Shown here: positions 1-64,000 of the stretch, one piece after another
How the letters are laid out: every line of letters starts with the position of its first letter
Numbering within the stretch: the stretch's first letter is position 1
Source: Leptospira sp.
GTDB taxonomy: Bacteria; Spirochaetota; Leptospiria; Leptospirales; Leptospiraceae
Length of the DNA: 64,000 nucleotides
Reading direction: 5' to 3'
Assembly: GCA_034439575.1 (NCBI GenBank)
Contig: JAWXAQ010000015.1
Span: forward strand, 96,001 to 160,000
Position numbers and translations under genes: made by a program
The notes under the pieces: generated by a model
Databases searched by the model: none
Seen by the model: only the letters and a program-made list of their open reading frames with translations
Told to the model about the DNA's origin: nothing

Positions 1-854
1 TACGGAGGAACAAAGAAATCTTCGTAATATTTGATCAAAGATTCAGAAACTGATTTATTATTTTTTATATCGTACATATGTCGTAAGGTGGAACCTTTCG
101 AACGATTGTCCAATTTATTCGGACCCATTCTATTCTCTAAATGAGACTGCAACACAAATCTGACTTCTAAAGTGAATCTTGCCAATCCTGAATGATTTGG
201 TGATGTCCCATGTAAATGGTGTGATGAAAAAATATTGAGTTCACCTTCATCCCCATGAATATCTATCACATTCGTTTCATCTGGATTATAATTTGGTGAA
301 GGAAAAATCCTGATCTTACCAGGTGGTGTATGATTCGATTGAAACCCACCTAACAACAGCCATTCGTTATAATCAAAGGTATGTGAATTATTAGGTATAG
401 GTTGATTGAAATATTCTTGATAGATCCGAAATCCAGAACCTTTTGCCACCGAATAAATCGGAATCCATAGATTTATTTGGCATTGAGGATTGGCGTACCA
501 AGGGTCTCTATGAATGTAAGCTACAGATTTTGCATTTGTATTTTCATGAAATTTATCTGGAACACATCGAATACGAATAACATCCATAAAAATTTCATCT
601 TTATCGATACCGATATCCGACCAAATCGGAAGAAAGGATTCAAAAAAAATCCCTCTTTCTTTGATTTCTTCGCGTAACTCGTGCATTCTTTTTAATAATT
701 CTTCTGAGCTTAAGTTAGCGACAACAGCTCTCGGATCACCTTCAGGAAAATAAAATTCTACTTTTTTTTGAATTAATTTTAAATATCCAGGTAAACTAGA
801 GGGTTTTATGCCAGATCCAATATGACCATCTAACAATTGTTTCAAAGACAACAT
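1..854 (-). CDS. 2OG-Fe(II)/phytanoyl-CoA dioxygenase-like protein (partial, 3' end runs off the window)
   Basis: Not in the ORF track. Manual translation from ATG 854 is open to position 1 (MLSLKQLLDGH...). It has an HxD motif (YIHRDPWY) and a distal His (HHLHGTSPN...RFTLEVRF). Confidence 0.65.
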   Translation of the reverse strand, partial: MLSLKQLLDGHIGSGIKPSSLPGYLKLIQKKVEFYFPEGDPRAVVANLSSEELLKRMHELREEIKERGIFFESFLPIWSDIGIDKDEIFMDVIRIRCVPDKFHENTNAKSVAYIHRDPWYANPQCQINLWIPIYSVAKGSGFRIYQEYFNQPIPNNSHTFDYNEWLLLGGFQSNHTPPGKIRIFPSPNYNPDETNVIDIHGDEGELNIFSSHHLHGTSPNHSGLARFTLEVRFVLQSHLENRMGPNKLDNRSKGSTLRHMYDIKNNKSVSESLIKYYEDFFVPP

Positions 855-867
855 CAAACTTATTTAT

Positions 868-1128
868 CTAAGATTTTTCCACTTTAGTTATGGCATCTCT
901 TAGTTCCATAGCACTCATATATAAATTGGCGTAGGTATTTAATTGGTTCGTCGCATCTTGCAAACCAGCTTTGAATAATAATCCATTTTCCATATGTTCC
1001 CTAAAAACAGTAAGTGGATTTTCCAATTCCATTTCATTCAATGTTTTTAAAAAAGAAGAATGCATCTCTTTCATTTCTGAAAGTTCTGTGGGGATTTTCC
1101 ATCCGTTACTTAGGCGACTACTCATCAA
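868..1128 (-). CDS. hypothetical protein
   Basis: 86-aa ORF co-oriented with its neighbours, helical composition. Confidence 0.6.
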   Translation of the reverse strand: MMSSRLSNGWKIPTELSEMKEMHSSFLKTLNEMELENPLTVFREHMENGLLFKAGLQDATNQLNTYANLYMSAMELRDAITKVEKS

Positions 1129-1218
1129 TCTAATGTGGAGTGTATTATTTCTGAAATCAATCCGTATTTTTTTTAAAGGTTATGTTAGGTACGTATTGCA
1201 CCTAACATAATAAGGAAT

Positions 1219-1980
1219 CTATCTACCTTCGACTTCCAGAATCTTTGTGGTCTTAACTAAGATTCTAGTCACAATGTAAAATACTACACCAAACCCAAAA
1301 AAGGCGGAATGAAACGTTTTCCAAATGCCTAAAATACTACTCACATGTAGATATGGTTCTTGGAAATAAACTTGTACTAAGTCAAAAAATGTAAATACAA
1401 CTATAATGCCAAATAAACTAGGATATTCGCGTTTTAAAATATTCTTAAATGAAAACGCTAGAGCGGGTTTGACATAACCTTTCAATTTTGGAATGAATGC
1501 TGGTGTTTTGTCTGCCCATTTCAAATATTCTGAACCAAATTTTCCGCGAAGAAAAAACTCTTCCGTAAAAATAATACGCTCATAGTATAGATAAAAAAAC
1601 ATAATATAAACAAGTGTAAACGGCAGATCACGAAGGATAAGGACAGGGCCGAGATACATCAAAAAATTTCCGACATATAAGGGATGACGCACTAGAGAGT
1701 AAATTCCCGTCTGATTCACAAGATCAGCTATCTGTTGTTTTGTGTTCCTACCTGATGTTCTTGCAGGAGTATAACCTATCGTAAAACAACGTACCGCAAG
1801 ACCCAATAAACTTACAGAAAATGCAAATCCCAACCAATAAAGATTGAGTTTGTAAATATTTCCAATAAATGGGACATAGGGAAGGTAAATTAAGGAAAAG
1901 GCGAGCACGAGACCTGGGATATATGAGCGCCATCTGAAAAGGAAATTGCCTTGTTGGTTGAGTTCTTCTATGAGTGCCAT
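1219..1980 (-). CDS. lmtA: lipid A phosphate O-methyltransferase (ICMT/PEMT-family membrane methyltransferase)
   Basis: TGIYSLVRHPLYVGN and EEFFLRGKFG ICMT motifs, several TM helices; N-terminus MALIEE..QGNFLFRWRSYIPG resembles Leptospira LmtA as recalled. Confidence 0.8.
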   Translation of the reverse strand: MALIEELNQQGNFLFRWRSYIPGLVLAFSLIYLPYVPFIGNIYKLNLYWLGFAFSVSLLGLAVRCFTIGYTPARTSGRNTKQQIADLVNQTGIYSLVRHPLYVGNFLMYLGPVLILRDLPFTLVYIMFFYLYYERIIFTEEFFLRGKFGSEYLKWADKTPAFIPKLKGYVKPALAFSFKNILKREYPSLFGIIVVFTFFDLVQVYFQEPYLHVSSILGIWKTFHSAFFGFGVVFYIVTRILVKTTKILEVEGR

Positions 1981-2027
1981 GTTAAAACGTACTTGATTCC
2001 TTTCTAGAAACCAATAGCTTTCGTTCT

Positions 2028-3284
2028 ATGTCAATCAAATCCTTTATCCCAGCTAAGTTCAATCTCCCCGTTCTTTGGTTCACAGACCTGACCTTGCCAC
2101 TACTTTTAAAGATGATACACAATTTAGATTCTGTAGATGTTTCCTTAGAAGATAAAAAACTCTTAAAATCCTATCAAAAAGAAAGATTAATTTATATTTC
2201 TAATCATCCAACCACCAAAGAACCTCCAGTCGCATACAACTCTGCCAACTTAATGAATTCTAGATTTTATTATATGGCAGCAAGGGAAGTTTTTGAATGG
2301 GGTGCAGGATTTGTTGGAGAATTTATCCAATCGATTGGAGCATTTTCTGTGTTAGCTGGAGCACCTGATCGCGAATCCTTAAAAGCCGCAAGGGAAATCC
2401 TTGCAAGTCCCGAAGGCAAACTAGTGCTATTTCCAGAAGGGGAACCAACAAGCGGTATGAATGATACACTTTTACCTTTCCAACCTGGAGTGGCACAGCT
2501 CGGATTTTGGGGATTAGAAGATGCCAAAAAAATTGATCCCGATGCAAAGATCAGCGTTGTATTAACATACGTTAAGTATAGAATGACCTCTTCACTTGAA
2601 TCTATGAGACGAGATATTGACCAGAGTTTAACTAGAATGGAAGAGAAACTAGGAATCTCAAAGGTCGGAAAAGATATCATCCATAGATTTCTATCTGTCG
2701 GCAAAAGAATGATCGAGAGAGAAGAAAGAGAATATGGCATTCATGTTGAACCAGACAAAATAGATGATTTTGATTATAGATTAGGGAGAATGCGACATGC
2801 GATGCTTGATAATATTGCCACCAAGGCAAATATTCCAAATTGGGACAAAGATACCAACGCCATTGAAAAATTAAGAAAAATACTTACAACTCTCGAACTA
2901 GTGACAATTGGTGCCGCTGATCCCAAAGGAGAACTTCCGAGTTTAGAAATGGCAACATGGGCAAGAAAAGCCGCTGCAAAAGCCTATGAATACATAACTA
3001 TACAAACTAGTTATATCAAAGAACTTCCATCTGCAGAAAGATTATATGAATTTTTGTATCGGTATGAAACAGAACTTTTTGGGGAAACAAGAAACCGACC
3101 TCACAAAGCGGTAGTTAGGATAGCAAAACCATTCTTAATCAATGATTTTTATGATAGTTACAAATCTGACAAGAGAAAAACAGTGAGCGACTTAACTGAT
3201 AAATTAAAATCAGAGATGGAAAGTTTGTTAAACGATGAAATAAAAAAATCCATCCCCCTATTCCCTTCAAACTATATCTTTTGA
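2028..3284 (+). CDS. glycerophospholipid acyltransferase (PlsC-like)
   Basis: SNHPT block I, FYYMAARE, LFPEGE block III. Confidence 0.8.
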   Translation: MSIKSFIPAKFNLPVLWFTDLTLPLLLKMIHNLDSVDVSLEDKKLLKSYQKERLIYISNHPTTKEPPVAYNSANLMNSRFYYMAAREVFEWGAGFVGEFIQSIGAFSVLAGAPDRESLKAAREILASPEGKLVLFPEGEPTSGMNDTLLPFQPGVAQLGFWGLEDAKKIDPDAKISVVLTYVKYRMTSSLESMRRDIDQSLTRMEEKLGISKVGKDIIHRFLSVGKRMIEREEREYGIHVEPDKIDDFDYRLGRMRHAMLDNIATKANIPNWDKDTNAIEKLRKILTTLELVTIGAADPKGELPSLEMATWARKAAAKAYEYITIQTSYIKELPSAERLYEFLYRYETELFGETRNRPHKAVVRIAKPFLINDFYDSYKSDKRKTVSDLTDKLKSEMESLLNDEIKKSIPLFPSNYIF

Positions 3285-3931
3285 TGGAAAACTTAACAAA
3301 AGACATGATCCAATCAAAATTGAAAAGAGGGGAGGATTTTCATTTTCGAAAGTACGGTCCTTCGCAGGAATTTGATGAAGAGCTCATTTTACTTTTAAAT
3401 GAGCTCTCGGATCATTATGGCATGAATGATTTCGGATCAGTATTTTATACCATTGTCAAAGATCTTATTCTAAACGGCTTCAAAGCAAATTTCAAGAGAG
3501 TATTCTTTTTGGAAAATGCATTGGATATAGAATCACCGAGCGATTATGAATTGGGCGTTCGTATGTATAAAAGTTTTATTCTTTCTGGCAAAAGTAAAAC
3601 TTATACTGATATAGCTGCTGGGAAAAATTTTTATGTTGATACATTGATCACGCATAACAATAACGAAATGATGGTGGTAGTCACAAATAACCACAAATTA
3701 ACTTTAGCGGAAATGCAAAAAATCAAAAATTCCCTCCTGCATGCACAGAATTATAATGATATAATGGAATATTATATTGAACGCGGTGATAGTTCTGAGG
3801 GAGAAGGAATAGGTATCGCCCTTTGCGTGATTCTTTTAAAAGGTGAAAATATACCTACCCAAAATTTTAAAATCACAAGCAATAACAAGGAAACCACCGC
3901 TTCCATTACAATTCCCTTAAAGAAAAAGTAG
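3281..3931 (+). CDS. hypothetical protein with HATPase-like C-terminus
   Basis: DLILNGFKAN (N-box-like) and GEGIGIAL (G2-box-like); no His-phosphoacceptor domain. Confidence 0.55.
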   Translation: MMENLTKDMIQSKLKRGEDFHFRKYGPSQEFDEELILLLNELSDHYGMNDFGSVFYTIVKDLILNGFKANFKRVFFLENALDIESPSDYELGVRMYKSFILSGKSKTYTDIAAGKNFYVDTLITHNNNEMMVVVTNNHKLTLAEMQKIKNSLLHAQNYNDIMEYYIERGDSSEGEGIGIALCVILLKGENIPTQNFKITSNNKETTASITIPLKKK

Positions 3932-3966
3932 CCAATCTACAACTTTTAAAAAACCTGGAAATTGAT

Positions 3967-4608
3967 ATGAGTTTGAACTCTACAAAAATCTCGGCAAGTG
4001 AATCAAATTTGACTCAGTTTTTATATGATATTTGCAATGATGTTAAATTACATTCACTTTGGTTAAACACACTTTCTTTACTAGAACATATAGGTTCTCG
4101 TAAAATTCTATTAACCCAATCCAACGAAAATACTTCCGAAATGATTTTAAGGCATGCAACAGAAGAAGCGCGTCATGCCTTATTCTTCAAGAAGGCGGCA
4201 CGAACGATTAACTCAGATTTCAAATCTGGTTATCACAACAATGAATTATTAAAAGGTAATTCCGCTAAAATATATTTTGCAAAGCTTGATGCCAGTGTCA
4301 GAAGAAATTTAAGAAAGGATTTATTTTCAGATTCTGATTTTACCTATCTTGCATATTTGTATACGACTACCATCATCGAAAAGCGAGCCATGATAGTTTA
4401 TGAACTATATAATCAGATACTGCTTGAAAAAGAATTCGACTTCAACCTAACAAATCTTATACTGGAAGAAGACGGACATTTGAATGAAATGTCTTCTGAA
4501 TTGATTAAAATTGATTCAAAATTTGAGTTCAGACTTTCTGAGCTTATCAATATGGAACAAAAATTATTCGATAAATTTTTTACTCAGTTGTCATTAATAG
4601 CTGCTTAA
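3967..4608 (+). CDS. ferritin-like di-iron domain protein
   Basis: Paired ExxH motifs (EEARH, EEDGH) with upstream Glu helices. Confidence 0.65.
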   Translation: MSLNSTKISASESNLTQFLYDICNDVKLHSLWLNTLSLLEHIGSRKILLTQSNENTSEMILRHATEEARHALFFKKAARTINSDFKSGYHNNELLKGNSAKIYFAKLDASVRRNLRKDLFSDSDFTYLAYLYTTTIIEKRAMIVYELYNQILLEKEFDFNLTNLILEEDGHLNEMSSELIKIDSKFEFRLSELINMEQKLFDKFFTQLSLIAA

Positions 4609-5548
4609 GATCAAAGAACTTCCAATATTCCCAAGCGTAATAAGAGACCTGAATTGTTTGATCAAATGGTTTAATATAAATTGCTTTTTTACCGCCTGGG
4701 ATTCCACCAATATCATAAACAGTCATAATCTTAGTTTCAGCATTTGCATTTTTATAATGCACTGTTAGCGATTGACTTTGCGGAAAATTATTTTCCTTGT
4801 ATGAAACTGAATTTTTAACAGCCATATCTCCAGACCATGAAGTTAATCTCAAAATAAATTCCCTTATCCGTTTAGGGTTAACCTCGCCATTTAACTCTGG
4901 ATATGTGAACCATTTCTCTTCTTCCTTCCATAGAGAATATTTTACGATTCCATCTTGTGAATATTCAATCCTTTCTATAGAATTTTCATTTAAATTAGAA
5001 AATGGGGAAAGAGTCAAAATTTCAAACTCGGAAATTTTCTTTAATTCATTGATTATGGAATACGGAATCGGATAAACTGAGTTTGAATCAATTTCTTTGA
5101 CTAAACATTCTGTATTTAATTGCAAACATTTTCCAAATTGCAATGTGATCGCATTTTCATCTTCTATGTAAATAGAAAGAGTCCACTGGGATTCTCCCCA
5201 AAACATTTTTTCATCTATTCGCATTTTATCGAATTCAAATTTATGAATATAATCCAAAATAGTTAAAAATTGGAATAGTTTGACCCGATCTGGAATCTTT
5301 TGGATTGAATCATCTTCAGATTTTAAGTACCAGGCGAAGCCTTCTCTCCATATTGATATTTTATTTTGTTTGCTACCCGATACATTAGTTATTTCTAATT
5401 TTTTAATTTGATCTATATTTGCTTTAATAAATTTTGGTGCATCTTCATATGATTTTGGGAAAAAAGAAAACGGATCTTGCAAAAATCCATAAGTTATTAG
5501 CAAAAACAAATTAAGCCAAAATAAAATTTGATTTCTTTTTTTCATCAA
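4580..5548 (-). CDS. DUF4340-like membrane-anchored protein
   Basis: N-terminal TM helix, two repeated domains, last gene of a Gld-like ABC operon. Confidence 0.6.
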   Translation of the reverse strand: MMKKRNQILFWLNLFLLITYGFLQDPFSFFPKSYEDAPKFIKANIDQIKKLEITNVSGSKQNKISIWREGFAWYLKSEDDSIQKIPDRVKLFQFLTILDYIHKFEFDKMRIDEKMFWGESQWTLSIYIEDENAITLQFGKCLQLNTECLVKEIDSNSVYPIPYSIINELKKISEFEILTLSPFSNLNENSIERIEYSQDGIVKYSLWKEEEKWFTYPELNGEVNPKRIREFILRLTSWSGDMAVKNSVSYKENNFPQSQSLTVHYKNANAETKIMTVYDIGGIPGGKKAIYIKPFDQTIQVSYYAWEYWKFFDLKQLLMTTE

Positions 5549-7140
5549 TTGACCCTGGAATATCGGAAATAAATTCTACGCATCGCAAATACGATCAAAA
5601 AGAAAGGAATGACAAGTGTATTAAAAAAAGAATAAAAGTTTCGTTCCCGATTTGAAAATGATTTTAATGGAAATACTGCTGATTTTTTAGTACGTGAATT
5701 CATAAATTCTTTATCATCTAACATATAATCTATGAGATTTAATAAAAACGAAACATTCGAATTTTTATATACGTTTCTAAATTCAGGCAAAGATAAAATA
5801 TCTGACATGAAATGCGCAGATGATAAAACAAATATTTTTGAGTCAAATTTTGAAGTTATATCTGATAGATAAGAATATATTTTTCCTGATGCCAATATTC
5901 CAACGCTTGCCCTATTTCTATTTACCTCGTCTTCTTTGAATTTTTGATTCACATCGAGACTAAACACATTGTTTTTTTTCCAATTCTGAACATCAGTGGA
6001 TAGTATGATTTCATACTTAAAATTCTTTTGTTTCGAATGATCAATGTTAACTGATGATACCCAAGGCAGTATCAATAACTCAGTATTTTCTGTCAGAAAA
6101 TGATTCTCGTGAAGATTTCCTTCCGATTTGTAAAAGTATTGCCAAAGTGGATAATATTGTTTTTGTAAATTGGAAACTTTGGACAATGAAACAGGATGTT
6201 CAAAATCAAAAAGTAAATTCGTAGCAAAATCAAATCCATAGTTTTTTAATATTTCTGACCAACTTTGATAGCCCGCATTTGGATAAGCTAAATTTTGTCC
6301 TACAAAACTCAATCCATCCTTATCTCTAACAGGCGAAAGATTCAATTGCATGGAAGACAATAAAAAAATTACATTTCCTCCACGAAAGATAAATGCATCT
6401 AACTTTGATTTAGCAGTTTCATTCCATTCAGGCGAACCGACAATTAACAAAACCTGGACTACATCAGGAATCGAACTTTCATTCAGCGAGACAATATATG
6501 GTTTTCCATATTCCTCCACAAAAGCTTGATGATAAAACACCCCCCAAGTCGAAATTCCAGATCCTTCACCAGGTATGGGTACCGCAAAAGTTCCTGGATC
6601 ACTTACGATACCAACTCTTTGCGTTTTTTTCTTTTGATCAATTCGCCTGAGTGCTCTTAATAATTTGGTTTCAGCTTCCTCTACAAAAAAGTAATCGGAT
6701 ATCACTTCCTGACTAGATTCATATTTAATCACGATTCCCATAAAAGCTTCTTGGTAGGATTTTGAAGTTTCAGAAGCCTCGTGAATTTCGTTAGGTGTTA
6801 ATCCAGCATCGATTGCTTTTTTTCTAATTTCTATGGACGAAGATGGATCTAAAAATTTGATTTTAATATAGTACGAATTTTGTTTTTGAACTTCAAATAA
6901 AAATTCACGTATCAATTCCAATCTGATATTGTATTCGATAGGCAAATCAGATGAATAATATGCCTCAATTAACAATGGTTCTTTTATTTTTTTAATTCTA
7001 TTTTGTGCGCTCTCCGACAAGGTCAATCGTTCGGATTGAGAAATATCCATTCGACAGATAAAATGATTCATTACTAAATTCGAAAAAATGAAAAATACAA
7101 TGATTTGAAATTTGAGTATATTGAATCCAGAAATTTTCAT
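5545..7140 (-). CDS. GldG-family ABC transporter auxiliary protein
   Basis: RMDISQSERLTLS, IEAYYSSDLP and NLIDYMLDD motifs; N- and C-terminal TM helices. Confidence 0.8.
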   Translation of the reverse strand: MKISGFNILKFQIIVFFIFSNLVMNHFICRMDISQSERLTLSESAQNRIKKIKEPLLIEAYYSSDLPIEYNIRLELIREFLFEVQKQNSYYIKIKFLDPSSSIEIRKKAIDAGLTPNEIHEASETSKSYQEAFMGIVIKYESSQEVISDYFFVEEAETKLLRALRRIDQKKKTQRVGIVSDPGTFAVPIPGEGSGISTWGVFYHQAFVEEYGKPYIVSLNESSIPDVVQVLLIVGSPEWNETAKSKLDAFIFRGGNVIFLLSSMQLNLSPVRDKDGLSFVGQNLAYPNAGYQSWSEILKNYGFDFATNLLFDFEHPVSLSKVSNLQKQYYPLWQYFYKSEGNLHENHFLTENTELLILPWVSSVNIDHSKQKNFKYEIILSTDVQNWKKNNVFSLDVNQKFKEDEVNRNRASVGILASGKIYSYLSDITSKFDSKIFVLSSAHFMSDILSLPEFRNVYKNSNVSFLLNLIDYMLDDKEFMNSRTKKSAVFPLKSFSNRERNFYSFFNTLVIPFFLIVFAMRRIYFRYSRVN

Positions 7141-7871
7141 CTTTTTCCTTTTAATGCAAAAGTAGCAAAAGTCAAAAAAAGAATATTTACTGAAAAGAAA
7201 AAATAAAAATCTCTTATATCAATGATTCCTAAATAAAATGATTCGAAATGTTTTGGTATAGAAAAAATACTAATGAATTGAAAAATGTTTTCCCCGATAA
7301 CATCGATTAATTTTTGTAAACCGAAGAGATAAAATACAGATATGACAAAAAAGCTAATGATAAAAGCTCCAATTTGCGAATTCACATAGATAGAAACATA
7401 AATAACAATGCTTAAAAAAGTTAAGCCCAATAAGTAAACGCCCATATAACCCGAAAGAATTAGACCGAAATCGGGATTTCCAAAAATAAGAGTTGTTAGT
7501 GGTAATAAAAGCGTACTAAACAAACAAATAATTAAATATATAGCGGAGGCAAAAAACTTTCCTAGAATGATTTCCCAATCTTGAAATGGTAAGGTAAATA
7601 AAATTTCCCAAGTGCCGGCTTCTTTTTCTTCCGCCCAGATTTTCATGCCCATTGCAGGAACTAATATTAACAATAGATAAGGTGTGATCGTAAAGAAAAA
7701 ACCTAAATCAGAACTTTTTCTGTCCCAAAAAGAATTCCCCGATGCTCCGAAAAAAAATATCATACTTTCAACAAACATAAATAATACGATAAAAGTATAT
7801 CCTAAAGCCGTATTGAACATTAAAGTAAATTCTCTTTTAAAAAGAGCTAAGATTCTTGTATATGCTTGCAC
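7137..7871 (-). CDS. ABC-2 permease (GldF-like)
   Basis: WAEEKEAGTWEILFTLP, IILGKF, six TM helices. Confidence 0.85.
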   Translation of the reverse strand: MQAYTRILALFKREFTLMFNTALGYTFIVLFMFVESMIFFFGASGNSFWDRKSSDLGFFFTITPYLLLILVPAMGMKIWAEEKEAGTWEILFTLPFQDWEIILGKFFASAIYLIICLFSTLLLPLTTLIFGNPDFGLILSGYMGVYLLGLTFLSIVIYVSIYVNSQIGAFIISFFVISVFYLFGLQKLIDVIGENIFQFISIFSIPKHFESFYLGIIDIRDFYFFFSVNILFLTFATFALKGKR

Positions 7872-8806
7872 TAGTTTCCTGTAATTGAGTTAAAAATAGT
7901 TTTCAAAGATGCTTCTGATCTTCGTAATTCCCGAAGGGGTATTTTTTTTTCGGAAAAAATAAAATATAAGTCTTCTGGTTTTTTATCTTCTAAGGATATT
8001 TCATACTCATAAAAATTTGATTCTAATTTTTTTATAAATGAAAATTTACCTATCCCAATATCAGACATTAGCTGAGAAAATTTTGGCTCATCCATTTGCA
8101 CTTGGACAAATATTTTATCTAAGAGTCGTAATTTATGAACAGAATTGTTTGCTACCATTTTACCTTGGGATAAAATAATTACATCTTCACAAATTTCCTC
8201 AACTTCATCCAAACTATGAGTTGATATGAGGACAGTTCGTTCTCTGCTTAGGGTTTTTATCAGCTGACGAATTTGAGTCATTTGGTTTGGATCAAGACCG
8301 TAACTTGGTTCATCCAGTATAAGGTATTGTGGTTCACCGATGAGAACACTGGCAAGGGCTACTCTTTGTTTGAATCCTTTGGACAAAGTGCCAATGACCA
8401 TATTTCGAGAATTTCCTAAATTCAATTCGTCCATGACACGAAAAATGGCCCTCTCACGTAGAGATTTGGGAATGCATCTGATTTGAGCATAAAAATCCAA
8501 ATTTTCTTTCACAGTTAGATCTTTGTAAGTAGGTCCATTTTCTGGCAAATATCCGATCTTTTCTCGAATTTCCACAGGGAAATCCCTCAATTCTTGACCT
8601 TGGATATTGATATAGCCAGAAGTTGCCCGCGAATAACCCGATAACAAACGCATGGTTGTCGTTTTTCCAGCTCCATTCGGACCTAAAAGTGCAGTCAAAC
8701 GACCAGGCAAAAGTTCAAAATTGAGACCAGAAACAGCCAATTTACCTGGAAATTGTTTACTGAGGTTCACTGCCTTCATGAAATTAAAAAGCTTTCTCTC
8801 CTTCAA
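7871..8806 (-). CDS. ABC transporter ATP-binding protein (GldA-like); start may be ATG 8779
   Basis: Walker A GPNGAGKTT, signature LSKGFKQR, Walker B ILDEP. Confidence 0.92.
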   Translation of the reverse strand: MKERKLFNFMKAVNLSKQFPGKLAVSGLNFELLPGRLTALLGPNGAGKTTTMRLLSGYSRATSGYINIQGQELRDFPVEIREKIGYLPENGPTYKDLTVKENLDFYAQIRCIPKSLRERAIFRVMDELNLGNSRNMVIGTLSKGFKQRVALASVLIGEPQYLILDEPSYGLDPNQMTQIRQLIKTLSRERTVLISTHSLDEVEEICEDVIILSQGKMVANNSVHKLRLLDKIFVQVQMDEPKFSQLMSDIGIGKFSFIKKLESNFYEYEISLEDKKPEDLYFIFSEKKIPLRELRRSEASLKTIFNSITGN

Positions 8807-8903
8807 AATCCAACAATAAAAAATGGCTTGCGAAAAAACTCATGCGAGCCATTTTTCCTCCATAATTCATGAGACATAATTCCATGATTGGAACATACCC
8901 AGA

Positions 8904-11900
8904 ATGGGCTTAGAGATCATTTTACTCCCCTTTTTAGCAAGCGTTGCAGTGACAATCGGCCTTCGTCGATTGGACAAATCCAATGCCAAACTTTCGCAAT
9001 TGAAGCGTTATGCGTCAAAGTTAACGGAAGAAATACATAATTCAGCACTTCAAAAAATCCAATCCGTAAAAGATGCGGGAATTGATTTGGATATCTTAGT
9101 AAAACAATCAAGAAAAGTGGCTGAAGAAATACAGCACCTAAGTACTGATTCGCGAGATTTATTTGAAAAGATAAAAGCAAGTAAAGATTATTTATCCTCT
9201 TTATCTGGAGAATTGGAACAAGTAACTTACCTCGGAATGGAAGTTAGACGAGAGACTGCCGCCATGGAATCTGGAATCAGTCAAATCCAATCTCACAAAA
9301 GAGAACTTGAATTAGTTTCACAAGATATGGATTCACTTCACGAAGAAAGTTCAACACTGCTCGAATCGTTTCAATCAAAACTGAACTTAAGATCTGATGA
9401 AATATTGCAATCCGTTGCGCATAAGATGGTCGAATTAGAAAGTTTGCTCGAATCTAAATCTGATTCTTTGGATCAATCTATCGAACATATTGCACGCCAA
9501 GCAAAAGAAAAATTATTATCACATGCTGATGTGATGGTACAAGAATCGACAGGTCGACTCGACCAAGCGCGAAAAGAAATGGATACTCTTTTTGATTCCA
9601 TGCGGATGGCACAAAATGAACTTGATCTTAGATTTACAAAGTTTGACGATACATCATCTTTATTATCAGACAAAGTAGACAAATTTGATGACAAAATCGA
9701 AGACAAATACAACCGCACATCACAAAAGTTAGATGAAAAAGTATCAAATCTTGAAAAGAAAATTCAAGAACGTTTTGATGGCATCTTTGAACAAGTAAGT
9801 CATACAAAAGATTCCTTTATGAAGGGACTGCACCAAGAGACAGAGACCATCAAACGTGAAATCGAAGATATGTCATTGGAAACTTTGACAAAACGTGATG
9901 AAATCATAAACGAAACTAGACGTCAAGCAGATCAAATCAACCAAACAATTATTAGTTTTCAAGAAAAGTACCTCGAAGCTGAAAATAAATTATTACGCCA
10001 AGCAGATACTCGCAAACAAGAACTTATCAGAGAAATCGAAGCCTTTAGCGATGAGTTTCATAGAATCTCAGAAGAACTTCGCGAAGAAGCATCCACTCTC
10101 AAAAAGAGCGCCTTACAAGAATTAAAAGATTATGATAAAGATTTGGAAGAAGTACGCCAAAATCAAGAAGTGCAAATCAAATCTTCCCTTCTTTCACTCA
10201 AAAATGAATTAGAAGAAAAAATCAGAAATACCTTTAAAGAAACCGAATCCGAATTAAATCACCAATTACAGAATTTAGAATCACAGATCCAAAGTTTGGG
10301 TGAAAACGTAACGAATCATACAAAAGAAGTGGATGAATACGTTGAAGATTTAAAAGGAGCACTGCGTGAAACTGCTTCAGAAATTCTAGAATCGGCTGAA
10401 GAAAAAGCACGAAATTCCGAAGAAATCGTTACTGAAAAAATTTGCATTGCAAATACAAATTTAGAACAATTCGTTCACAAATGGGAAAGTGAACTTTCAA
10501 ATCTCAAAGATGACCAAGATGAATCTATAGAAACTTTACAAGATCGATTAAAAGAGATTCATATCGAAGGTAAAGATTTGTTAGGATCTTTCCAATTAGA
10601 ATATAAAAAAGCCTCTGAAGCACTTGATGAAAGAGCGAATCTAAAAGGTAAAGAGATCATTTCCAAAATTGAAGAAGAGTCAAAATTTGCACATAACGAA
10701 GTGGAGAGGATTTTACGAACACTAGAAGATTCAGGCAATGCATTCTTTACATCACAAGAAGAAAAGATGGATCGCTTAAATGAAACTATTGATTCAAAGA
10801 TTTCGCACCAGCTAACAAAACTCCTCGACAAAGGAAATGTGCAACTCGGTCAATTAGAAGAAAAAATCACACTTCACCTAATTACAGTTCGTAAAAATTT
10901 AGAAGAAAGCATCAAACGATCCAAAGAAGAATCAAAAAGGCAAATTGAGACCTATCAAAAAGACTATGAAAAATCCTTTAAGGAAATTGCAAAAGATAGC
11001 CGCGATTTTTTAAGAGAAACACAATCCCAATTTACAGAACTCAAATCAGATATTGAATCTGGTTTGTCCGATTTGAATGAAGTACGCACAGAAACACTAT
11101 CAGAATTTAGATCTGAAATGGAATCAATGTCATCAGTTATCTCAGAACTGAAAAATGACTTAGAAGAGGTGCAAGAACATACGGAACTCTTTGTGAATGC
11201 CAAAGAAATTGCCGAAAAATCAGAAAAGGCAGTTTTGGAAATCAAACAAGCACTAGACGATATCCAAAATGAAAAACCAACTCTTGAATCTTATAAAGAA
11301 ACAATAGAAACTTTTTTGAGTCTGCAACAAGATATAAATTTAGAATTGGAAAAACTTTCTGCCACCCAAGATAGATCCAGTGACCTTGACCAACAAATTC
11401 AAATCCTTGCATCTAATCTCAATTATGTGACAGAAAAAATCAATTTTTTCCAAGAAACCTTACCTGAGATAGACGGATTAGAAAAAAGAATTTCTGGAAT
11501 TGTCGGCGAACAAACAAAAATCGAAACTTTTTTATCTTCTCTGAGCGAATCCGAAGATTCGGTCATCCAATTGGCAGACAATCTAGAATTGCAAAAACAC
11601 AACACCAGAGAAGTGCAGGCAAGACTAGATATTTTGGATAGAGAAATCGGTGTCGTCGAAGCTCGGGAGAAAGAACTTGCCGAATCTATCCGGGTCGCTG
11701 AGAACAAAACATCCTTTCTCGTCGAACGTTCTACCCAGATGGAATCTGTGGAACGAAAGTTTGATAAGATTGAAGAATTGATGGGCGATTTGTCTGACCG
11801 ACACAAACAAATACTAACACTACAAAAACGTTTAGAAGAGTTACGCGAGACTTCGGTCGAAACCAAAGACGATTTAGAATCACTATTGGGAGAAGCGGAT

Positions 11901-12146
11901 GAGACGTTTGAAAAACTTTCTCAGTTTTTGGATATTGTTCAAGGTTCCATGCAGTCTCCGCAAGTTAGTACAAAAGAGAAATCGGAAACTCAGCGAAAAT
12001 CAGTACAAAATCCACTAATTGAGCGAAAAAGAGCTACGATTTTGAGCCTTTACGATAATTACCAATGGTCGGCTGAGGCAATTAGCGAAAAATTAAATAT
12101 TGAAAAATCCCTAGTGGATACGATCCTCGGAGCAAGAAAGAAATAA
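8904..12146 (+). CDS. SpiroCoCo-family long coiled-coil protein, N-terminal TM helix, C-terminal HTH-like segment
   Basis: 1080 aa, E/K/L-rich heptads, TM then LRRLDKSNAKLSQLKRYA; C-terminus TILSLYDNYQWSAEAISEKLNIEKSLVDTIL. Confidence 0.8.
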   Translation: MGLEIILLPFLASVAVTIGLRRLDKSNAKLSQLKRYASKLTEEIHNSALQKIQSVKDAGIDLDILVKQSRKVAEEIQHLSTDSRDLFEKIKASKDYLSSLSGELEQVTYLGMEVRRETAAMESGISQIQSHKRELELVSQDMDSLHEESSTLLESFQSKLNLRSDEILQSVAHKMVELESLLESKSDSLDQSIEHIARQAKEKLLSHADVMVQESTGRLDQARKEMDTLFDSMRMAQNELDLRFTKFDDTSSLLSDKVDKFDDKIEDKYNRTSQKLDEKVSNLEKKIQERFDGIFEQVSHTKDSFMKGLHQETETIKREIEDMSLETLTKRDEIINETRRQADQINQTIISFQEKYLEAENKLLRQADTRKQELIREIEAFSDEFHRISEELREEASTLKKSALQELKDYDKDLEEVRQNQEVQIKSSLLSLKNELEEKIRNTFKETESELNHQLQNLESQIQSLGENVTNHTKEVDEYVEDLKGALRETASEILESAEEKARNSEEIVTEKICIANTNLEQFVHKWESELSNLKDDQDESIETLQDRLKEIHIEGKDLLGSFQLEYKKASEALDERANLKGKEIISKIEEESKFAHNEVERILRTLEDSGNAFFTSQEEKMDRLNETIDSKISHQLTKLLDKGNVQLGQLEEKITLHLITVRKNLEESIKRSKEESKRQIETYQKDYEKSFKEIAKDSRDFLRETQSQFTELKSDIESGLSDLNEVRTETLSEFRSEMESMSSVISELKNDLEEVQEHTELFVNAKEIAEKSEKAVLEIKQALDDIQNEKPTLESYKETIETFLSLQQDINLELEKLSATQDRSSDLDQQIQILASNLNYVTEKINFFQETLPEIDGLEKRISGIVGEQTKIETFLSSLSESEDSVIQLADNLELQKHNTREVQARLDILDREIGVVEAREKELAESIRVAENKTSFLVERSTQMESVERKFDKIEELMGDLSDRHKQILTLQKRLEELRETSVETKDDLESLLGEADETFEKLSQFLDIVQGSMQSPQVSTKEKSETQRKSVQNPLIERKRATILSLYDNYQWSAEAISEKLNIEKSLVDTILGARKK

Positions 12147-12163
12147 AATCCTCCGAGGAAACC

Positions 12164-12367
12164 ATGTCAGAAGACCAAAACGAATCGACGTCGAAAGAAA
12201 CACTTATTGTTGCATCAAAAGTAAAAGCATACATCAAATCCAAAGGATTTATGACAGCTGGTGATGCGATTGAAGGCCTAAACGAAGAAGTTTACCGCCT
12301 TATCGACAAAGCTTTAGAAAGAACTGCTTCCAATAAAAGAACGACTGCAAGATCTACTGATTTTTAG
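12164..12367 (+). CDS. bacterial histone (histone-fold nucleoid protein)
   Basis: LIVASKVKAYIK...AGDAIEGLNEEV..LIDKALERTASNKRTTARSTDF, with the histone-fold RxT..xD motif; GAGG RBS; resembles Bd0055-type and Leptospira histones. Confidence 0.88.
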   Translation: MSEDQNESTSKETLIVASKVKAYIKSKGFMTAGDAIEGLNEEVYRLIDKALERTASNKRTTARSTDF

Positions 12368-12373
12368 TCATTC

Positions 12374-13129
12374 GTGATTTACATTAAGAACAAATCAGAA
12401 ATTGATAAAATGAGAAAGGCGGGCGCATTCGCCGCGAAACTTCTCAACCATCTTGGTCCTTTCGTGAAAGTTGGTGCCAATACCCTGGAACTCAACGATC
12501 TGGCGGAAGATTTTACAAAAAAACACGGCCACCGTTCAGCTCCTTTGGGTTATAAAGGTTTTCCAAAATCGATTTGTTCTTCTATCAATAATGTAGTCTG
12601 CCACGGGATTCCCAAAAAAGAGGATATCTTAAAGGACGGTGATATTATCAATTTAGATGTATCACCCATCGTGGATGGCTACATTGGCGATACTTCCCGC
12701 ACTTTTTTTGTGGGTACCCCAAGCCCTGAAATCAAACAGCTCGTCGAAGATACAGAAAAATCTATGTGGATTGGCATTGAACAAGTCAAACCTGGAAACA
12801 GAGTGGATGAAATCGGCAATGCGATCGATGACTTTCTCACACCGAAAGGTTACGGTATAGTGCGGGATCTTATGGGTCACGGTGTGGGTAGAAATTTTCA
12901 TGAAGAACCACAGATACCTCATTTCCGTATGAGTCGCAAACTAGCAAAAATGGAAGCCGGAATGATTTTTACCATCGAACCAATGGTCAATTTAGGAACT
13001 TGGGAAGTCAATTTTGACAGACAAGACAAATGGACGGTTCGTACTAAAGACGGAAAATGGTCTGCCCAATTCGAACACACATTACTGGTTACAGACAAAG
13101 GCTACGAAGTCCTAACCCAAGAAAGCTAA
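12374..13129 (+). CDS. map: methionine aminopeptidase type I
   Basis: SINNVVCHGIP, DGYIGDTSRT, GHGVG, FTIEPM, SAQFEHT motifs. Confidence 0.97.
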   Translation: MIYIKNKSEIDKMRKAGAFAAKLLNHLGPFVKVGANTLELNDLAEDFTKKHGHRSAPLGYKGFPKSICSSINNVVCHGIPKKEDILKDGDIINLDVSPIVDGYIGDTSRTFFVGTPSPEIKQLVEDTEKSMWIGIEQVKPGNRVDEIGNAIDDFLTPKGYGIVRDLMGHGVGRNFHEEPQIPHFRMSRKLAKMEAGMIFTIEPMVNLGTWEVNFDRQDKWTVRTKDGKWSAQFEHTLLVTDKGYEVLTQES

Positions 13130-13198
13130 ATTTCGAAGATTTTTTTCTTGTTAAACCGAAAAAAATTGAGTCTATTAGAAAAACTTGTAGGAGTATTT

Positions 13199-13345
13199 AT
13201 GAAACTATCATTCACAACATTCGCAATTCTTAGTCTTTTTGGTGCAAGTCTGTTTGCCACAATATGTCCTGGAAAAGAAAAACGTTCCGAGTTTTGCCCA
13301 GGTAAAGAAAAAAGAACTTTAGATTGCCCGAGCGACGGAAAATAA
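13199..13345 (+). CDS. small secreted Cys-repeat peptide (48 aa)
   Basis: AGGAG RBS before ATG 13199; signal peptide MKLSFTTFAILSLFGASLFA followed by CPGKEKR x2 and CPSDGK. Confidence 0.7.
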   Translation: MKLSFTTFAILSLFGASLFATICPGKEKRSEFCPGKEKRTLDCPSDGK

Positions 13346-13385
13346 TTCTTTCCGTTTCCATTCTTAGGTAATGCGGCTAGGCTCC

Positions 13386-13781
13386 ATGTCAAAAGCGATT
13401 CTATTTGTAGACGATGAACAGATCATTTTGATGAGCCTAAAGTCTCAGCTCAAAAAACATTTTGGCAATGAGTATCGATATGAAACGGCTCAAAATACTG
13501 AAGAAGCATGGTCCATCATAGAAGAGTTAGCCGAAGAAGACATTCATATTCTAATCATTATTTCTGATTGGCTTATGCCCAATCAAAGGGGTGATGAATT
13601 TTTACGAGAAGTTCATAAGAGTTATCCTGGGATTAAAAAAATTATTATTTCAGGTCATATTGATGAAAATTCTCTCAACAAATTAAAAGGTGAAGTTAAC
13701 TTACATAGTTTCCTGAATAAACCTTGGTCTGAGTCTGATTTGATAAAAAAAGTGGAAGACGCTATTACGAAGATTGCCTAG
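13386..13781 (+). CDS. single-domain response regulator
   Basis: ILFVDDE, ISDWLMP, ISGH, FLNKPW receiver motifs. Confidence 0.9.
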   Translation: MSKAILFVDDEQIILMSLKSQLKKHFGNEYRYETAQNTEEAWSIIEELAEEDIHILIIISDWLMPNQRGDEFLREVHKSYPGIKKIIISGHIDENSLNKLKGEVNLHSFLNKPWSESDLIKKVEDAITKIA

Positions 13782-13805
13782 ATTCCAATTTGGAATACTT
13801 AGGTA

Positions 13806-14606
13806 ATGGAAAAAATAATAGAAAATATCATAGAAGATTTATCACTCGTTCGAAAAAACTCTCCTCTAGTTCATAATATTACAAACTACGTCGTCATGAA
13901 CAATACAGCCAATGCGTTGTTAGCTGTTGGAGCATCTCCGATAATGGCTCATGCGATTGAAGAAGTCGAAGACATGATCAGCATTTCAGGAGTGCTTGTC
14001 ATCAATATCGGTACTCTTTCTGAACCTTGGATCCAAGCTATGGAAAAGGCTATGAAAAAAGCAAAGGCTCTTGGAAAACCAATCGTATTTGACCCAGTCG
14101 GTGCTGGTGCCAGTGGTTTCCGCAATCAAACCATTAAACGACTGCTAGATGCCGCTTCGCCAAGTATCATACGGGGTAATGCCTCTGAAATTATCGCTAC
14201 CCTATCTTCATCAGGAAAAACGAAAGGAGTGGACTCAGTTGATTCCAGTGAATCGGCTGTGGACACTGGAAAAAAATTAAGTGAGATCACGGGTGGAACC
14301 GTCGTTATCTCAGGTGCCACAGATTATATAGTCACAGGCGGATCCTTACTCAAAGTATCCAATGGTGATGCCATGATGACAAAAGTGACTGGTCTCGGAT
14401 GCACGGCTACAGCACTTAACGGAGCTTTTGTGGCTGTTCAAAAAGACACAGCAAGAGCCGCTTTATCTGCGATGGCAGTAATGGGAATCGCAGGAGAAAT
14501 CGCAAAAACAAAATCGGAAGGGCCTGGAAGTTTTCAATTAAACTTTCTTGATGCATTATTTACAATCAATGCGGATGACATTAGAAAGAAATTCAAAGAA
14601 TCCTAA
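13806..14606 (+). CDS. thiM: hydroxyethylthiazole kinase
   Basis: PLVHNITNYV, ANALLAVGASPIMA, DPVGAGAS, RGNASEI, TGLGC. Confidence 0.95.
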   Translation: MEKIIENIIEDLSLVRKNSPLVHNITNYVVMNNTANALLAVGASPIMAHAIEEVEDMISISGVLVINIGTLSEPWIQAMEKAMKKAKALGKPIVFDPVGAGASGFRNQTIKRLLDAASPSIIRGNASEIIATLSSSGKTKGVDSVDSSESAVDTGKKLSEITGGTVVISGATDYIVTGGSLLKVSNGDAMMTKVTGLGCTATALNGAFVAVQKDTARAALSAMAVMGIAGEIAKTKSEGPGSFQLNFLDALFTINADDIRKKFKES

Positions 14607-15222
14607 AAAACGAATACGCGGTTTGTATTTAGTTACAGACCGCGATCTTTGCCTTTACCATGATTTAGAAACTGTAATACGTTTGGCGGTCCGTGGTGGA
14701 GTACAAATTGTCCAATTACGTGAAAAACATTTAAATTCACGTGATTTTTTGGACTTAGCCTTCAAAATTAAAAAAATTCTCTCAGATACAGATGTTCCCC
14801 TACTTATCAATGATCGTATAGATATAGCCTTGGCCTGTGATGCCGAGGGAGTCCATCTGGGACAAACGGATCTTCCTGTAAAAATTGCACGTGAAATACT
14901 GGGACCTTCGGCCATCATTGGACTTTCCGTAGAATCTATGTTAGATATTAAGGATGAAGAATTATCTTTGGTAGATTATCTCGGAGTATCACCTATTTAT
15001 AATACACTTACAAAAACTGATACCAAAACTCCTTGGGGTATCGAAGGATTAAAAAAAGTGAGAAGTAGTACAGACAAACCTCTCGTGGCCATAGGTGGCA
15101 TCAATGAAAGTAATGCCTTGGAAATGATAAAGGCGGGAGCAGACTCTCTCGCTGTTGTGTCTTATCTTTGTTCGGCGAAAGACCCAGAACTCAATGCTAA
15201 AAATATATCATGTTTGTTTTGA
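14575..15222 (+). CDS. thiE: thiamine-phosphate synthase
   Basis: LYLVTD, VQLREK, LINDRIDIA, GVHLGQTD, VAIGGI; start uncertain. Confidence 0.93.
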   Translation: MTLERNSKNPKKRIRGLYLVTDRDLCLYHDLETVIRLAVRGGVQIVQLREKHLNSRDFLDLAFKIKKILSDTDVPLLINDRIDIALACDAEGVHLGQTDLPVKIAREILGPSAIIGLSVESMLDIKDEELSLVDYLGVSPIYNTLTKTDTKTPWGIEGLKKVRSSTDKPLVAIGGINESNALEMIKAGADSLAVVSYLCSAKDPELNAKNISCLF

Positions 15223-15232
15223 AATAAAAAAT

Positions 15233-16228
15233 TCAATTTATATCTTTTTGTTTTTTTAGTAAATTTTTTGACTTTTGATTTTCATTATTTAGCTTTGCCA
15301 GATTGCGATTCCATTTTTTGACACCAATTCTTTGAATGCTTGTATTTTGAAATATATTATCAAATTCTTCTGAATTTAAAAGCTTCGATAAATTTAAATT
15401 TTCTTCAGCAAATATACCTCTAGGTTGAAATTCTGAAACTCGTGATTCAATTTGATTTCGTTTTGCTTTGATTTGATTCCATGGACAAACTTCCTGACAA
15501 ATATCACATCCATAGAGCCAGCCATTTAGAGAAATATCTTCAGGAATATCATCATTCTCATTTTCTATATTATGTTGTGATATGCATAGACTAGCATTGA
15601 TTTGGTATTCAGCAAATAAAGCACCAGTGGGACACGCATCTAAACAAGCGCGACAACTTCCACAATGATCAGTAGAAATATTTAAAGGTATTTCCCATTC
15701 GTAATCTGTCAGGATTGTGGAAATAAAAAAATAAGATCCTATTTCAGGATGGATTAAATTTGTATTTTTTCCCATCCAACCGATACCTGCTTGTTTGGCG
15801 AAGATTTTTTCTGGTATAGGTAAACTATCAACTGATTGTCGAAAATGAAATTCTGGATAATTTTGTTTTAAATATTTCAATAATGGTTTTGCCCTCTCGC
15901 GTAAAACTGAATGATAATCTTCTCCTAACGCATAACGAGACACTTTGGGATTCATACTTGCGAGTAAATCTTCCGACTTTTCGGATCTATACAACAAACC
16001 CAAACATATAACAGACTTGGGAATAAAACCCAAATGTTTTAAATGCAATCGGATTTCCATGCTGTTTTCCTTTGCATACCAACCCATTTGACCATGATGC
16101 CCCGATTGAACCCAATTTGAAATATACAGCCGTTCCGCGTCTGAAATTTCAGCTTTTGTGAAACCTACTATATCAAAGCCTGAACTCAAACAAAACGCTT
16201 TTATCTTTTCAAGATCGAGAGAATGCAA
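15233..16228 (-). CDS. queG: epoxyqueuosine reductase
   Basis: SRYALGEDYH, AGIGWMGKN, CGSCRACLDACPTGA, GCDICQEVCPWN. Confidence 0.93.
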   Translation of the reverse strand: MHSLDLEKIKAFCLSSGFDIVGFTKAEISDAERLYISNWVQSGHHGQMGWYAKENSMEIRLHLKHLGFIPKSVICLGLLYRSEKSEDLLASMNPKVSRYALGEDYHSVLRERAKPLLKYLKQNYPEFHFRQSVDSLPIPEKIFAKQAGIGWMGKNTNLIHPEIGSYFFISTILTDYEWEIPLNISTDHCGSCRACLDACPTGALFAEYQINASLCISQHNIENENDDIPEDISLNGWLYGCDICQEVCPWNQIKAKRNQIESRVSEFQPRGIFAEENLNLSKLLNSEEFDNIFQNTSIQRIGVKKWNRNLAKLNNENQKSKNLLKKQKDIN

Positions 16229-16241
16229 ATTTATTACCTAA

Positions 16242-16622
16242 ATGAATGATATGGAAGCATATCCAACTTTCAATGATAAATTTTCTCATTTACTGCATTG
16301 TAATGATGGGGAAATTATATTATCTATATTTAATCAAATATTGAATGAAGTCCCTATTAAGAAAGATATTGATGAACTTTTAAAGAATGGAATTTTATTA
16401 GCAATTTTGAAATCAATCCTCACACTTATGCAGCGTGAGATCAATCCTACGTCGAAAGAAATTCTTGGCGAATATCAATATCTTATAAATGAAATTGAAG
16501 AAGTCTATTTTAAGTTAAATCCCACAAATGAATCGAATTGGTTAGAAGAGTGTATCGCTTATGGGGATAAAAAAGCGTACCACTGGGAATGGAAACATTT
16601 TGGTTCTAAGGAATTATTTTGA
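16242..16622 (+). CDS. hypothetical protein
   Basis: 126-aa ORF divergent from queG. Confidence 0.6.
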   Translation: MNDMEAYPTFNDKFSHLLHCNDGEIILSIFNQILNEVPIKKDIDELLKNGILLAILKSILTLMQREINPTSKEILGEYQYLINEIEEVYFKLNPTNESNWLEECIAYGDKKAYHWEWKHFGSKELF

Positions 16623-16640
16623 AAGTGAAATAGTGATCAG

Positions 16641-17705
16641 CTATTTTTTTTTAATTTCAAATCGATAAACTCGCTGCATAGCAATCTCATCTAAACCAAG
16701 GATGGAAATACCAACTATAATGTGTTTGTTGATCTTTGAAATTTCCATTAGTCCGAAATTTTCTTTTGTATAAATGATGCTTTTTCTGCGACTATCTTCC
16801 ACTTCAATGGCTCTTTGTGGAATTGGCTTATTCATGGAACTTGAGGTGATATCAATAATTTGAAAGTCAGAATTTATTTTTTCTTCAAATATTTCAGCTA
16901 TGTGCCTATCTCCAGAAAGAATCAGATTTTTCCCTTTGGCATATTTTTCGAGAAGGGATATTAGTTTGCGCCGATCTTTTGGGAAATTACTCCATTTTTC
17001 GAAACGATGAGTATCGTTTAATACTTGTATGCTGGATGCGATTATGTACAAATCCGACTTTTCGTGCAGCTCTTTTTCTAACCAGACCCATTGTTCTTGA
17101 CCAAGTAAACTCGAGTTTATATCCTCATTGGGAATATACTCTCTTAGACCATCAGCTTCTGAAGTTTTTTCTTTGAGTTCGGTTCGAAATGAGCGAGTAT
17201 CCAATAAAATAAGCTTTATTTTTAGTCCTTGGAATAAAATTTTTTCTGAGGAAAAGATACCCTCCCTTTTTCGCATAACCGAATCAAGGGGAACATCTAA
17301 AAATTCCAAGAACAAATCTTTTGATTCATTTTTTAAGGGATAATCTTCACCGACATCATTGTAACCATAATCATGATCATCCCATACTCCTAAAATTTTT
17401 GTCCCTTGTTTCAATAAATTGTAATCTACATTTGACTTTTGTAAGTCATACGCTATTTTTTTTTCATCCATTTCAAAGGTATCTTGATAAATATTATCAC
17501 CTAACCATAACCAAATATTTGGTTCAGTCTTTAGAACGGACTTCCAAATTTTTTTTTCTAATTTTTGATCAAGGCAAGAGCCAAATGCGATTCGATATTT
17601 ATGCATTTGATCGGATTCTTTACTTTGTATAGAATTCTGAAAAAATAGTAATGCAAAAAATAGTATGCTTAATGTTAAAAATCGTAAGGAAACATTTTCT
17701 TTCAT
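16641..17705 (-). CDS. alkaline phosphatase D family protein
   Basis: Signal peptide, IAFGSC, LGDNIY, WDDHDY, LDTR, LSGDRH. Confidence 0.9.
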   Translation of the reverse strand: MKENVSLRFLTLSILFFALLFFQNSIQSKESDQMHKYRIAFGSCLDQKLEKKIWKSVLKTEPNIWLWLGDNIYQDTFEMDEKKIAYDLQKSNVDYNLLKQGTKILGVWDDHDYGYNDVGEDYPLKNESKDLFLEFLDVPLDSVMRKREGIFSSEKILFQGLKIKLILLDTRSFRTELKEKTSEADGLREYIPNEDINSSLLGQEQWVWLEKELHEKSDLYIIASSIQVLNDTHRFEKWSNFPKDRRKLISLLEKYAKGKNLILSGDRHIAEIFEEKINSDFQIIDITSSSMNKPIPQRAIEVEDSRRKSIIYTKENFGLMEISKINKHIIVGISILGLDEIAMQRVYRFEIKKK

Positions 17706-17860
17706 AAATCAAATTTGTAATAGTTAAAAAAGTAAGTCCAGCGAGTTCTAACGTACAATTATAGAAAAAAAAAATCTTAACAAGAAAATGTTACATTTCT
17801 AATCGATCACTATATATTAGTAGAACCGGCCAAATTAAAAGCAATATAAATAAATTGATC

Positions 17861-18017
17861 TCTAAACGAACTAGGCTACACGACGTTGTTCGTAACTGAA
17901 CCTCGTGTTAGTATCAGCGCGTCTTCTTTAAGAGCAAGAAGTCTGACGGAGGACTATGCGCCTTTAGACCGAGCGAGGGCGAAAATTCCGAGCGGAGCGT
18001 GTTTGCCGCAGTTATAC
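17861..18017 (-). repeat. attC-like site 1 (157 bp)
   Basis: On the - strand runs from inverse core GTATAAC to GTTTAGA; GC-rich imperfect palindrome homologous to 18801-18957 (shared AACGAACTAGGCTACACGACGTTGT, GCAAGAAG, TGACGGAGG, AGCGGAGCG, GTTATACG). Confidence 0.75.
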
Positions 18018-18033
18018 GAAGTTTGTGCTTTAA

Positions 18034-18459
18034 TTAAGCTTTTATCATTCTTTCATTGATGATTTTCAAAGACTTTCCTTTCTTTGATTTATAAGAACAA
18101 AAGTCACTATCTAAAGCGAATATATTATGAATATCGGAAACTTCAGAAATTGTCATAAGTGAAGCGTCAGCAAAATCCATTGGTCGATCAAAATATTTGT
18201 CCATGAAAAACAATATGGAGCTAAATTGTCCATTATCCTGGTTTAATATTGAAATAGCATTGTTATCAATCCATTCGATAAATGCCCTTTGTATTCTCTT
18301 ATTGTCTGACAATAAATAAGAAACTTCGGTAACAACTGCAAGTGATGTAAATAATTTACCTTTAAAATTCTTTAGAAAGGATCTACACTCAAGACAATAA
18401 TTATCAGATTCATCGAAAAAAGCAACGATGGGACCGGTATCAATAATTGCTTTTATCAT
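18034..18459 (-). CDS. vapC: VapC-family PIN-domain toxin
   Basis: IIDTG, VVTEV, MDFADAS, LDSDF acidic PIN residues; overlaps the antitoxin stop. Confidence 0.9.
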   Translation of the reverse strand: MIKAIIDTGPIVAFFDESDNYCLECRSFLKNFKGKLFTSLAVVTEVSYLLSDNKRIQRAFIEWIDNNAISILNQDNGQFSSILFFMDKYFDRPMDFADASLMTISEVSDIHNIFALDSDFCSYKSKKGKSLKIINERMIKA

Positions 18460-18700
18460 TTAAGTTTTTTTTCAATGCTTCTTTTATATATTTCTGATGG
18501 TTAATTGATTTATCGGAAATTCCGCTTTTATAAAGTCCGAAATATTTTTCACCTAATTCATATGCTGAAGGTTGCTTTGCGAAATTATCTATATAGTAAA
18601 CTAAAGATTCTTTAATTACTTCCGATTTGCTTTTATTTTCTATTTTAGCAACTTCTGATAGTTTTTTTTCAAGTTCTTCTGGTAATCTTAAGCTGATCAT
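18440..18700 (-). CDS. ribbon-helix-helix (CopG-like) antitoxin
   Basis: MISLRLPEELEKKL...KSKSEVIKESL; start set at 18700 by homology to 19364-19624. Confidence 0.88.
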   Translation of the reverse strand: MISLRLPEELEKKLSEVAKIENKSKSEVIKESLVYYIDNFAKQPSAYELGEKYFGLYKSGISDKSINHQKYIKEALKKNLNDKSNY

Positions 18701-18702
18701 AA

Positions 18703-18748
18703 TAACCTTGTGATACAAGTGTATCACAAGGTTAGATTTTCTTGTCAA
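18703..18748 (-). promoter_or_regulatory. TA promoter and palindromic operator
   Basis: Perfect 15-bp inverted repeat TAACCTTGTGATACA-AG-TGTATCACAAGGTTA (18703-18734); TTGACA on the - strand at 18743-18748. Confidence 0.75.
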
Positions 18749-18800
18749 GAGTTTGTTTTCTTCTTTATTCGAATCAAAAAATCCATTTAGCACAAATATC

Positions 18801-18957
18801 GCATAACGAACTAGGCTACACGACGTTGTCCGTAGCTGAGCCTCGCAGAGGCTTTAGCGTCGGCGCGACTTCTTGCAGCGCAAGAAGCGTGACGGAGGAC
18901 AATGTGCCTTTAGGCCAAGTATAAGTACCAAGCGGAGCGAGTCAGCCGTTGTTATAC
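18801..18957 (-). repeat. attC-like site 2 (157 bp)
   Basis: - strand GTATAAC...GTTATGC; internal hairpins CTTCTTGC/GCAAGAAG and AGCCTC/GAGGCT; same length as site 1. Confidence 0.8.
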
Positions 18958-18969
18958 GCTGGGTCGCGT

Positions 18970-19386
18970 TTACGGGGTAAATAAGTTTTTTAAAAACTTA
19001 CCTTTTAGAGTTTTATAGATTGAAAAATCAGAATCAATACTTATTATTCTTTCTATTCCGATTCTTTCGGAAATACACATAAGAGATGCGTCTGCTAAAT
19101 CCATTGGTAAGTCTGAATATTTTTTCATTCGATTTTTAATATATCTTAAATCTTCGATAGTTAAATCTATAATCTGAATACTTCCTCTTTCTATCCATTC
19201 GAGAAAATCCGATTGAGCATCATTTGAATAAGATAATAGATATATTACTTCTGTGACAACAGGCCAGGTTGATATTAATTCGCCTTTGAAAGACTTAAAA
19301 TATTTTAAACAAGGCTTATGAAATTTATCTTTTGAATTAAATAAGGCAATAATTGGTCCAGAATCAATTAGAACTACGTTTTGCAT
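18970..19386 (-). CDS. vapC: VapC-family PIN-domain toxin
   Basis: MQNVVLIDSG, VVTEV, MDLADAS, IDSDF; start at 19386 overlaps the antitoxin. Confidence 0.9.
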   Translation of the reverse strand: MQNVVLIDSGPIIALFNSKDKFHKPCLKYFKSFKGELISTWPVVTEVIYLLSYSNDAQSDFLEWIERGSIQIIDLTIEDLRYIKNRMKKYSDLPMDLADASLMCISERIGIERIISIDSDFSIYKTLKGKFLKNLFTP

Positions 19387-19624
19387 GTTTCTTATCAATT
19401 TTCTTCTGAAGATATTCTTTGCGATTTTGAGCCAAATCTTGGAGACCAGAATCGTATTTTCCAAATAGATCGAGACCTAATTCGTATGGAGTTTTAACAT
19501 TCCCTCTATTTTCAATATATTCTAGAATAGATTCCTTAACTACATCAGTTCGACTTTTTCCTTCAGCTTTTGCGAATGAATCTAATTTTCTTTCTAAATC
19601 TCGCGGTAGCCGTAAACTAATCAT
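19364..19624 (-). CDS. ribbon-helix-helix (CopG-like) antitoxin
   Basis: MISLRLPRDLERKL...KSRTDVVKESI...YELG. Confidence 0.88.
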   Translation of the reverse strand: MISLRLPRDLERKLDSFAKAEGKSRTDVVKESILEYIENRGNVKTPYELGLDLFGKYDSGLQDLAQNRKEYLQKKIDKKHAKRSSN

Positions 19625-19632
19625 TTTGAAAA

Positions 19633-19659
19633 TGTATCACAAATACGTATTACTGTCAA
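19633..19659 (-). promoter_or_regulatory. putative TA promoter and operator half-site
   Basis: TGTATCACAA shared with the 18703 operator; TTGACA on the - strand at 19654-19659. Confidence 0.55.
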
Positions 19660-20169
19660 ATAGTATTTTTTCTTTTTACTCATTGACTATTGTAGATTAC
19701 CCATGTCCTAATTCATACATTCGCGACCTTGCGCATAACGAATTAATTATCAAATGTCTGAAAAAATTTTCTATTGATAGTCAAAATAATTTCAATATTA
19801 AAAAATTATTAACCTCGATGAATTCCGTTATGATTACTTAGAAAAAAATTCAACTCATTTTATTTATGCGGCAACTAATTCGAGAAATTATCTTAATAGC
19901 GATCAAGTAATTCATGAGTTTTTCAAACCTTATTCTCAAAATAAATATTCATAATTTTTTTATCTGAATTAAAAGCTAACATTAAAGATATACTAGTGCC
20001 AATATATGAATTTTACCTAAACTTTAATTTTTATTTAGATTTCCTCAAATATTAAGATTCATTTATTTAATTGAAATCTTTAATTGTGGCTGATGCATTA
20101 GATGTAAAATGTTTGCAATGATTATCTAAAGATCTTCTGGATCATTAGATAATTAAAGGATACTAAACC

Positions 20170-20544
20170 ATGACACAAGAAGATATAAACTCTAAATTTC
20201 CGCATTCTTCATTTATTTAATTTCTTGAGAAACTACTTTCCGATTTTCAATCTAAACCAAAAAATGAAAGACTTCTTCTGCTCGAAATTACGTATCATTT
20301 CCTAGAACTGGATCTTGCCGAAATATAAATTCCGATTCTTTTTCGATCCAGGTTCTGGCCCTGGCTACTGGAGGCAGACGATGGGACGAAAGCTAAATAC
20401 GACTACGCGGTCGACAATCGTGAATTACCTTTAGACGAAAGTATCCGATTCGAAAATTACAAAATGGCTCTGTTAGAGATCGTAAGAAAAGAACTCGGCG
20501 AAAAATACGAAATAATCGATGAATCGGGTAATGATATCGTTTAA
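20170..20544 (+). pseudogene. pseudogene of a ~124-aa hypothetical protein with two in-frame TAA codons
   Basis: AAGGA RBS, ATG 20170, frame continues through TAA 20218 and TAA 20326 to TAA 20544. Confidence 0.55.
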
Positions 20545-20770
20545 CCGCGCCAGAGATGTTTTGCTTAAGCCCTTTTGCCCAGTTGTATGAAATTTACGAC
20601 TAACCACTGTGATAATGGCGTGAGTCCCAAATTCCTCGATTTGCATTTTGGTCTTCTTTCATAGAAAGTTTTTTGAATTTTACAGCGATTATGTGACATG
20701 ATATTATCGGGAGAATTTAAATATTATAATCCTAGATAATCTTGAAATTCGATTGGGAAGTTTAATCTTT

Positions 20771-22135
20771 GGGAAATTAATGCAATTCGTTAAAATGCAG
20801 ATCGAACGGATATTTGCATCGGAAGTTTACAATAGCTAAAATATTTTCAAGATTGAGATATCTCCAATCGTCCTTTATTACAATCCTGCATCCGTTCGAT
20901 TGTTCATCCCTCCGATCTTCCCTTGAAAAAATCATAACATTTGAATGTTTTACGAAATACGTAAAAATCCAAAGACTTTAACTCTTTCTTTGTTAGCATC
21001 CCAATTCGAACCCAAATGAATCCTGTAGCTCCTAAACAGAATTCTGAATAGGATGTGTAAATGTTGGGAAATTATCGCATTTTGTTAAAATGCCGATCGA
21101 ACAGAGAATTAGATCAGAAGTTTTCTATGAGTAAAGTATTTTATAGAATGAGTCATTATGAATCAAACTTGCCCGATACCTTTCATTCAATGACATATTC
21201 CCACATTCTTTATAACATTCCTGCATCCAGCAGGTTTTCCGTCAGAAAAGCCTACAAATTTGCATATTTTGAAGCTGTGCCTTAAAATTCTAATAAGTTC
21301 GATAGGAAACTCCATTATAAACCCGTCCAAATCAGGATCAAAATGAATCTGGTAGCTCCAATCTCAGAATTTGACCTCGATGCTTACGTCTTTTCATTTT
21401 TCCTAAGGATTCCAAATCTCGAGGGATTTATTGATATTGCAAAAATTCAATTTGGATCGGAAATTTATCATTGATCGAAAGCCATTTAGATTTATTGGAA
21501 TATTAGAATAGAGTGAGTCGTGTCGATTGAAGGCCGTCATTCGGAAATTGACCAAAAATGGTATGTTTTACGAAATGCGAGTAAATCGAATCGACCCAAA
21601 TCCAATACTTTCCCTCTACTCTCGCTCCAATTCCAAAACACAATCCTTGCTCAATTTTCTAAAAATTTCTCATTTTTCCGGTGGAAACTAGAATTTTCTG
21701 AAATTGGCGCATTTCGTTAAAATCCAACAGATGACTCGAATTTACCCACCTATACAATTTCGATCCGAATTTATCAAGACTATCCTTCGGAATTTGACCA
21801 AATTTGGCACGTTTTACGCAATGCAGAAAAAACGCAATATCTCAGATCTCAATTTTACCCCCACTACACTCGCAAAAATCTCATCCAAAATATATCCATT
21901 GGATTCAAAACTCGGACTTTTCTCGGTTTCTATAAATTTTGCATTTTTCCGAAGGAAATCAGAGTTTTCGGAAATTTCAGCAATGCAATAAAAACCAACA
22001 ATCAATCTTAATTTGCATAACAATCCAGTCCTAAATCGAATTTTAGACGCTCGAACCGTTCCCCTGCCCTATTTTTAATTTTTCCTTCGGAAATTTTCTA
22101 AAAATGACACGTTTTACGTAATACAGGTAAATTCC
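20771..22135. repeat. degenerate tandem array, about five units of 270-360 bp
   Basis: Recurrent GGAAATT..GCAWTTYGTTAAAAT (20771, 21066, 21699; degenerate at 21423, 21970) and GTTTTACGNAAT (20947, 21565, 21811, 22111). Confidence 0.75.
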
Positions 22136-22202
22136 GAAGTAGATTAGAACCCTTACTTCCACAAAAGTATCTGAATCCTTAAAAATTATATCATCTGCGC
22201 CA

Positions 22203-22320
22203 CCGATCGAAGCGTAAATCCTTCCCTTGCTAAATAATTTATTGAATAAGGAAAAAATCGGAAGATTGCAGCGTAGAGCGGGACCCGAAGCAATGCTAGC
22301 AATTGATTCGGGGGCGCCCC
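22203..22320. repeat. REP-like GC-rich intergenic element
   Basis: CCGATCGAAGCGTAAATCCTT...AAGATTGCAGCGTAGAGCGGG, then CCCGAA...TTCGGG; resembles dispersed repeats recalled from Leptospira genomes. Confidence 0.45.
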
Positions 22321-22531
22321 AATAATTAACATACGCAAAAATTAAAAATTTTTAAATTAGCTGCGATTTTTAATCGATGATTCATCTATTTATTTTATTT
22401 CAAAAAATGTGCTTTAGTTAGGTGTCATAGAACGCCGAATAGGAGAAGAAATACGAACATTCGCTACAGATTCAATAAATTGTCTTTTTTAATTATTGAT
22501 AATGTAACGGAAATTGTATGATAAATTCTAA

Positions 22532-22939
22532 ATGAAAAAGAAAATGATGATGCTTAAAAATAAAAATTCTATGAATATAGTTCATTTCATTCACCAAACG
22601 CAAAAGTACACAACGTTCACATTTTCAAAATGGAACACCTTACAGTTGAATGCGAAAATTCAGATGCATGGATGTTTATCTACTTACATCGATTTTTTGA
22701 TAGATAGATATTCCTTTAGAGTTTATGAAACATTCAAGTTTAACAAAATCGCCTTAGACCAAGAGGCCATGATTCATTCAGAAGAAAAAATGAGGATCAA
22801 GTGTCGCATCTTTGAATCCACACTTGATGAATTATCCGAACTCGCGGAATATGCAATGATGAATAAAACTAAATTATTTAGAATTTTATTAAAGTGGGAT
22901 ATCAATAATCCAAGTCCGAGACTCAGGCTTATCGCCTAA
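22532..22939 (+). CDS. DUF1564-like protein (putative C-terminal RHH)
   Basis: KMRIKCRIFESTLDELSELAEYAMMNKTKLFRILLKWD strand-helix-helix pattern; start uncertain. Confidence 0.55.
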   Translation: MKKKMMMLKNKNSMNIVHFIHQTQKYTTFTFSKWNTLQLNAKIQMHGCLSTYIDFLIDRYSFRVYETFKFNKIALDQEAMIHSEEKMRIKCRIFESTLDELSELAEYAMMNKTKLFRILLKWDINNPSPRLRLIA

Positions 22940-23337
22940 AAAGAGGCTAATTCGTTTGTTAGATAAATTCTGAATTCTTCTGGAATAGATTTTTTCAAAC
23001 CATTACGATAATCATAATATACTTGTACAGTTTTTGCTCTAACATGTTCTAATTTTCTATTTTCATTCCAAATACTATATTGAAAATCCCAAGATGTATT
23101 TCCGATTCTCGATACCCAAATTCTAACTTCAATTTGGTCACCGGGCAATACCGAAGCGACTAAATCCATTTCGACTCGAGCCAGAACAAATGGAATGTCT
23201 TCCAGTGTATCAATTTTCAGATATTTATTACAAAAATGCAATCGTGCAATTTCTAAATACGAGGAATAACTAGCGTTATTGACTCTTCGCATAGGATCCA
23301 TATCATTAAATCGAATTTGTATAGGAGCGGAGATCAA
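22936..23337 (-). CDS. acyl-CoA thioesterase (4HBT/FcbC family)
   Basis: IRFNDMDPMRRVNNASYSSYLEIAR. Confidence 0.9.
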   Translation of the reverse strand: MISAPIQIRFNDMDPMRRVNNASYSSYLEIARLHFCNKYLKIDTLEDIPFVLARVEMDLVASVLPGDQIEVRIWVSRIGNTSWDFQYSIWNENRKLEHVRAKTVQVYYDYRNGLKKSIPEEFRIYLTNELASF

Positions 23338-23351
23338 TTGTGAAATGACAC

Positions 23352-24374
23352 CTAACGTTTTTTACTCTTTTTGGCAGAATTCTTTTTTCTGGAAACCTTG
23401 AGTACGTTTTGTTTTTTAATAGAAGATTTTTTGCTGATCAAGACTTGTAATTGATTTTTGGGATTTTTGAGTTTTGGTCCTAGATTAAAAATATTTTTTA
23501 AATAGCTTGCGGCCTCTTCTCCTTTTTTAGTCCCTAATTGTACTGTATCATATAATTTTTTTCTGACAGTCGTTGTTAGAGTAACAGGAAGAGGAAGGTC
23601 TGGTGCAATGGTATGAATGATTATCCCTTCTGGTGGTTTTTTAGCAATGGTTCTTCCATGATTGAAGTTGTGGTGGTGCCAGCGTTTCATCATTCTTGCA
23701 ATTTTCCAATTTCTCGGGAAAGCAAACATGCTAGTTAGAAGGCTCAATGGTTTTGAAATGTGTTGGATCGGAGAGTTCATTATAACAATGATTTCTTTAT
23801 AACCCGCTTCGATTAAATCTTGGATGGGTAAGGGATTTAATATAGCGGCATCAGAATATAATTTACCTTCTAACCACTGTTTACCTTTTGTTGCAATTGG
23901 TAGAGAGGTCGCTGCCTTCAATAATTCAAATATATTTGATGAAGTGGCTTTTATATATTCTACACTATGTGAATGCAAATTACTAACAGCAATTCGGAAT
24001 TCAGGAACACCTTTCTTTTCCAAAAATTCTGATTCTAATCGAACTTTTTTACGAAAGATAAAATCAATAAGGTACTCTTGGTCCAAAAAAGTTTTACCTT
24101 GAAAGGGATGTAAAAGAGAAATCAACTGCCGTCCCGATAGGTCCCGATACCATACACTCAAAGCCCTTTCGCTTTTAATAGGTTCTGGATCTTTCATAGT
24201 CACATAATAAGCCGCCGAACATGCCCCAGAGGACACACCGACAACCAAATCAAAGTATTGTGGTCCTAGAAATTGATTTAAACTATAAAGCACACCGCCA
24301 GAAAAAGCGCCTTTCATTCCCCCACCTTCTACAAGCAGGACGCGCTTTGTGCCTTTAGCTTCTGGAATTTTCAA
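23352..24374 (-). CDS. patatin-like phospholipase
   Basis: EGGGMKG, GVSSG, catalytic D in YSDAA; basic C-terminal tail. Confidence 0.88.
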   Translation of the reverse strand: MKIPEAKGTKRVLLVEGGGMKGAFSGGVLYSLNQFLGPQYFDLVVGVSSGACSAAYYVTMKDPEPIKSERALSVWYRDLSGRQLISLLHPFQGKTFLDQEYLIDFIFRKKVRLESEFLEKKGVPEFRIAVSNLHSHSVEYIKATSSNIFELLKAATSLPIATKGKQWLEGKLYSDAAILNPLPIQDLIEAGYKEIIVIMNSPIQHISKPLSLLTSMFAFPRNWKIARMMKRWHHHNFNHGRTIAKKPPEGIIIHTIAPDLPLPVTLTTTVRKKLYDTVQLGTKKGEEAASYLKNIFNLGPKLKNPKNQLQVLISKKSSIKKQNVLKVSRKKNSAKKSKKR

Positions 24375-24462
24375 TAAAATACCCTCTAAAAAGTAAGAGC
24401 TTCAAAGTGTATAATAGTTGCAAAAACTTTTAGACTTCGAAACCAATGATGTTTAAAAAAAA

Positions 24463-24969
24463 TTATGATTTGAAAGGCATTTCCCCAAGATAATCTTTTT
24501 TTCCAATGTCCAATCCATTTGATCGAAGTATGGCATAAGCAGTCGTTATGTGGAAATAAAAATTGGGAAGTGCATGATGCAATAAATACTCTTCACCATT
24601 CATATATTTTCCTTCCCATCTTGGTTGAGATACCTTGATGTCTTTTGCCCCATTAAAATCTGTTTCTTTAAAAGTTTTTAGATAATTGATGGTCGCTTCA
24701 ATTCTCGTTTTTAAATCGCTTAAAGTTTTTTCTGAATCATCAAAACTCGGAGCATCTTTTCCTGTTATACGAGATGCTGCAAATTTTGCCGTATCACATG
24801 CGATTTGAATCTGTTTAATTAATGCAAATTGGTCAGCGATGAGACGCGAATTTAATAAAACATTAAAATCAATTTTTTTAGCTTCCGCTTGGGTTGATGT
24901 TTTTTCCAAAAATTTAATCAGATTTGATAGTCCTTTTGAAAATTGTTCGATTGTAATTTGATAAAGCAT
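24463..24969 (-). CDS. DUF1993 family protein
   Basis: QIQIACDTAK, LPNFYFHITTAYAILRSNG, GKKDYLG. Confidence 0.9.
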   Translation of the reverse strand: MLYQITIEQFSKGLSNLIKFLEKTSTQAEAKKIDFNVLLNSRLIADQFALIKQIQIACDTAKFAASRITGKDAPSFDDSEKTLSDLKTRIEATINYLKTFKETDFNGAKDIKVSQPRWEGKYMNGEEYLLHHALPNFYFHITTAYAILRSNGLDIGKKDYLGEMPFKS

Positions 24970-25139
24970 AGGTTCCTTTAGAATTTTTTGACAGATGATA
25001 GAGACTGGAATACAATTTCAGCCTGAATTTACATAGTTTGGACGAATGGATTTTTTGAAATGGTTTAATTTTTGAAATGAGAATCTATGGATAAATTCAA
25101 ATCTTGGTTTACCAAAGATCCTGATCCGGAGTTTTTTCT

Positions 25140-25535
25140 ATGAAATCAATAAAATCACCACAGCTTCTATTTGTAGCATTTTTACTTTTACTTTCCCCAA
25201 TTTTTGGAACGGATAAAGATTTTATCATTAAAGATATCAAAGTAGGCACTGGAAAGGAAGCTTACTCTAGTTCTTATGTGACCGTACATTATGTAGGCAG
25301 ATTGAAAAACGGCGTCAAATTTGATAGTTCTAGAGATAGAAAAAAGCCTTTTGAATTCAATCTAGGGGCAAGGGAAGTGATTCGTGGTTGGGACAAAGGC
25401 ATTGTGGGCATGAAAGAAGGTGGAATTCGTAAACTCACAATCCCCCCAGAAATGGCCTATGGAGAAAAAGCAACAGGCTCTATCCCTGCAAATTCCACTC
25501 TCATTTTTGAAGTCGAACTCCTTAAAGTTTATTAA
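25140..25535 (+). CDS. FKBP-type peptidyl-prolyl isomerase (exported)
   Basis: VHYVGRL, KFDSSRDR, VIRGWD, IPPEMAYG, LIFEVEL. Confidence 0.95.
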   Translation: MKSIKSPQLLFVAFLLLLSPIFGTDKDFIIKDIKVGTGKEAYSSSYVTVHYVGRLKNGVKFDSSRDRKKPFEFNLGAREVIRGWDKGIVGMKEGGIRKLTIPPEMAYGEKATGSIPANSTLIFEVELLKVY

Positions 25536-25693
25536 GTAGCCGTAAGTTTTACAAATTCTTCTGCAAATATTCGCAAAATTTTAAGAAAAAGGTTTGAAAC
25601 TGCATTTTTTTTTCCGATTCTTGCAATAATCCGTAAATATGAGGATTTCCTCTCTTTTGCGAAATTGATTATATAAGAATTGAAAATATAAAA

Positions 25694-25978
25694 ATGAAAA
25701 TAATTGTCGAAGAAACAAATCTCACCTATGAGGGGCTAAACGACTTTCATAACAATGTTATAAAAGTCCTAGAAACTTCCATATCAGATGTGATTTTGGA
25801 TTTTCAAAAAATTACAATGACACTCGATAGCTCAGCAATCGGTGAATTAATGAAATTTCACACTTATATGGAAAAAAGAAATTTATTCCTTCACCTAGCA
25901 AATGTTAACAAACTCACAAAAACTGTATTTCGATTGAACAAGCTTGATACCATTCTAAATCTCATTGATTCAGAATAA
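25694..25978 (+). CDS. STAS-domain anti-anti-sigma protein
   Basis: VILDF...LDSSAIGEL...VFRLNKLD. Confidence 0.85.
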   Translation: MKIIVEETNLTYEGLNDFHNNVIKVLETSISDVILDFQKITMTLDSSAIGELMKFHTYMEKRNLFLHLANVNKLTKTVFRLNKLDTILNLIDSE

Positions 25979-26320
25979 AATTGCAAATAAGCAATAGATA
26001 GTATCTCGAAGGCAAATAAGAATGCCACTACCAATCTTGCTAATTTCCAAATAGGCACATAGATTTAGTTTTTTTAACCATAATGCCCACCTATGGTAGG
26101 TTTTGTGGCTTTCAACGCAAACGTTCGATTTACCAATTCTCACATGGTTCCATTTCCCAAAATTTTAATCATCATAATCGATTTTAATTTTCTTTAGATT
26201 TTAAATCCCGATTTATGATTCCTTTAGTCCAATTAGTACCTAAAAAAAGTTTCTTCTATTTGGAAATTTTCTGTTGACGTCGAATAGTTCAATATTAAAC
26301 CATTCAATATAGGAGCTTTT

Positions 26321-26938
26321 ATGAAATACACAAAATTTCTCTTTTTAGGACTACTCTCGTCTGCATTAGTGATCGCTAATTGTGGTCAAAAACCTGCCCA
26401 ATTGGCTGGTGATGCCTACCCAGTAGCAAGTGCATCTGGAACAAATTACGAAATAGACACAAACAAATCCACGCTCAAATGGATTGGATCCAAAGTAAGT
26501 ATGAAACACAATGGAACTGTAAATATTAAATCCGGTGTCCTCACTGCCAAAGGTGGAAATGTCACATCTGGTAAATTTGTGATTGATATGCCGACTCTTG
26601 TCAATTCAGACCAAGAAGGCACATGGAAAGCAAAACTAGAAGGTCACTTAAAAAGTGAAGACTTCTTTGATGTAGCAAAATTTCCAGAATCAACTTTTGA
26701 AATCGCAAGTGTTACAAAGACTGACAAAGGTTATGAGGTTCGCGGTAACCTAACAGTGAAAGGAATCACAAAAGGAATTTCTTTTCCGGCTGAGGTTAAT
26801 TTTGCTTCGGACAAACCTGTTTCAGCAAAAGGAACAGCCGTCATCAATCGTAAGGATTGGGGCATTGTGTACCCAGGAATGCCAGATGATTTGATTGGCG
26901 ACAATGTTGAATTTGAATTAAACCTAGTGACAAAATAA
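26321..26938 (+). CDS. YceI-family lipoprotein
   Basis: Lipobox IANC, HLKSEDFFDVAKFP, GNLTVKGIT, NRKDWGI; AGGAG RBS. Confidence 0.92.
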   Translation: MKYTKFLFLGLLSSALVIANCGQKPAQLAGDAYPVASASGTNYEIDTNKSTLKWIGSKVSMKHNGTVNIKSGVLTAKGGNVTSGKFVIDMPTLVNSDQEGTWKAKLEGHLKSEDFFDVAKFPESTFEIASVTKTDKGYEVRGNLTVKGITKGISFPAEVNFASDKPVSAKGTAVINRKDWGIVYPGMPDDLIGDNVEFELNLVTK

Positions 26939-26951
26939 TTTTTCACAACCT

Positions 26952-26997
26952 ACTGGTCTTTTAAAGTAAATCATCTTTTTAAGACCAGTTTTCTTTT
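26952..26997 (+). terminator. putative intrinsic terminator
   Basis: ACTGGTCTT...AAGACCAGT followed by a T-rich tract. Confidence 0.55.
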
Positions 26998-27054
26998 ATG
27001 ACTCTGCTATTTGTTCCTTGAAAAATAAAGAAAACTTGATCCTATCTATGGATC

Positions 27055-28365
27055 ATGTCCCCGAACTTAAAAGACAATTCCTCTTTTGTATCTTATCTTG
27101 AAACTGAAATCAACGCTACATTAAGAAACGTTAGTTTTTATTCTTTCTTAATGGGTACGGGTTCTGCCTTACTCCTTGTCATTTTGCAATTTTTAGATCT
27201 AGTAAAACAAATGCAAGTTCCTATACTCTGGACCATAACAGGTGGACTTGTATCATTGAGTTTTTATTTTATCGCCAAACAAAACTTAGCTAAGGGATAT
27301 TTGATTTATATTATTATTTTATTTTACAGTACTCTACCTGGCATACTCTTTGTGCTGGCAGAATTTCTACTTCCTCTGGGAGCCGCGACATACATCACAG
27401 GCCCTGCTTCCTATTTGTATTTTTTTATGGTGATCTTATCTGGCTTTGCACTAGATGAAAGGTTATCTATTTTAGCAGGGATTTATACAGGCATCCAATA
27501 TCTATTTTTCTTTTTGATTTCGTTAGACGGGATACGCATGATAAATTCTCCCGATTTACTACAATGGCATGATCTGACGGATCCACCCATTTACTTTTTC
27601 AAATCCATGATGATGGTTTTTTCAGGTGTAGTCGTAGGCATATTAGTTCGAAACACAAAACGTTTGCTCAGCGAAGTATTGGAAAGAGAAAAAGAAAAAT
27701 CAAACATTTCCAGGTTATTTGGACAATTTGTATCCGAAGAAGTCAAAGATAAAGTTTTGAGTGAAGGTGTGACAAACCGAACTGAAAAAAAGAATGTGAT
27801 CATATTATTTTCTGATTTGCGATCATTTACATCTTTAAGCGAAAAATCAGATCCTGAAAAACTTATCCTTCAATTAAATGCCTACTTTGATCGAATGTCA
27901 GATTGTATTTCTATGAATGGCGGAACCATTGATAAGTTTATAGGCGATGCCATCATGGCTGTGTTTGGTGGATTTGTTCACGTCGATGATGTTGCCGATG
28001 CTGCCTTCCAAACATCAATTCAAATGCAAAAAGAGTTGATTCATTTAAATCGTGAATGGGCTAATTCAAATTTTCCTATTCTATCATCGGGAATCGGGCT
28101 TCATTTTGGAGAGGTAGTCCAAGGTGCCATTGGTTCTAAAAATCGCCTAGACTATACTGTGATAGGCGATGCTGTCAATACCGCATCGCGCATTGAAGGG
28201 CTTTGTTCTTCCTTACAGAAAAAGGTAATTCTCTCAACCAATGTCTATGAACTTCTTTCCCAACAAAACAAATCATTTTGCCAAAGTTTAGGAAGTCAAA
28301 AATTAAAAGGAAAAGAAAAGGAAGTAGAATTGTATTCTATCGATGAAAACGAATTTTTAAGATAA
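27055..28365 (+). CDS. membrane-bound class III adenylate/guanylate cyclase
   Basis: FSDLRSFT, DKFIGDAIM, YTVIGDAVNTASRIEG; N-terminal TM helices. Confidence 0.93.
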   Translation: MSPNLKDNSSFVSYLETEINATLRNVSFYSFLMGTGSALLLVILQFLDLVKQMQVPILWTITGGLVSLSFYFIAKQNLAKGYLIYIIILFYSTLPGILFVLAEFLLPLGAATYITGPASYLYFFMVILSGFALDERLSILAGIYTGIQYLFFFLISLDGIRMINSPDLLQWHDLTDPPIYFFKSMMMVFSGVVVGILVRNTKRLLSEVLEREKEKSNISRLFGQFVSEEVKDKVLSEGVTNRTEKKNVIILFSDLRSFTSLSEKSDPEKLILQLNAYFDRMSDCISMNGGTIDKFIGDAIMAVFGGFVHVDDVADAAFQTSIQMQKELIHLNREWANSNFPILSSGIGLHFGEVVQGAIGSKNRLDYTVIGDAVNTASRIEGLCSSLQKKVILSTNVYELLSQQNKSFCQSLGSQKLKGKEKEVELYSIDENEFLR

Positions 28366-28405
28366 CGTGAATCCTAATTATATTTCGCAATAGAAAAAAT
28401 AAAGA

Positions 28406-28840
28406 CTATGGTTCTTTAAATAATAATGGATTTGCCTTTGGGTATTTTTTGGGAATCTCTTCCCACCAAACATCAGTACTAAAACTTTGCGAGGCTAGAA
28501 TTTTCCATTTGCCGTTCTTTTTGATAAAAAAACTTTCTACATGGCAACAATCAATACCCTGGTCTTCTGGCAATGAAATGGATTTACCGTCCGTCCGAGT
28601 AGCATCACCTTTGAACCAAGCATACTCACCGCTTACATTAAATAAATTTACGACAAAGACTGTATCAATATCAAATTCCTTCTTTAGATTCATTCGAACC
28701 AAATCCAACATTTCTGTACGTTCTTTAAGATTTGTCTTGTTTTTAGTTTTAAAATCAAGTATAGCTGTCTCTCCAAACAATTCAAAAATAAAACTGAATA
28801 AAATGAAAAAAGTAAAATATTTACCCATATTGCCAACCAT
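28406..28840 (-). CDS. hypothetical secreted protein
   Basis: Signal peptide, NTF2-like pattern (VSGEYAW...KKNGKWKI); start may be 28828. Confidence 0.65.
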   Translation of the reverse strand: MVGNMGKYFTFFILFSFIFELFGETAILDFKTKNKTNLKERTEMLDLVRMNLKKEFDIDTVFVVNLFNVSGEYAWFKGDATRTDGKSISLPEDQGIDCCHVESFFIKKNGKWKILASQSFSTDVWWEEIPKKYPKANPLLFKEP

Positions 28841-28974
28841 TTAACGTGAATTAGATTTAAATTGCCAATTGGAGTATGATATTTATTGATTAAAGACTAA
28901 CATACATATTTAATCAATAAAATCCAAATAGACAAATTCAATTACATTAAAACAATGTTCTTAGATCTCGCAAT

Positions 28975-30735
28975 ATGTCAAACTCAGAAATAAGCACTGG
29001 AAAATTTCGAAGCTTACTGCATATATCAGCAGTTTTGAATGCGAATCTTGACATTCATCAATTACTTCCTTTGATTATGCTGTATTCCAAAGACCTTTTG
29101 GAAGCCGAGGCTAGCTCACTTTTTTTATTAGATCATGATGAATTTTTATATTGTGAAGTAGCTCTTGGTGACAAAGGAGAAATTATCCAACAGTATGCGA
29201 GACTCGAACTAGGCGAGGGAATTGTTGGAACCGTTGCCAAAGAAAAAAAGGCAATCGCCCTAAGCGATGCTTACAAAGACCCAAGGTTCAATCCAGAAAT
29301 GGACCAAAAAACTGGCTTCCGCACCAAATCACTAATCTGTGTTCCACTCTTTGTAGAAGACCGATTGATCGGTACATTGGAAGTTATGAATAAAAGTAAA
29401 AATCGGGTATTTGATGAAGCCGATTTAGAATACTTATTGGCACTCTCAGAAGTTGCCGCTATCGCCATACAAAACGCAAATGCGAAAGACAGCCTTGATA
29501 AAAGAATTTTAGAACTATCCTTACTTTATGAATTCGAAAAACTAGCTGTCTCCGAAAAAAGTTTACCCGAACTTGGCAAATGGATACTGGAACGAGTGTT
29601 AGAATATCTTGAGGCAACATCAGGAACGATCTATCTTGCAGATCCAAATCAAAAAATGCTTTCGATACTCGCGGCCAAAGGAATACCAGAAGAAGCATAT
29701 GATCAAATTCGTGTTCCTTTTGGTACGGGCATTGCAGGTTGGGTAGCTAGCGAAAAACAAGATTTACTTATACATAATTTAGATGCGGATCCTAGATATA
29801 ATAAATTAGCACATTATAAATTTGAATCAAATTCGCTCATATCATCACCTTTAATTTATTTTGATGAATTGTTAGGTGTGATTAGCATCAACAATAAAAA
29901 ATCAGGGTATGCATTTAACCATTCAGACTTAGAATTACTTTCTACGATTGCAAATCGCCTCAGTAGCACGATAAAAAACGCACAACTTTTTCATAAAATC
30001 GTAGATTCAGAAAAAGAATTGAACCGTGCGAAAAACATAATGAAAAAAATTATGCCGAGTGCCCTTCCCTTAACTCCAAAACTACAATACGGTGTATCAC
30101 ATATACCTTTAGAACAAGTAGGTGGGGATTTTTACGATGTAACTCAAATCACTGAAACAAAATATTCCGTATTGATCGCAGATATATCTGGTCATGGATT
30201 GTCAGCGGCTGTACTTGCTGCCATGGCTCATATGGTTTTAAAAAATTTTGAAACAGAATTAAAACTAACTCCGGCTAATTTTTTATCTACACTAAATCAT
30301 ATGTTATACGGAAAATTGGCTAGTAACTTCCTGACTGCTTTCTATGGCATTATTGATATAGAAGAAAACACGATTCTTTGTGCCAATGCGGGGCACCACC
30401 CACCCCTATTGATTTCAAAATCACAAAAGACAGTAATTCCGCTTCCGATCAAAGGAAAATTGTTAGGATTGATACCGGATCTATTGTATGAAGAAAAACA
30501 ATTTTCATTTTCGCCAGAAGAACGTCTTGTATTATTTACAGATGGCCTCACCGAACACGCAAGTCCCGATAAACGCATCAAATACGAAGAAACACTCTTT
30601 GAATCTGATATAAAAAATTCCATCGACCTAAATGCACAATTGGCATCAGATTTTTTGATTAACTCTGCTCGCAGTTATACGAAAAATGAAACTTTCGAGG
30701 ATGATGTCACCTTACTGATCGTAGATCGATTCTGA
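28975..30735 (+). CDS. GAF-GAF-SpoIIE (PP2C) phosphatase
   Basis: Two GAF domains; VGGDFYD, IADISGHG, NAGH, LFTDG, DDVT. Confidence 0.93.
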   Translation: MSNSEISTGKFRSLLHISAVLNANLDIHQLLPLIMLYSKDLLEAEASSLFLLDHDEFLYCEVALGDKGEIIQQYARLELGEGIVGTVAKEKKAIALSDAYKDPRFNPEMDQKTGFRTKSLICVPLFVEDRLIGTLEVMNKSKNRVFDEADLEYLLALSEVAAIAIQNANAKDSLDKRILELSLLYEFEKLAVSEKSLPELGKWILERVLEYLEATSGTIYLADPNQKMLSILAAKGIPEEAYDQIRVPFGTGIAGWVASEKQDLLIHNLDADPRYNKLAHYKFESNSLISSPLIYFDELLGVISINNKKSGYAFNHSDLELLSTIANRLSSTIKNAQLFHKIVDSEKELNRAKNIMKKIMPSALPLTPKLQYGVSHIPLEQVGGDFYDVTQITETKYSVLIADISGHGLSAAVLAAMAHMVLKNFETELKLTPANFLSTLNHMLYGKLASNFLTAFYGIIDIEENTILCANAGHHPPLLISKSQKTVIPLPIKGKLLGLIPDLLYEEKQFSFSPEERLVLFTDGLTEHASPDKRIKYEETLFESDIKNSIDLNAQLASDFLINSARSYTKNETFEDDVTLLIVDRF

Positions 30736-30834
30736 TATTTTTTAATCTCTCCATCAGTTCTCATTCATAATTAGAACTCTTGACATTTTTGATGGAAATA
30801 TAAATATTTAGAAAAATTTCTAAAAGAGATAAGT

Positions 30835-31149
30835 ATGAAAAAAATCCTCATTTCCCTATCGTTATTAGTTTTATTGTCAAATTGTGTTGTTCCATTTGCC
30901 GGAAGACAGATGATAGCTTACGATCCTAAAACAACCGCTACACGCATTCATCATGAAAAACAAGGCACATTGTTATTGTTTGGTGTACTTCCTGTAGATT
31001 CACTTTTGGATATGAAAAGAGAACTCGAACTCGCACGTACTAACAATTCATGCACCGACATTAAAAATATTGATATTTCTTATTACAATCAGCATTTTTA
31101 TATCATAGGATTTGAAAAGTTAGTTGTGAATGCAGATTGTGTAAAATAA
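30835..31149 (+). CDS. small lipoprotein
   Basis: Lipobox LSNC, two further Cys residues. Confidence 0.7.
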   Translation: MKKILISLSLLVLLSNCVVPFAGRQMIAYDPKTTATRIHHEKQGTLLLFGVLPVDSLLDMKRELELARTNNSCTDIKNIDISYYNQHFYIIGFEKLVVNADCVK

Positions 31150-31157
31150 AATATAAG

Positions 31158-31196
31158 AGAGTGAGCAAAAACAATTACAAAAGTTTTTCTCACTCT
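31158..31196 (+). terminator. hairpin, possible terminator
   Basis: AGAGTGAG(c)AAAAAC...GTTTTTCTCACTCT. Confidence 0.45.
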
Positions 31197-31329
31197 AGCT
31201 TTTCAATAAGTCTCACAAATTAATTCTCAGTCTTCCTCGAGATTCTATTTCTATTACTATACCCTCTTATCATTGACTTAAAAATGATTCCCCAAGATCT
31301 AAATTTGAAAAAAATCTTATAAGTTTGGC

Positions 31330-31363
31330 TTGACAAAAATAACATATCGTATATTTACGATAT
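31330..31363 (+). promoter_or_regulatory. ars promoter and ArsR operator
   Basis: TTGACA at 31330; inverted repeat ATATCGTA-TATT-TACGATAT at 31344-31363 abutting the GTG start. Confidence 0.7.
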
Positions 31364-31365
31364 AC

Positions 31366-31704
31366 GTGGCATTAAACAAAAAGACAGAATTTGAAACTCG
31401 GATCCAGAGTCTTTCCGCGCTCCACAAGGCCTTATCGCACCCTGCCCGTCTTGCCATCCTAGAAACCCTAGCAGAAAGGCAGTCCTGTGTCTGCGGAGAG
31501 ATTGTAGATACATTGCCGCTGGCCCAGGCTACTGTTTCACAGCACCTTCGTGAATTGAAAGAAACCGGTCTGATTAAGGGTGAAATCGAAGGCAAAACCT
31601 CATGTTACTGTTTGGACTGGGGTGCTTTGGAAGAAATGGAAGAGGATTTTAAGAATTTTTTTGAACAAATAAAAAAATATAAAATGGATACAGGTTGTTG
31701 CTAA
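31366..31704 (+). CDS. arsR: ArsR-family arsenic-responsive repressor
   Basis: KALSHPARLAIL, CVCGEI, QATVSQHLRELK, C-terminal CC; GTG start inferred. Confidence 0.9.
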   Translation: MALNKKTEFETRIQSLSALHKALSHPARLAILETLAERQSCVCGEIVDTLPLAQATVSQHLRELKETGLIKGEIEGKTSCYCLDWGALEEMEEDFKNFFEQIKKYKMDTGCC

Positions 31705-32132
31705 TGGAAAAAATCTTACGTAAGAATATTCTAATATTATGCACTGGTAATAGTTGTCGCAGTCAAATGGCGGAAGGATGGATACGTCACTACGCAGGTG
31801 ATCGTGCCGAAGTATATAGCGCAGGAATTGAAACCCATGGAGTCAATCCAAGGGCGATTCAAACTATGAAAGATGCGGGCATTGATATTTCAAAACATAC
31901 GTCGAATCATATCGATGAATACAGAAATATCCCGTTTGATTTTATGATCACAGTATGTGACCATGCGAATGAAAATTGTCCTTATTTTCCCTCCACTGCC
32001 AAAAGATTTCATAACAATTTCAAAGATCCTGCAAAATTAAAGGGAACTGAAGAAGAGATCAAAAAAGCGTTCGCTACCGCAAGAGAAGAAATCAGAATCT
32101 ATAGCCAAGAATTCGTAGAAAAAAATTTATAG
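31704..32132 (+). CDS. arsC: thioredoxin-type arsenate reductase (LMW-PTP fold)
   Basis: LCTGNSCRSQMAEG, ITVCDHANENCPYFP, DPA. Confidence 0.93.
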   Translation: MEKILRKNILILCTGNSCRSQMAEGWIRHYAGDRAEVYSAGIETHGVNPRAIQTMKDAGIDISKHTSNHIDEYRNIPFDFMITVCDHANENCPYFPSTAKRFHNNFKDPAKLKGTEEEIKKAFATAREEIRIYSQEFVEKNL

Positions 32133-32141
32133 GAAAAAATT

Positions 32142-32687
32142 ATGAAATTAACATGGAAAACATTTTTACAAATTATCAACATACATCCAGAATTGAATTT
32201 AAGATTTGAATATGGTGACAAAATTCTTATCGCTTCTGATTATCACATAACAGAATTTAAATTAGCAAATATCCAATCTATAGACTGCGGAGGCAATATT
32301 GACTCATGGTCGGAAATGATTTTGCAAGTGTTGGAACCAGGCGTCAACTTTGAAAAGGAAGCGATGGAAATTCAAAAACTGTTATCCATAATAGATAAAG
32401 TAAATAGTAAAATGGATATACCGAATGATTGTTTATTACGAATCGAATTTGGCAATAAGGACATCCCTATGAGTCAATATTTTGTCAATTCCATAGGAAT
32501 TACAAATTCATCATTAATCGTTCATCTGGAAGAAGGCGCACCTGAATGCAAAGCGGCGGAATCTTGTGGACTTCCCAATGAGAAAGCAAGCAAAGACAAT
32601 TCCAAAAGTGCTTGCGGTTGTGGGCCAAGCATTTCAATGAAAACACCGACGACAGAAATTTCCAAAAAATCATCGGGTTGTTGTTAG
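32142..32687 (+). CDS. DUF6428-like protein with Cys-rich tail
   Basis: YHITEFK, IDCGG, LQV motifs; tail C..ESCG..ACGCG..SGCC; lies in the ars operon. Confidence 0.7.
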   Translation: MKLTWKTFLQIINIHPELNLRFEYGDKILIASDYHITEFKLANIQSIDCGGNIDSWSEMILQVLEPGVNFEKEAMEIQKLLSIIDKVNSKMDIPNDCLLRIEFGNKDIPMSQYFVNSIGITNSSLIVHLEEGAPECKAAESCGLPNEKASKDNSKSACGCGPSISMKTPTTEISKKSSGCC

Positions 32688-33722
32688 ATGAAAAAACTAT
32701 CTTTCATTGATCGATATCTGACTCTTTGGATTTTTTTAGCAATGGCTATTGGAATTTTAATCGGGAATTATTTTCCTGAGGCAGTCAAAAGTTTTTCTAG
32801 TCTTTCCAAAGGAACAACTAACATACCGCTTGCGATTGGCCTAATACTAATGATGTATCCGCCTCTCGCAAAGGTTAAGTATGAAAATCTGGGAAATGTA
32901 TTTTCAAATAAAAAAATTCTTTCTATTTCTCTCATACTGAATTGGGTGATCGGACCAATTCTTATGTTTTTTTTGGCGATTATTTTTTTACCACTCAAAC
33001 AAGAGTATATGGTTGGTTTAATTCTTATCGGCATTGCCAGATGCATTGCAATGGTAATCGTATGGAATGAGTTAGCTTCCGGTGATAGAGAATATGCCGC
33101 AGGACTTGTAGCCTTGAACAGTTTGTTTCAAGTTTTTTTTTATAGCTTTTATGCCTATATTTTTATCACATATTTACCGCCATTATTTGGCATCCAAAGT
33201 ATCGCCATTGATATTGGAATTAAAGATATCGCAGAAACTGTCGGAATTTATCTTGGGATTCCCTTCTTGCTTGGATTTCTTTCCCGTTATTTTATCATAC
33301 GTTTTTATTCCGAAAAATTTTATACAGAGTCGTTTTTAAAATACATTTCACCTATCACACTTATTTCACTTTTGTTTACAATTATTGTTATGTTTAGTTT
33401 AAAAGGTGATTTGATTGTGAACCTAACGGGTGATGTGTTTTTAGTCGCGATTCCATTATTGATTTACTTTGTCATAATGTTCTTTATTAGTATATTTATA
33501 GGAATCAAATTGGGTGTTGATTACTCAAAAAATGCATCCATTGCGTTTACGGCTACCGGTAATAATTTCGAGTTAGCGATTGCAGTGGCAATCGGAGTAT
33601 TCGGAATCAATAGTGGTGCCGCTTTCGTAGGAATGATTGGACCGCTTGTGGAAGTGCCCGCTTTGATATTACTTGTAAATGTAAGCCTCTGGGTGAAAAA
33701 AAAGTTTTATCTAAAAAATTGA
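32688..33722 (+). CDS. acr3: ACR3-family arsenite efflux transporter
   Basis: [40 protein letters not shown]. Confidence 0.95.
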
Positions 33723-33764
33723 TTCGCTGATATAAATTTTCTTTTCATATGTTAATTTAAATAT

Positions 33765-35534
33765 ATGAAAAGAGATTTTTTATTTAGAATTATTATCTGT
33801 CTTTTGTTTTTTTTAAGTACAAACTGTTCGAAATTACATTTAAATAACCCGCAAGATCCATTTACAATAAATCCACTTTTAAATTTATTATTAAACGGAG
33901 CAGGTTCACTCTTTGGGGCAGGAGCCGCGACGCAAGAAATTGTTACACCGCCCTTGATTTCGAATGCGATAAATTTATCCACACTATCTTCTGGTTTTTT
34001 AATCGGAACTGCGACAACGGAGGTGAAGCAAGTAGAGGTATCTATTGATAACGGTAGCTATGTGGCCGCATCCGGTTCTTCGAATTGGAAATTTGCCATT
34101 CCAAGTGGATCCATTACATGGACAAATGGTTCGTATCATACCCTTAAAGTTCGTGGCAAAAATCAAATTGGAGATGTTTCTAGCGATACAACGATACGAA
34201 TTAAAAAAGGTAGAAATAAAGATATAAATGGTGATGGGTATCCAGATTTGGTAATCGGTGCAAAAGGTTTGAGCAAGGTTTATATATTTTATGGAAGTAA
34301 AAATGGGATCTCATCTAAGAGCTCAGCCGATGCAGATTTGATTTTGAATGGAGTCACTGTTAGTGATAACTTTGGATCTAGTATTTCACTTGGTGATATC
34401 AATTCTGATGGATTTGCAGATATTTGTGTTGGAGCCTTTATGTTTTCTTCGGGAACTGGACAAATTTATATATTTTATGGGAACTCTTCTGGAATTTCAA
34501 TTCTAACAGCAAGCACAGCAGCGACTAAAATAACAGGCGTTTCAGCTACAGATAATGCTGGTAATGTTGCCGTCGGCGATATCAATAGAGATGGATATGA
34601 TGATTTGGCTGTAGGTGCAGTTGGCGTTGCTTCGTCAACTGGTGCAGTCTACTTATTTCATGGTTCAAGTAACGGAATCTTAACGGGCCTGACTACGTCT
34701 GCGATCACAACCCTTACCGGATTTGCCTTGAGTGATTCTTTTGGCACTTCTATCACTATTTCGGATATTAATGGTGATGGATTTGCTGAAGTGATTGTCG
34801 GTGCTTTTTCTGCCAACTCAAACACCGGTGGTGTTTATGTATTCAATGGTTCTTCCTCCGGTATAACTTCTGCTAATTCTAGCTTAGCAAATTCAATTAT
34901 TTTGGGAACGGCAAGTGTCGGACAAGTGGGAGGAAGCCTTAGTGCAAATGATGTTAATGGTGACGGTAAAAACGATTTTCTCATTGGCGGAATTGGTGTT
35001 AATGGAGGACTAGGTTCTAACCAAGGTCAGGCGTTTTTGTTTTATGGACAATCCAACAATTTTGGAAGCATAACAACTTCCTCAGCTTCTTCCACTTTTT
35101 CCGGTGCAGCTGCTAATGATGCGTTTGGTACGGTTGGCATGGATGATTTAAATTGTGACGGTTATGCGGATATTTTTATCGGAGCCAGGGGAAGAAATTC
35201 CAACATAGGACAAAGTTATGTATTTCTTTCCCAAGGTACATCAGGCGTCTCAACAGCATTAGCTTCCTCAGCTAACTTCACTCAGACGGGAATTGTCACT
35301 GGAGACTTGCTTGGGTATGTAACAGGGACCGACATCAATGGCGATGGATATGCAGATTTAATTGTAGGTTCACCAAATCGAGATGCAGGCCAAGGTTCAT
35401 TCAACCAAGGTGAAGTTTATATATTTAAAGGGCGAGCGAGCGGATCCATTAGTGCGAGTGCCAGTGGTGCTGACACTATATTAACAGGCGTTATTGGTGG
35501 GAATAACCATTTTGGACAAGCATTGCCAAATTGA
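33765..35534 (+). CDS. FG-GAP/integrin-alpha-like beta-propeller lipoprotein
   Basis: Lipobox STNC, Ig-like region, seven D(I/V/L)NxDGxxD repeats. Confidence 0.9.
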   Translation: MKRDFLFRIIICLLFFLSTNCSKLHLNNPQDPFTINPLLNLLLNGAGSLFGAGAATQEIVTPPLISNAINLSTLSSGFLIGTATTEVKQVEVSIDNGSYVAASGSSNWKFAIPSGSITWTNGSYHTLKVRGKNQIGDVSSDTTIRIKKGRNKDINGDGYPDLVIGAKGLSKVYIFYGSKNGISSKSSADADLILNGVTVSDNFGSSISLGDINSDGFADICVGAFMFSSGTGQIYIFYGNSSGISILTASTAATKITGVSATDNAGNVAVGDINRDGYDDLAVGAVGVASSTGAVYLFHGSSNGILTGLTTSAITTLTGFALSDSFGTSITISDINGDGFAEVIVGAFSANSNTGGVYVFNGSSSGITSANSSLANSIILGTASVGQVGGSLSANDVNGDGKNDFLIGGIGVNGGLGSNQGQAFLFYGQSNNFGSITTSSASSTFSGAAANDAFGTVGMDDLNCDGYADIFIGARGRNSNIGQSYVFLSQGTSGVSTALASSANFTQTGIVTGDLLGYVTGTDINGDGYADLIVGSPNRDAGQGSFNQGEVYIFKGRASGSISASASGADTILTGVIGGNNHFGQALPN

Positions 35535-35552
35535 CATCTGCTTTCAATAAAC

Positions 35553-36230
35553 TTAATTTAACACTGTCTTCGCTTTTTTTCCTTCTGGTTTTGGAAATTT
35601 ATATTCTTTGTTGGATAAATTTGCTATTTCCAACATACAATCGTGAAGGAAAATTTCGGGATCATCACTTTTAGCAAAAAATTTAGGGTTTCCGAAACGA
35701 ATGAAAATTTTTGTTCGGGGAAATCCTTTTTTATATTCCAAACCTACACAAATGATTTGGAGAGGTTCTGCAGGTTTCCCAACAATAAACCGAAAGCCTG
35801 GTGACTTTCCTTTACCCATACGTGTCATGTGACGGGATTGTTCGGGGAAAATGACGAGTAAGTTTCCATCATATAAAGTTTTCCTAGCGAATAACAATTG
35901 TTCTTTGCTCTTTTCAGGATTTTTTCTATCAACGGGAATTCCACCGATCTTCAAGAAAAAACCAAAAAAATAAGGTTTCACTAAATTATCTTTAATGATG
36001 CACCAAGCATCATCTCTATGAAACGTATCAATCATGGAAGGCAATCCCGCGACGATATCATGGTTACTGCAATGTTTTGAAAGTATCAACAAAGGACCTT
36101 TAGGTTCTAATGGACCTAAAGTTTGAATTACAATTTTAAATCTTAAGGCATAGATGTATTTTCCAATCAGATAAAGAATCTTTGAAGTTAACTTTGATTT
36201 ACCTGGATGAGAATTGGAATTTGATTTCAT
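35553..36230 (-). CDS. lysophospholipid acyltransferase family protein
   Basis: KHCSNHD, GGIPVDR, IFPEQSR. Confidence 0.85.
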   Translation of the reverse strand: MKSNSNSHPGKSKLTSKILYLIGKYIYALRFKIVIQTLGPLEPKGPLLILSKHCSNHDIVAGLPSMIDTFHRDDAWCIIKDNLVKPYFFGFFLKIGGIPVDRKNPEKSKEQLLFARKTLYDGNLLVIFPEQSRHMTRMGKGKSPGFRFIVGKPAEPLQIICVGLEYKKGFPRTKIFIRFGNPKFFAKSDDPEIFLHDCMLEIANLSNKEYKFPKPEGKKAKTVLN

Positions 36231-36317
36231 ACTAATTCACATATTTAAGAATCCCTTTCCTTATACTAGCGAGATTTCAAAATTATAATAATCATTGAGA
36301 ATTAAATAATGATTTTA

Positions 36318-37922
36318 CTATTCTAATGAAAGAGAAACAGAAAATTCCGTGAACTCACCATCCCTTTTGTAATAAATTTCGCCTCCATAGGATTCTATTA
36401 TTTTTTTAGAAATAAAAAGTCCTAAGCCTGTTCCTTCACCTTCGGTTTTCGTAGTAACAAACGGATTAAATAATTTTGTTTTAATTTCTTCATTGATACC
36501 TTTTCCGTTATCAATAATTCGAATCAGTGCCTTGTTTTGTTCTGAAGTTAATTTTATTTTGATGCGTCCCGTTTCATTATCTGTAGCTTGGATTGCATTA
36601 AGTATTAAATGAGACCATACATGCATAATATTTTGCTCATTTGCTAAAATAAATATAGAATCATCCAATTCTAAATTGATTTCCCTGCCAGAATTTATAA
36701 AATTAGAATATAATAATACAATATTTCGAATCGTATTCGATAGTTGAATTTTTGAAAAATCATCTTTATTCAAAGAACGAGAAAAATGTCGAAATGTGGT
36801 TATTATTTTCTGTGAACGATCAATGGAATTTTCGATCAGTATATTGTTTTTTTCTAATATACTCGCCTTTAAAAAAACATAAAATGCGAGTATCATATCT
36901 TCATTCTTGAAACGAATCTCTTTTAAACTAGAAATATCAATACCAAGGTCTATGGAATTTTCTACTAAGTAATATCTAACCTTTGGTTCAACCCAAGAAA
37001 AATATTTTTGAAGCTCTAATTTGTCGGCCAATTTTTCTTTTCTAGTTCTATATATATATTTTAAATTAGATTTTAGAAATTCAATTTTATTGTTTTTCTC
37101 AACATCAAAGTATTTAACAAATTCATTCTCTTCATCAAAAATATAATTAACGGTTCCCTTAATGCCTGCTAAGGGATTATTAATTTCGTGAGCTAAACTT
37201 AATGCAATGATTCCAATTACATTTGATCTTTCTTGGCTCACCAAAGAATTTTCACGGGATTGAATTTCAGCTAATAGCTGTTCATTATTTGAATCCAATA
37301 CATATAATAAAAATTGAATCAGCTTATAGTAACATATAACAATTGAGATAAGTAAGAATACTTTCATTACTTCTAATGGTAAATAAATAATATTTGGTCC
37401 AAGAATCGAAAAATCGAGATTATTCAAATGATTAGCACCTAACATTCCCGAAAGAATAATAGCCCCAATATAAACTAAGACTGTTATGATTCCAATGCAT
37501 AACAAATAAGTTAAATCGAGTAAAAAACCACTACAAAGCAAATAAAAAAAGAATATGATGAGATAAATCGAATTGATAATAGGAACCGCTGTTAGTGAAG
37601 GGCTATTTTTATAAATGGTAAAATAGAAAGCTGAAAACAAGATTAAAAAATCGATAGACAATAGAACCTTATACGACCAAAAATGAATCCCTTTTTTACT
37701 TCGATAAAAAAATGACATTATAATCGAAGTTACAGAATAATAAACTGCAATTACGAATGGTGGATAAAATATTGGTTTTCCATAATTAGCTATGGAAGCA
37801 TAGATTGCGGCTATATTGATTATCAACCGAACTACAAATAATATGTTAAGTCCTTTATATCTTACTTGGCCTGCATATTCTTTTAAAAACTCGATCGTAG
37901 TGTTCATAATGAATTGGATCAA
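36318..37922 (-). CDS. membrane sensor histidine kinase
   Basis: AHEINNPL, LNAIQA, DNGKG, FVTTK, GTGLGL. Confidence 0.92.
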   Translation of the reverse strand: MIQFIMNTTIEFLKEYAGQVRYKGLNILFVVRLIINIAAIYASIANYGKPIFYPPFVIAVYYSVTSIIMSFFYRSKKGIHFWSYKVLLSIDFLILFSAFYFTIYKNSPSLTAVPIINSIYLIIFFFYLLCSGFLLDLTYLLCIGIITVLVYIGAIILSGMLGANHLNNLDFSILGPNIIYLPLEVMKVFLLISIVICYYKLIQFLLYVLDSNNEQLLAEIQSRENSLVSQERSNVIGIIALSLAHEINNPLAGIKGTVNYIFDEENEFVKYFDVEKNNKIEFLKSNLKYIYRTRKEKLADKLELQKYFSWVEPKVRYYLVENSIDLGIDISSLKEIRFKNEDMILAFYVFLKASILEKNNILIENSIDRSQKIITTFRHFSRSLNKDDFSKIQLSNTIRNIVLLYSNFINSGREINLELDDSIFILANEQNIMHVWSHLILNAIQATDNETGRIKIKLTSEQNKALIRIIDNGKGINEEIKTKLFNPFVTTKTEGEGTGLGLFISKKIIESYGGEIYYKRDGEFTEFSVSLSLE

Positions 37923-38022
37923 TACACTTTTTGATTCTGGTTTATAATCAATTCTAAAAATTAAATTCGAATTGATAATCTATCTTCGTTTTGATTCAAA
38001 ATACTTATTCTTCGCAAAAGGC

Positions 38023-38055
38023 AAAAAAAAACCCCGACAAATGCCGAGGTTTTTT
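38023..38055 (-). terminator. intrinsic terminator (possibly bidirectional)
   Basis: A-tract-CCCCG-loop-CGAGG-T-tract downstream of the acyl-CoA dehydrogenase gene. Confidence 0.7.
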
Positions 38056-38078
38056 AAATTCAAGATAAGCCTTAGATT

Positions 38079-39245
38079 CTAATCTTTTTTAGAAGCGGCT
38101 TCTTTAATCACATAGGCTGCGATTTCATTTTTTTGAATTTGAGTCGTTCCTTCAAAAATTGTCAAAATCTTAGCATCTCTCATGAGTTTCTCAACAGGAT
38201 ACTCTTTCGTATATCCGTATCCACCAAAAATCTGAACAGCATCAGTAGCATTTTGAACCGCAATTTCCGACGCATAAGCTTTTGCTATTGCAGAATATTT
38301 CGGAAGGTTAGGATCATTAGCATCCGATAGGCGAGCTGCTTTGTAAGTAATTTCTCTTGCAGTTTCAACTTTGATCGACATATCAGCTAACATGTGTTGA
38401 ACTGCTTGGAAAGTTCCAATTTTTACACCAAACTGTTCTCTCTCACGCGCGTAACGAGCTGCATGATCAAGTGCTGCTTGTGCTACACCAACACCCATAA
38501 CAGCAACGAATGGACGTGAAGCATTTAATGTTTGCAATGCGTAAACGAAACCGAGATTTTCTTTTCCGACTAACGCGTCTTCACCAACTTCGCAATCTTC
38601 AAAAATTACTTGGTGAGTAGACGAAGCACGAATACCAAGTTTATCTTCTTTTTTCCCGACAGTTAATCCTTTCGCAGAACGAGGAACATAAAAACAAGAT
38701 ACTCCGCGTGTTCCACGATTTTTGTCAGTATAAGCAAACACGGTAAAGGCTTGGGCATCACCAGCACCAGTGATCCACTGTTTTGCGCCGTTGATGATCC
38801 ACTTATCACCTTTTTTCTCAGCACGAGTTGTCATACCAGGCACATCAGAACCAGCACCTGGCTCAGATAAACAAAAAGACACACCAAATTTTCCATCAGC
38901 AACTGGAGGTAACCACTTTAACTTTTGTTCGTGGGTAGCACCTTTTAGTATGGGAAGGATACCAAGACCTGTATAAGCAAAGCCAAGGGCAATACCAAGA
39001 CAGCCACGCGACAATTCTTCGATCGCCAAACACTGCTCAATCGCTCCAAGTCCCCATCCACCGTATTCTTCTGGGATCACTAGGCCATTGATACCTAGTT
39101 CTGCCCGCATTTTATTGATAAGTTCAGTCGGATGTTGGTTTTTTTCGTCCCAATGCAGTGCTACTTCATGCGGGATTTCTTTTTTTACAAAATTACGGAC
39201 TAAATCTCTGATTTCAAGCTGTTGCTCTGTGAATTGGCTGTACAT
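38079..39245 (-). CDS. acyl-CoA dehydrogenase
   Basis: CLSEPGAGSD, NGAKQWIT, KLGIRAS, QIFGGYGY, IFEGTTQIQ. Confidence 0.96.
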   Translation of the reverse strand: MYSQFTEQQLEIRDLVRNFVKKEIPHEVALHWDEKNQHPTELINKMRAELGINGLVIPEEYGGWGLGAIEQCLAIEELSRGCLGIALGFAYTGLGILPILKGATHEQKLKWLPPVADGKFGVSFCLSEPGAGSDVPGMTTRAEKKGDKWIINGAKQWITGAGDAQAFTVFAYTDKNRGTRGVSCFYVPRSAKGLTVGKKEDKLGIRASSTHQVIFEDCEVGEDALVGKENLGFVYALQTLNASRPFVAVMGVGVAQAALDHAARYAREREQFGVKIGTFQAVQHMLADMSIKVETAREITYKAARLSDANDPNLPKYSAIAKAYASEIAVQNATDAVQIFGGYGYTKEYPVEKLMRDAKILTIFEGTTQIQKNEIAAYVIKEAASKKD

Positions 39246-39363
39246 TCCGGGAGGTTCCTTCTAAGAATGGGATATTTACTACCTTTTTTCGTACATTGCA
39301 TTTGGTGCCAAGGGTTTTTCTGTCTTTACAAAATGCGCAAAATACACTAGCGTACTCACCTGT

Positions 39364-40371
39364 ATGCCAACGTTTCGAATTCAACTCAAATCTTTCAAAA
39401 TCCCTTCCACTTATCTATTTCTAGCGGTCTTTTTAACTGGAATCGCCTGTAGTGGACGACCCAATTATGAACCAAAGCCTGTCCCGACTTATGCAAATTT
39501 TGATGCCTTTTATCAAGCGAAATTGGCAGAAAGCAAAGCAAAAGGCCACAGACCGGGCAATGAAGAGCGTTATATCGGCTTTGGTAAAAAAACCCCACTT
39601 GCCTTTCTTTACATTCACGGATTCGGTGCCTCTCGCGCAGAGGGAGAAGCAGTCATGGAAGTATTGGCCAAAAAATTTAAGGCAAATACTTACTTGGTAA
39701 GACTTCCAGGCCATGGAACAAATAAAGAAGACCAAGCCGCACAAAATTTTTCTGACTACTTGGATGCTTCCAGAGAAGCTTTAGAAATGATGCAAGGCCA
39801 AGGAGACCGAGTAGTATTATTTGGTTCTTCCCTTGGTGGACTTCTCATCACTTGGCTTGCTTCCGAATATCCGGACAAAGTAGCTGGTGTCGTTTTAGCG
39901 AATCCCTTTTATGGTCCCGTTGACAAAAGTTTGAATATTCTCAATTATCCAGGCGGTCTCACCTTCATTCACCTTCTGAAAGGAAAAGTAAGAAACACGA
40001 CCAAACAAAGTGACCCACGAGTTTTGCCTGGGCGAAACGATTATTGGTATCCTGAACAATATTTTTCTTCCCTTGTTGGTGTGAATGACCTAAGAAATTT
40101 TGCCTCTCATCCAGATGTTTTCAAAAAAGTAAAAGTTCCGGCTCTACTTCTCTATTATTATAAAAGCGAAACAGAACAAGATCCCACAGCCAGCGTTCCT
40201 TTGATGCTTTCCGCCTATGGCGCATTTGGTGATACAATGCCTAATTCAAAAAACAAATTAGTAAAAGTTGAGAATGGTATGCATGTACTTATGTCAAAAT
40301 GGATCGTAACCGACAAAGCATTGATAGAAAAGGAAACCGAAGGTTGGCTTAAAGAGGTTTCTAAAAAATAA
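39364..40371 (+). CDS. alpha/beta hydrolase lipoprotein
   Basis: Lipobox IAC, IHGFG, LPGHG, GSSLG. Confidence 0.88.
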   Translation: MPTFRIQLKSFKIPSTYLFLAVFLTGIACSGRPNYEPKPVPTYANFDAFYQAKLAESKAKGHRPGNEERYIGFGKKTPLAFLYIHGFGASRAEGEAVMEVLAKKFKANTYLVRLPGHGTNKEDQAAQNFSDYLDASREALEMMQGQGDRVVLFGSSLGGLLITWLASEYPDKVAGVVLANPFYGPVDKSLNILNYPGGLTFIHLLKGKVRNTTKQSDPRVLPGRNDYWYPEQYFSSLVGVNDLRNFASHPDVFKKVKVPALLLYYYKSETEQDPTASVPLMLSAYGAFGDTMPNSKNKLVKVENGMHVLMSKWIVTDKALIEKETEGWLKEVSKK

Positions 40372-40374
40372 TTT

Positions 40375-41079
40375 ATGTTGGATCAAAACCGCATCGCTCT
40401 TGTAACAGGCGCTAATCGTGGAATCGGAAAACAGATCGCTATGGATCTTGCCGCGATTGGTGTATTTGTCATCGTTGGTTCAAGAAACGAAGAAGAAGGT
40501 GAGATTACAAAAGACTTAATTTTAAAAAAAGGCGGGAGAGCAGAACTTTTTCCCGTTGATGTTTCAAAAGAAAAATCATTAACAGCTCTCTCTGATTATG
40601 TAGAAGGAAGTTTTGGGAGATTAGATATTCTTATTAACAATGCTGGGATATTTTTAGATACTGGTGAGTTTGTAAATACGTCAATGGAAGAATTAACTTC
40701 CACCTTACAAACAAATGTAGCAGGCCCTCTTCGTCTGATTCAATTATTTCTCCCCCATATGATTCAAAACAATTATGGTCGTATCGTCAATGTTAGCTCA
40801 GGCATGGGCCAATTATCCGATATGGGCACAGGATATCCAGCTTATAGAATTTCTAAAACGGCGATCAATGCGATCACAAAAATCGCAAGTGCGGAAACAT
40901 CAGGAAAAAATATAAAAGTAAATTCTGTTTGTCCCGGTTGGGTAAAAACGGATATGGGTGGTCCCAATGCGAGTCGATCCATTGAGAAAGGGGCTGAAAC
41001 TATTGTTTGGGCCGCATTACTTCCAGACGACGGCCCTACTGGAAAATTTTTCAGAGATAAGAAGGAAATTGAGTGGTAG
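40375..41079 (+). CDS. SDR-family oxidoreductase
   Basis: TGANRGIG, NNAG, YRISK, CPGWVKTDMGG. Confidence 0.95.
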   Translation: MLDQNRIALVTGANRGIGKQIAMDLAAIGVFVIVGSRNEEEGEITKDLILKKGGRAELFPVDVSKEKSLTALSDYVEGSFGRLDILINNAGIFLDTGEFVNTSMEELTSTLQTNVAGPLRLIQLFLPHMIQNNYGRIVNVSSGMGQLSDMGTGYPAYRISKTAINAITKIASAETSGKNIKVNSVCPGWVKTDMGGPNASRSIEKGAETIVWAALLPDDGPTGKFFRDKKEIEW

Positions 41080-41150
41080 AGATAGTTTTTATCTAATTGA
41101 AAATCATATCGAACGCCTAGTTAACGTTTGACGGATCAATGCGATAAACT

Positions 41151-41187
41151 TATCCATGCTCGTGCTCGAAAGCAAAAGGCATGGATA
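41151..41187. terminator. hairpin between convergent genes
   Basis: TATCCATGC...GCATGGATA. Confidence 0.45.
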
Positions 41188-41192
41188 GAATT

Positions 41193-41708
41193 TCAGACGA
41201 TTTCTACTAATAACTTATCTAGTTCCAAATAACATTCCGCCATACCATCTGCCGCTCCGGTTTCAAGCATCATCTTACAAACTTCAGCGGAACCGTATCT
41301 ACATAGATGTGTCATAAGAGTCTTATCACCTTCAGTCGTGAAAGTCCGTGACTCGAAGGTAGCACCGGGATCTTCGGGAGCATTTGGATCGAATGTCGAC
41401 ATATCCATCACATAATTCTCGCTATTGGCTAATTTTTCAGGTATGATCACCTCTTTAAATGTCCCATAAACGCCGGATTTATTTCCCTGTGAATCCATAT
41501 AAAGATACAAGTATTTGCCACCAACCTTTAGATCTTGTTCGCAAGTTTCAAGAACCATACCTTCAGGACCAATCAGCCATCGACGCATTAACTCAGGTTT
41601 GGTGTGGCAGTCGAATACCAAAGCCCTCGGGGCTGAGAAGTAGCGAGTAAAAACGACTTCTGTTTCACCTCGAATTTCCATCTTCACTTCATTTTTTTCG
41701 GTTTTCAT
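41193..41708 (-). CDS. SRPBCC/AHSA1-domain protein
   Basis: TRYFSAPRALVFDCHTKPELMRRW, DLKVGGKY. Confidence 0.88.
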   Translation of the reverse strand: MKTEKNEVKMEIRGETEVVFTRYFSAPRALVFDCHTKPELMRRWLIGPEGMVLETCEQDLKVGGKYLYLYMDSQGNKSGVYGTFKEVIIPEKLANSENYVMDMSTFDPNAPEDPGATFESRTFTTEGDKTLMTHLCRYGSAEVCKMMLETGAADGMAECYLELDKLLVEIV

Positions 41709-42048
41709 TTTGTTTATCTCCCTTTGATTGTATTGTTTGTAATTCTTCTAATAGTCCATCTAACACTTGGTAACGTGATTCCCACAATTGGCGGTATTTT
41801 TCCATCCATTCGATCGCAACTTTTAGAGGGGCGGTTTCCAAACGTCGCGGTCGTTCTTGGGCACGGATCGTTGTCGAAATAAGCCCGGCTTTTTCCAAAA
41901 CTCTTAGGTGCCGAGAAATAGCGGGCTGGCTCATATGAAAAGGTTTTGCGAGCTCCATAACTGTAGATTCGCCAGTGGCAAGGCGCATTAGTATTTCTCT
42001 ACGAGTGGGATCAGCGAGGGCAGCGAATGTGGAATCAAGTGTTTGCAT
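41689..42048 (-). CDS. ArsR/SmtB-family regulator (SRPBCC-associated)
   Basis: FAALADPTRREIL, MSQPAISRHLRVLEKAGLI; start 42048 or 42054. Confidence 0.9.
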   Translation of the reverse strand: MQTLDSTFAALADPTRREILMRLATGESTVMELAKPFHMSQPAISRHLRVLEKAGLISTTIRAQERPRRLETAPLKVAIEWMEKYRQLWESRYQVLDGLLEELQTIQSKGDKQNENRKK

Positions 42049-42174
42049 AACCATCTTGTTATATAAATAACTGGCTATACGAAAGAAATAAGTCAACCTA
42101 AATTTTTATTATAATTCATATATTGACCTCTTTTTTTAGAACTAGAATGAACGACATTCATCAACCTTAAATCC

Positions 42175-42294
42175 AGAACGAACGGGACAATGGCAAAATG
42201 CTTGCTTGTGTAAGCTAGCGAGTGCTAGAAGAAATATGTGACAAAGCCCGAGCGAATGTTTGTCCCGAAGTGCAGCGTTAAGCCACCGTTAGTC
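42175..42294 (-). repeat. truncated attC-like site
   Basis: Inverse core GACTAAC 7 nt after the stop of 42302-43009; CGGGACAA/TTGTCCCG and CTAGC/GCTAG inverted repeats; distal arm missing. Confidence 0.55.
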
Positions 42295-42301
42295 GCTCTA
42301 C

Positions 42302-43009
42302 TTATTTATTCCAAGCTACAACTTTTACGCCTGGAGAAAAATGAGAGCAAAAAGGCTTATTAAAATCAACAAAGTTACTAAATTCATTGTATTTAATATT
42401 TAAGTCAGTTATATCGATATTCAATAATTCCCAAGGTTTATGATGAATTTCTAATCGTTTGATACTTTGATTACAATACTGATACAAACAATATCGTTCC
42501 GTAAGCCAATGATCCCTTTCGGAAATATTTTTTAAATTTGAAATTTTATATTTGATATCAATTTCACTTCGTTTGCCTGTTAAAGCGAAGGAATTTTGGT
42601 TTCTAATAATATTTGAATGTTTGTAAGGTAATCCTGACATTACGTTTGCTAAAATTGTCGGAATCAATTTTTCAGCTTCAATACTTAAAAAATAAACACC
42701 TTGTTTTTCATTATTTTTTACATAAGTTCTGAGATTTATTTCATGAAAATTTGAAATTGGATTTAATTGAAAAGAATTCCGGATATGGATTCTATTCATT
42801 GTAAATGCAACGATTGAAATCCAAGTTTCATTATTAAAAGAATCTAAAATTAAATCTTTAGGAACGAATTTTCGTAAAATACCTTCATCTATTTTGTAAT
42901 GAAGAAAAATTGCATTATTCCATTCTTGATACCAAAACCATTTTCTTTTTGGATAATCCCAAGGTCGATGACTAGTATGTTTTAGTATTTCTTCTATTTC
43001 AGAATTCAT
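42302..43009 (-). CDS. DUF2071/YqjF family protein (cassette-like)
   Basis: QEWNNAIFLHY, FHEINLRTYV, GVYFLSIEA, LTERYCLY, IHHKPW. Confidence 0.88.
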   Translation of the reverse strand: MNSEIEEILKHTSHRPWDYPKRKWFWYQEWNNAIFLHYKIDEGILRKFVPKDLILDSFNNETWISIVAFTMNRIHIRNSFQLNPISNFHEINLRTYVKNNEKQGVYFLSIEAEKLIPTILANVMSGLPYKHSNIIRNQNSFALTGKRSEIDIKYKISNLKNISERDHWLTERYCLYQYCNQSIKRLEIHHKPWELLNIDITDLNIKYNEFSNFVDFNKPFCSHFSPGVKVVAWNK

Positions 43010-43125
43010 TTAAAAGCATGGTTGCTAACTAATAATTGCATGGGATCTTTTTTTGTTTATATATTTAGTTTAAAATAATTGGTTATAAAAATTTAACATA
43101 AACTTTGTTAATCAAAATTAGGCGA

Positions 43126-44430
43126 TCACAAATTTAACGGAATTATTGATTCCCTCTTCGGTTTGATTTTCTTTTTCAATTCCTCAGCTTCTAATTCTTC
43201 CGGTATAGCGAAAATCTTTTTTGGCTTAGCTATCCCTTTTAACTTATGTTCCCCGATTTCTTGCCATCTAACACCGATTTCATTGGCAAATTCTTCGGAA
43301 GCAAGCACAGCTTTTTTGAGCTCTCCACACATCCCCGCGATGCGACTCGTTAAATTGACAGCCTCTCCGATGACTGTGAAATCCAATCTGTCATTGGATC
43401 CTATATTTCCATATCTAATTTCTCCTAAGTGCAATCCTACTCCATGTAAAATGCGAGTCTGGCCGATCTTTTTCCTTTCCTTATTTAATTTCATTAATAG
43501 CAAAAAAACTTCTCTAACAGCAATTAGAGCTTTATAACCGACTCTCTTTTTTGATTTATTATCATAGGGAAATACAGCAAGGATGCCATCACCTAACATC
43601 TTTAATACTTCTCCACCATTCCGCTCTATAACCGGAATCACAAGGCCAAAATAAGCATTTAAAAGTTCTACTGTATCTTCGGGTGATAATCTTTCACTGA
43701 TACCAGAATAATTTCGAATATCAGAAAACCAAATGATGGAATTAATTTTTTCTAAATCACCCCTATAAATTTTTCCAGAATTAACTAGAGCACCAGTCGT
43801 TTTTCCTAAATATATACTTAATAAACTCTGAGTCAGGTCAGCCTGTAAAAAAGTAACCCACTTAACAGATATTACATTTAATGCTCGAATTAAAAATTGA
43901 ATTTCATCTTCTGAGAATCCGCCAACTTTATTTGTAAGTAAACTCATAAATGCGAATGAATTGCCTGCCTGTACTACAGGAACCGCCAGATAACCCGTTG
44001 GTTTAAATTCGGCTAACTCTTGAAGTATAGGATAAGGATACTCTTCACCTTCATGTTCTGTAAAAGAGAAATAATATATTTTTTTAGTCGTTAACACATA
44101 ATGAATGGGGCTTGTCGAAAATTGGTTAGAGGCAATCGAACCCAACTTAAAACGAGATTCTCTCAAATATCCTGTGCCAAAATTATGAACAAACGATGAG
44201 TGAAATAAAGGATTTGGTTGCGTTTCCAATAGTCCTTCGCTTCCTTTAGGAACCCAAAGATAAGCCATTGTTTCAACTTGCGGGTGTAAGGTTCGCGTTC
44301 CCATATTCCCACGAAGAAGTTGGAACTTCTCCTTAACCAAAAATTCCATAAAATTGTGTAATAGTTCGGCACCAGACCTTGCCGTCTGGCTATGAACTAT
44401 GTACCAATCCAAAAAGTTTTCTAACATCAA
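43126..44430 (-). CDS. class III adenylate/guanylate cyclase
   Basis: WFSDIRNYS, LKMLGDGIL, FTVIGEAVNLTSRI. Confidence 0.9.
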   Translation of the reverse strand: MMLENFLDWYIVHSQTARSGAELLHNFMEFLVKEKFQLLRGNMGTRTLHPQVETMAYLWVPKGSEGLLETQPNPLFHSSFVHNFGTGYLRESRFKLGSIASNQFSTSPIHYVLTTKKIYYFSFTEHEGEEYPYPILQELAEFKPTGYLAVPVVQAGNSFAFMSLLTNKVGGFSEDEIQFLIRALNVISVKWVTFLQADLTQSLLSIYLGKTTGALVNSGKIYRGDLEKINSIIWFSDIRNYSGISERLSPEDTVELLNAYFGLVIPVIERNGGEVLKMLGDGILAVFPYDNKSKKRVGYKALIAVREVFLLLMKLNKERKKIGQTRILHGVGLHLGEIRYGNIGSNDRLDFTVIGEAVNLTSRIAGMCGELKKAVLASEEFANEIGVRWQEIGEHKLKGIAKPKKIFAIPEELEAEELKKKIKPKRESIIPLNL

Positions 44431-44434
44431 AAGT

Positions 44435-45151
44435 TTATTTTACTTCTACGATCAATTCGTAATCGCCTTCTATAACATCTTTAGCGCCAGTTACACTGAT
44501 GAAAACTCGATATGGATTCCCGACGGCTCTCAATTCAATAGATTGAGGAACGTTTGGTTTGGAAAAATCAGGCTGTCCAATCCAAGTAGGATGGGATGCT
44601 TCACAGCTCACCGCACCATGCACGTTTGGTGGGATGTATTTAGGTTCAAATCCGCTGAAGGCATAAAGATTGATTCTTTTGGAAGGGTCTTTCGGTTTAA
44701 CAGTGATCACCATCGTACTTTTTTTTGGTAAGTCAGTCCAATAAAACACTTGGTTGCCTTCAAATTCAATATTGCGAATACCAGGCCAACAAGCCATACT
44801 ACTTGACTCTGCCCATTCCAGATCTTCCATGATCGCACCTGTTTTTAAATTTCCATTGATAGTTACAGATTTCTTTTTCTCTGATTTTATAAAAGTAACC
44901 CCAGGAACTTGCGCCATTTCTTTGATTCTATCAATTGTCACAACCTCATCATAGCTATCCGCATAACCATCATAATGCACCAAAAATCCTTCAGCTTGCA
45001 CTTTTAGAATTTTACCACTATATGATTTTTTTGTTTTAGGATCAGTAACTTCGACTCTATCCCCAACTGTAAAATTTGGACCGGCAATGAGTGAATAAAA
45101 AGTAAAAATATAAACAAATAGAAATTTTGTATAGGTTACAGGTTTTCTCAT
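44435..45151 (-). CDS. secreted protein with Tudor-knot/chromo-barrel-like N-domain
   Basis: Signal peptide, VGDRVEV...GKILKV...FLVHYDGYADSYDEVV. Confidence 0.65.
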   Translation of the reverse strand: MRKPVTYTKFLFVYIFTFYSLIAGPNFTVGDRVEVTDPKTKKSYSGKILKVQAEGFLVHYDGYADSYDEVVTIDRIKEMAQVPGVTFIKSEKKKSVTINGNLKTGAIMEDLEWAESSSMACWPGIRNIEFEGNQVFYWTDLPKKSTMVITVKPKDPSKRINLYAFSGFEPKYIPPNVHGAVSCEASHPTWIGQPDFSKPNVPQSIELRAVGNPYRVFISVTGAKDVIEGDYELIVEVK

Positions 45152-45270
45152 TTAGTTCTCCATTTAATAAGGAATGATTTGGTTAGGTTTGTGAGGATAA
45201 TCAAGAAGAATAAAAAGGAAACAGCCAGCCCAAAGTTTTTATTCCTTGGACTGGGAAGATTTGAAAATTG

Positions 45271-46482
45271 CTATTTTAATTTAGCATCGAGACGATTTTT
45301 CACTGCATCCATAAATTTGAAAGTATCCAATTCTTTTTTGGTTGCCGCTGTCGAAAGGGAAAGTAAGTCTTTTGTCATCTCTCCCCCTTCAATCGTTTCA
45401 ATGATCGCTTCTTCTAATTTATGAGCAAAGTTAACTACATCAGGAGTCCCATCGAGTTCCCCTCTCTTTGCGAGTGCACCAGTCCAAGCAAAAATAGAAG
45501 CCACTGAGTTTGTAGAAGTCGTTTCACCTTTTTGGTATTTTCTATAGTGTCGCGTAACAGTTCCATGTGCGGCTTCGTATTCGTATTTTCCGTCAGGTGA
45601 AACTAAAACAGAAGTCATAAGACCAAGAGAACCAAAACCAGAAGCCACCATATCAGACATTACATCACCATCGTAATTCATAAGTGCCCATAACTGACCA
45701 CCTTCATTTTTCATGATCTGAGCCACTGCATCATCAATTAGATAATAACTGTATGTGATTCCAGCCGCTTTCATAGCTGCATCCTGTTCTACTGCCATGT
45801 TATCAAAAATTTCACGGAAACGTGCATGGTATTTTTTTGAAATCGTATCTTTTGTCGCAAACCAAATGCTGATCTTTTCAGATAAAGCATAGTTAAAGCA
45901 TGCTTTTGCAAATGATTTGATGGAATCATCCAAATTAAACATCCCCATGGCAACACCAGAAGATTTGTAATCATTGACGAGTAATCTTTGTTTTTCTTTG
46001 CCAGAAGCATCTGTATAAACAAGTTCTACTTTTCCAGGAGCATCAACTAACATCTCAACATTTCTATAAATATCACCAAATGCATGACGACCAATTGCAA
46101 TTGGTTTTTTCCAAGAATTTACTGCTGCAGGAATATTCTTTATGATGATAGGTTTTCTAAATACAGTTCCATCTAATATTGCACGAATCGTTCCGTTAGG
46201 TGATTTCCATTCTTGTTTGAGTTTGTATTCTTTTACACGATCCGCATTTGGAGTGATTGTCGCACACTTAACACCTACACCATGTTTTTGGATAGCTTTT
46301 GCGGAATCTACAGTCACTTGGTCATCTGTTTTGTCTCTGTATTCAACACCTAGGTCATAATATTCAAGTGTTATATCTAAATAAGGGTGAATGAATTTAT
46401 CCTTAATTTCTTTCCAGATGATTCTTGTCATCTCATCGCCATCTAACTCTACTAATGGTGTTTTTACCTTGATTTTACTCAT
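45271..46482 (-). CDS. icd: NADP-dependent isocitrate dehydrogenase (type II)
   Basis: [45 protein letters not shown]. Confidence 0.97.
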
Positions 46483-46524
46483 TTCATTCTCCTAAAGATT
46501 TTTATCGTTTTGATTTTGTTTCGC

Positions 46525-47106
46525 TTATGATTCATTTATTAAAAAAGGCCCAATGTGTTCATGCCAGAGCCTGTGACAAAACTCAGTTGAGTTGTTGATG
46601 GAGCCAGGTATAGTATGTATGCCCGATAGAGATGTATATCTTTTTCTAAAAGCATCCGCTTCAGAAAATTTTTCAAATTTTTCTTCGACCCGAATCAATG
46701 TTAGACGCCATTCTTTCATCAATTTACTTCTTGAAGGAGAAGTTTCTGGAATTTTCAATTCCTTGGCTGATGAAATGGAGATATCTAAAAGATGTAAAGG
46801 GAATGCCGGTGGAGTGTATTTATCACGAATAGCTTCAATATCTTTTTCTATCTCGGATTCTTCGATATTTCCTAAGAAAAAAAAGGAAGAGAAGAGAATC
46901 GAGATAGGAAGGTAAAAGGCAAAATTGCGATCAAAGGCTGCCATTTGCTCAATTGCCCAAGCGATAGACTTGGATCTTGATTGGTCTGAACTTTCGTATT
47001 CAGCATCAGATATCCGACCAATTTGTTGGAAACAATATTGAGTGAAACGGAGTTTTTCGATCCAGAAGATTTCTATAATATGTGGAATCATATCCGTTTC
47101 GTTCAT
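46525..47106 (-). CDS. hypothetical protein
   Basis: 193-aa ORF co-oriented upstream of icd. Confidence 0.65.
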   Translation of the reverse strand: MNETDMIPHIIEIFWIEKLRFTQYCFQQIGRISDAEYESSDQSRSKSIAWAIEQMAAFDRNFAFYLPISILFSSFFFLGNIEESEIEKDIEAIRDKYTPPAFPLHLLDISISSAKELKIPETSPSRSKLMKEWRLTLIRVEEKFEKFSEADAFRKRYTSLSGIHTIPGSINNSTEFCHRLWHEHIGPFLINES

Positions 47107-47200
47107 TTTCCCTGAACGAAACTTTTTTTCAAGTGAGAATCCTTTTTTCGGATCATACTTCCGCCTTCCTAACCCTTCCGAGTGAAAAAAGGAGAAAAAT

Positions 47201-47629
47201 ATGCAGAATACACAAGGAACGGAATGGAAGGAATTAGTAGAACGTAAGGATGAATTCCTACATATCTTACGAATTCTAAATCATTATTATGAGTCGGGGG
47301 CAAAGATTAAAAACCCACTCTACCAATTCCGCAAAGATTTGGTAGAATTACCGCCCAAATCAATCAGGATTTTCTTAGCCAGTATTGGCAAATTTGAATA
47401 TTTCGTCCAAGCAAGTAAAACTCCCGACTTAGAAAATCGAGAATCCTGGGTTCATATTGATGGAATCTCAGAAGAAAGGATGCGCCTCCGAGAACTTGGC
47501 AATTTAGATCATCCTGTATTTTCCATCACCTGCCTTGGCGATTTATATGAAAATCACTGCGTATCTTTTAAGTTTCCAGAAGAAAGGGAAAAAAAAGTAG
47601 CAAAACCAAAAAAGAAAATCAGAATCTAG
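47201..47629 (+). CDS. hypothetical protein
   Basis: AGGAG RBS, 142 aa. Confidence 0.7.
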   Translation: MQNTQGTEWKELVERKDEFLHILRILNHYYESGAKIKNPLYQFRKDLVELPPKSIRIFLASIGKFEYFVQASKTPDLENRESWVHIDGISEERMRLRELGNLDHPVFSITCLGDLYENHCVSFKFPEEREKKVAKPKKKIRI

Positions 47630-47633
47630 CTAA

Positions 47634-48695
47634 ATGATTCGAACTGTATTTTTAGTTTTCCTTAGTTTTATCACTTTTGATTTATCTGCGGAGAACCTAA
47701 GTGATCAGTTAGCCCGACTAAATAAACCTTCTGACTTTAGAACTCAATTTTATAAGGAAGAAGGTTACTTACAAGCTTGGAACTTTTCCTTTCAGAACAA
47801 AGATTACAAAGTATTTTGCACATTTCTTGTGAGTAACTTTGGTCCTGGGAGTAAAAATAACGGCATCAGTGTTCTAGTTAAACATAAAGATAATCCCGTT
47901 TTTTACAGCACACAAGAGTTCGGTGAAAATGAATATGCGATGAAATCTGGTCAGTTTTTTCAACAAAGTGGAGAAAATTGGATGGATTACAAAAATGGGA
48001 AATATACCATTCATATGGTGTTTCCTGATTGGATCTTTGATTTAGAATTTTCACCGACGCAAAAATCAGGAGTTGCTATTTCTGGCGGAAAACTTTTGTT
48101 AAGTGACGAATCAAAATTTATCCAAGCGGATATTCCTGTTTCTTTTGCCAATGTCTCAGGAAATATTTTTTATAAAGGAACTCCAGAATTTGTCGAAGGA
48201 ACTGGCGGCATAGAACACCTATTAACAAATTACGAAGTATATAAATATTCAAAAAAATGGGAGATTGTTAGAACCATTTCTGCAGACGGAACGCGAATTT
48301 TAACAGGTGGTTTTATGGGTACAGATAAAATACCTGGAGGATTTTTTCGAAAGGTTGCCGTGCTATCAAAAAAAGGTGAACTTTTGTTAGAGGGCACTAT
48401 TTCTCGCATGGAAACATTAGAGGAAGAAATTGAACCTATTTCAAATTACAAACTTCCCAAAAAAGAAAGATTGTACTTTGGCGAAAATGAAAAATGTTAT
48501 TTTGATATCTACCGCAAACAAACCATCGCGGCGATAAGTGCTTTAGAAAATATATCAAGTTTACTTCGGTTTTTCATTGGTCTCTTTTTTGCAAAACCTT
48601 ACCAAATTCACGCAGATGTAGAAATTGAGTTAAGTTGTGATGTATGGTCTGGAAAAGGAAAAGGCTTACATTCCTACTATTTGATTAATCATTAA
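47634..48695 (+). CDS. secreted hypothetical protein (possibly lipocalin/AttH-like beta fold)
   Basis: Signal peptide, beta-rich aromatic sequence. Confidence 0.6.
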   Translation: MIRTVFLVFLSFITFDLSAENLSDQLARLNKPSDFRTQFYKEEGYLQAWNFSFQNKDYKVFCTFLVSNFGPGSKNNGISVLVKHKDNPVFYSTQEFGENEYAMKSGQFFQQSGENWMDYKNGKYTIHMVFPDWIFDLEFSPTQKSGVAISGGKLLLSDESKFIQADIPVSFANVSGNIFYKGTPEFVEGTGGIEHLLTNYEVYKYSKKWEIVRTISADGTRILTGGFMGTDKIPGGFFRKVAVLSKKGELLLEGTISRMETLEEEIEPISNYKLPKKERLYFGENEKCYFDIYRKQTIAAISALENISSLLRFFIGLFFAKPYQIHADVEIELSCDVWSGKGKGLHSYYLINH

Positions 48696-48706
48696 AAAAT
48701 GAATCA

Positions 48707-49657
48707 TTAATCAAGGCGAAAGGTCATACCTTCTCTCGCGATCATCACTTGGGTTTTTTCAGGATGTTTCGCTTTTCCTTCATCTAATATGATTCGAATC
48801 ACCTCATGATCATCATGGTCTGGTTCGTGATGTGTTAATACGACAGATTTGATTTCCATCATTTCTGCAAATTCCACTGCCTTACTAACAGCCGTATGAC
48901 CCCAACCAATTTTTTTCTCTGCTTCGGCTGTGCTATATTGTGCATCAATCACTAACAAATCTGAACCAACAATATGAGGCTTTAAGTTTAATAAGTGTTC
49001 GCGGTCTTCTTCACGGTATTCTACATCAGTACAAAATAAAAATTTGCGATCACCTTCTCTCACACGATAACCTGTGCAACTTCCAGGGTGACGTAAGGAA
49101 ATCGGAATTACTTTTAAATCTCCTATCGGATAGGATTCAAACTCGTTCCAAAGGTGGAACGACTTTTTGGAAGCCATCTGATCTAGTGTGATGGGAAAAT
49201 TTTCGGGGTGTTGTTGGCGGACAAGACGCTCTTCTAAATTGGATATCGCGGAATAAAAATTAATGTTAGTTGAGGGCGAATAACCAGGCTTAAAGAATGG
49301 CCAACCTTGGATATGATCCCAATGTGTATGTGAAACAAGAATATTTAGATCTAAAGGTTTACCACTGAAGGCTTGCGGTGCGAGAATATTTCCCAGTTCT
49401 CGAATCCCAGTTCCCATATCGAAAATCAATTTTTCGCCGGAATTTCCTTCCAGATACACACAAGTGGTATTTCCACCAAGATCCTGTTCTAATGGTAAAG
49501 GTAGAGAGTGTAGGAAGTCTTCTTCAGAAAAAGAATTTGGATTCTTTTTCCACTCTTCCTTGGCCATCTTTAATATTTTCAGCAATTTCTCTTGGTACTC
49601 TCGTTTTGTGACAGGAGTAGGCAGGGAACCTCGAACGCCGAAAAGAGTTATTTTCAT
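48707..49657 (-). CDS. MBL-fold metallo-hydrolase
   Basis: GVRGSLP, GGNTTC, SHTHWDHIQG, DAQY, WGH, HHEP. Confidence 0.92.
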   Translation of the reverse strand: MKITLFGVRGSLPTPVTKREYQEKLLKILKMAKEEWKKNPNSFSEEDFLHSLPLPLEQDLGGNTTCVYLEGNSGEKLIFDMGTGIRELGNILAPQAFSGKPLDLNILVSHTHWDHIQGWPFFKPGYSPSTNINFYSAISNLEERLVRQQHPENFPITLDQMASKKSFHLWNEFESYPIGDLKVIPISLRHPGSCTGYRVREGDRKFLFCTDVEYREEDREHLLNLKPHIVGSDLLVIDAQYSTAEAEKKIGWGHTAVSKAVEFAEMMEIKSVVLTHHEPDHDDHEVIRIILDEGKAKHPEKTQVMIAREGMTFRLD

Positions 49658-49743
49658 TCCTTTCCTCTGGAAAATCTAAATTCTGCCCTTCGTTTGACGA
49701 AAGAGTCTGTAACTACAGTATCGGTAAAAAGGTCAATTTTCCC

Positions 49744-50409
49744 TTGATACTTAATCCCGACGTAAAACAAAAGCTGTGGTCCTTTGCGATCCGAACATCC
49801 TATCAATCAGACTACCTCCTTCAACCTAAAGAATGGGGGAAAAAAATCGACATAAAAAATTCCTTTCCTCAAGAGATTGAGGGCCTTTGGTTAGAGTTAG
49901 GTTCTGGTTTTGGGGAAGTTGCCATTGAATTAGCAAATCTCCATCCAAATATAGGATTTTTGTTAATGGAGAGAAAAATTGACCGAGTGAAAGCCACAGA
50001 AAAAAAAAGGAAAGAACTTGGCTTAGAAAATATCCGTTATATGACAACTAACTTCCAATGGTTTTTTTCTGAATTGATAGAGAAAGAAATTTTTGATCGT
50101 ATCATCATCAATTTTCCAGACCCCTGGCCAAAAAACAAACATCATAAAAATAGAGCCATGCAAGTTTCTTTTCTGCATGAAATTCATGCCTTACTGAAAC
50201 CGAATGGAAAACTTTTATTTGCGACTGACTATGCTCCCTATGCCAGAAGGACAATCAGTCTATTTAGAAAATGTAAGGATCTGTTTGGTTATGAAAAAGA
50301 ATATGAATTTGAAAGAAGTGGCTTCCCTATTTCCTTTTTCGAAAATCTAAAAAGGTCAGAAGGGAAGCGAATCTTCTATTTAGAAAGAACCAAAATCAAT
50401 CCAGGGTAA
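49744..50409 (+). CDS. trmB: tRNA (guanine-N7)-methyltransferase
   Basis: LELGSGFG, NFPDPWPKNKHHKNR, FATD. Confidence 0.92.
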   Translation: MILNPDVKQKLWSFAIRTSYQSDYLLQPKEWGKKIDIKNSFPQEIEGLWLELGSGFGEVAIELANLHPNIGFLLMERKIDRVKATEKKRKELGLENIRYMTTNFQWFFSELIEKEIFDRIIINFPDPWPKNKHHKNRAMQVSFLHEIHALLKPNGKLLFATDYAPYARRTISLFRKCKDLFGYEKEYEFERSGFPISFFENLKRSEGKRIFYLERTKINPG

Positions 50410-53400
50410 TCGTACTGATATGTTTGTTATCTCTTTCCGGATTCCATGGAATGGATTTTTTAACTGAACTTTTGGTAGTTAGGATTTCTTTAGGCTTTGC
50501 TTCCAATTGTGTTTCTGCAATGTTATATTTGAAATCCGATTGAGAATTGTGTACTTCGCTCCATTTCCCTTCTTCCTTCCAAACTAATAAACTTTCAGAT
50601 GATTTGACGTGAATTCCATTTCCGCTATGATAGGAATTCAAATAATTTCCATTCATATTCAATGAGACCACTTTTCCCGAAATATCTACATCCAAAAGTA
50701 TTCCACCGACTTTCACCAAACATGCATGAGATAAACAATCAATCACATTAGATTGTTCCTTAGAATCTTTTTTAAGTAACAAACTTGGTTTTGTGGTCGC
50801 ACTAAAGGAATCCTTTGGAAAAGACTGGAAAGAAAATTCCTTCTTTTTGTCCCGAACAAACATTAGGTTGCCATTTGATGTAATGCCAAAGGAAGCAATA
50901 TCTTTGTCCGGTGACTCATATAACTTGTTACCTTCGGCAGATAATACTAAAAATGATTTTTCATTTGATTTTGCATTTTCTGTCAAAATATAAATTTTAT
51001 CATCAAAGGATTCAGCATTTATTATTTTTTCAGAGTTTGCCAGTTTGATCGCTGTGCTAAACTTACCAGTGTCAGGATAAATTTTCTGAATTAAACCTGG
51101 TCTTACAGCCAACAACTGTTTTGTGGGGATGATTTTAGAATAAGGTTCTGGGGTGTATATTTTCCAAACCACTTCTTTGGTATTCCTATCAAGACCCACT
51201 AAACTTTCTCCGTAATTGATGATCATACGGTTTGGATATAGAATGGGATTTTGAATGGGAGATCCAGTCAATTGAACTTCTGTAATGATAACGGAACCAT
51301 CAGGTTGGTCGGAAGGTAACATACGCGCATACTTCGTATCTGCATGGTCTTTCCAAATTTCTTTTTTAAGTGCAATTCGTTTAGAATTGGTTTTTTCCGA
51401 AGGACTGAGTTTGTTCTTTTCTGATAGTATTATGAAATATGCATATAATGCTTCCGCACTTCTGTCTTCTTTCAATACATTTAGAATAGCACTCTCAGCG
51501 TCATCTAACCTTCCTTCTTTGAAATAGATATATGCTAATTGAATTTCGCCTTCCGAAAAATCGGGATCAGATTTTCTTAAAGTTTCTAAAATCGACTTTG
51601 ATTCGGAAATCAAATCTTCATTGAAGTAAGCGATGGCTAAGTTAAAAGAGGAAATAGAAAATTCTTTATCTTTATTTCGGGCTCTTTCGAATTCCTTTTT
51701 GGCATCCTCTTTTTTTTCCAATTTATAATATGCCACACCCTTAGCGACATTGCTCGGTGCAAAGGTTCCATTTAACAATATCGATTTATCAAATAAATTG
51801 ACAGAACCTTCATAGTCCTTTTTTTTCATCGAAATCAAACCAAGCATATAATAGCTGTAAAACGAATCAGGCTTCTCTTTTAGAAGGTTGTTGAATCCTT
51901 CTTCCGCTTTGGCAGTTTCCCCTTTTTTGTAAAAGTAAGCGAAAATACCTTCTTGGAAAGAAGATGCCTGATCTTTATTTTCTTTGGCAGCCTTTTCTAA
52001 TATGGATATGCCTCTTTCTTCTTCCCCTTTTGCCATATAACATTCGGCAATTTTTACTAAAAGGGATGGTTTATTGATCTTATCGTATGCTTTTTGATAG
52101 GCGCTAATAGCATCATCATATCTTTTTTTATCATAAGCTTTATTTCCTTCCCTAACATAGGGAATGATTTCAGCAAATCGCAGATTTTCTTTGATGGTAC
52201 GTTCTGTATCAAAAACTTCTGGAATCTCTTTAGAATACTTTTTTGATTTTAGAACGAAATCGAGAGCTTTGGTATAATTTTCTTTTTCATTCTCATCGAC
52301 TGCCCGTTTATAAAAAAGATTTGCTAATCGATAATTGACTGCTTCATGATTGGGGAATTTTTTTGCGAGGCCATTATATATAGATTCGGCTTCATCATAT
52401 TTCTTTGAATCTTCCGCGATCCGACCCATGGTTATTGCCGCATAAGGATCATTTTGCGAAAGATTTTGTAATTTTTTCACATATTCTGATGCTTTTTTTG
52501 CATTTCCAGTCTTCGCATAAAGACGAGCTAGACCCTGCATCGCGACTAAATTGTTTTCATCTAAGCGTAAAGATTCAAGATAACTAGATTCTGATTTTTT
52601 CGAATCATCAAACACGAAATATGCTTTACCGAATGCGTTATGCGGTGATGGATCAGAAGGTGATCTGCCCAAGGCTTTTCCATATTGTTCCAATGCTTGT
52701 TTGCGTTTGCCTTGGCGTAAAAACTTATCACCTTCGCTGATATACATCTGAGATTCAGCTAAAGCAATGGCTTTTTTGATTTGATCTTTGTCGGCATGAA
52801 TGTGCGATTCCGCTTTTTTCAAAGCATCGATCGCCTCTTCGTTTCTGCCGAGATCAATCAGTAAATACGCTAAGTTTATCCGAGGTTCAAAAAGATTTTT
52901 ATCCCATGAAGAGGCATCTTGGAAACTTAAAACAGCTTTTTGTGTATGGCCCCATTTCCATTCACAAATACCGAGTTTATTTTTTAAGTCAGCATTTCTC
53001 GGTGATTTTGCGAGTCCTGTTTCTGAAACTTTCAAACATTCAGAAAAATTCTTCTTTTTGATATAAACATTACAAAGTCCAATGTAGGCATTTGTAAAAT
53101 TATCTTGCAAACTTATAGACTTACGGAAGTTTGTTTCTGCTTCAGGATACAGTCCTTTTAAAAAATATGCATTCCCTAAAAAAGACCAAAGCGAAGCATT
53201 GGATGGTTGCAATTCTGTAGCTTTTTTATATTCAACGATCGCAAGGTCATAGTTTTTTTTGGCAATCGCATCATTTCCTTTTTGGATAAAACTCGCTACT
53301 CGAGTGGATTCTTTCGCATTTTGAGCAGATTTAAGTTCTGGTTGGAGTTTTTCTGCCTTGGCAAAGTAGGCTTCTGCTTCATCATATTTTTTAAGTTCGA

Positions 53401-53983
53401 GACAAACGTCACCTAACTGATTTAACAATTCGACTGGATAGGGAAAATCTTTTTCCTCTTCCAAAGGTTTTAATGTCACATAACTTTCATCAAACTTTCT
53501 TTGGAGTTTGAGAAGAGTTCCGATTTTGTATTTATAAACGGGTTCTTCTGGATTTAATTTTGCTAATTTTTGATAGGTGATGACTGATTCCTCATATTCG
53601 CCGAGGGTGCCTTGAACAGTTCCTAAACCAATGAGAATCTTTTGATTGTCTGGATCAAGCCTATCACCTAAAATATAAGCTTCCTTAGAGGATTTATATT
53701 CGCCTAAACGGTATTCAGCGGCACCTAATAATGCATAACCTTCCGCTGTTTCAACTTTTGTATTTGCTTCTTTTGAAAGAGTCACTGCTTCGCCAAAGTC
53801 CGATTTATTGAACGCGGTATTTCCTTTGGCAATGATTGCACGGGCCTCATCCAAATTTTGTCTTCTGGATGGATCCACTTCGGACAATACTTCATCTTTG
53901 ACGGTAACTGATTTAAAATCTCGTGATTGGCAATTTGTAAATAATAATAAGCCCGAGGTGAGAACGATTAGTATGTTTTTCAT
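50396..53983 (-). CDS. large TPR-repeat lipoprotein with beta-rich C-terminus
   Basis: Lipobox FTNC, many TPR motifs. Confidence 0.88.
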   Translation of the reverse strand: MKNILIVLTSGLLLFTNCQSRDFKSVTVKDEVLSEVDPSRRQNLDEARAIIAKGNTAFNKSDFGEAVTLSKEANTKVETAEGYALLGAAEYRLGEYKSSKEAYILGDRLDPDNQKILIGLGTVQGTLGEYEESVITYQKLAKLNPEEPVYKYKIGTLLKLQRKFDESYVTLKPLEEEKDFPYPVELLNQLGDVCLELKKYDEAEAYFAKAEKLQPELKSAQNAKESTRVASFIQKGNDAIAKKNYDLAIVEYKKATELQPSNASLWSFLGNAYFLKGLYPEAETNFRKSISLQDNFTNAYIGLCNVYIKKKNFSECLKVSETGLAKSPRNADLKNKLGICEWKWGHTQKAVLSFQDASSWDKNLFEPRINLAYLLIDLGRNEEAIDALKKAESHIHADKDQIKKAIALAESQMYISEGDKFLRQGKRKQALEQYGKALGRSPSDPSPHNAFGKAYFVFDDSKKSESSYLESLRLDENNLVAMQGLARLYAKTGNAKKASEYVKKLQNLSQNDPYAAITMGRIAEDSKKYDEAESIYNGLAKKFPNHEAVNYRLANLFYKRAVDENEKENYTKALDFVLKSKKYSKEIPEVFDTERTIKENLRFAEIIPYVREGNKAYDKKRYDDAISAYQKAYDKINKPSLLVKIAECYMAKGEEERGISILEKAAKENKDQASSFQEGIFAYFYKKGETAKAEEGFNNLLKEKPDSFYSYYMLGLISMKKKDYEGSVNLFDKSILLNGTFAPSNVAKGVAYYKLEKKEDAKKEFERARNKDKEFSISSFNLAIAYFNEDLISESKSILETLRKSDPDFSEGEIQLAYIYFKEGRLDDAESAILNVLKEDRSAEALYAYFIILSEKNKLSPSEKTNSKRIALKKEIWKDHADTKYARMLPSDQPDGSVIITEVQLTGSPIQNPILYPNRMIINYGESLVGLDRNTKEVVWKIYTPEPYSKIIPTKQLLAVRPGLIQKIYPDTGKFSTAIKLANSEKIINAESFDDKIYILTENAKSNEKSFLVLSAEGNKLYESPDKDIASFGITSNGNLMFVRDKKKEFSFQSFPKDSFSATTKPSLLLKKDSKEQSNVIDCLSHACLVKVGGILLDVDISGKVVSLNMNGNYLNSYHSGNGIHVKSSESLLVWKEEGKWSEVHNSQSDFKYNIAETQLEAKPKEILTTKSSVKKSIPWNPERDNKHISTITLD

Positions 53984-55596
53984 TTTTTCAATTTTTCCTC
54001 AAACTTGATCATATCTGGGTAATGGATCTTGATTCCACGCAATGGGTTCCCACTTAAAAAAGAATTGTTTGGTGTAAGAATTGCAATTTGCCATTGTAAC
54101 TGGAAATTCCAAGGTTTTTCAAATATTAAAGTTGATCCAAGATAAATCTTTAACAATTGTTTTTCGGGATCTGTTGACCAAGAAATGACTCTACCTTTTT
54201 CTGCATCCTCGGATTTCCAACGATAAGAAGCAAGAACCGAAGCTTCCGCCTCACTTGCAGAATAACTGACAAGATGAAAATCAGTTTTATCTATGATGAT
54301 AAGATTTGATTTTCCTCCTGCCTCGGAAATCAATACTCCCAATCGACCATTTAACTCTTGTGATAATCCAATTTTAACTTCTGATTCTATCTTATCTGGA
54401 ATAATATTTTGAGAATAAACACCATACCAACCCTTGGGCAAATCTTGATTTTTTTGAAAGTTAAGGTTTCCTGAAAAATTAGTTACGAAATTTGGTGATC
54501 CACCCGAAGTATTCCAAAAATCTTCTGCTTCCCAAGAGACACCCTCTTCAAGTGCATAAGGGAGCGACAAACTTGTGATCGTTTTTGGATGTATGGCAAT
54601 AGAACTATTTGCGTATTCGAAGGAATTGTTATTCTTTGATCTTACAAATTGGATCGGATAACTACCGTAAGGAATGCCAGCTTCCGCGTATTGAGTCGCA
54701 CCTTTTTTTTGGCCCCCCACAATGACATCAAGCCCAGAGGGAAAACTTGTCAGTAAAACAGTACCTTGTGATATATCATCATTCCATTCATGAAAAATTC
54801 GATTTTTTTTACCACTTCGAACAATAAGAGTTCTCGCCACAGGATCTTTGCCTGGTTTTGAAAATGCGAGTGTATGTTTTCCATTTAATACGGAATAGTC
54901 GACGAGAGGAGCACGTCCAATTTCTTTTCCATCCAAAGTAATCAATGTGCCAGGAGACGTGGAATAAACAGAAACTTGACCACGTAAACTTGATTCCATA
55001 ATGGTTTGAATTTCCACCTCATTAGGTGAAAAAAGTTCTGACCAATACGCATACACGGATGTATTTAAAGGGATGAGACTTTTTTTGTTTTGGAATACTT
55101 CGATTCGTTTTTTATTTTGTGTAAAAGATTCTTCTGTTTCGTATCGAAACGCATAGCTAGCATTCCCATACGCCAAAGGTAAAATACTATCTTCATAAGA
55201 TATAGATACTTTGAGTGTTAGGTCTTCTTTTACGAGAGAAACAGACAAAATAACATCTATATCCTTGTCTTTTAAGTCTTGTGCGGAAATTTTTTGAGCA
55301 ATTGTTGTTCGAACAAAATTTCCATATTTTTTATGTGCTGTGATGATTTTGTCTTCTAAAAACCTTAAGTCAGACTCAACAGTTTCAATGGACATTTCTT
55401 TCCATTGGATCACATAACTTGGAATCGTCTTTGTGGTGATTCTTTCTTTAAAATCTAGAGGTGAGGGTGATGGATCCACAGAACCATGTTCCAAAACCCG
55501 ATATACGGGCCTTGGAACTGTTTCTTTGAGAGTTTCAATTTGCGAAACGGAAGCACATGATAGAAAAAAACCTAAAAGAACAAAAACAATTCTCAT
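53980..55596 (-). CDS. PEGA-domain lipoprotein
   Basis: Lipobox FLSC; VYSTSPGTLITLDGKEIGRAP and LTSFPSGLDVIVGG PEGA repeats. Confidence 0.8.
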   Translation of the reverse strand: MRIVFVLLGFFLSCASVSQIETLKETVPRPVYRVLEHGSVDPSPSPLDFKERITTKTIPSYVIQWKEMSIETVESDLRFLEDKIITAHKKYGNFVRTTIAQKISAQDLKDKDIDVILSVSLVKEDLTLKVSISYEDSILPLAYGNASYAFRYETEESFTQNKKRIEVFQNKKSLIPLNTSVYAYWSELFSPNEVEIQTIMESSLRGQVSVYSTSPGTLITLDGKEIGRAPLVDYSVLNGKHTLAFSKPGKDPVARTLIVRSGKKNRIFHEWNDDISQGTVLLTSFPSGLDVIVGGQKKGATQYAEAGIPYGSYPIQFVRSKNNNSFEYANSSIAIHPKTITSLSLPYALEEGVSWEAEDFWNTSGGSPNFVTNFSGNLNFQKNQDLPKGWYGVYSQNIIPDKIESEVKIGLSQELNGRLGVLISEAGGKSNLIIIDKTDFHLVSYSASEAEASVLASYRWKSEDAEKGRVISWSTDPEKQLLKIYLGSTLIFEKPWNFQLQWQIAILTPNNSFLSGNPLRGIKIHYPDMIKFEEKLKK

Positions 55597-56561
55597 TTTT
55601 TGTCAAAACTTTCCTTAGCTGGCAATTTCAATGAATCTTTTTGTACGTCTTTTTGGATGTATTTTGATTCTTCAACTGATTTAGCTGTTGTTATGATTTC
55701 ATCTGCTTTGTTTTTAGTGAGTTCTTTTTTACGGATGGATGACTCTACTTCTTCAACAGAAGAACCTAAATCCATTTTCTTTAACTCTTCACTATTGTTC
55801 CGAAGTTCATTTGATAATGATTCGAATTGGAGCATTTTCGTATTTTCGAAAACCAACATTTCTTTTAGATCAGTAAGTGATTGTGAAGCTAGTGGTTTTA
55901 TCAACTTGTCACTTAACTTTGAATCATTGCCAATCGTAGCTTCCTTTTGTTTATCCAAAATTATTTCATTTTCGGAGTTTGATTTTTTGATTGCGATCGC
56001 ACCGTCTAACACAGCATATCTAACAACACAATTATTTTCACCACAAGGAACGCCCGCTTTATTTGAGGAAGGTGATTCGACCGAAGTGAGAAACGATGTA
56101 CCACGAACACCCGCGATAGATGTCGGAGTTACTACATTAAACGTATCCGTCTTTCTCTCTTTTTTGAGGATTGTAACCAGTTTTCCATATTGCATTTTGA
56201 CTTCGGTATTTCTTTCTTCCCCGTGACTCGCAAGTGCAGAAGATAACTGAAGAGATGTGTTTTTTGAAAGTTTCAAAACACCATCATCACCAAGTAAAAT
56301 TTCAACGGCACCATTAGCACCTGTTACTATCGTATCTGAAGCAAGTATAGGGTCACCGAGTACTGGTTTATTTTGTGAACCTTCACGTAAAATTACCACT
56401 TCGCCTTTCACAAAGGCAATCACAGCCGCCGATGTTACTTCTGGGTTTGCCTGTGCGGAGTGAGCAGATTCTTTGGATTCTTTTTGGCAAGAGACGAAGA
56501 CAAAAAGAACTAATAGAAACGCACTAAGCCTAACTATAGAATGATAAGAATAGATTTTCAT
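55593..56561 (-). CDS. FecR-domain lipoprotein (LipL45-like)
   Basis: Lipobox FVSC, DTIVTGANG, VVTPTSIAGVRGTSF. Confidence 0.85.
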   Translation of the reverse strand: MKIYSYHSIVRLSAFLLVLFVFVSCQKESKESAHSAQANPEVTSAAVIAFVKGEVVILREGSQNKPVLGDPILASDTIVTGANGAVEILLGDDGVLKLSKNTSLQLSSALASHGEERNTEVKMQYGKLVTILKKERKTDTFNVVTPTSIAGVRGTSFLTSVESPSSNKAGVPCGENNCVVRYAVLDGAIAIKKSNSENEIILDKQKEATIGNDSKLSDKLIKPLASQSLTDLKEMLVFENTKMLQFESLSNELRNNSEELKKMDLGSSVEEVESSIRKKELTKNKADEIITTAKSVEESKYIQKDVQKDSLKLPAKESFDKK

Positions 56562-56628
56562 AAAAACCTCCGCATGAAAAACAACTTTCTAAACTGTATA
56601 ACAACTGAGAGGGAAGCAACTCTTTTCC

Positions 56629-57614
56629 CTAATATCTTTTTGTCACACTTTGGGACCAATGGTCGCGCCTAGTGACTCTGTGGGGTTTTTCGAGACTTTC
56701 GAGCATGGATTCTAGGCTTTTTCGCCTGGATTCCGAGAGATCCTTCTCAAAAACACGCAGTAAGTTGCAATCTTCGCCAAAATCACAACAATATTCATAT
56801 TTGCAATCCACTTTGGCAGAACGCAGTTCTGGAAAACTTTCCATAAGTTCTGTTTTTGTAAGGTGGAGGATCCCCCATTCTTTCACTCCAGGTGAATCAA
56901 TGACGACAGTTCCATCGTCCAAAAAGACGGCTAGTGAGTTTGTGGTGGTGTGTTTTCCCTTTCTTGTGCCACTACTAATATCATTCACTCGTTGGTCATT
57001 TTTTTTGTTAGTTGATTTAGAAGTGTTGATTTTCCCACACCTGAGTTTCCACATAAAAAAGAACGTTTTCCTCTTAATTTAAGGAATAAATGCTCCATTG
57101 AGTCTTGGTTTTCTGTAGATATGCTCATAACTTCGTAACCTAGACTTTGGTAAAAAGTTTCTTTTTGTAACCTTATTTCATCAGGAACCAAATCGGCCTT
57201 TGTAAAAACAATTAATGGTGTAATTTCTGTTGGAAATGCTGCAACTAACAAGCGATCAATAAAACCATCTTTGGTTTCAGGGTCTTTTAAGGAAGCGAGG
57301 ATAACAAGGAGATCAAGATTCGCACAAAGTACGTGGCTATCTCCATGATCACTTTTTCTTGCGAGAAAATTTTTACGTTCCTCTTTCTCAAGTATCACCC
57401 AATCCCCGCTTCCTGATTCGGCAAAAACTTCATCTCCCACCACAAAGGGATGGCGTTCATCACTTTGTTTAAGTCGCAATTTCCCTTTTAAAACCGCTCG
57501 AACATAGAGAGTGCTTGGGGAGTATAACTCATAGTAGGCTCCAAAGATCCGTGCAATTGTAAATTGTTCTTTACCCAAGGCTAAATTTCCTGTAAAATAA
57601 ACTCTCTCTTCCAT
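56629..57614 (-). pseudogene. rsgA: ribosome small-subunit GTPase RsgA, split by a frameshift in an A8 run (56999-57006)
   Basis: N-part has TKAD (G4) and GNSGVGKST (G1); C-part in another frame has KGKHTTT, IDSPG and the Cys zinc finger. Confidence 0.88.
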
Positions 57615-57629
57615 TTAAAAACATTAATC

Positions 57630-59480
57630 ATGATGACACAAGTTTTCTTTCGTATTTTACGAACTTATTCTCCAGGCTTACTACTAAGCGGAATCGTCAT
57701 TTTGTTTGACTATCAAGGAGCATTATCCTCAAATCTACTCATCGCACTTATAACGTTTTCCTTTTTCTTATTTATTTGGGCCTATCTGCTATCAACGTGG
57801 GTAAAAAAAAGTATCACTTCAATTAATGAAAAAAATTTGAATGATGAAAAACCCAAAAAAAGGGATGAGCTGGTTCAAAATCTTTTTGCCTTAGAAAAAT
57901 TCAAAGAGGAACTCATTTCTTTTAATGATCCAGATCAAATCAGTCTTACCATTGTCAATTTTTTAGAATCAAAAATTCCCGCTGATTTCGTGAGAGTCTA
58001 CACATGGGATGAATCTCAGGCCCATTTTCGATGCCGTCCTTATCCGAAAGATACGAGAAGCGATGAAGAACTGAGTCTTCCGGTCTTTGATCCTTTTCTG
58101 ATTTGGTTGTCAGATAGGGAAGGCATTCATTTAAGAGAAAACTTTGATAATGAAAAATCACCTAGCCATCAAAAAATCAAAACTGCTGCTTTGAGTTTTT
58201 TTGATCGCACAAACTCTGTGTTAGTTGCCACACTAGTGATGAAATCCAGCCTAGTTGGTTTTATACTTTTTGGAAAACAAAAAAATAATGAAAATTATGG
58301 GATTATTGAAATAGAAATCATTTTAGAAATTCTTTCTGTTTCCTTGATGTCAATATCAAATTCCATGATTTATCAGCAGTTAGTCAATTTAACGGAAACT
58401 TTGGAAGCAAAAGTTCGTGAACGCACAAGAGAACTTGAAGAAGCCCAGTCCCATTTGGTTCAATCAGAAAAAATGGCTTCTCTTGGTGTGATGGTTGCAG
58501 GCATTGCTCATGAAATAAATACACCAGCCGCAGTGATCAATGGTTCCTCAGATAACTTAGAAGCCAATATGATGTACAATTTTACGCATATGTCTGATTT
58601 ACATTTATTGGTCAAAAATGAAAATTTAAGAGAAATTTATTTAGAATTATTGTTTGGATTACTTCGAGACGAATTGAAAACTAAGGTTGATCCAAAAGAC
58701 AAATTCAAACTCAAAAAAGAAATTAAACAAAAGTTAATTGGTGAAGGAATTTCAGACGTTGATGCCATTGAACTATCGGGTTTTTTAGTCGAACAATCCA
58801 TCCCTCAAAAAGAAAAGGAGCTAGTTCGAATATGGAAAGAAGGTGGAAAAGAAGTTTATGAATTGTTACGTAATAGTGTAGGATTGCAAAGAAATGTTAA
58901 AAATATAAAATACGCGATTAAAAATATAGTCCGCATTGTCAAAGCCTTAAAATATTATTCTCACCTTGGTCAATCGTCTTACACTGAGGCAGATTTACAT
59001 GAAGGCATTGAAAACACTTTAATCATTATGCAAAGTCAGATAAAAAATGGTGTAGAAATAGAAAGAGCTTATTCCAATATACCGCCCGTTAAATGCAATA
59101 TTGACGAACTCAATCAAGTTTGGACAAACCTTATCACTAACGCACTTCATGCGATGAAAAAAACACCAAATCCAAAATTGCAAATATTTTCAAGATGTAT
59201 CGGATCAGATTATGTTATGATAGGATTTGAAGACAATGGTTCGGGTGTGCCAACAGTAATAAAAGATAAAATATGGGATCCATTTTTTACAACCAAGGAC
59301 CAAGGCGAAGGAACAGGGCTTGGACTCGGAATCGTTAAGGGAATTATAGAAAAACACAAAGGTCGCATCGAAATGGAATCCGAACCAAATAAAACCAGAT
59401 TTATGGTATATCTTCCTCTAGATGGACCAGGTGATGTTCCTAACCTTCCAAAAGAAGTAATCCGTGAGATTCGAGGTTGA
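57630..59480 (+). CDS. sensor histidine kinase with GAF-like domain
   Basis: QSEKMASLG, AHEINTP, NQVWTNLITNA, DNGSG, GTGLGL. Confidence 0.93.
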   Translation: MMTQVFFRILRTYSPGLLLSGIVILFDYQGALSSNLLIALITFSFFLFIWAYLLSTWVKKSITSINEKNLNDEKPKKRDELVQNLFALEKFKEELISFNDPDQISLTIVNFLESKIPADFVRVYTWDESQAHFRCRPYPKDTRSDEELSLPVFDPFLIWLSDREGIHLRENFDNEKSPSHQKIKTAALSFFDRTNSVLVATLVMKSSLVGFILFGKQKNNENYGIIEIEIILEILSVSLMSISNSMIYQQLVNLTETLEAKVRERTRELEEAQSHLVQSEKMASLGVMVAGIAHEINTPAAVINGSSDNLEANMMYNFTHMSDLHLLVKNENLREIYLELLFGLLRDELKTKVDPKDKFKLKKEIKQKLIGEGISDVDAIELSGFLVEQSIPQKEKELVRIWKEGGKEVYELLRNSVGLQRNVKNIKYAIKNIVRIVKALKYYSHLGQSSYTEADLHEGIENTLIIMQSQIKNGVEIERAYSNIPPVKCNIDELNQVWTNLITNALHAMKKTPNPKLQIFSRCIGSDYVMIGFEDNGSGVPTVIKDKIWDPFFTTKDQGEGTGLGLGIVKGIIEKHKGRIEMESEPNKTRFMVYLPLDGPGDVPNLPKEVIREIRG

Positions 59481-60607
59481 ATCAATATCCAAATTATAAA
59501 CCCGGTTTTTTAGAAAAATGGGGACGTTCCGTACTTTATAAAATCAATCGTTCACGAATTAGTAAAAACAAAAGTTCAATAGAAAATTTCTCAGAGCATT
59601 CAACGAAAATAATTCGTATAAGTGTATGTTTATCTTTTTGCATTGGATTCATTCCTTCCTTTTTGTTTGTAGCTTTAAGTCATTTTATTCCCAAAATTGA
59701 TCATATCTTTTCCTACCAAGCAATATTACCTGTGGTAGTGACGACATTACTCATCGGTATTTTTACTTATATAGAATTTTATTTATTATTTTTAACTGGT
59801 CTTTACCAAGCATTCTATATGGCCGAATCAGCTAACTTAGAATTATCGGAAGAACCCGAACTGATCACACCAGTGCCAGGATTACTAGCACGCATAGCTT
59901 TAGAAATTCCAGATCCCGAACTTCGCTTGTTTGGTATCAATCCGTACAAACGATTAAATCGTAAAAAAATATTCATTAAAACTTTATTATATAAAATTAA
60001 AGTAATGATATCAAATCTTTTTGCAAAAATTATTCTGAAAGCAATATTTGGAAGAACTGGACTTAGAATTTATATTGAATATATCGCCGCACCAATCACT
60101 GGATTATGGGATGCTTATGTTACTTACAAAATCCTTCATGAACTTCGCATGAGAATCATCTCTAGAAAAATTGCAGAGAAGATATTAATTTATATAGAGC
60201 AAAATCAAAATCAATTTTCCCCCAAGGGAAAGGAATGTCTGATGCGAGCCATCGCAAATTCAATTGTTTTTACAAAAACGTTTCATCCCAATTTTGAATA
60301 TCTACTTTTAAAGTTAGTAAAAGTTTTCAATATCCCCTTTGATATGAATGAAATGGATGAGCCAGATCAGTTTATCAACTCACTAAAATTTTGTGCCGAA
60401 GGCGAAAAAAGATTAGCAATTGTTATATTTTTAATTGGAAGTTGTTTTGATGGAACGATGACAAAGGAAGAATGGGATATGTTCCCAAAATTTTCATTTA
60501 TTTCTGATTTGGAACAAATGCTTTCAAAAACCAAATTTCTATTAAAAAGTATTAGAAATGGAAAATTATTGGACTCGATTCGAATTACCGAAGAAATGTT
60601 GGGATGA
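59477..60607 (+). CDS. hypothetical membrane protein
   Basis: 376 aa with TM helices, TTG start overlapping the kinase stop. Confidence 0.7.
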   Translation: MNQYPNYKPGFLEKWGRSVLYKINRSRISKNKSSIENFSEHSTKIIRISVCLSFCIGFIPSFLFVALSHFIPKIDHIFSYQAILPVVVTTLLIGIFTYIEFYLLFLTGLYQAFYMAESANLELSEEPELITPVPGLLARIALEIPDPELRLFGINPYKRLNRKKIFIKTLLYKIKVMISNLFAKIILKAIFGRTGLRIYIEYIAAPITGLWDAYVTYKILHELRMRIISRKIAEKILIYIEQNQNQFSPKGKECLMRAIANSIVFTKTFHPNFEYLLLKLVKVFNIPFDMNEMDEPDQFINSLKFCAEGEKRLAIVIFLIGSCFDGTMTKEEWDMFPKFSFISDLEQMLSKTKFLLKSIRNGKLLDSIRITEEMLG

Positions 60608-60661
60608 TTTTTATTAATAGGTATTAAATTCTGGTAAGTCTAAATCAAAGTAGGAGAAATT

Positions 60662-61177
60662 ATGTCATCAGTAACACTCAAAGGATCGCCAGTATCACTC
60701 GAAGGAAATATGCCCAAAGCAGGCGAAAAAGCCCCTGACTTCAAAGTCACCAAACAAGATTTAAGTGAAATTTCACTTAAAGATTTTTCTGGAAAAGTTA
60801 AAATTCTTGTTTCAGTCCCGAGTTTAGATACAGCTGTTTGCGCACTCGAAACTAAAAAATTTAATGAAAGAGCAGCGAAAGAATCAGATATTACAACACT
60901 AATCATTTCTGGAGACTTACCTTTTGCAATGAAACGATTTTGCAGTACAGAAGGTATAGAATCAAACAACTTAGTGACGGGATCACAGTTTAAAGATTTT
61001 TCCTTTTCTAAAAATTATGGAGTACATATTTCTTCAGGTCCATTGACAGGCCTTGCTGCCCGTGCTGTTTTTGTATTGGATAAATCTGATGTAGTTCGTT
61101 ATGTAGAACTTGTTCCTGAAATAGCAAGTGAACCAAATTATGATACTATCTTAGCCGAGGCAAAAAAACTCACCTAA
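60662..61177 (+). CDS. tpx: thiol peroxidase
   Basis: [32 protein letters not shown]. Confidence 0.96.
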
Positions 61178-63480
61178 CCTAAATTATGTAGAATGCAATC
61201 AAGACTCAGGTCTTTTGCATTCTTCTCTATTTCTTCTTTTAATTCTGGATCAAAAGAAAAAAACACTCCCTTCCAATTTTCATTTTTTAAGAATGATAAA
61301 GTATATCTTACGGCAGAGATCATACGTGTGCGATCCATATGCCTAAATGGCTCATCAAGCAAAATCCATTTCAAGTTATCATTCACCGACATACGCGATG
61401 CATATTCCAAGCGAATCGCAAAATAAAAAAGCTCCTTGGTACCTGTAGACAGATGATCTAATGCGCGTAAGGTTTGATTCGCATCACTCGCCTGGGCCGA
61501 TTCATCGAAATTTTCCCAAATAATATCCCTCTTATCTACAGTTGGTAATAATAAATTCCATCGTTTAGAGAGTGAATTTACCAATTCCATCATCTGATGA
61601 TTTGAGTCTTCTGCTAGTTCCAAAAAAATATCTGCAAGAAGTTTATAAGATTGCATCGTTTTTTCTACTTCTAACTTTTGATATTCGGCTTCTTCTTTTT
61701 CTCTCTTACATCGTTCCCAATTCTGTAATGTTTCATGTATCTTTGCTTTCGAACTTCCACGCAATCCCGCAAGCTCTGAATCAAAACGGAAATAAGTTTC
61801 TTTTAAAGATTCTAATTCTTTTTTTGCATTCTGAATTTGGTTTTTAATTTGCTTTAGTATATTTTGATCCTCTAAAGTAAAATCAAAAGATATACCTTGT
61901 TCTTCGAAGGATTGTATTTCGGTTTTTAATACATGTTTTAATGATGTTATATCTTTAACGTTAAATTCGGTAATTTTTTCTTTTAAAAAAGAATTTATAG
62001 AATTGAATTCTATCTCCTCTGCCTTAAAATTACTTAGTTTGTGAGTAAATTCTTCGAAATTTTTAACATCAAATTCTAGATACAATTTTTGAAGTTGATT
62101 ATTTTTCTCTTCAATACTTTCTTTTAATCGTTTTTCGCCCAATTCCATTTCATTGATTTTTTGTTTATCTCTTATGATTTCTTCTTGGATCAATTCTATT
62201 TCTCGAAGTAATATTTCGACATCAGAAGTGTATTTTTTAATGGCCTCTCTGATACCTTCTTTTGTTTTCAAAAGTATTTTAATGAGTCCCTCGGATTTCA
62301 AAAGAAGATCATCAGATATTTTTATGTAGTGTAGACTTATATCGTCATGATTTTTTTCAATTCTTTGCGATCTGGCAAAGAATAATACGATGACGGCACT
62401 AGAAAACATCAAAACACCACCTAATACAACTTGCATATTATCTATGGTCTTTGTAGTCGTCATTAAAATTGAGATGAAACCTAACATAAACAAAACGATT
62501 CCTGCAATCAATGGAATAGTCTTCCATTGTGTAATCGTAAAAGTTTCTGCGAGATCATAAACTGAATCCAATCGTTCTTCAGATTCACGAATCAAATTTC
62601 CAAATCGGGATAATTTTTGAGAACGCAAACTAACAGCATCTGACTTTTTTGAATCAGATAGAATTTTTTCTCTTAAACTATTTTGATTATTAATTAAATT
62701 TTTAAGCTCTTGTTGTCTCTCTTTCAATTCTTCATTTAAAGAGATGATTAATTTTTCTTTTCCGGTGGAAAGTCTAGAATTTATTTCCCTTACAGATTTT
62801 TCTTTAGATTCCCAAGATATTATATTTTGGAAAATATTTCTATAATGCGCATACTTTTCTCTTATAAGAAAAGTTGTCTCTTTATTTGATAACTCATTTA
62901 ATATAGATTCTTTTTCAGATAAGGATCTTTCATATTCTAATTTTTTGGCCTCCGATTTTGGTAATTCGGAAAAAGTTAGGATCGTATTTTCTCGCTCTGC
63001 TTCGGCCTGTTTCAAAGCTAATAATTTTTCCTCGTAAGCCTTTATAACTTTCTTTAACTCATTGTTAGCTTTAACATTTCCTTTTGTTTCTGATTTTTCC
63101 AAACAAACTTTTCTTAAATGATTGGCATCATAACCACTATCATGCAGTGAATTTCGAATCTTGTCTATAAGTTGTTCTTCATCATTGCCTTCAAAATCCC
63201 ATAACATTCTTCCTTCACGAATCGCATATGTATTCAAAAAGTTAGATGGAGAGATATTCGCAGGTGCATCATCACTGATTTTACTTTTTCTCTTTTTATC
63301 ATATCTCTCATTTAAAAAACGTCCATACTTGGAACCACCTGGTATCTTAATCAGTGCAGCTATAATCGCATCTAAAATTGTAGTTTTGCCAGATTCGTTT
63401 GGTCCAAAAAAAATAGTGATTTGTTTTAACGGAAAACTTGAATCTAAAAAGGCACCGAAATTTTTTAATATTAGATTCAT
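61174..63480 (-). CDS. SMC-like AAA ATPase (YhaN/SbcC-like)
   Basis: GPNESGKTT, coiled coil with two central TM helices, [13 protein letters not shown]. Confidence 0.85.
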
Positions 63481-64000
63481 TTACTTTTTCTCCTCTAATA
63501 AAAGTTCAAGGCCAAGTCGTTTTGTCAGAGTCCATTCGTCTATTTTCATATGCTCTTTTTTTGATTCCATAAGCTGGATGAATTTTTTTATATAAGTATT
63601 TTCTGAAATATTTGCGACTACTTTCAACGCAGAATTATCAAATTCTAATATACGAAGTTTTGGTTTCCATTCCATTTCCAATTCTCTTTGAAATTGCATG
63701 AGAACTTCCATAGTATCAACAACTCCAAACCAATTGATACGAACCCAATCGAACTTTGATAACTTTGATAGTATTTCTAAACTTTCACGATTCGGAATGC
63801 CATCTAAGCCTGGTTGTACGTTCAGTTCTATATATTGACCAGCAGATTCAAAATGGACAAATGATTTTGTGACTTTACTATCTTTGACTTCTAAAAGCAA
63901 TCCACCTCGAATTCCGACCTCTCCCTTTCTCCAGACTCGCGCCGATCCAGCATAGGCGATTTCCATCGCACCAAAGACTTGGGATCTGGCACTATGTATA
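63481..64000 (-). CDS. metallophosphoesterase nuclease (YhaO/SbcD-like), partial, 5' end outside the window
   Basis: Frame is open to the window edge: ..IHSARSQ..YAGS..GE motif; abuts the ATPase gene. Confidence 0.7.
   Translation of the reverse strand, partial: IHSARSQVFGAMEIAYAGSARVWRKGEVGIRGGLLLEVKDSKVTKSFVHFESAGQYIELNVQPGLDGIPNRESLEILSKLSKFDWVRINWFGVVDTMEVLMQFQRELEMEWKPKLRILEFDNSALKVVANISENTYIKKFIQLMESKKEHMKIDEWTLTKRLGLELLLEEKK

Follow-up and report, generated by a model that had tools for sequence, protein, structure and literature searches.

An orphan toxin–antitoxin cassette pair in Leptospira and its probable origin in a genus-specific integron-like gene-capture system

Introduction

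Integrons are defined by an integrase carrying a special insertion, which is thought to be needed for the recombination of folded single-stranded sites. The cores of these attC sites follow the consensus RYYYAAC/GTTRRRY, and the sites themselves range in length from about 57 to 141 nt. Sedentary chromosomal integrons, such as the superintegron of Vibrio cholerae with its integrase VchIntIA and its VCR sites, share with the Leptospira system described here long arrays in one orientation, mostly single-gene cassettes, a folded, imperfectly palindromic site with AAC/GTT cores, and a cassette start that is complementary to the cassette's own inverse core. They also carry toxin–antitoxin (TA) and defence cargo, as here, according to the accessible text of two sources (PMC13108822; bioRxiv 10.1101/2024.07.02.601686), while the 'inverted-integrase' integrons of Treponema have, in the accessible parts of the corresponding reports, a recombinase that is co-directional with the cassettes, as in Leptospira (PMC4889954, PMC3607928). 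The IntegronFinder categories of CALIN and of single attC sites without an integrase, as set out in the available text of PMC4889954, are comparable to the present locus in that two adjacent sites occur with no integrase nearby; the locus is CALIN-like provided that its sites can be counted as attC-type. Among the supplementary files of that work other than files 1, 2 and 13–15, 'Leptospira' appears in the genome list only.

The rAID-1 clusters of Bacteroidales consist of a 5′ XerD-family tyrosine recombinase, co-directional genes and repetitive intergenic sequences described as 'reminiscent of integrons'; recognized by a recombinase with 44% or more identity to that of the B. fragilis reference and by co-directional low-GC genes downstream, they occur in 226 of 423 genomes of one order (bioRxiv 10.1101/471110, accessible text). 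Judged by that partial description, their layout is like that found in three of the genomes studied here (G016, L057 and G020), but rAID-1 belongs to another phylum and another repeat family, and its cargo is described as T6SS immunity genes, whereas TA and defence genes prevail here and an immunity-type domain (SUKH-1) was found in 1 of 133 unique cassette proteins.

An 'integron-like' subgroup of simple tyrosine recombinases has also been delineated, into which an IntI relative without the insertion fits; according to the accessible text of that work, integrons cannot function without the insertion, and for members that lack it no arrays downstream are named there, nor does Leptospira occur (PMC8138268). 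Literature naming Leptospira together with integrons, attC, CALIN, cassettes or tyrosine recombinases yielded no description of arrays of the present kind, and the L. biflexa genome paper contains no occurrence of integron, cassette, recombinase or palindrom. The window analysed here is a stretch of 64,000 nucleotides from a Leptospira sp. assembly. With a probability of roughly three in four, its segment 17861–19739 represents an orphan array of two cassettes from a Leptospira-specific, integron-like system of gene capture, which, as far as the literature searched extends, we read as a previously undescribed variant of the integron principle.

The two-cassette array

Both 157-bp elements of the array are located 3′ of the stop codons of two VapBC-type TA pairs (Table 1), and the coordinates, the homology and the gene order that an earlier note had assigned to them were all confirmed on the minus strand. 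A check of the sequence placed GTTATGC at 19739–19733 and GTATAAC at 18957–18951 and 18017–18011, with the first element ending in GTTATGC and the second in GTTTAGA. The two elements share three blocks that align without gaps, one of 66 nt (80% identity), one of 48 nt (88%) and one of 36 nt (78%), and a core-spanning 14-mer at 19732–19745 is repeated at 18800–18813 with 13 of 14 positions matching. The two sites are 940 nt apart, and the cassette units measure 932 and 940 nt if the cut lies between G and TTA of the core, where the crossover in the boundary of cassette 1 is presumed to fall. As the earlier note had stated in calling the array CALIN-like, no integrase is nearby; indeed, contig C15 carries no tyrosine recombinase. 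The array appears as two TA pairs with GC-rich tails inside an AT-rich intergenic region.

Table 1. Features of the two-cassette array and of a further site copy in the window.
Feature	Positions	Strand	Details
5′ boundary of cassette 1	19722..19739	-	GTTA core; arm of 18 nt (GTTATGCGCAAGGTCGCG) complementary to the 3′ arm of the same cassette
Promoter-like site, cassette 1	19631..19659	-	TTGACA-17-TACATT, TG-extended; 10/12 consensus matches; upstream of antitoxin 1
Antitoxin 1, ribbon-helix-helix, 86 aa	19364..19624	-	PF01402 RHH_1, E 2.4e-6
Toxin 1, PIN-domain (VapC-like), 139 aa	18970..19389	-	PF01850, E 3.1e-10; 26-nt overlap with antitoxin 1
attC-like site 1	18801..18975	-	Arm of 18 nt specific to the cassette (18975-18958) plus the conserved, branched 157-bp element (18957-18801)
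5′ boundary and arm of cassette 2	18790..18807	-	GTTATGCGATATTTGTGC; 15/18 complementary to 18018-18035; A at position 11
Perfect 15-bp inverted repeat, 2-nt gap	18703..18734	.	100% complementary; immediately precedes antitoxin 2
Antitoxin 2, ribbon-helix-helix, 86 aa	18440..18700	-	PF01402, E 4.5e-5; DUF6290, E 2.2e-5
Toxin 2, PIN-domain (VapC-like), 141 aa	18034..18459	-	PF01850, E 7e-8; 20-nt overlap with antitoxin 2
attC-like site 2	17861..18035	-	Arm 18035-18018 and 157-bp element 18017-17861; last site of the mini-array
Decayed third site copy	42131..42297	-	CM R1 37.8 bits, E 1e-8; nhmmer E 8.6e-10

In both pairs a PIN toxin gene is preceded by an overlapping gene for a small DNA-binding antitoxin (PF01850 and PF01402), which is the VapBC layout. 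The ribbon-helix-helix (RHH) antitoxin gene overlapping a downstream PIN toxin gene, together with an operator-like palindrome and a promoter-like site upstream, is shared with type II VapBC modules; the genes themselves are nothing unusual, the cassette packaging being the unusual part. Antitoxin 1 additionally matches the RelB-like model NF048017 (E 2.5e-7), under that model's cut-off. The inverted repeat upstream of antitoxin 2 is probably the operator of this antitoxin. As for the promoter that the cassettes had been said to carry, a candidate does precede antitoxin 1 and is the joint best among 11 such sites in the region, a count not above the 9.9 expected by chance, and its assignment as the promoter of cassette 1 is plausible only.

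The third site copy lies directly 3′ of the stop codon of a 235-aa ORF (42302–43009, minus strand) and has its 3′ core replaced by TAGTTCTAAAAAAAG. Single sites are also scattered elsewhere in this Leptospira genome, including two single cassettes with matching starts, one carrying HicAB (L002) and the other a 293-aa gene (L004).

Arrays and cassette boundaries in relatives

The site family was detected in 100 of the 114 Leptospiraceae genomes searched. Relatives of the same genus contain arrays in which nearly every unit carries a different single gene: the array of G016 comprises 50 profile hits, all on one strand, over 63 kb (1689048–1752453), and that of G007 comprises 107 full copies and one partial copy, all on the plus strand, over about 124 kb (2286638–2410660). 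In all 148 cassettes that contain an ORF of 40 aa or more, the ORF runs in the same direction as the site, the remaining 7 of 155 having none, and the 148 proteins fall into 116 families. Copies elsewhere do follow the stop codons of variable single genes, the opposite of what the earlier note had named as refuting its reading. Pfam matches were obtained for 66 of the 133 unique cassette proteins, about 24 of which are TA parts; further cargo domains include Abi_alpha, AbiTii, GmrSD, SIR2, TIR, OLD-TOPRIM, Shedu, RT and NACHT.

The boundaries of the cassettes follow a rule. Over 47 pairs of successive sites in G016, the 16 nt starting from the GTT of one site match the reverse-complemented left flank of the next site at a mean of 14.0 positions, compared with 9.1 for the flank of the same site and 9.35 for random pairs, and the analysis was replicated in G007 over 93 pairs (13.30 for the next site, versus 9.70 for the same site and 9.66 for random pairs). 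The complementarity extends to position 17–18 and then drops to background level; position 11 is never complementary, with A opposite C in 42 of 43 pairs in G016 and 89 of 93 in G007. Both cassettes in the window obey the rule, since in each of them 15 of the first 18 positions complement the stretch just ahead of the cassette's own ATAAC core; in cassette 1, the arm GTTATGCGCAAGGTCGCG pairs in this manner with 18958–18975 and carries the family's fixed A at position 11. The flank that follows the GTT of site 2 (TTAGAGATC...) has C instead of A at this position and is for this reason no cassette start. As in integrons, the nucleotides that follow the crossover are part of the next cassette and are complementary to the inverse core of that same cassette. 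This was the decisive test, and the earlier description of the two units as integron-type cassettes is supported.

Toxin 1 (VapC1) has orthologues of 77–85% identity in 21 of 40 other genomes of the genus, in part within arrays, and toxin 2 (VapC2) has orthologues of 81–91% identity in 14 of 40, for example within the G007 array at 2379912. With the flanking chromosomal proteins at 38–60% and 61–77% identity, the cassettes have spread between species by horizontal transfer. The DNA of the toxin 2 cassette is 79.5–85.5% identical in the 11 loci compared, and in all 11 the same cassette is flanked by different neighbours. Neither TA pair nor element is present beside the flanking PhoD-like gene in the three nearest relatives (G020, G052 and G024), so that the pairs are not fixed in synteny; the 6 kb beside this gene in the three genomes have nothing else in common with the window, and 2.8 kb upstream of the array are unique to the present genome. 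In the nearest relatives the two flanking genes are on different contigs, and no pre-insertion sequence could be read.

The array recombinase and mobility of the cassettes

The array is directly downstream of a co-directional tyrosine recombinase in G016, L057 and G020, with the first cassette of L057 beginning 75 bp after the recombinase stop codon. Adjacency is not universal: in G007 about 1.9 Mb separate the recombinase from the array, and the 15 kb downstream of the recombinase contain no site. The connection of this catalyst with the sites is therefore a correlation. Of the 41 genomes of the genus, 37 encode an orthologue of the recombinase; covariance-model matches number 0–9 in the four genomes without it and at least 24 in 32 of the 37 with it, related genomes not being independent samples. 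Comparison of six first-cassette junctions for a shared attI motif revealed little in common beyond TC immediately before GTTA.

A search for IntI-like recombinases had been recommended by the earlier note, and the enzyme that heads the arrays of relatives answers to it in part. Its closest solved relative is the Vibrio integron integrase VchIntIA (2a3v; sequence E 5.8e-40, fold E 5e-16), and the catalytic residues are intact, with Arg207, Lys232, Arg311, His334 and Tyr343 invariant in 40 orthologues. On the other hand, it scores below the IntI family cut-offs (189.7 versus 265 for TIGR02249 and 210.7 versus 220 for NF040815), matches TIGR02249 in two pieces that skip model positions 184–245, and lacks the IntI-specific insertion, having 31 residues where VchIntIA has 62 and thus being 31 short exactly there. 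It further differs from the integrases of sedentary chromosomal integrons in possessing an extra N-terminal domain resembling HARP, UvsW-N and XPB, for which the fold matches are middling (Z 7.0, 6.6 and 4.5) and Foldseek returned no PDB match at E ≤ 0.001 (best E 0.03). The array recombinase is assigned to the IntI/XerA group and is not a canonical IntI; the system is integron-like in its working, yet lacks one of the features that define integrons. The nearest relatives outside Leptospira in genome contigs include two Bacteroidetes among five records, at 25–37% identity overall.

The earlier note had the cassettes mobilized in trans by a recombinase encoded elsewhere, which the present genome does not bear out: its 37 contigs contain no cognate recombinase, the best match being 33% identical, none of its proteins exceeds the TIGR02249 cut-off (best 83.9 bits versus 265), and the syntenic nadB locus, intact on a 335-kb contig, is without a recombinase gene. 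It is nevertheless conceivable, albeit unlikely, that the cassettes are still mobile here through a paralogous tyrosine recombinase (G000:C11:40601-41545) or through a cognate recombinase on DNA missing from the assembly. The paralogue is 30–33% identical to the array recombinase from residue 45 onward, which is low for a shared site specificity, and it is followed by a same-orientation repeat row of its own with a VapBC-like pair; that row belongs to a different repeat family of about 125 bp, in which the type-1 profile, i.e. that of the sites described here, weakly matches just two short pieces (44755–44815 and 44175–44203). Contig C21 starts inside a type-1 site, which would suit missing DNA, but only 8 such sites exist genome-wide, against at least 24 in most relatives. 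Sequencing depth over the element (191–369 in runs X3, X5, X6 and X8) far exceeds that on the flanks (about 14 in X3), and X3 derives from the same kind of habitat as the possible source runs X1 and X2; from this spike, and from 13 loose ends that diverge at 18799/18800, no more follows than the presence of many further copies in the communities. Metagenome contigs of the same four runs contain no clean excision joint over 16700–20700, and contig joints at 18015->18800 (side 27) and 18490->19942 (side 21) were discounted as short-sided and repeat-prone. The run listing suggests a metagenome-derived assembly; since a repeat-rich array and its recombinase could have dropped out in assembly or binning, loss of the recombinase from this genome is not secure.

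Fold of the sites

The site, of about 175 nt, is organized around invariant ATAAC/GTTA cores enclosed by an outer stem of 17–18 bp, which is formed by the cassette's own two ends; inwards follow an unpaired spacer, a second covarying stem and a conserved branched tip. Across 100 copies, 98.8% of cells pair, compared with 82.5% after shuffling (none of 500 shuffles reached the observed value) and at most 50.5% when slid, and 21 of the 35 pairs of the branched fold display compensatory changes. These include 5 of 6 pairs in helix 2 (columns 15–21 with 166–172), and covariation extends to the inner helices. In the outer helix 99.5% of cells are paired, with AAC opposite GTT as inverse cores; the core AAC and the G and last T of its partner (TAAC...GTT in window numbering) are invariant, and the middle T is at least 90% conserved. 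The 7-mer cores, GYATAAC/GTTATRC, are one position off the integron consensus, and the second (L) stem past an unpaired spacer, with a terminal structure, is of the integron type. Compared with those of sedentary chromosomal integrons, the Leptospira sites are distinguished by their length (157–180 nt, with 157 nt in the window and 151–188 nt in relatives), by the sequence conservation of the branched tip, unusual in degree, by the 17–18 bp outer stem and by fixed mismatches in place of bulged extrahelical bases, none of which occur in the consensus fold. The spacers in this fold are 4 and 7 nt long; the single fixed mismatch of the outer stem, at position 11, is A/C on the top strand or T/G on the bottom strand, and columns 19 and 168 in helix 2 are unpaired.

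Covariance model R1, built from the 100 copies, scores 135.6 bits at 18798–18960 and 108.5 bits at 17858–18020, matches that arise partly by construction as both window elements are among these copies, while the third copy is not in the model. A long, branched attC-like variant, as the earlier note had envisaged, is upheld by covariation. Its description of the elements as palindromic does not extend to single copies, since DNA folds of both strands of both elements outperformed shuffles in 1 of 4 cases (z 0.24, 1.24, −1.03 and −2.78); with three of the four no better than shuffles, single-sequence folding energy was dropped as evidence. Counts of G·U versus A·C within the element helices offered too few cases for a choice of strand, only the fixed mismatch at position 11 being informative.

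Covariation alone fits DNA and RNA folding alike, and the elements always lie just after stop codons, as would a genus-wide intergenic repeat acting at the level of RNA or transcription, whether as a 3′-end stabilizer, a terminator or a REP- or MITE-like element, the arrays then being gene islands that accumulate repeats. The observations comprise the site family, the arrays, the flank rule, the covariation, the features and adjacency of the recombinase and the spread of cassettes between species, and no recombination event or product is among them, which would suit such a repeat as well. It is, however, very improbable, since an RNA or terminator role leaves four observations unexplained: covariation ties the bases behind each site to the far end of the gene unit that follows and not to the site's own flank, the arms are cassette-specific yet complementary, one cassette recurs between different neighbours in every locus compared, and in three genomes arrays start at the gene for a tyrosine recombinase. 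In an Rfam scan of 17000–23000 with E values up to 1, no family matched the elements. Least credible of all is an origin of the pair by local tandem duplication, with one TA-plus-element unit copied and the copies then diverging, in place of two insertions, for although the units are co-linear and homologous along their whole length, repeat families D1–D7 recur at spacings of 924–946 and the two PIN toxins are paralogues with 46% identity, both toxins have closer relatives in other species than in each other, and each unit has its own matched pair of arms, whereas duplication would not yield differences between units along with a match within each.

Conclusions

In the integron-like gene-capture system to which the two cassettes probably belong, each unit would be a self-expressed VapBC-type TA pair ending in an attC-type site that folds as single-stranded DNA. 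A recombinase, presumably the enzyme found at the head of arrays, would read the shape of the site and cut in the GTTA core, cassettes leaving as circles and entering at the site at the array head or at secondary sites. The bottom strand probably serves as the substrate, since the outer stem's one fixed mismatch is T·G there and A·C on the top strand. The cassettes in the window may have arrived by such insertion after horizontal transfer and, with the recombinase perhaps lost from this genome, would persist without a cognate recombinase in the assembly, probably helped by their addictive TA genes. This reading would explain why TA pairs whose tails are rich in GC occur in an intergenic region rich in AT: they would be relics or outposts of the system.

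A broader proposal, which we hold to be somewhat better than an even bet, is that Leptospiraceae possess a family-wide second integron lineage, whose arrays of up to 124 kb bank TA and anti-phage genes. Its recombinase, an IntI/XerA relative, would never have had the insertion or would have lost it, and its N-terminal HARP/UvsW-like, DNA-structure-specific domain may instead read the folded, branched single-stranded site, with the fixed G·T wobble of the bottom strand marking the strand that is recombined. Arrays of 50 to about 107 units bear out the cassette signature of integrons in quantitative terms, but their associated recombinase lacks the insertion and carries a different, putatively structure-binding domain. 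If the proposal is correct, the insertion held to be essential for integron chemistry would be one of at least two solutions, and saprophytic Leptospira would offer a culturable and genetically tractable test bed in which the origin of integron-type recombination from Xer-like enzymes and its minimal requirements become testable. The arrays would also amount to a large reservoir of mobile genes for TA modules and phage defence in Leptospira that had so far gone unremarked.

Organization of the mini-array

The earlier note had described two toxin–antitoxin cassettes on the minus strand in the order core, promoter, toxin–antitoxin pair, element, second pair and second element, and the same order was found on reading the sequence (see the table). 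The homology claimed for the two 157-bp elements was likewise borne out, as they align in three ungapped blocks with 78–88% identity; neither matches an Rfam family. Folded as single copies the elements give a weak signal: z lies between −2.78 and 1.24, and shuffles are beaten in just one case of four. Promoter-like sites number 11 in the region against 9.9 expected by chance, which is no excess.

Features of the mini-array (window coordinates)
Feature	Position	Strand	Remarks
5' core GTTATGC	19739–19733	−	sequence read
Promoter-like TTGACA-17-TACATT	19659–19631	−	joint best site of the region
Antitoxin 1	19624–19364	−	ribbon-helix-helix, 86 aa; overlaps toxin 1
Toxin 1	19389–18970	−	PIN, 139 aa; overlaps antitoxin 1
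Element 1	18957–18801	−	157 bp, from GTATAAC (18957) to GTTATGC (18801)
Perfect 15-bp inverted repeat	18703–18734		upstream of the second antitoxin/PIN pair
Antitoxin 2	18700–18440	−	pairs with PIN toxin 2
Toxin 2	18459–18034	−	PIN; pairs with antitoxin 2
Element 2	18017–17861	−	157 bp, ends in GTTTAGA

Directly upstream of the mini-array lies a 2.8-kb stretch (window 19740–22530) with no open reading frame longer than 95 aa, which is composed of degenerate repeats of ~270–330 bp (families D1–D5) and, except for a Flavo-1-like piece, was found in this genome only. It could be made up of decayed cassettes.

Copies, arrays and cargo

A genome-wide BLAST search with the element, one of the checks proposed in the earlier note, returned four copies in the organism's own genome (G000): the two in the window, one 3' of a HicA/HicB pair (locus L002) and one 3' of a 293-aa gene without a Pfam match (locus L004). 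A profile built from 52 copies added C13:4824–5019, C21:2–115, C21:727–899 and a decayed copy at window 42139–42303. A covariance model trained on 100 copies gives eight matches in this genome and places the decayed copy at 42131–42297, directly 3' of the stop codon of a 235-aa open reading frame.

The element was detected in all 24 sampled genomes of the same genus and in none of 16 from the neighbouring family. Covariance-model matches (E ≤ 1e-5) occur in 100 of 114 Leptospiraceae genomes, including 39/40 in the organism's own genus, 22/22 in genus g21 and 24/24 in genus g22, and all 80 loci with the exact 3' motif among the matches listed (of at least 216) are from Leptospira. In two related genomes the element forms long arrays on a single strand, with 50 copies spaced mostly by ~1 kb in G016 (1689048–1752453) and 107 full copies and one partial copy in G007 (2286638–2410660).

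The cargo of these two arrays was analysed over 155 cassettes. Seven have no open reading frame of 40 aa or more. In each of the other 148 the longest frame is on the strand of the site, with its stop codon at the start of the site. The encoded proteins fall into 116 BLASTP families; copies outside the window thus come after variable single genes, one of the points on which the earlier note had considered its proposal open to refutation. Pfam matches (1e-5) were obtained for 66 of 133 unique proteins. About 24 are toxin–antitoxin components (PIN, ten; BrnT, five; MazF; HepT, two; HEPN; Fic/Doc, three; HicB, two), and many of the proteins are of defence type, among them Abi_alpha, AbiTii, GmrSD_N, SIR2_2, SEFIR/TIR, AAA_15 with OLD-TOPRIM, Shedu SduA_C, a reverse transcriptase, NACHT and RelA_SpoT. 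Transposases of two kinds of insertion sequence are also present: the G007 array contains an IS481-like gene (rve, LZ_Tnp_IS481) five times over without sequence differences (for example L090:3649–4872), and a second type lies in the G016 array (L063:12728–13750), so that the arrays also gather insertion sequences.

Fold and flank complementarity of the site

The consensus fold obtained with RNAalifold from 100 copies has, from the outside inwards, a stem around the ATAAC/GTTA cores, an internal loop (4 nt/7 nt), two more stems and a branched tip bearing hairpins. Paired cells amount to 98.8%, against 82.5% in shuffles, none of 500 of which attains this figure. With the partners slid the share is 50.5% at most, a contrast that is inflated because the alignment that gave the structure was also the one scored. 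The covariation in the aligned copies is nevertheless clear, both in the size of the pairing effect and in the variety of compensatory changes found in helices 2, 5, 7 and 8; changes on both sides affect 21 pairs and 542 cells, compared with 166 cells in shuffles. The site shares with attC sites the layout of R-box, spacer, L-box and terminal structure, but is longer and has a conserved tip, and its consensus fold contains no bulged bases.

The hallmark of integron cassettes is set by the place of the cut, within the 3' core: what lies beyond it is the start of the next cassette and pairs with the inverse core of that same cassette. The Leptospira arrays behave in this way: over 47 consecutive pairs in G016, the 16 nt starting at the GTT of one site agree with the reverse-complemented left flank of the next site at a mean of 14.0/16 positions, compared with 9.1 for the left flank of the same site and 9.35 for random pairs. 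This was replicated over 93 pairs in G007 (13.30 for the next site, against 9.70 and 9.66, respectively). Complementarity reaches position 17–18 and is at background level beyond. Positions 9–18 vary between cassettes and are matched within each cassette, which suggests that base pairing, and not the binding of a protein to the sequence, is what constrains them. At position 11 the two sides never match; A stands against C in 42/43 and 89/93 pairs.

The same rule holds in the window. Cassette 1 starts with GTTATGCGCAAGGTCGCG at 19739 and cassette 2 with GTTATGCGATATTTGTGC at 18807; against the reverse complements of 18958–18975 and 18018–18035, respectively, each agrees at 15/18 positions, and each has A at position 11. 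Beyond the last site, position 11 of the flank is C and the flank lacks a partner, which fits the end of an array. Matching starts are also found in the HicAB cassette and the 293-aa cassette of the same genome.

The array recombinase

In G016 the array is preceded by a co-directional gene for a 363-aa tyrosine recombinase, which adjoins a nadB-like gene and ends up ~900 bp upstream of where the sites begin. Recombinase and array are also adjacent in G020, which is among the nearest relatives, and in L. ilyithenensis (L057), where the first cassette begins 75 bp past the recombinase stop codon; in G007 the orthologue adjoins the same nadB-like gene, yet is ~1.9 Mb from the array. The interval between stop codon and first cassette in L. 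ilyithenensis (L057:11105–11175) contains a 9-bp inverted repeat, TTCGGTTAT...ATAACCGAA, each arm of which includes a GTTAT/ATAAC core, and which is a candidate array-head (attI-like) binding site.

Orthologues with at least 50% identity are encoded by 37 of 41 genomes of the genus, and at least 24 model matches (per-genome counts of 24 being lower bounds) were obtained in 32 of these 37. The genomes without an orthologue, G000, G022, G055 and the 67%-complete G054, have 8, 1, 9 and 0 matches, respectively. The presence of the orthologue thus goes with a high site count, an association that is only suggestive since related genomes are not independent.

The recombinase comprises PF13495 and PF00589 domains, and its catalytic residues Arg207, Lys232, Arg311, His334 and Tyr343 are invariant across 40 orthologues. 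The nearest families both score below cut-off (NF040815, XerA/integron integrase, 210.7 versus 220; TIGR02249, IntI, 189.7 versus 265). Among solved structures the Vibrio integron integrase (2a3v) is the closest, both in sequence (E = 5.8e-40) and in predicted fold (pLDDT 88.9; Foldseek E = 5e-16), but the alignment is interrupted at the VchIntIA-specific insertion, where 31 residues stand opposite 62 in VchIntIA. Residues 1–78 are predicted to form an extra β-β-α-β-β-α-β domain, which matches Pfam HARP in nine of 40 members (best 27.3 bits, cut-off 25). Modelled alone (pLDDT 89.2), it is closest to the N-terminal domain of T4 UvsW (Z = 7.0, r.m.s.d. 2.1 over 63 residues), followed by those of archaeal XPB (Z = 6.6) and the HARP domain of SMARCAL1 (Z = 4.5, 22% identity). 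These three domains bind forked or branched DNA. Sequence and predicted fold are concordant for a HARP/UvsW/XPB-like domain, an assignment that is a lead rather than proof given the middling Z values and a Foldseek E value no better than 0.03.

A second tyrosine recombinase (305 aa, 30–33% identical to the array recombinase) is encoded in the organism's own genome within the region C11:40601–46900 (L067 spans 39101–43039). It is directly followed by a different repeat of ~125 bp (type 2), with at least five copies in the same orientation over 5 kb and a VapBC-like pair between the first two. This looks like a second, distinct cassette system; at least 27 copies of the type-2 repeat occur across the genome, frequently grouped in small clusters (C35 32–37 kb, C8 231–235 kb, C30 and C7). 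Rfam Flavo-1 (RF01705), a family described from Flavobacteria, matches this genome at 33 places, of which 23 exceed the gathering score, including one at window 22194–22289 (+; 46.7 bits, gathering score 42). Many lie within 100–300 bp of a type-2 repeat (for example C11 42874, C35 32213, C22 29466 and C8 232209), and Flavo-1 could belong to a DNA recombination site instead of being an RNA.

Origin of the window cassettes

Both window cassettes are far better conserved between species than their surroundings. VapC1 is 77–85% identical in 21 of 40 other genomes and VapC2 81–91% identical in 14 of 40, for example inside the arrays of G007, G003 and G045, while the flanking PhoD-like and thioesterase proteins are 38–60% and 61–77% identical across species. 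The DNA of the whole of cassette 2 is 79.5–85.5% identical in 11/11 loci with unrelated neighbours, and beside the PhoD-like gene of the three nearest relatives neither toxin–antitoxin pair nor the element is present. From these comparisons the cassettes are read as horizontally acquired and inserted at a secondary site.

The earlier note had regarded the pair as a CALIN-like array mobilized in trans by a recombinase encoded elsewhere. The integron-type cassettes, the long branched site and the lack of a nearby integrase support the first part of this proposal; mobilization in trans is not supported in this genome, as none of the five tyrosine recombinases in the assembly is orthologous to the array recombinase (best 33% identical), and none is found beside the nadB locus on its 335-kb contig. 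On the other hand, the assembly possibly derives from metagenome runs, and in such runs the depth of the element is 13–26 times that of its flanks, so that the organism's own array and recombinase could be missing from the assembly.

Relation to known systems

In the accessible text of a 2013 paper, Treponema is the sole spirochaete clade found with integrons (PMC3607928). That of the IntegronFinder paper mentions Spirochaetes in general terms only, and among the supplementary files searched Leptospira is named in the genome list only (PMC4889954). No published description of these arrays was found in the openly accessible literature searched. Among published systems, rAID-1 of Bacteroidales offers a parallel in which the enzyme is not an IntI; the preprint, in its accessible part, describes co-directional genes behind a 5' XerD-family recombinase and, between the genes, repeats that are 'reminiscent of integrons' (bioRxiv 10.1101/471110).

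The mode of working of the Leptospira system is that of sedentary chromosomal integrons, the closest being the 'inverted-integrase' type of Treponema, but its recombinase lacks the insertion that defines IntI, a feature that a survey of tyrosine recombinases, in its accessible text, calls 'not fully conserved' in the integron-like subgroup (PMC8138268). The system is best read as integron-like in kind with a non-canonical recombinase, and the mini-array as an orphan outpost of it.

Follow-up and report, generated by a model that had tools for sequence, protein, structure and literature searches.

A 64,000-nt stretch of DNA from Leptospira sp., here called the window, contains two neighbouring toxin-antitoxin units, each carrying an inverted repeat of its own at its two ends. 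The locus raises the question of what these ends do, and whether they pair with one another when a unit is excised. Integron recombination sites are recognised by their shape, and the accepted shape stops at the 7-bp R box; the first-pass annotation of the window had proposed a longer stem, formed between the two ends of a cassette in an excised single-stranded circle.

Two cassettes and their attC-type sites

Cassette A (18011-18807) and cassette B (18951-19739) are VapBC-like units with 157-nt attC-type sites between units (Table 1). In both, a predicted PF01850 PIN toxin is preceded by a small predicted RHH_1 antitoxin, as in a type II toxin-antitoxin system. The listed start of the cassette A antitoxin ORF is probably too early, the real one being internal; this ORF also scores 23.4 against DUF6290, under the cut-off of 27. 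No transposase was found in the cassette units by Pfam search. The sequence following 19739 has no attC consensus, and this position is therefore the end of a two-cassette insert. An empty site for the insert was sought, but its flanks could not be aligned, the nearest genomes being 67-70% identical in the neighbouring PhoD-like gene.

Table 1. Features of the two-cassette locus and of a solitary cassette of like kind in the window.
Feature	Coordinates	Strand	Details
attC-type site a	17861..18017	+	opens with hybrid R box TCTAAAC (17861-17867), closes with GTTATAC (18011-18017)
Cassette A left arm	18011..18029	+	R box and 12-nt outer arm; complementary 16/19 to 18789-18807
Cassette A toxin ORF, PIN-domain (VapC-like)	18034..18459	-	Pfam PF01850, E 7e-8
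Cassette A antitoxin ORF, ribbon-helix-helix	18440..18793	-	Pfam RHH_1, 22.5 bits (cut-off 20.5), residues 33-68
Cassette A right arm	18789..18807	+	outer arm and R box GCATAAC
attC-type site b	18801..18957	+	GCATAAC ... GTTATAC, 157 nt
Cassette B left arm	18951..18968	+	complementary 15/18 to 19722-19739
Cassette B toxin ORF, PIN-domain	18970..19464	-	Pfam PF01850, E 5e-10
Cassette B antitoxin ORF, ribbon-helix-helix	19364..19624	-	Pfam RHH_1, E 2.4e-6
Cassette B right arm	19722..19739	+	terminates in GCATAAC
Solitary cassette	42139..43031	+	attC-type site 42139-42283; nhmmer match C15:138139-138273

In the gene sense, site a comes after the cassette A genes; it shares 74% identity with site b (repeat families D5, D8 and D11, with genome copies located by nhmmer and BLAST), and relatives of site b turned up in 39 of 40 further Leptospira genomes. 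The sites have the palindromic organisation of attC, with R boxes GYATAAC / GTTATRC, a spacer that reads GAACTA on one side and GTA on the other, an L stem and strand asymmetry. The 9-bp L stem is at least 8/9 complementary in 111 of 113 sites, and its variants covary. An Rfam scan of attC matched no family. The core of the arm presumably resembles an Xer binding arm; when the genome was searched for dif-like sites with the R-box core, there were 103 loose matches, none of them convincing.

The inverted ends are as the first-pass annotation had described them, with mismatches at positions 6, 10 and 11 from the tip in both cassettes. The outer arms (TTTGTGCT in A, GGTCGCG in B) are unlike between cassettes and paired within each, with 7/7 matches at positions 12-18 in both. 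Among shuffled end pairs from related arrays, 7/7 matches at these positions occur in 2 of 9506 and at least six in 54 of 9506, so that end pairing in the window is above chance.

Copies of the 157-nt repeat are scattered in the window genome (about 11, at 6 loci). The solitary cassette has R boxes GTTAAGC / TGCTAAC, weaker end pairing with an indel, and a 235-aa ORF on the minus strand (42302-43009) that matched no NCBIfam family; further end-to-end paired cassettes are present on contigs C11, C13 and C21, and by eye on C26 and C36. The recombinase that accompanies such cassettes elsewhere was found in 40 of 40 other genomes and had no match at E<=1e-40 in the window genome (completeness 99.98%), where nothing exceeded the cut-off of the IntI model either, and the window has no recombinase ORF between positions 13000 and 26000. 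With two attC sites and two cassettes close together and no integrase nearby or genome-wide, the locus is like a CALIN (cluster of attC sites lacking an integron integrase), as that class is described by Cury et al. (2016; PMC4889954), and differs in having attC sites of the extended Leptospira kind. The window copies are probably inactive because their genome is without the integrase; they bear extra mismatches at positions 6 and 10, and the helix in this genome may be a relic.

Covariation of cassette ends across Leptospira

In related Leptospira genomes, 50 and 65 such sites are strung together in arrays adjoining an IntI-like recombinase of 363-367 aa. The cassettes are co-oriented, with the recombinase and an attI-like junction (...ATAAC|TCC...) at one end, an arrangement that the window genome does not share. 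Five genomes supplied 154 unique cassettes for our survey, in which one end of a cassette agrees with the other in 87-98% of cases at positions 12-16, against about 26% for shuffled partners. In a first set of 98 unique cassettes from two arrays, the ends match in 96, 93, 94, 95, 90 and 73% at positions 12-17, where shuffled partners match in 54% at position 12 and 25-28% at positions 13-17. A second set, 52 unique cassettes of three species in which the recombinase shows no more than about 52% identity, gave 79-98% against 69% (position 12) and 24-27% (positions 13-17) for shuffled partners. The covariation outside the cores that the first-pass annotation had predicted from two cassettes thus holds across the survey.

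The partner of each arm is the far end of the same cassette rather than the other side of the same attC site: at positions 12-17 one cassette's ends are 91% matched and one attC's flanks 29%, and at positions 5-7 the corresponding values are 96% and 62%. Within the 98-cassette set, the sequence hardly varies at positions 1-8 and 11, and positions 5, 6, 9 and 10 covary too. The outer arm at positions 12-17 has no consensus and differs from cassette to cassette. Matching within a cassette at positions that lack a consensus, together with covariation at positions 5, 6, 9 and 10, argues for selection on pairing and not on sequence. Pairing drops off sharply at positions 17-18.

The control was a canonical spirochaete integron, with 26 cassettes next to a true IntI (508 bits). 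In both systems the start of a cassette complements the distal R box of that cassette, but in the control pairing is confined to positions 1-8, the match at positions 9-14 being 12-27% against 11-27% for shuffled partners. End complementarity beyond the R box, as originally proposed, is supported for the Leptospira cassettes, where it reaches position 17.

Cassette A has a copy in another species that is 86% identical, lies among other neighbours and carries another attC type, which upholds the earlier suggestion of independent mobility in the case of cassette A. This orthologue retains its arms; its R-box variant has changed at both ends, the two remaining matched within one species, and in both species cassette A carries attCs of the host type. 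As to which attC travels with a cassette, the six solitary loci and the attI end favour the site downstream of the gene. Between-genome cassette pairs point the other way, the other attC being more similar in 5 of 5 and the expected attC of a different size class in 4, a noisy comparison among attCs that are about 83% alike.

Strand asymmetry, folding and alternative readings

In 150 of 154 cassettes a G.T wobble occupies position 11 of the window plus strand, which is antisense to the genes, and the gene-sense strand has an A.C mismatch there; the longest ORF lies on the strand opposite the wobble in 112 of 112 cassettes. Other transition mismatches favour the window plus strand by 29 to 10. 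The conserved 2-nt bubble of the first-pass annotation is replaced by this single, strand-specific wobble: a mismatch at position 10 is a minority variant (17 of 98 and 7 of 52 cassettes in the two sets), and that at position 6 is local to the window, since 92 of 98 cassettes have a pair there.

Single attC sites folded together with their native flanks had no R-box stem in the MFE structure. Of the simulated circle junctions, 107 of 111 fold with the end helix, compared with 8 of 111 in the array context, and the folding energy is -50.5 kcal/mol compared with -41.3. The bottom (plus) strand is stabler than the top by 7.8 kcal/mol. The simulated junction stabilises the two window cassettes by 8.0 and 6.4 kcal/mol; for cassette A the minus strand is slightly stabler (-29.7 vs -26.6 kcal/mol). 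The proposal that the ends pair in an excised single-stranded circle is thus supported by covariation and by the simulated junctions, the pairing itself being deduced from comparison and folding. Among public sequencing runs, 3 contain part of an array stretch, all in the form of contigs, in which rare circle products would not show.

We conclude that A and B are probably integron-type cassettes, each a VapBC-like pair followed by a 157-nt attC, with an attC helix of 17 bp that extends about 10 bp past the R box, reaches its full length only in the single-stranded form of an excised cassette, and has an outer part that belongs to the recombination substrate. The helix would continue from the 7-bp R box into cassette-specific sequence, with the nearly invariant G.T wobble on the 'bottom' strand. 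Crossover would take place inside the helix, within the invariant GTTA / TAAC, so integration would split it between the cassette's own attC, where one half stays, and the far end of the cassette, which receives the other; the whole helix would be present only in the excised single-stranded cassette. The outer helix would stabilise the folded site and strengthen the bottom-strand bias, and probably provides a full-length duplex arm for the Xer/IntI-like recombinase. A bottom-strand route for excision and integration is suggested indirectly, by the strand-biased wobble and by the occurrence of cassette A in two contexts. The comparative data show the anatomy, the covariation, the strand bias and the difference from a canonical array; from them we infer that the sites fold in vivo and are recognised by the recombinase, along with whatever activity there may be.

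Four other explanations were weighed. The arms could be sequence-specific half-sites in double-stranded DNA, in the style of Xer sites and without a hairpin, in which case the G/A difference at position 11 could mark left and right ends instead of forming a wobble. The near invariance of positions 1-8 and 11 and the Xer/IntI-like nature of the recombinase would suit such an arrangement, which we nevertheless consider unlikely, given that positions 12-17 follow no consensus yet match within a cassette in 73-96% (54% at position 12 and 25-28% beyond for shuffled partners), that positions 5, 6, 9 and 10 covary, and that transition mismatches prefer one strand. It is also improbable that the extended complementarity is a functionless relic of cassette making, for example of a long ancestral palindrome that was cut off-centre. 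In favour of a relic, how cassettes arise is poorly understood, and the window genome has kept its arms without a recombinase; against this, pairing is maintained across 154 unique arm sequences with a sharp end at positions 17-18, the 86% identical orthologue of cassette A has changed its R box at both ends and otherwise kept its arm, and the canonical array has no such leftover.

Pairing in RNA, as a long-range stem that insulates or processes each cassette transcript, is very unlikely: the arms do bracket each cassette's coding region, but they lie 700-4400 nt apart, the gene-sense strand has A.C at position 11 where the antisense strand has the wobble, and the R box, which is the recombination core, belongs to the same helix. 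We give almost no weight to the last explanation, in which the 157-nt repeat is a MITE-like mobile element inserted into palindromic targets, with the arms as target halves. Despite the dispersal of the repeat in the window genome, target halves should flank one repeat, and the flanks of one attC match at chance level at positions 12-17; the pairing partners flank the gene unit instead, and the repeats make arrays of 50-65 units adjoining the recombinase. Nor are the terminal repeats identical in all copies, as they would be in a transposon or MITE, the outer arms being cassette-specific.

The array recombinase and its relation to known integrons

The array recombinases score 189.7 and 192.0 bits against TIGR02249 (IntI), below its cut-off of 265 bits and matched in two stretches, and they also fall below the equivalog cut-offs for XerD (178 vs 329.6) and XerC (161.9 vs 335.15). 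IntI was found in 0 of 45 genomes of the family at E<=1e-45, and 29 of 301 Spirochaetota pass the cut-off. These proteins are annotated merely as XerC or as a generic tyrosine recombinase. The closest solved relative is VchIntIA (PDB 2a3v; sequence E 5.8e-40; Foldseek E 5e-18, 32% identity), followed by archaeal XerA (5hxy, 4a8e). Besides a catalytic domain and a SAM-like domain, and unlike either relative, the array recombinase has an extra 78-residue N-terminal domain, and it has just 31 aa (residues 259-289) opposite the 62 aa of IntI4 residues 187-248 that form the additional domain of IntI; in the predicted model this region is a short loop of low confidence. The N-terminal domain matches Pfam HARP with 27.3 bits. 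Foldseek with this domain alone returned nothing at E<=0.001, the XPB and HARP rows having E values of 0.017-0.083, and its HARP/XPB-like character, mainly on the Pfam match, is a lead.

The Leptospira arrays are like the Vibrio cholerae superintegron and other sedentary chromosomal integrons, and like the Treponema integrons, in that their cassettes hold one or two genes and each has after it a homogeneous folded attC made up of R box, unpaired spacer and L stem, in carrying toxin-antitoxin cassettes, and in the complementarity of the first cassette bases to their own far R box. A tyrosine recombinase and attI-like junction at one end, co-oriented with the cassettes, are shared with the Treponema integrons as described in PMC3607928, whose abstract names Treponema as the sole clade of spirochaetes to have integrons. 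In contrast to both known kinds, end pairing in Leptospira reaches position 17 rather than 7-8 and includes the conserved position-11 wobble, the attC sites measure 143-175 nt (57-142 nt according to PMC2727003), and the recombinase lies under the IntI cut-off with about half of the IntI insert and an added N-terminal domain. Our literature search found no report of Leptospira integrons or of attC pairing beyond the R box, and supplementary tables of surveys may list these arrays.

In known integrons the IntI insert reads extrahelical bases, and a HARP/XPB-like domain would be one that binds structured DNA. We tentatively raise the possibility of a distinct Leptospira integron class, in which a recombinase without most of the IntI insert might read the longer R-arm helix, the G.T wobble and T-rich single-stranded flanks, partly via its HARP/XPB-like N-terminal domain; as the full helix would exist only after excision, such a recombinase might tell free from resident cassettes, which would favour capture and stabilise large arrays.

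Large cassette arrays are present in saprophytic Leptospira, and they provide a natural family of about 150 cassettes with a helix 10 bp longer than the accepted one, which would be split by integration and restored by excision. These long-helix cassettes go with a recombinase missing most of the integron hallmark domain. They would make it possible to ask by what route an Xer-like enzyme acquired its action on folded single strands, what guides it to the right strand when the IntI insert is missing, and whether a recombination site can signal 'excised' as opposed to 'resident'.

Covariation between the two ends of a cassette

Cassettes A and B are two integron-type gene units, each carrying two minus-strand ORFs, one for a PIN-domain and one for a ribbon-helix-helix protein, which makes their cargo VapBC-like. 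Each follows a copy of a 157-nt repeat that starts at an R box ending in ...TAAC and finishes at GTTATAC; past 19739 there is no further copy. With arm positions numbered inward from the cassette tip (1–7, R box; 8 onward, outer arm), the ends of A and B share mismatches at positions 6, 10 and 11. A and B differ in their outer 7–8 nt, which are nevertheless paired within each cassette. The first-pass annotation had the letters and coordinates of these ends right, and the degree of pairing that it gave was reproduced.

Cassette-associated features in the window
Feature	Coordinates	Remarks
157-nt repeat, copy 1	17861-18017	before cassette A
Cassette A ends	18011-18029 and 18789-18807	complementarity 16/19
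157-nt repeat, copy 2	18801-18957	between A and B
Cassette B ends	18951-18968 and 19722-19739	complementarity 15/18
Third, solitary cassette	42139-43031	attC-type site, then 235-aa ORF on minus strand

Among the 40 other genomes of the genus, 39 contain the repeat, and two complete chromosomes hold long arrays: 50 sites across 63 kb in G036 and 65 sites across 80 kb in G017. R boxes were located in 49/50 and 65/65 of these sites, respectively, one G036 site having been cut by an insertion into two hits. Of the resulting 112 cassettes with a boundary on each side, 98 have unique outer arms. At positions 12–18 the two ends of the same cassette match in 96, 93, 94, 95, 90, 73 and 46% of cases, against 54, 28, 26, 28, 25, 25 and 29% for shuffled partners; from position 19 on, these cassettes give no signal. 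Covariation is also seen at positions 5, 6, 9 and 10, and R-box variants are paired across one cassette (e.g. GTTAGCC with GGCTAAC at the far end). Matching drops to three or fewer of the seven positions 12–18 in only 4/98 cassettes, among them at least one case where an inserted element breaks up the site. A second set, from three genomes whose recombinase is ~52% identical (G026, G029 and G033; 77 sites, 58 cassettes, 52 unique arms), behaves in the same way, with same-cassette matching of 79–98% at positions 12–17 and shuffled values of 69% at position 12 and 24–27% at positions 13–17. Two of its three poor pairs are an artefact of R-box anchoring. The ends thus covary beyond 7 bp in 98 + 52 unique cassettes, which supports the central proposal of the first-pass annotation that the two ends of one cassette pair and carry the stem past the R box.

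Insertion of a small element into palindromic targets is ruled out as the source of this pattern, since at positions 12–17 the flanks of one attC match in only 29% of cases and the two ends of a cassette in 91%. The same analysis was applied to a Spirochaetota genome that encodes a true IntI (508 bits, cut-off 265) and whose array has 27 sites of 63–68 nt and 26 cassettes, duplicates included. Its end matching is 96, 81, 73 and 69% at positions 5–8 and drops to the shuffled level (12–27%) at positions 9–14. Because the IntI control pairs only to position 8, long end pairing belongs to the Leptospira system and not to integrons generally.

In the G036 array (L049-L050), the same inserted sequence interrupts two attC sites right after GTTATG, near array positions 12699 and 19460, which suggests that some element targets attC sites.

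Strand preference and folding

On the plus strand of the window, antisense to the cassette genes, position 11 has G in the left arm and T in the right arm in 150/154 unique cassettes, a G.T wobble whose gene-sense counterpart is an A.C mismatch. The remaining transition mismatches of the helix show this preference as well, 29 favouring the plus strand and 10 the other. Mismatches, mostly T.T, occur at position 10 in 17/98 and 7/52 cassettes of the two sets, and position 6 is paired in 92/98. On these frequencies, the three-position pattern of the window comprises one general feature (position 11), one minority variant (10) and one local mismatch (6), and the conserved 2-nt bubble proposed earlier is replaced by a single strand-specific wobble at position 11. 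Within the attC, the L stem has 9 bp with covarying variants (at least 8/9 positions complementary in 111/113 sites) and the interior contains an asymmetric unpaired spacer, GAACTA versus GTA. The base after AAC on the plus strand is G, as in classical sites according to PMC2727003.

When circle junctions were simulated, the plus strand folded at -50.5 kcal/mol (-41.3 for that site within its array), and its advantage over the other strand was 7.8 kcal/mol. The end helix formed in 107/111 simulated junctions versus 8/111 sites in array context. Cassettes A and B gained 8.0 and 6.4 kcal/mol on the simulated junction, the minus strand being slightly more stable for A. Outside the helix, at positions 18–20 (loci L044-L053, window-sense strand), T makes up 41–63% on one side and 73–78% on the other, so the 17-bp helix has a sharp end, flanked on both sides by T-rich single strands.

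The array recombinase and the nature of the system

A tyrosine recombinase of 363 or 367 aa lies at one end of the G036 and G017 arrays, co-oriented with the cassette genes; the longest ORF runs opposite to the window's plus strand in 112/112 cassettes. The recombinase-proximal cassette reads ...ATAAC|TCC... and ends in non-attC sequence, and this junction is attI-like. The G017 cassette adjacent to it appears unusually long. By architecture (attC, attI junction, co-oriented cassettes and a circular-permutation signature), the Leptospira system is an integron. Its integrase falls short on two tests that define integrons, the score with the integron-integrase model and the presence of the IntI-specific insert. 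It scores 189.7–192 bits with the integron-integrase model (cut-off 265) and 203.5–210.7 bits with the XerA/integron model (cut-off 220), and is annotated in the sources as XerC or a generic tyrosine recombinase. Its nearest solved relative is VchIntIA, both by sequence (E 5.8e-40) and by fold. Opposite the IntI-specific region it has 31 aa, whereas IntI4 has 62; an excerpt of PMC8138268 describes the IntI insert as 'not fully conserved' in a subgroup of integron-like recombinases.

The enzyme (L055:1186-2277, minus strand) has an extra, well-predicted N-terminal domain of ~78 residues with a Pfam HARP match of 27.3 bits (cut-off 25). Residues 1-78 fold as beta-beta-alpha-beta-beta-alpha, and F20 and W45 are nearly invariant among 35 homologues. 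Fold matches are weak (E 0.017–0.083): the archaeal XPB N-terminal domain, which is the damage-recognition domain, at TM 0.59–0.60 and the SMARCAL1 HARP domain at TM 0.51. XPB N-terminal and HARP domains bind branched DNA, and by analogy branched-DNA binding by the N-terminal domain of the array recombinase is a lead.

The abstract of PMC3607928 states that Treponema is the sole spirochaete clade with integrons. We found no literature on Leptospira integrons or on attC pairing past the R box in a search that left aside the supplementary tables of integron surveys; relative to the literature found, the helix joining the cassette ends, the position-11 wobble and the extra N-terminal domain are new.

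Probable relic cassettes and a possible role for the outer helix

The genome of the window (G000; 37 contigs, completeness 99.98%) gave 0 matches to the array recombinase at E<=1e-40. The enzyme is found in 40/40 other genomes, and is missing only from this one among the 41 of the genus. The window's locus is therefore an attC cluster without an integrase, and A and B are probably relics. G000 has ~11 copies of the repeat at 6 loci, one of them the solitary cassette at 42139-43031, versus dozens of attC copies in relatives; the platform seems to be lost from this genome, with scattered cassettes remaining. Read along the window's plus strand, five solitary loci and the two-cassette locus all show a repeat, then the gene unit, then no repeat; in gene sense the repeat thus follows the genes, like an attC. 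The solitary cassette in the window has R boxes GTTAAGC and TGCTAAC, weaker end pairing with an indel, and an ORF that matches no NCBIfam family.

Elsewhere in the window, 22194-22289 (plus strand) matches Flavo-1 RNA (46.7 bits, gathering score 42) and adjoins, on its left, a block of 270–300-nt direct repeats of families D1-D3 (20744-22132). Contig C11 of G000 (~40691-44826; L006, L011) encodes a 305-aa XerA-like recombinase (NF040815, 231 bits, above the cut-off of 220) that shares 32% identity with the array recombinase and lacks the N-terminal domain. Two short attC-like sites (~57–70 nt) lie ~2.6 kb downstream, bracketing a cassette with end pairing of at least 19 bp.

Cassette A exists in different contexts. 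The G012 copy (86% identity) has the same outer arm, an R-box variant differing at both ends and G012's own attC type. In the G034 orthologue (L020), a 10-nt deletion between two GAAGTT repeats removes the R box and first arm bases and fuses the attC to the cassette, probably one means of locking cassettes into position. These copies show that the core of an attC and the body of a cassette can have separate histories, and a comparison of duplicated cassettes did not confirm joint movement of a cassette and its downstream attC.

On the reading with the best support, the attC helix extends ~10 bp past the R box and contains the crossover. As covariation begins at position 5, the crossover would fall within the invariant GTTA/TAAC, in agreement with the classical G|TT point given in an excerpt of PMC2727003. 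Integration would part the two outer arms and excision would reunite them. The outer helix would stabilise the fold and strengthen the strand bias, and may offer a complete duplex arm to a recombinase without most of the IntI insert. Resident sites lack the full helix, so it could also favour capture over excision.

Follow-up and report, generated by a model that had tools for sequence, protein, structure and literature searches.

The DNA analysed here, called the window, is a stretch of 64,000 nucleotides from a Leptospira sp. genome (GenBank assembly GCA_034439575.1, contig JAWXAQ010000015.1). In the four nearest relatives, whose thioesterases are 73 to 77% identical, the genes for QueG, o126, o135, thioesterase and patatin are contiguous, and the gap between o126 and o135 measures about 150 bp. 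In the window, these two conserved genes are separated by a lineage-specific insertion (Table 1), whose right edge is given by the conserved o126-o135 intergenic motif, which resumes at about position 22410. The insertion contains, in order, a PhoD-like gene, two RHH/PIN pairs, an AT-rich gap, a 64-codon orphan fragment, a repeat array, which is the subject of this analysis, and a Flavo-1 hairpin. Orthologues of the PhoD-like gene are found elsewhere in the relatives, in gene-dense loci free of toxin-antitoxin genes and of repeats. The two RHH/PIN copies are 74% identical over 160 nt. For the second pair, 37 plasmids, all from Leptospira, carry modules with about 75% DNA identity over 727 bp, amid other toxin-antitoxin genes and IS elements. 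The 64-codon fragment has no Pfam match, no match in 40 genomes of the genus and none in a large search of longer proteins. No similarity was found between the array and either the o126-o135 intergenic region or the PhoD loci of the relatives. The genome also carries tandem FlaA genes, and it has relatives with three replicons, both in keeping with a Leptospira-like spirochaete.

The Flavo-1 copy starts 59 nt after the last unit of the array and is a separate element, the array units giving no match to RF01705. This hairpin is the dispersed palindrome of the genome (33 matches, 23 of them over the cut-off) and is unrelated to the array units. The table of one paper lists Flavo-1 as a Bacteroidetes motif (PMC2864571); a report on Flavobacterium psychrophilum places it within transcribed regions, both sense and antisense, as well as outside them (PMC9723704); and a preprint names it among unannotated regions of Leptospira genomes (bioRxiv 10.1101/2023.03.29.534852).

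Table 1. Features of the insertion and of the repeat array, in window coordinates
Feature	Position	Strand	Basis
Lineage-specific insertion of about 5.8 kb between conserved o126 and o135	16623-22400	.	Four nearest relatives
Two tandem RHH/PIN (VapBC-like) toxin-antitoxin pairs, 18034-18793 and 18970-19624	18034-19624	-	Pfam PIN, RHH_1
AT-rich stretch, no ORF of at least 100 aa, GC 0.24-0.33	19625-20349	.	Sequence composition, ORF list
Open 64-codon stretch, resembles the C-terminal end of a gene	20350-20544	+	Six-frame translation
Block 1, unit a: degenerate palindrome, GGGAAATT, motif A GCAATTCGTTAAAATGC	20740-20804	+	cmsearch 50.8 bits and alignment
Block 2, unit a: motif B GTTTTACGAAATAC	20911-20971	+	cmsearch 49.4 bits and alignment
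Block 1, unit b	21037-21099	+	cmsearch 49.8 bits
Block 2, unit b: most degenerate copy	21229-21291	+	cmsearch 44.8 bits
Block 1, unit c: degenerate motif A	21390-21453	+	cmsearch 43.7 bits
Block 2, unit c	21528-21589	+	cmsearch 54.6 bits
Block 1, unit d: palindrome TTTCC-GGT-GGAAA, motif A	21666-21729	+	cmsearch 53.6 bits
Block 2, unit d	21774-21835	+	cmsearch 53.6 bits
Block 1, unit e: palindrome TTTCC-GAA-GGAAA	21937-22000	+	cmsearch 50.1 bits
Block 2, unit e: palindrome TTTCC-TTC-GGAAA, motif B	22074-22135	+	cmsearch 52.7 bits
Flavo-1 (RF01705) long hairpin	22194-22289	+	Rfam 46.7 bits, cut-off 42

The array consists of five diverged tandem units of 271 to 357 bp each, at positions 20740 to 22135. 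In a MAFFT alignment of the five consecutive unit segments, mean column identity is 55% over 371 columns, and each unit presents two better-kept blocks of about 60 nt, with diverged spacers between them. Block 1 (about 65 nt) contains, in order, TTTTTCC-N3-GGAAA (motif C), TTCGGAAATT and GCATTTCGTTAAAAT (motif A); Block 2 (about 60 nt) contains TTCC-TTC-GGAAATT (motif C'), GTTTTACGAAATGC (motif B) and GTAAAT. Spacer 1 measures 50 to 137 nt and spacer 2 70 to 104 nt, and the palindrome centres, as computed from the cmsearch block coordinates, are irregularly spaced, 108 to 195 bp apart. Motif A is found at 20782, 21077 and 21709, and motif B at 20947, 21565 and 21811, with a weaker copy at about 22111. 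A preliminary description of the locus, drawn from the letters alone, had named motifs A, B, C and C', and sequence reading together with a repeat search found all four at the positions it gave. The five unit starts that it proposed (20771, 21066, 21423, 21699 and 21970) fall in register in the Block 1 alignment, and its remark that motifs are kept amid diverged spacers agrees with both the unit alignment and the spacer z-scores, the blocks being better conserved than the spacers.

The units are homologous to one another, and in one orientation. Forward local alignments gave z-scores of 25.8, 16.8, 13.1 and 12.7 for the best four of the ten unit pairs, 5.0 to 6.8 for three others and 0.1 to 2.8 for the last three; with one unit reverse-complemented, all ten pairs scored between -0.9 and 1.9. 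Profile searches of the whole 4.1 Mb genome recovered exactly five copies of Block 1 (nhmmer E 6.8e-12 to 3e-08; next genome match E 1.2) and exactly five of Block 2 (E 5.5e-12 to 1.7e-08; next genome match E 0.21), all ten strong matches lying inside the array, and an unfiltered cmsearch over 16000-24000 returned the same five plus five block copies. Identities between blocks are nested: Block 1 is 71 to 72% identical between units a and b and between units d and e, Block 2 is 65 to 71% identical among units c, d and e, and identity between groups is 45 to 57%, compared with 27% for random sequence. Homology also extends into the spacers, with z-scores for spacer 1 of 10.9 (a-b), 4.4 (a-c) and 5.7 (c-d), and for spacer 2 of 7.4 (a-b). 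This homology of neighbouring spacers, together with the nested block groups, indicates that whole units were duplicated and then diverged, with no separate acquisition of spacers. Tandem Repeats Finder returned 0 rows at a minimum score of 30, the units being too diverged for it.

For spacer 1 of units d and e, similarity is no longer detectable (z 1.1), yet the blocks of these two units are 72% and 66% identical. Decay that is neutral and uniform would not be expected to spare blocks over spacers in this way; blocks kept so far above their spacers require a constraint, past or present, or gene conversion, or else the replacement of spacers through indels. Across the genome, local direct repeats of at least 60 nt at offsets of 100 to 1200 bp are found at only 24 loci, two of which are the array and the VapBC duplication.

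Motifs C and C' are one palindrome, TTTCC-N3-GGAAA, and the repeat search grouped the C' copy at 22073-22091 with the C copies in one direct family. Motif A is itself palindromic (GCATTT-N5-AAATGC), and the consensus of A is complementary to that of B at 13 of 14 positions, with one bulge; 3 of the 25 pairings of a Block 1 with a Block 2 reached p = 0.002. We then scored every Block 1 against every Block 2 (25 pairs) in both orientations, with column shuffles as the null. In direct orientation, the mean score was 17.2 against 13.66 +/- 0.75 (z 4.7), a value reached by none of the 400 shuffles; in inverted orientation, it was 18.0 against 13.73 +/- 0.74 (z 5.8). Direct alignments pair Block 1 of unit d with Block 2 of unit e over 49 columns, and the A motif of unit e with the B motif of unit d. 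The simplest reading is an array of some ten half-units placed head to tail, each of roughly 150 bp and with two quasi-palindromic motifs. A half-unit repeated in tandem produces the C-A-C'-B order by itself and, since palindromes repeated in tandem match in both orientations, the motifs also take on an interleaved, complementary look. The preliminary description had seen complementary motifs whose pairings cross in the order C-A-C'-B: the complementarity is real at the level of the consensus, but partners from the same unit have no advantage over shuffled ones.

The array is an orphan, present at one locus in one lineage. A DNA search of 41 genomes returned only the Flavo-1 part and three matches of 30 to 63 nt (E 7.7e-5 to 9.1e-4), and in the 40 other genomes of the genus the covariance models of the two blocks scored at best 20.7 and 21.9 bits, compared with 43.7 to 54.6 for the array copies. 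The search for further arrays that had been recommended at the outset thus brought up none, in this genome or in the 40 others. Scans of species-representative genomes with exact patterns gave 0 and 12 single chance matches, the 12 not extending past the pattern and having no Block 2; the pattern scans of viral contigs gave 1 single chance match and 0. Among plasmids, only the VapBC part was matched and the array was not, and phages gave no match. Three metagenome contigs contain the array with 99.95 to 100% identity to the window, and therefore stem from the same organism.

Twenty public runs carry the stretch or part of it, and all are environmental or metagenomic, including microbial-mat, groundwater and lake-water samples; no RNA run is listed among them. 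Contigs from three of the runs showed no differences from the window. In one lake-water run, 27 single-letter differences were counted over 19600-22600, together with a 19-nt deletion at 21655 (low depth). Seven of the lake-water differences lie inside 20740-22135, and those placed in blocks fall in columns that are already variable between units.

How does the array compare with known repeat systems? CRISPRs have short, near-identical direct repeats and unique spacers of similar length, and cas genes are expected with them, whereas here blocks of about 60 nt are 45 to 72% identical, spacers of 50 to 137 nt are homologous between neighbours, and no cas family was found among the 44 ORFs scanned at 1.2-44.4 kb of the window. 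Copies of a simple VNTR are at least about 70% alike over the unit, a level that the mean column identity and the blank Tandem Repeats Finder output do not approach; relative to typing VNTRs, the units are long, far more diverged, and provided with two better-kept blocks each. On repeat identity, spacers, cas genes and Tandem Repeats Finder alike, the array is thus, as had been proposed, neither a CRISPR nor a simple VNTR. REPs and BIMEs are palindromic units of enterobacteria, of alternating orientation and with hundreds of copies per genome. The array resembles them in its short palindromic motifs in regular order and its intergenic position, but their copies are dispersed, whereas the strong copies of the array (five plus five) are all at one locus. 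With degenerate tandem or higher-order repeats, the array shares its head-to-tail units, its nested groups, a half-unit within the unit, the homology of spacers and the restriction to one lineage. By its homology that includes the spacers, its nested identities and its single locus, it is a degenerate tandem duplication of the higher-order kind.

Two functional readings are kept alive by the conservation of blocks over spacers. In the first, the array would be a working set of binding sites, some ten operator-like palindromes recognised by a DNA-binding protein in dimeric form, acting by titration or as a decoy, or else a centromere-like remnant of an integrated plasmid. We regard this as unlikely, although it is the alternative that fares best. 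Besides block conservation, the motifs are palindromic, with TTCC-N3-GGAA perfect at three of the ten sites and the internal GCATTT/AAATGC pair of motif A retained in the RNAalifold consensus, and the islet holds a plasmid-type VapBC pair with an RHH DNA-binding antitoxin. However, only three of the ten sites are perfect, and the motifs are not enriched across the genome: TTTCC-N3-GGAAA occurs 32 times against 26 expected, TTCGGAAATT 67 times against 71, and GTTTTACG 156 times against 110. The regions upstream of both vapB genes have no significant similarity to the array (p 0.165 to 0.92), and the searches of plasmids and phages turned up no array homologous to it.

The comparison with plasmid iteron and centromere arrays (F sopC, R1 parC), in which repeats are spaced by about 20 to 45 bp, goes the same way. 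Direct repeats, palindromic cores, an adjoining AT-rich stretch and addiction modules are common to both, but the spacing in the array is wide and irregular, the copies are strongly decayed, and the 44 scanned ORFs include no rep or par gene. Indeed, the Pfam content of these 44 ORFs is that of ordinary chromosomal genes, with no recombinase, transposase, integrase, Rep, Par or Cas family among them. With neither a recombinase, Rep or Par family in these ORFs nor an enrichment of motifs, the alternately oriented protein-binding or recombination sites suggested in the preliminary description find no support. That the ten blocks are working sites for a dimeric protein, perhaps one of the adjacent RHH antitoxins or a chromosomal regulator, in a titration or centromere-like array derived from an integrated Leptospira plasmid, appears quite unlikely.

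In the second functional reading, the units would be tandem small-RNA genes (sibling sRNAs), Block 1 being a promoter and Block 2 a part of the transcript. A consensus scan found a sigma-70-like site, TTGGGA-16-TAAAAT, at an equal position of Block 1 in units a and b, and in the Block 1 alignment every unit keeps the AAAA of the -10-like hexamer unchanged. Only these two units of the five pass the scan at that position, however, and the 19 promoter-like sites of the region do not clearly exceed the number in shuffled sequence (12.8 +/- 3.9). Terminator-like sites number only two, at 20406 and 21220, and none is at Block 2; the putative transcripts would have only Block 2 in common, with no stable fold; and neither a small ORF nor a reading frame is conserved across units. 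The LhrC1-4 genes of Listeria form a tandem sibling small-RNA locus, and the array is like such loci in its units of a few hundred base pairs within one intergenic region and in its conserved short blocks, but its units lack a conserved promoter-terminator pair and a stable fold. We consider this reading improbable. A candidate sigma-54 site, TGGCAC-N8-GC in Block 2 of unit d, was rejected, as the other four units do not keep the pattern.

Three further readings are disfavoured by direct tests. The array might be what is left of a protein-coding repeat, or several small pseudogenes side by side, and several ORFs of 43 to 95 aa, the latter being the longest, are indeed present in the region, with the gene-end-like 64-codon stretch just upstream. 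These ORFs are not at equivalent positions among the units, however, and the upstream fragment has no relatives. In six unit pairs, mismatches at the three codon positions numbered 10/7/10, 8/5/4, 4/3/4, 4/5/2, 4/4/3 and 3/2/3, which gives no excess at third positions, and indels were of 1 nt in four of the six pairs and of 2 nt in one, never a multiple of three. Six-frame translation and the mismatch pattern revealed no small ORF or frame common to the units. Among 17 ORFs submitted to Pfam (15 ORFs or fragments in 19626-22338, and the flanking genes o126 and o135), none had a match over the cut-off, the sole listed match being DUF7271 (E 0.097), and tblastx of 19600-22540 against the genome found no match away from the locus, except for the Flavo-1 part. 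The initial assignment of the array as noncoding therefore holds, in that codon periodicity, Pfam matches and protein-level paralogues are all lacking; the decayed coding repeat, which had been put forward as the outcome that would overturn the description, is very improbable, the units having neither codon bias nor protein homologues.

The structured RNA or single-stranded DNA array favoured in the preliminary description, in which C would pair with C' and A with B as a pseudoknot or a switch, is extremely improbable. We encoded its two helices as a pseudoknot on the 371-column unit alignment and scored 129 cells. Standard pairs were found in 76.0% of them, and pairing fell to 36 to 55% when the partner was slid by one to three columns, so that the consensus complementarity is specific for its register. 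However, shuffling the 3' partners among units gave 74.4 +/- 1.7%, with 115 of 500 shuffles reaching the observed value, and double changes were seen in 4 pairs against 2.5 expected, with 103 of 500 shuffles reaching 4, in a test whose power is low, since it uses five sequences and no relatives. Given the lower pairing in slid registers, the complementarity is a property of the consensus rather than of the partners in each unit, and the covariation check that had been advised gives, on these five units, no support beyond that of shuffled partners. The central triplets of the palindromes do not covary either (GAA/TTC in unit e, but GGT/TTC in unit d and TAA/TTC in unit c).

Folding is no more favourable to this structured array. 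The RNAalifold consensus, which picks the internal hairpin of motif A, amounts to -1.3 kcal/mol, the sum of -5.14 for folding and a covariation penalty of +3.84. When each of the five units was folded on either strand (10 folds), MFE z-scores lay between -1.95 and +0.88, and those of sliding 120-nt windows over 19700-22459 spanned -2.76 to +2.16 without a coherent trend. In Rfam, none of the array units is matched: only Flavo-1, outside them, passes, and the other eight lenient matches have E of at least 0.82. Moreover, the motif order is explained by the direct similarity of the blocks.

Finally, an array of cassettes, of the integron attC/CALIN or CRISPR type, with conserved repeats and separately acquired inserts, is barely credible: conserved blocks do alternate with variable segments, and GTTAAAA in A and GTTTTAC in B loosely resemble the R'' and R' boxes of attC (consensus RYYYAAC / GTTRRRY), but each is one position off that consensus where true cassette arrays have fitting boxes and independent cassettes, the neighbouring spacers are homologous and so were not acquired independently, the repeats are only 45 to 72% identical, and no integrase or cas family is encoded by the 44 ORFs.

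We therefore lean towards a higher-order tandem duplication of noncoding DNA that is specific to this lineage, is decaying, and lies in a variable islet whose content is plasmid-like. Under this scenario, an ancestral segment of about 150 bp, perhaps an old promoter or operator piece, would have carried two short palindromes, TTTCC-N3-GGAAA and GCATTT-N5-AAATGC. Its head-to-tail duplication would have joined Block 1 to Block 2 in a unit of about 290 bp, which unequal recombination or replication slippage may then have amplified to five copies. This amplification would have occurred inside the variable islet with plasmid-like content, where the VapBC modules are also tandemly duplicated, and the five copies would have drifted apart afterwards. 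The mechanism and the order of these duplications, like a present lack of function, are what we infer from the pattern of similarities. Three observations run against decay: the conservation of blocks over spacers, the complementarity of A and B at the consensus level, and the sigma-70-like site of units a and b.

A word of caution follows for the analysis of similar loci: crossing, non-nesting motifs that look complementary are here the product of tandem units bearing palindromes, and a pseudoknot should not be called from them without covariation. As it stands, the array carries little biological weight, being one species-specific, probably decaying noncoding repeat in a variable islet of an environmental Leptospira-like genome. 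If the blocks were bound by a protein, however, the locus would represent a chromosomal operator or centromere-like array, located beside plasmid-derived addiction modules, in a spirochaete.

Between the conserved neighbour genes o126 and o135, at window positions 22413-22465, lies a conserved intergenic motif, TTAGTTAGGTGTCA..AACGCCGAAT..AAATACGAACATT, with a 135-aa gene of unknown family downstream. Among the four nearest relatives compared, it is kept between the same two genes in three (loci L013, L014 and L015), where the neighbouring gene shows 73 to 77% protein identity, and is not evident in the fourth (L016). A search of Rfam gave no match for the motif, which may be a regulatory element.

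The thioesterase gene (see table) has matches in six relatives (G018, G048, G045, G006, G010 and G019), each reported with one in-frame TGA. These may correspond to read-through past the stop, to a real break or to recoding.

The RHH/PIN (VapBC-like) modules form a tandemly duplicated pair, with 74% identity over 160 nt, and the second is about 75% identical at the DNA level, over 727 bp, to modules carried by 37 Leptospira plasmids. Upstream of the first RHH gene, window positions 18794-18969 are GC-rich within AT-rich surroundings and contain a palindrome, GCTTCTTGCGCTGCAAGAAG.

A variant strain from lake water, seen in one run, differs at 11 of 171 positions in window 20083-20253. It also lacks 19 nt at 21655, immediately ahead of Block 1 in unit d of the five-unit noncoding array. 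Both observations are supported by one low-depth contig apiece.

Coordinates of the features discussed, in the window unless a contig is named
Feature	Position	Remark
RHH/PIN (VapBC-like) module, first	18034-18793	
RHH/PIN (VapBC-like) module, second	18970-19624	
Flavo-1 hairpin	22194-22289	RF01705 match
Thioesterase	22936-23337	
GC-rich element, ~130-135 nt	G000:C8:232016-232310	and about 40 other HSPs

Another dispersed repeat family, a GC-rich element, was noted in the genome holding the window (G000). Its HSPs lie on contigs C7, C8, C11, C16, C17, C22, C28, C30, C33 and C35, and it is unrelated to the array. The element frequently adjoins copies of Flavo-1, facing either way and arranged as short tandems, forming a composite of about 280 bp. 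As for Flavo-1 itself, 33 matches were found genome-wide, 23 of them above the cut-off (42 bits); they occupy both strands, and their loop length varies widely. In this Leptospira-like genome, Flavo-1 behaves like a dispersed REP-type palindrome rather than a single-copy sRNA gene.
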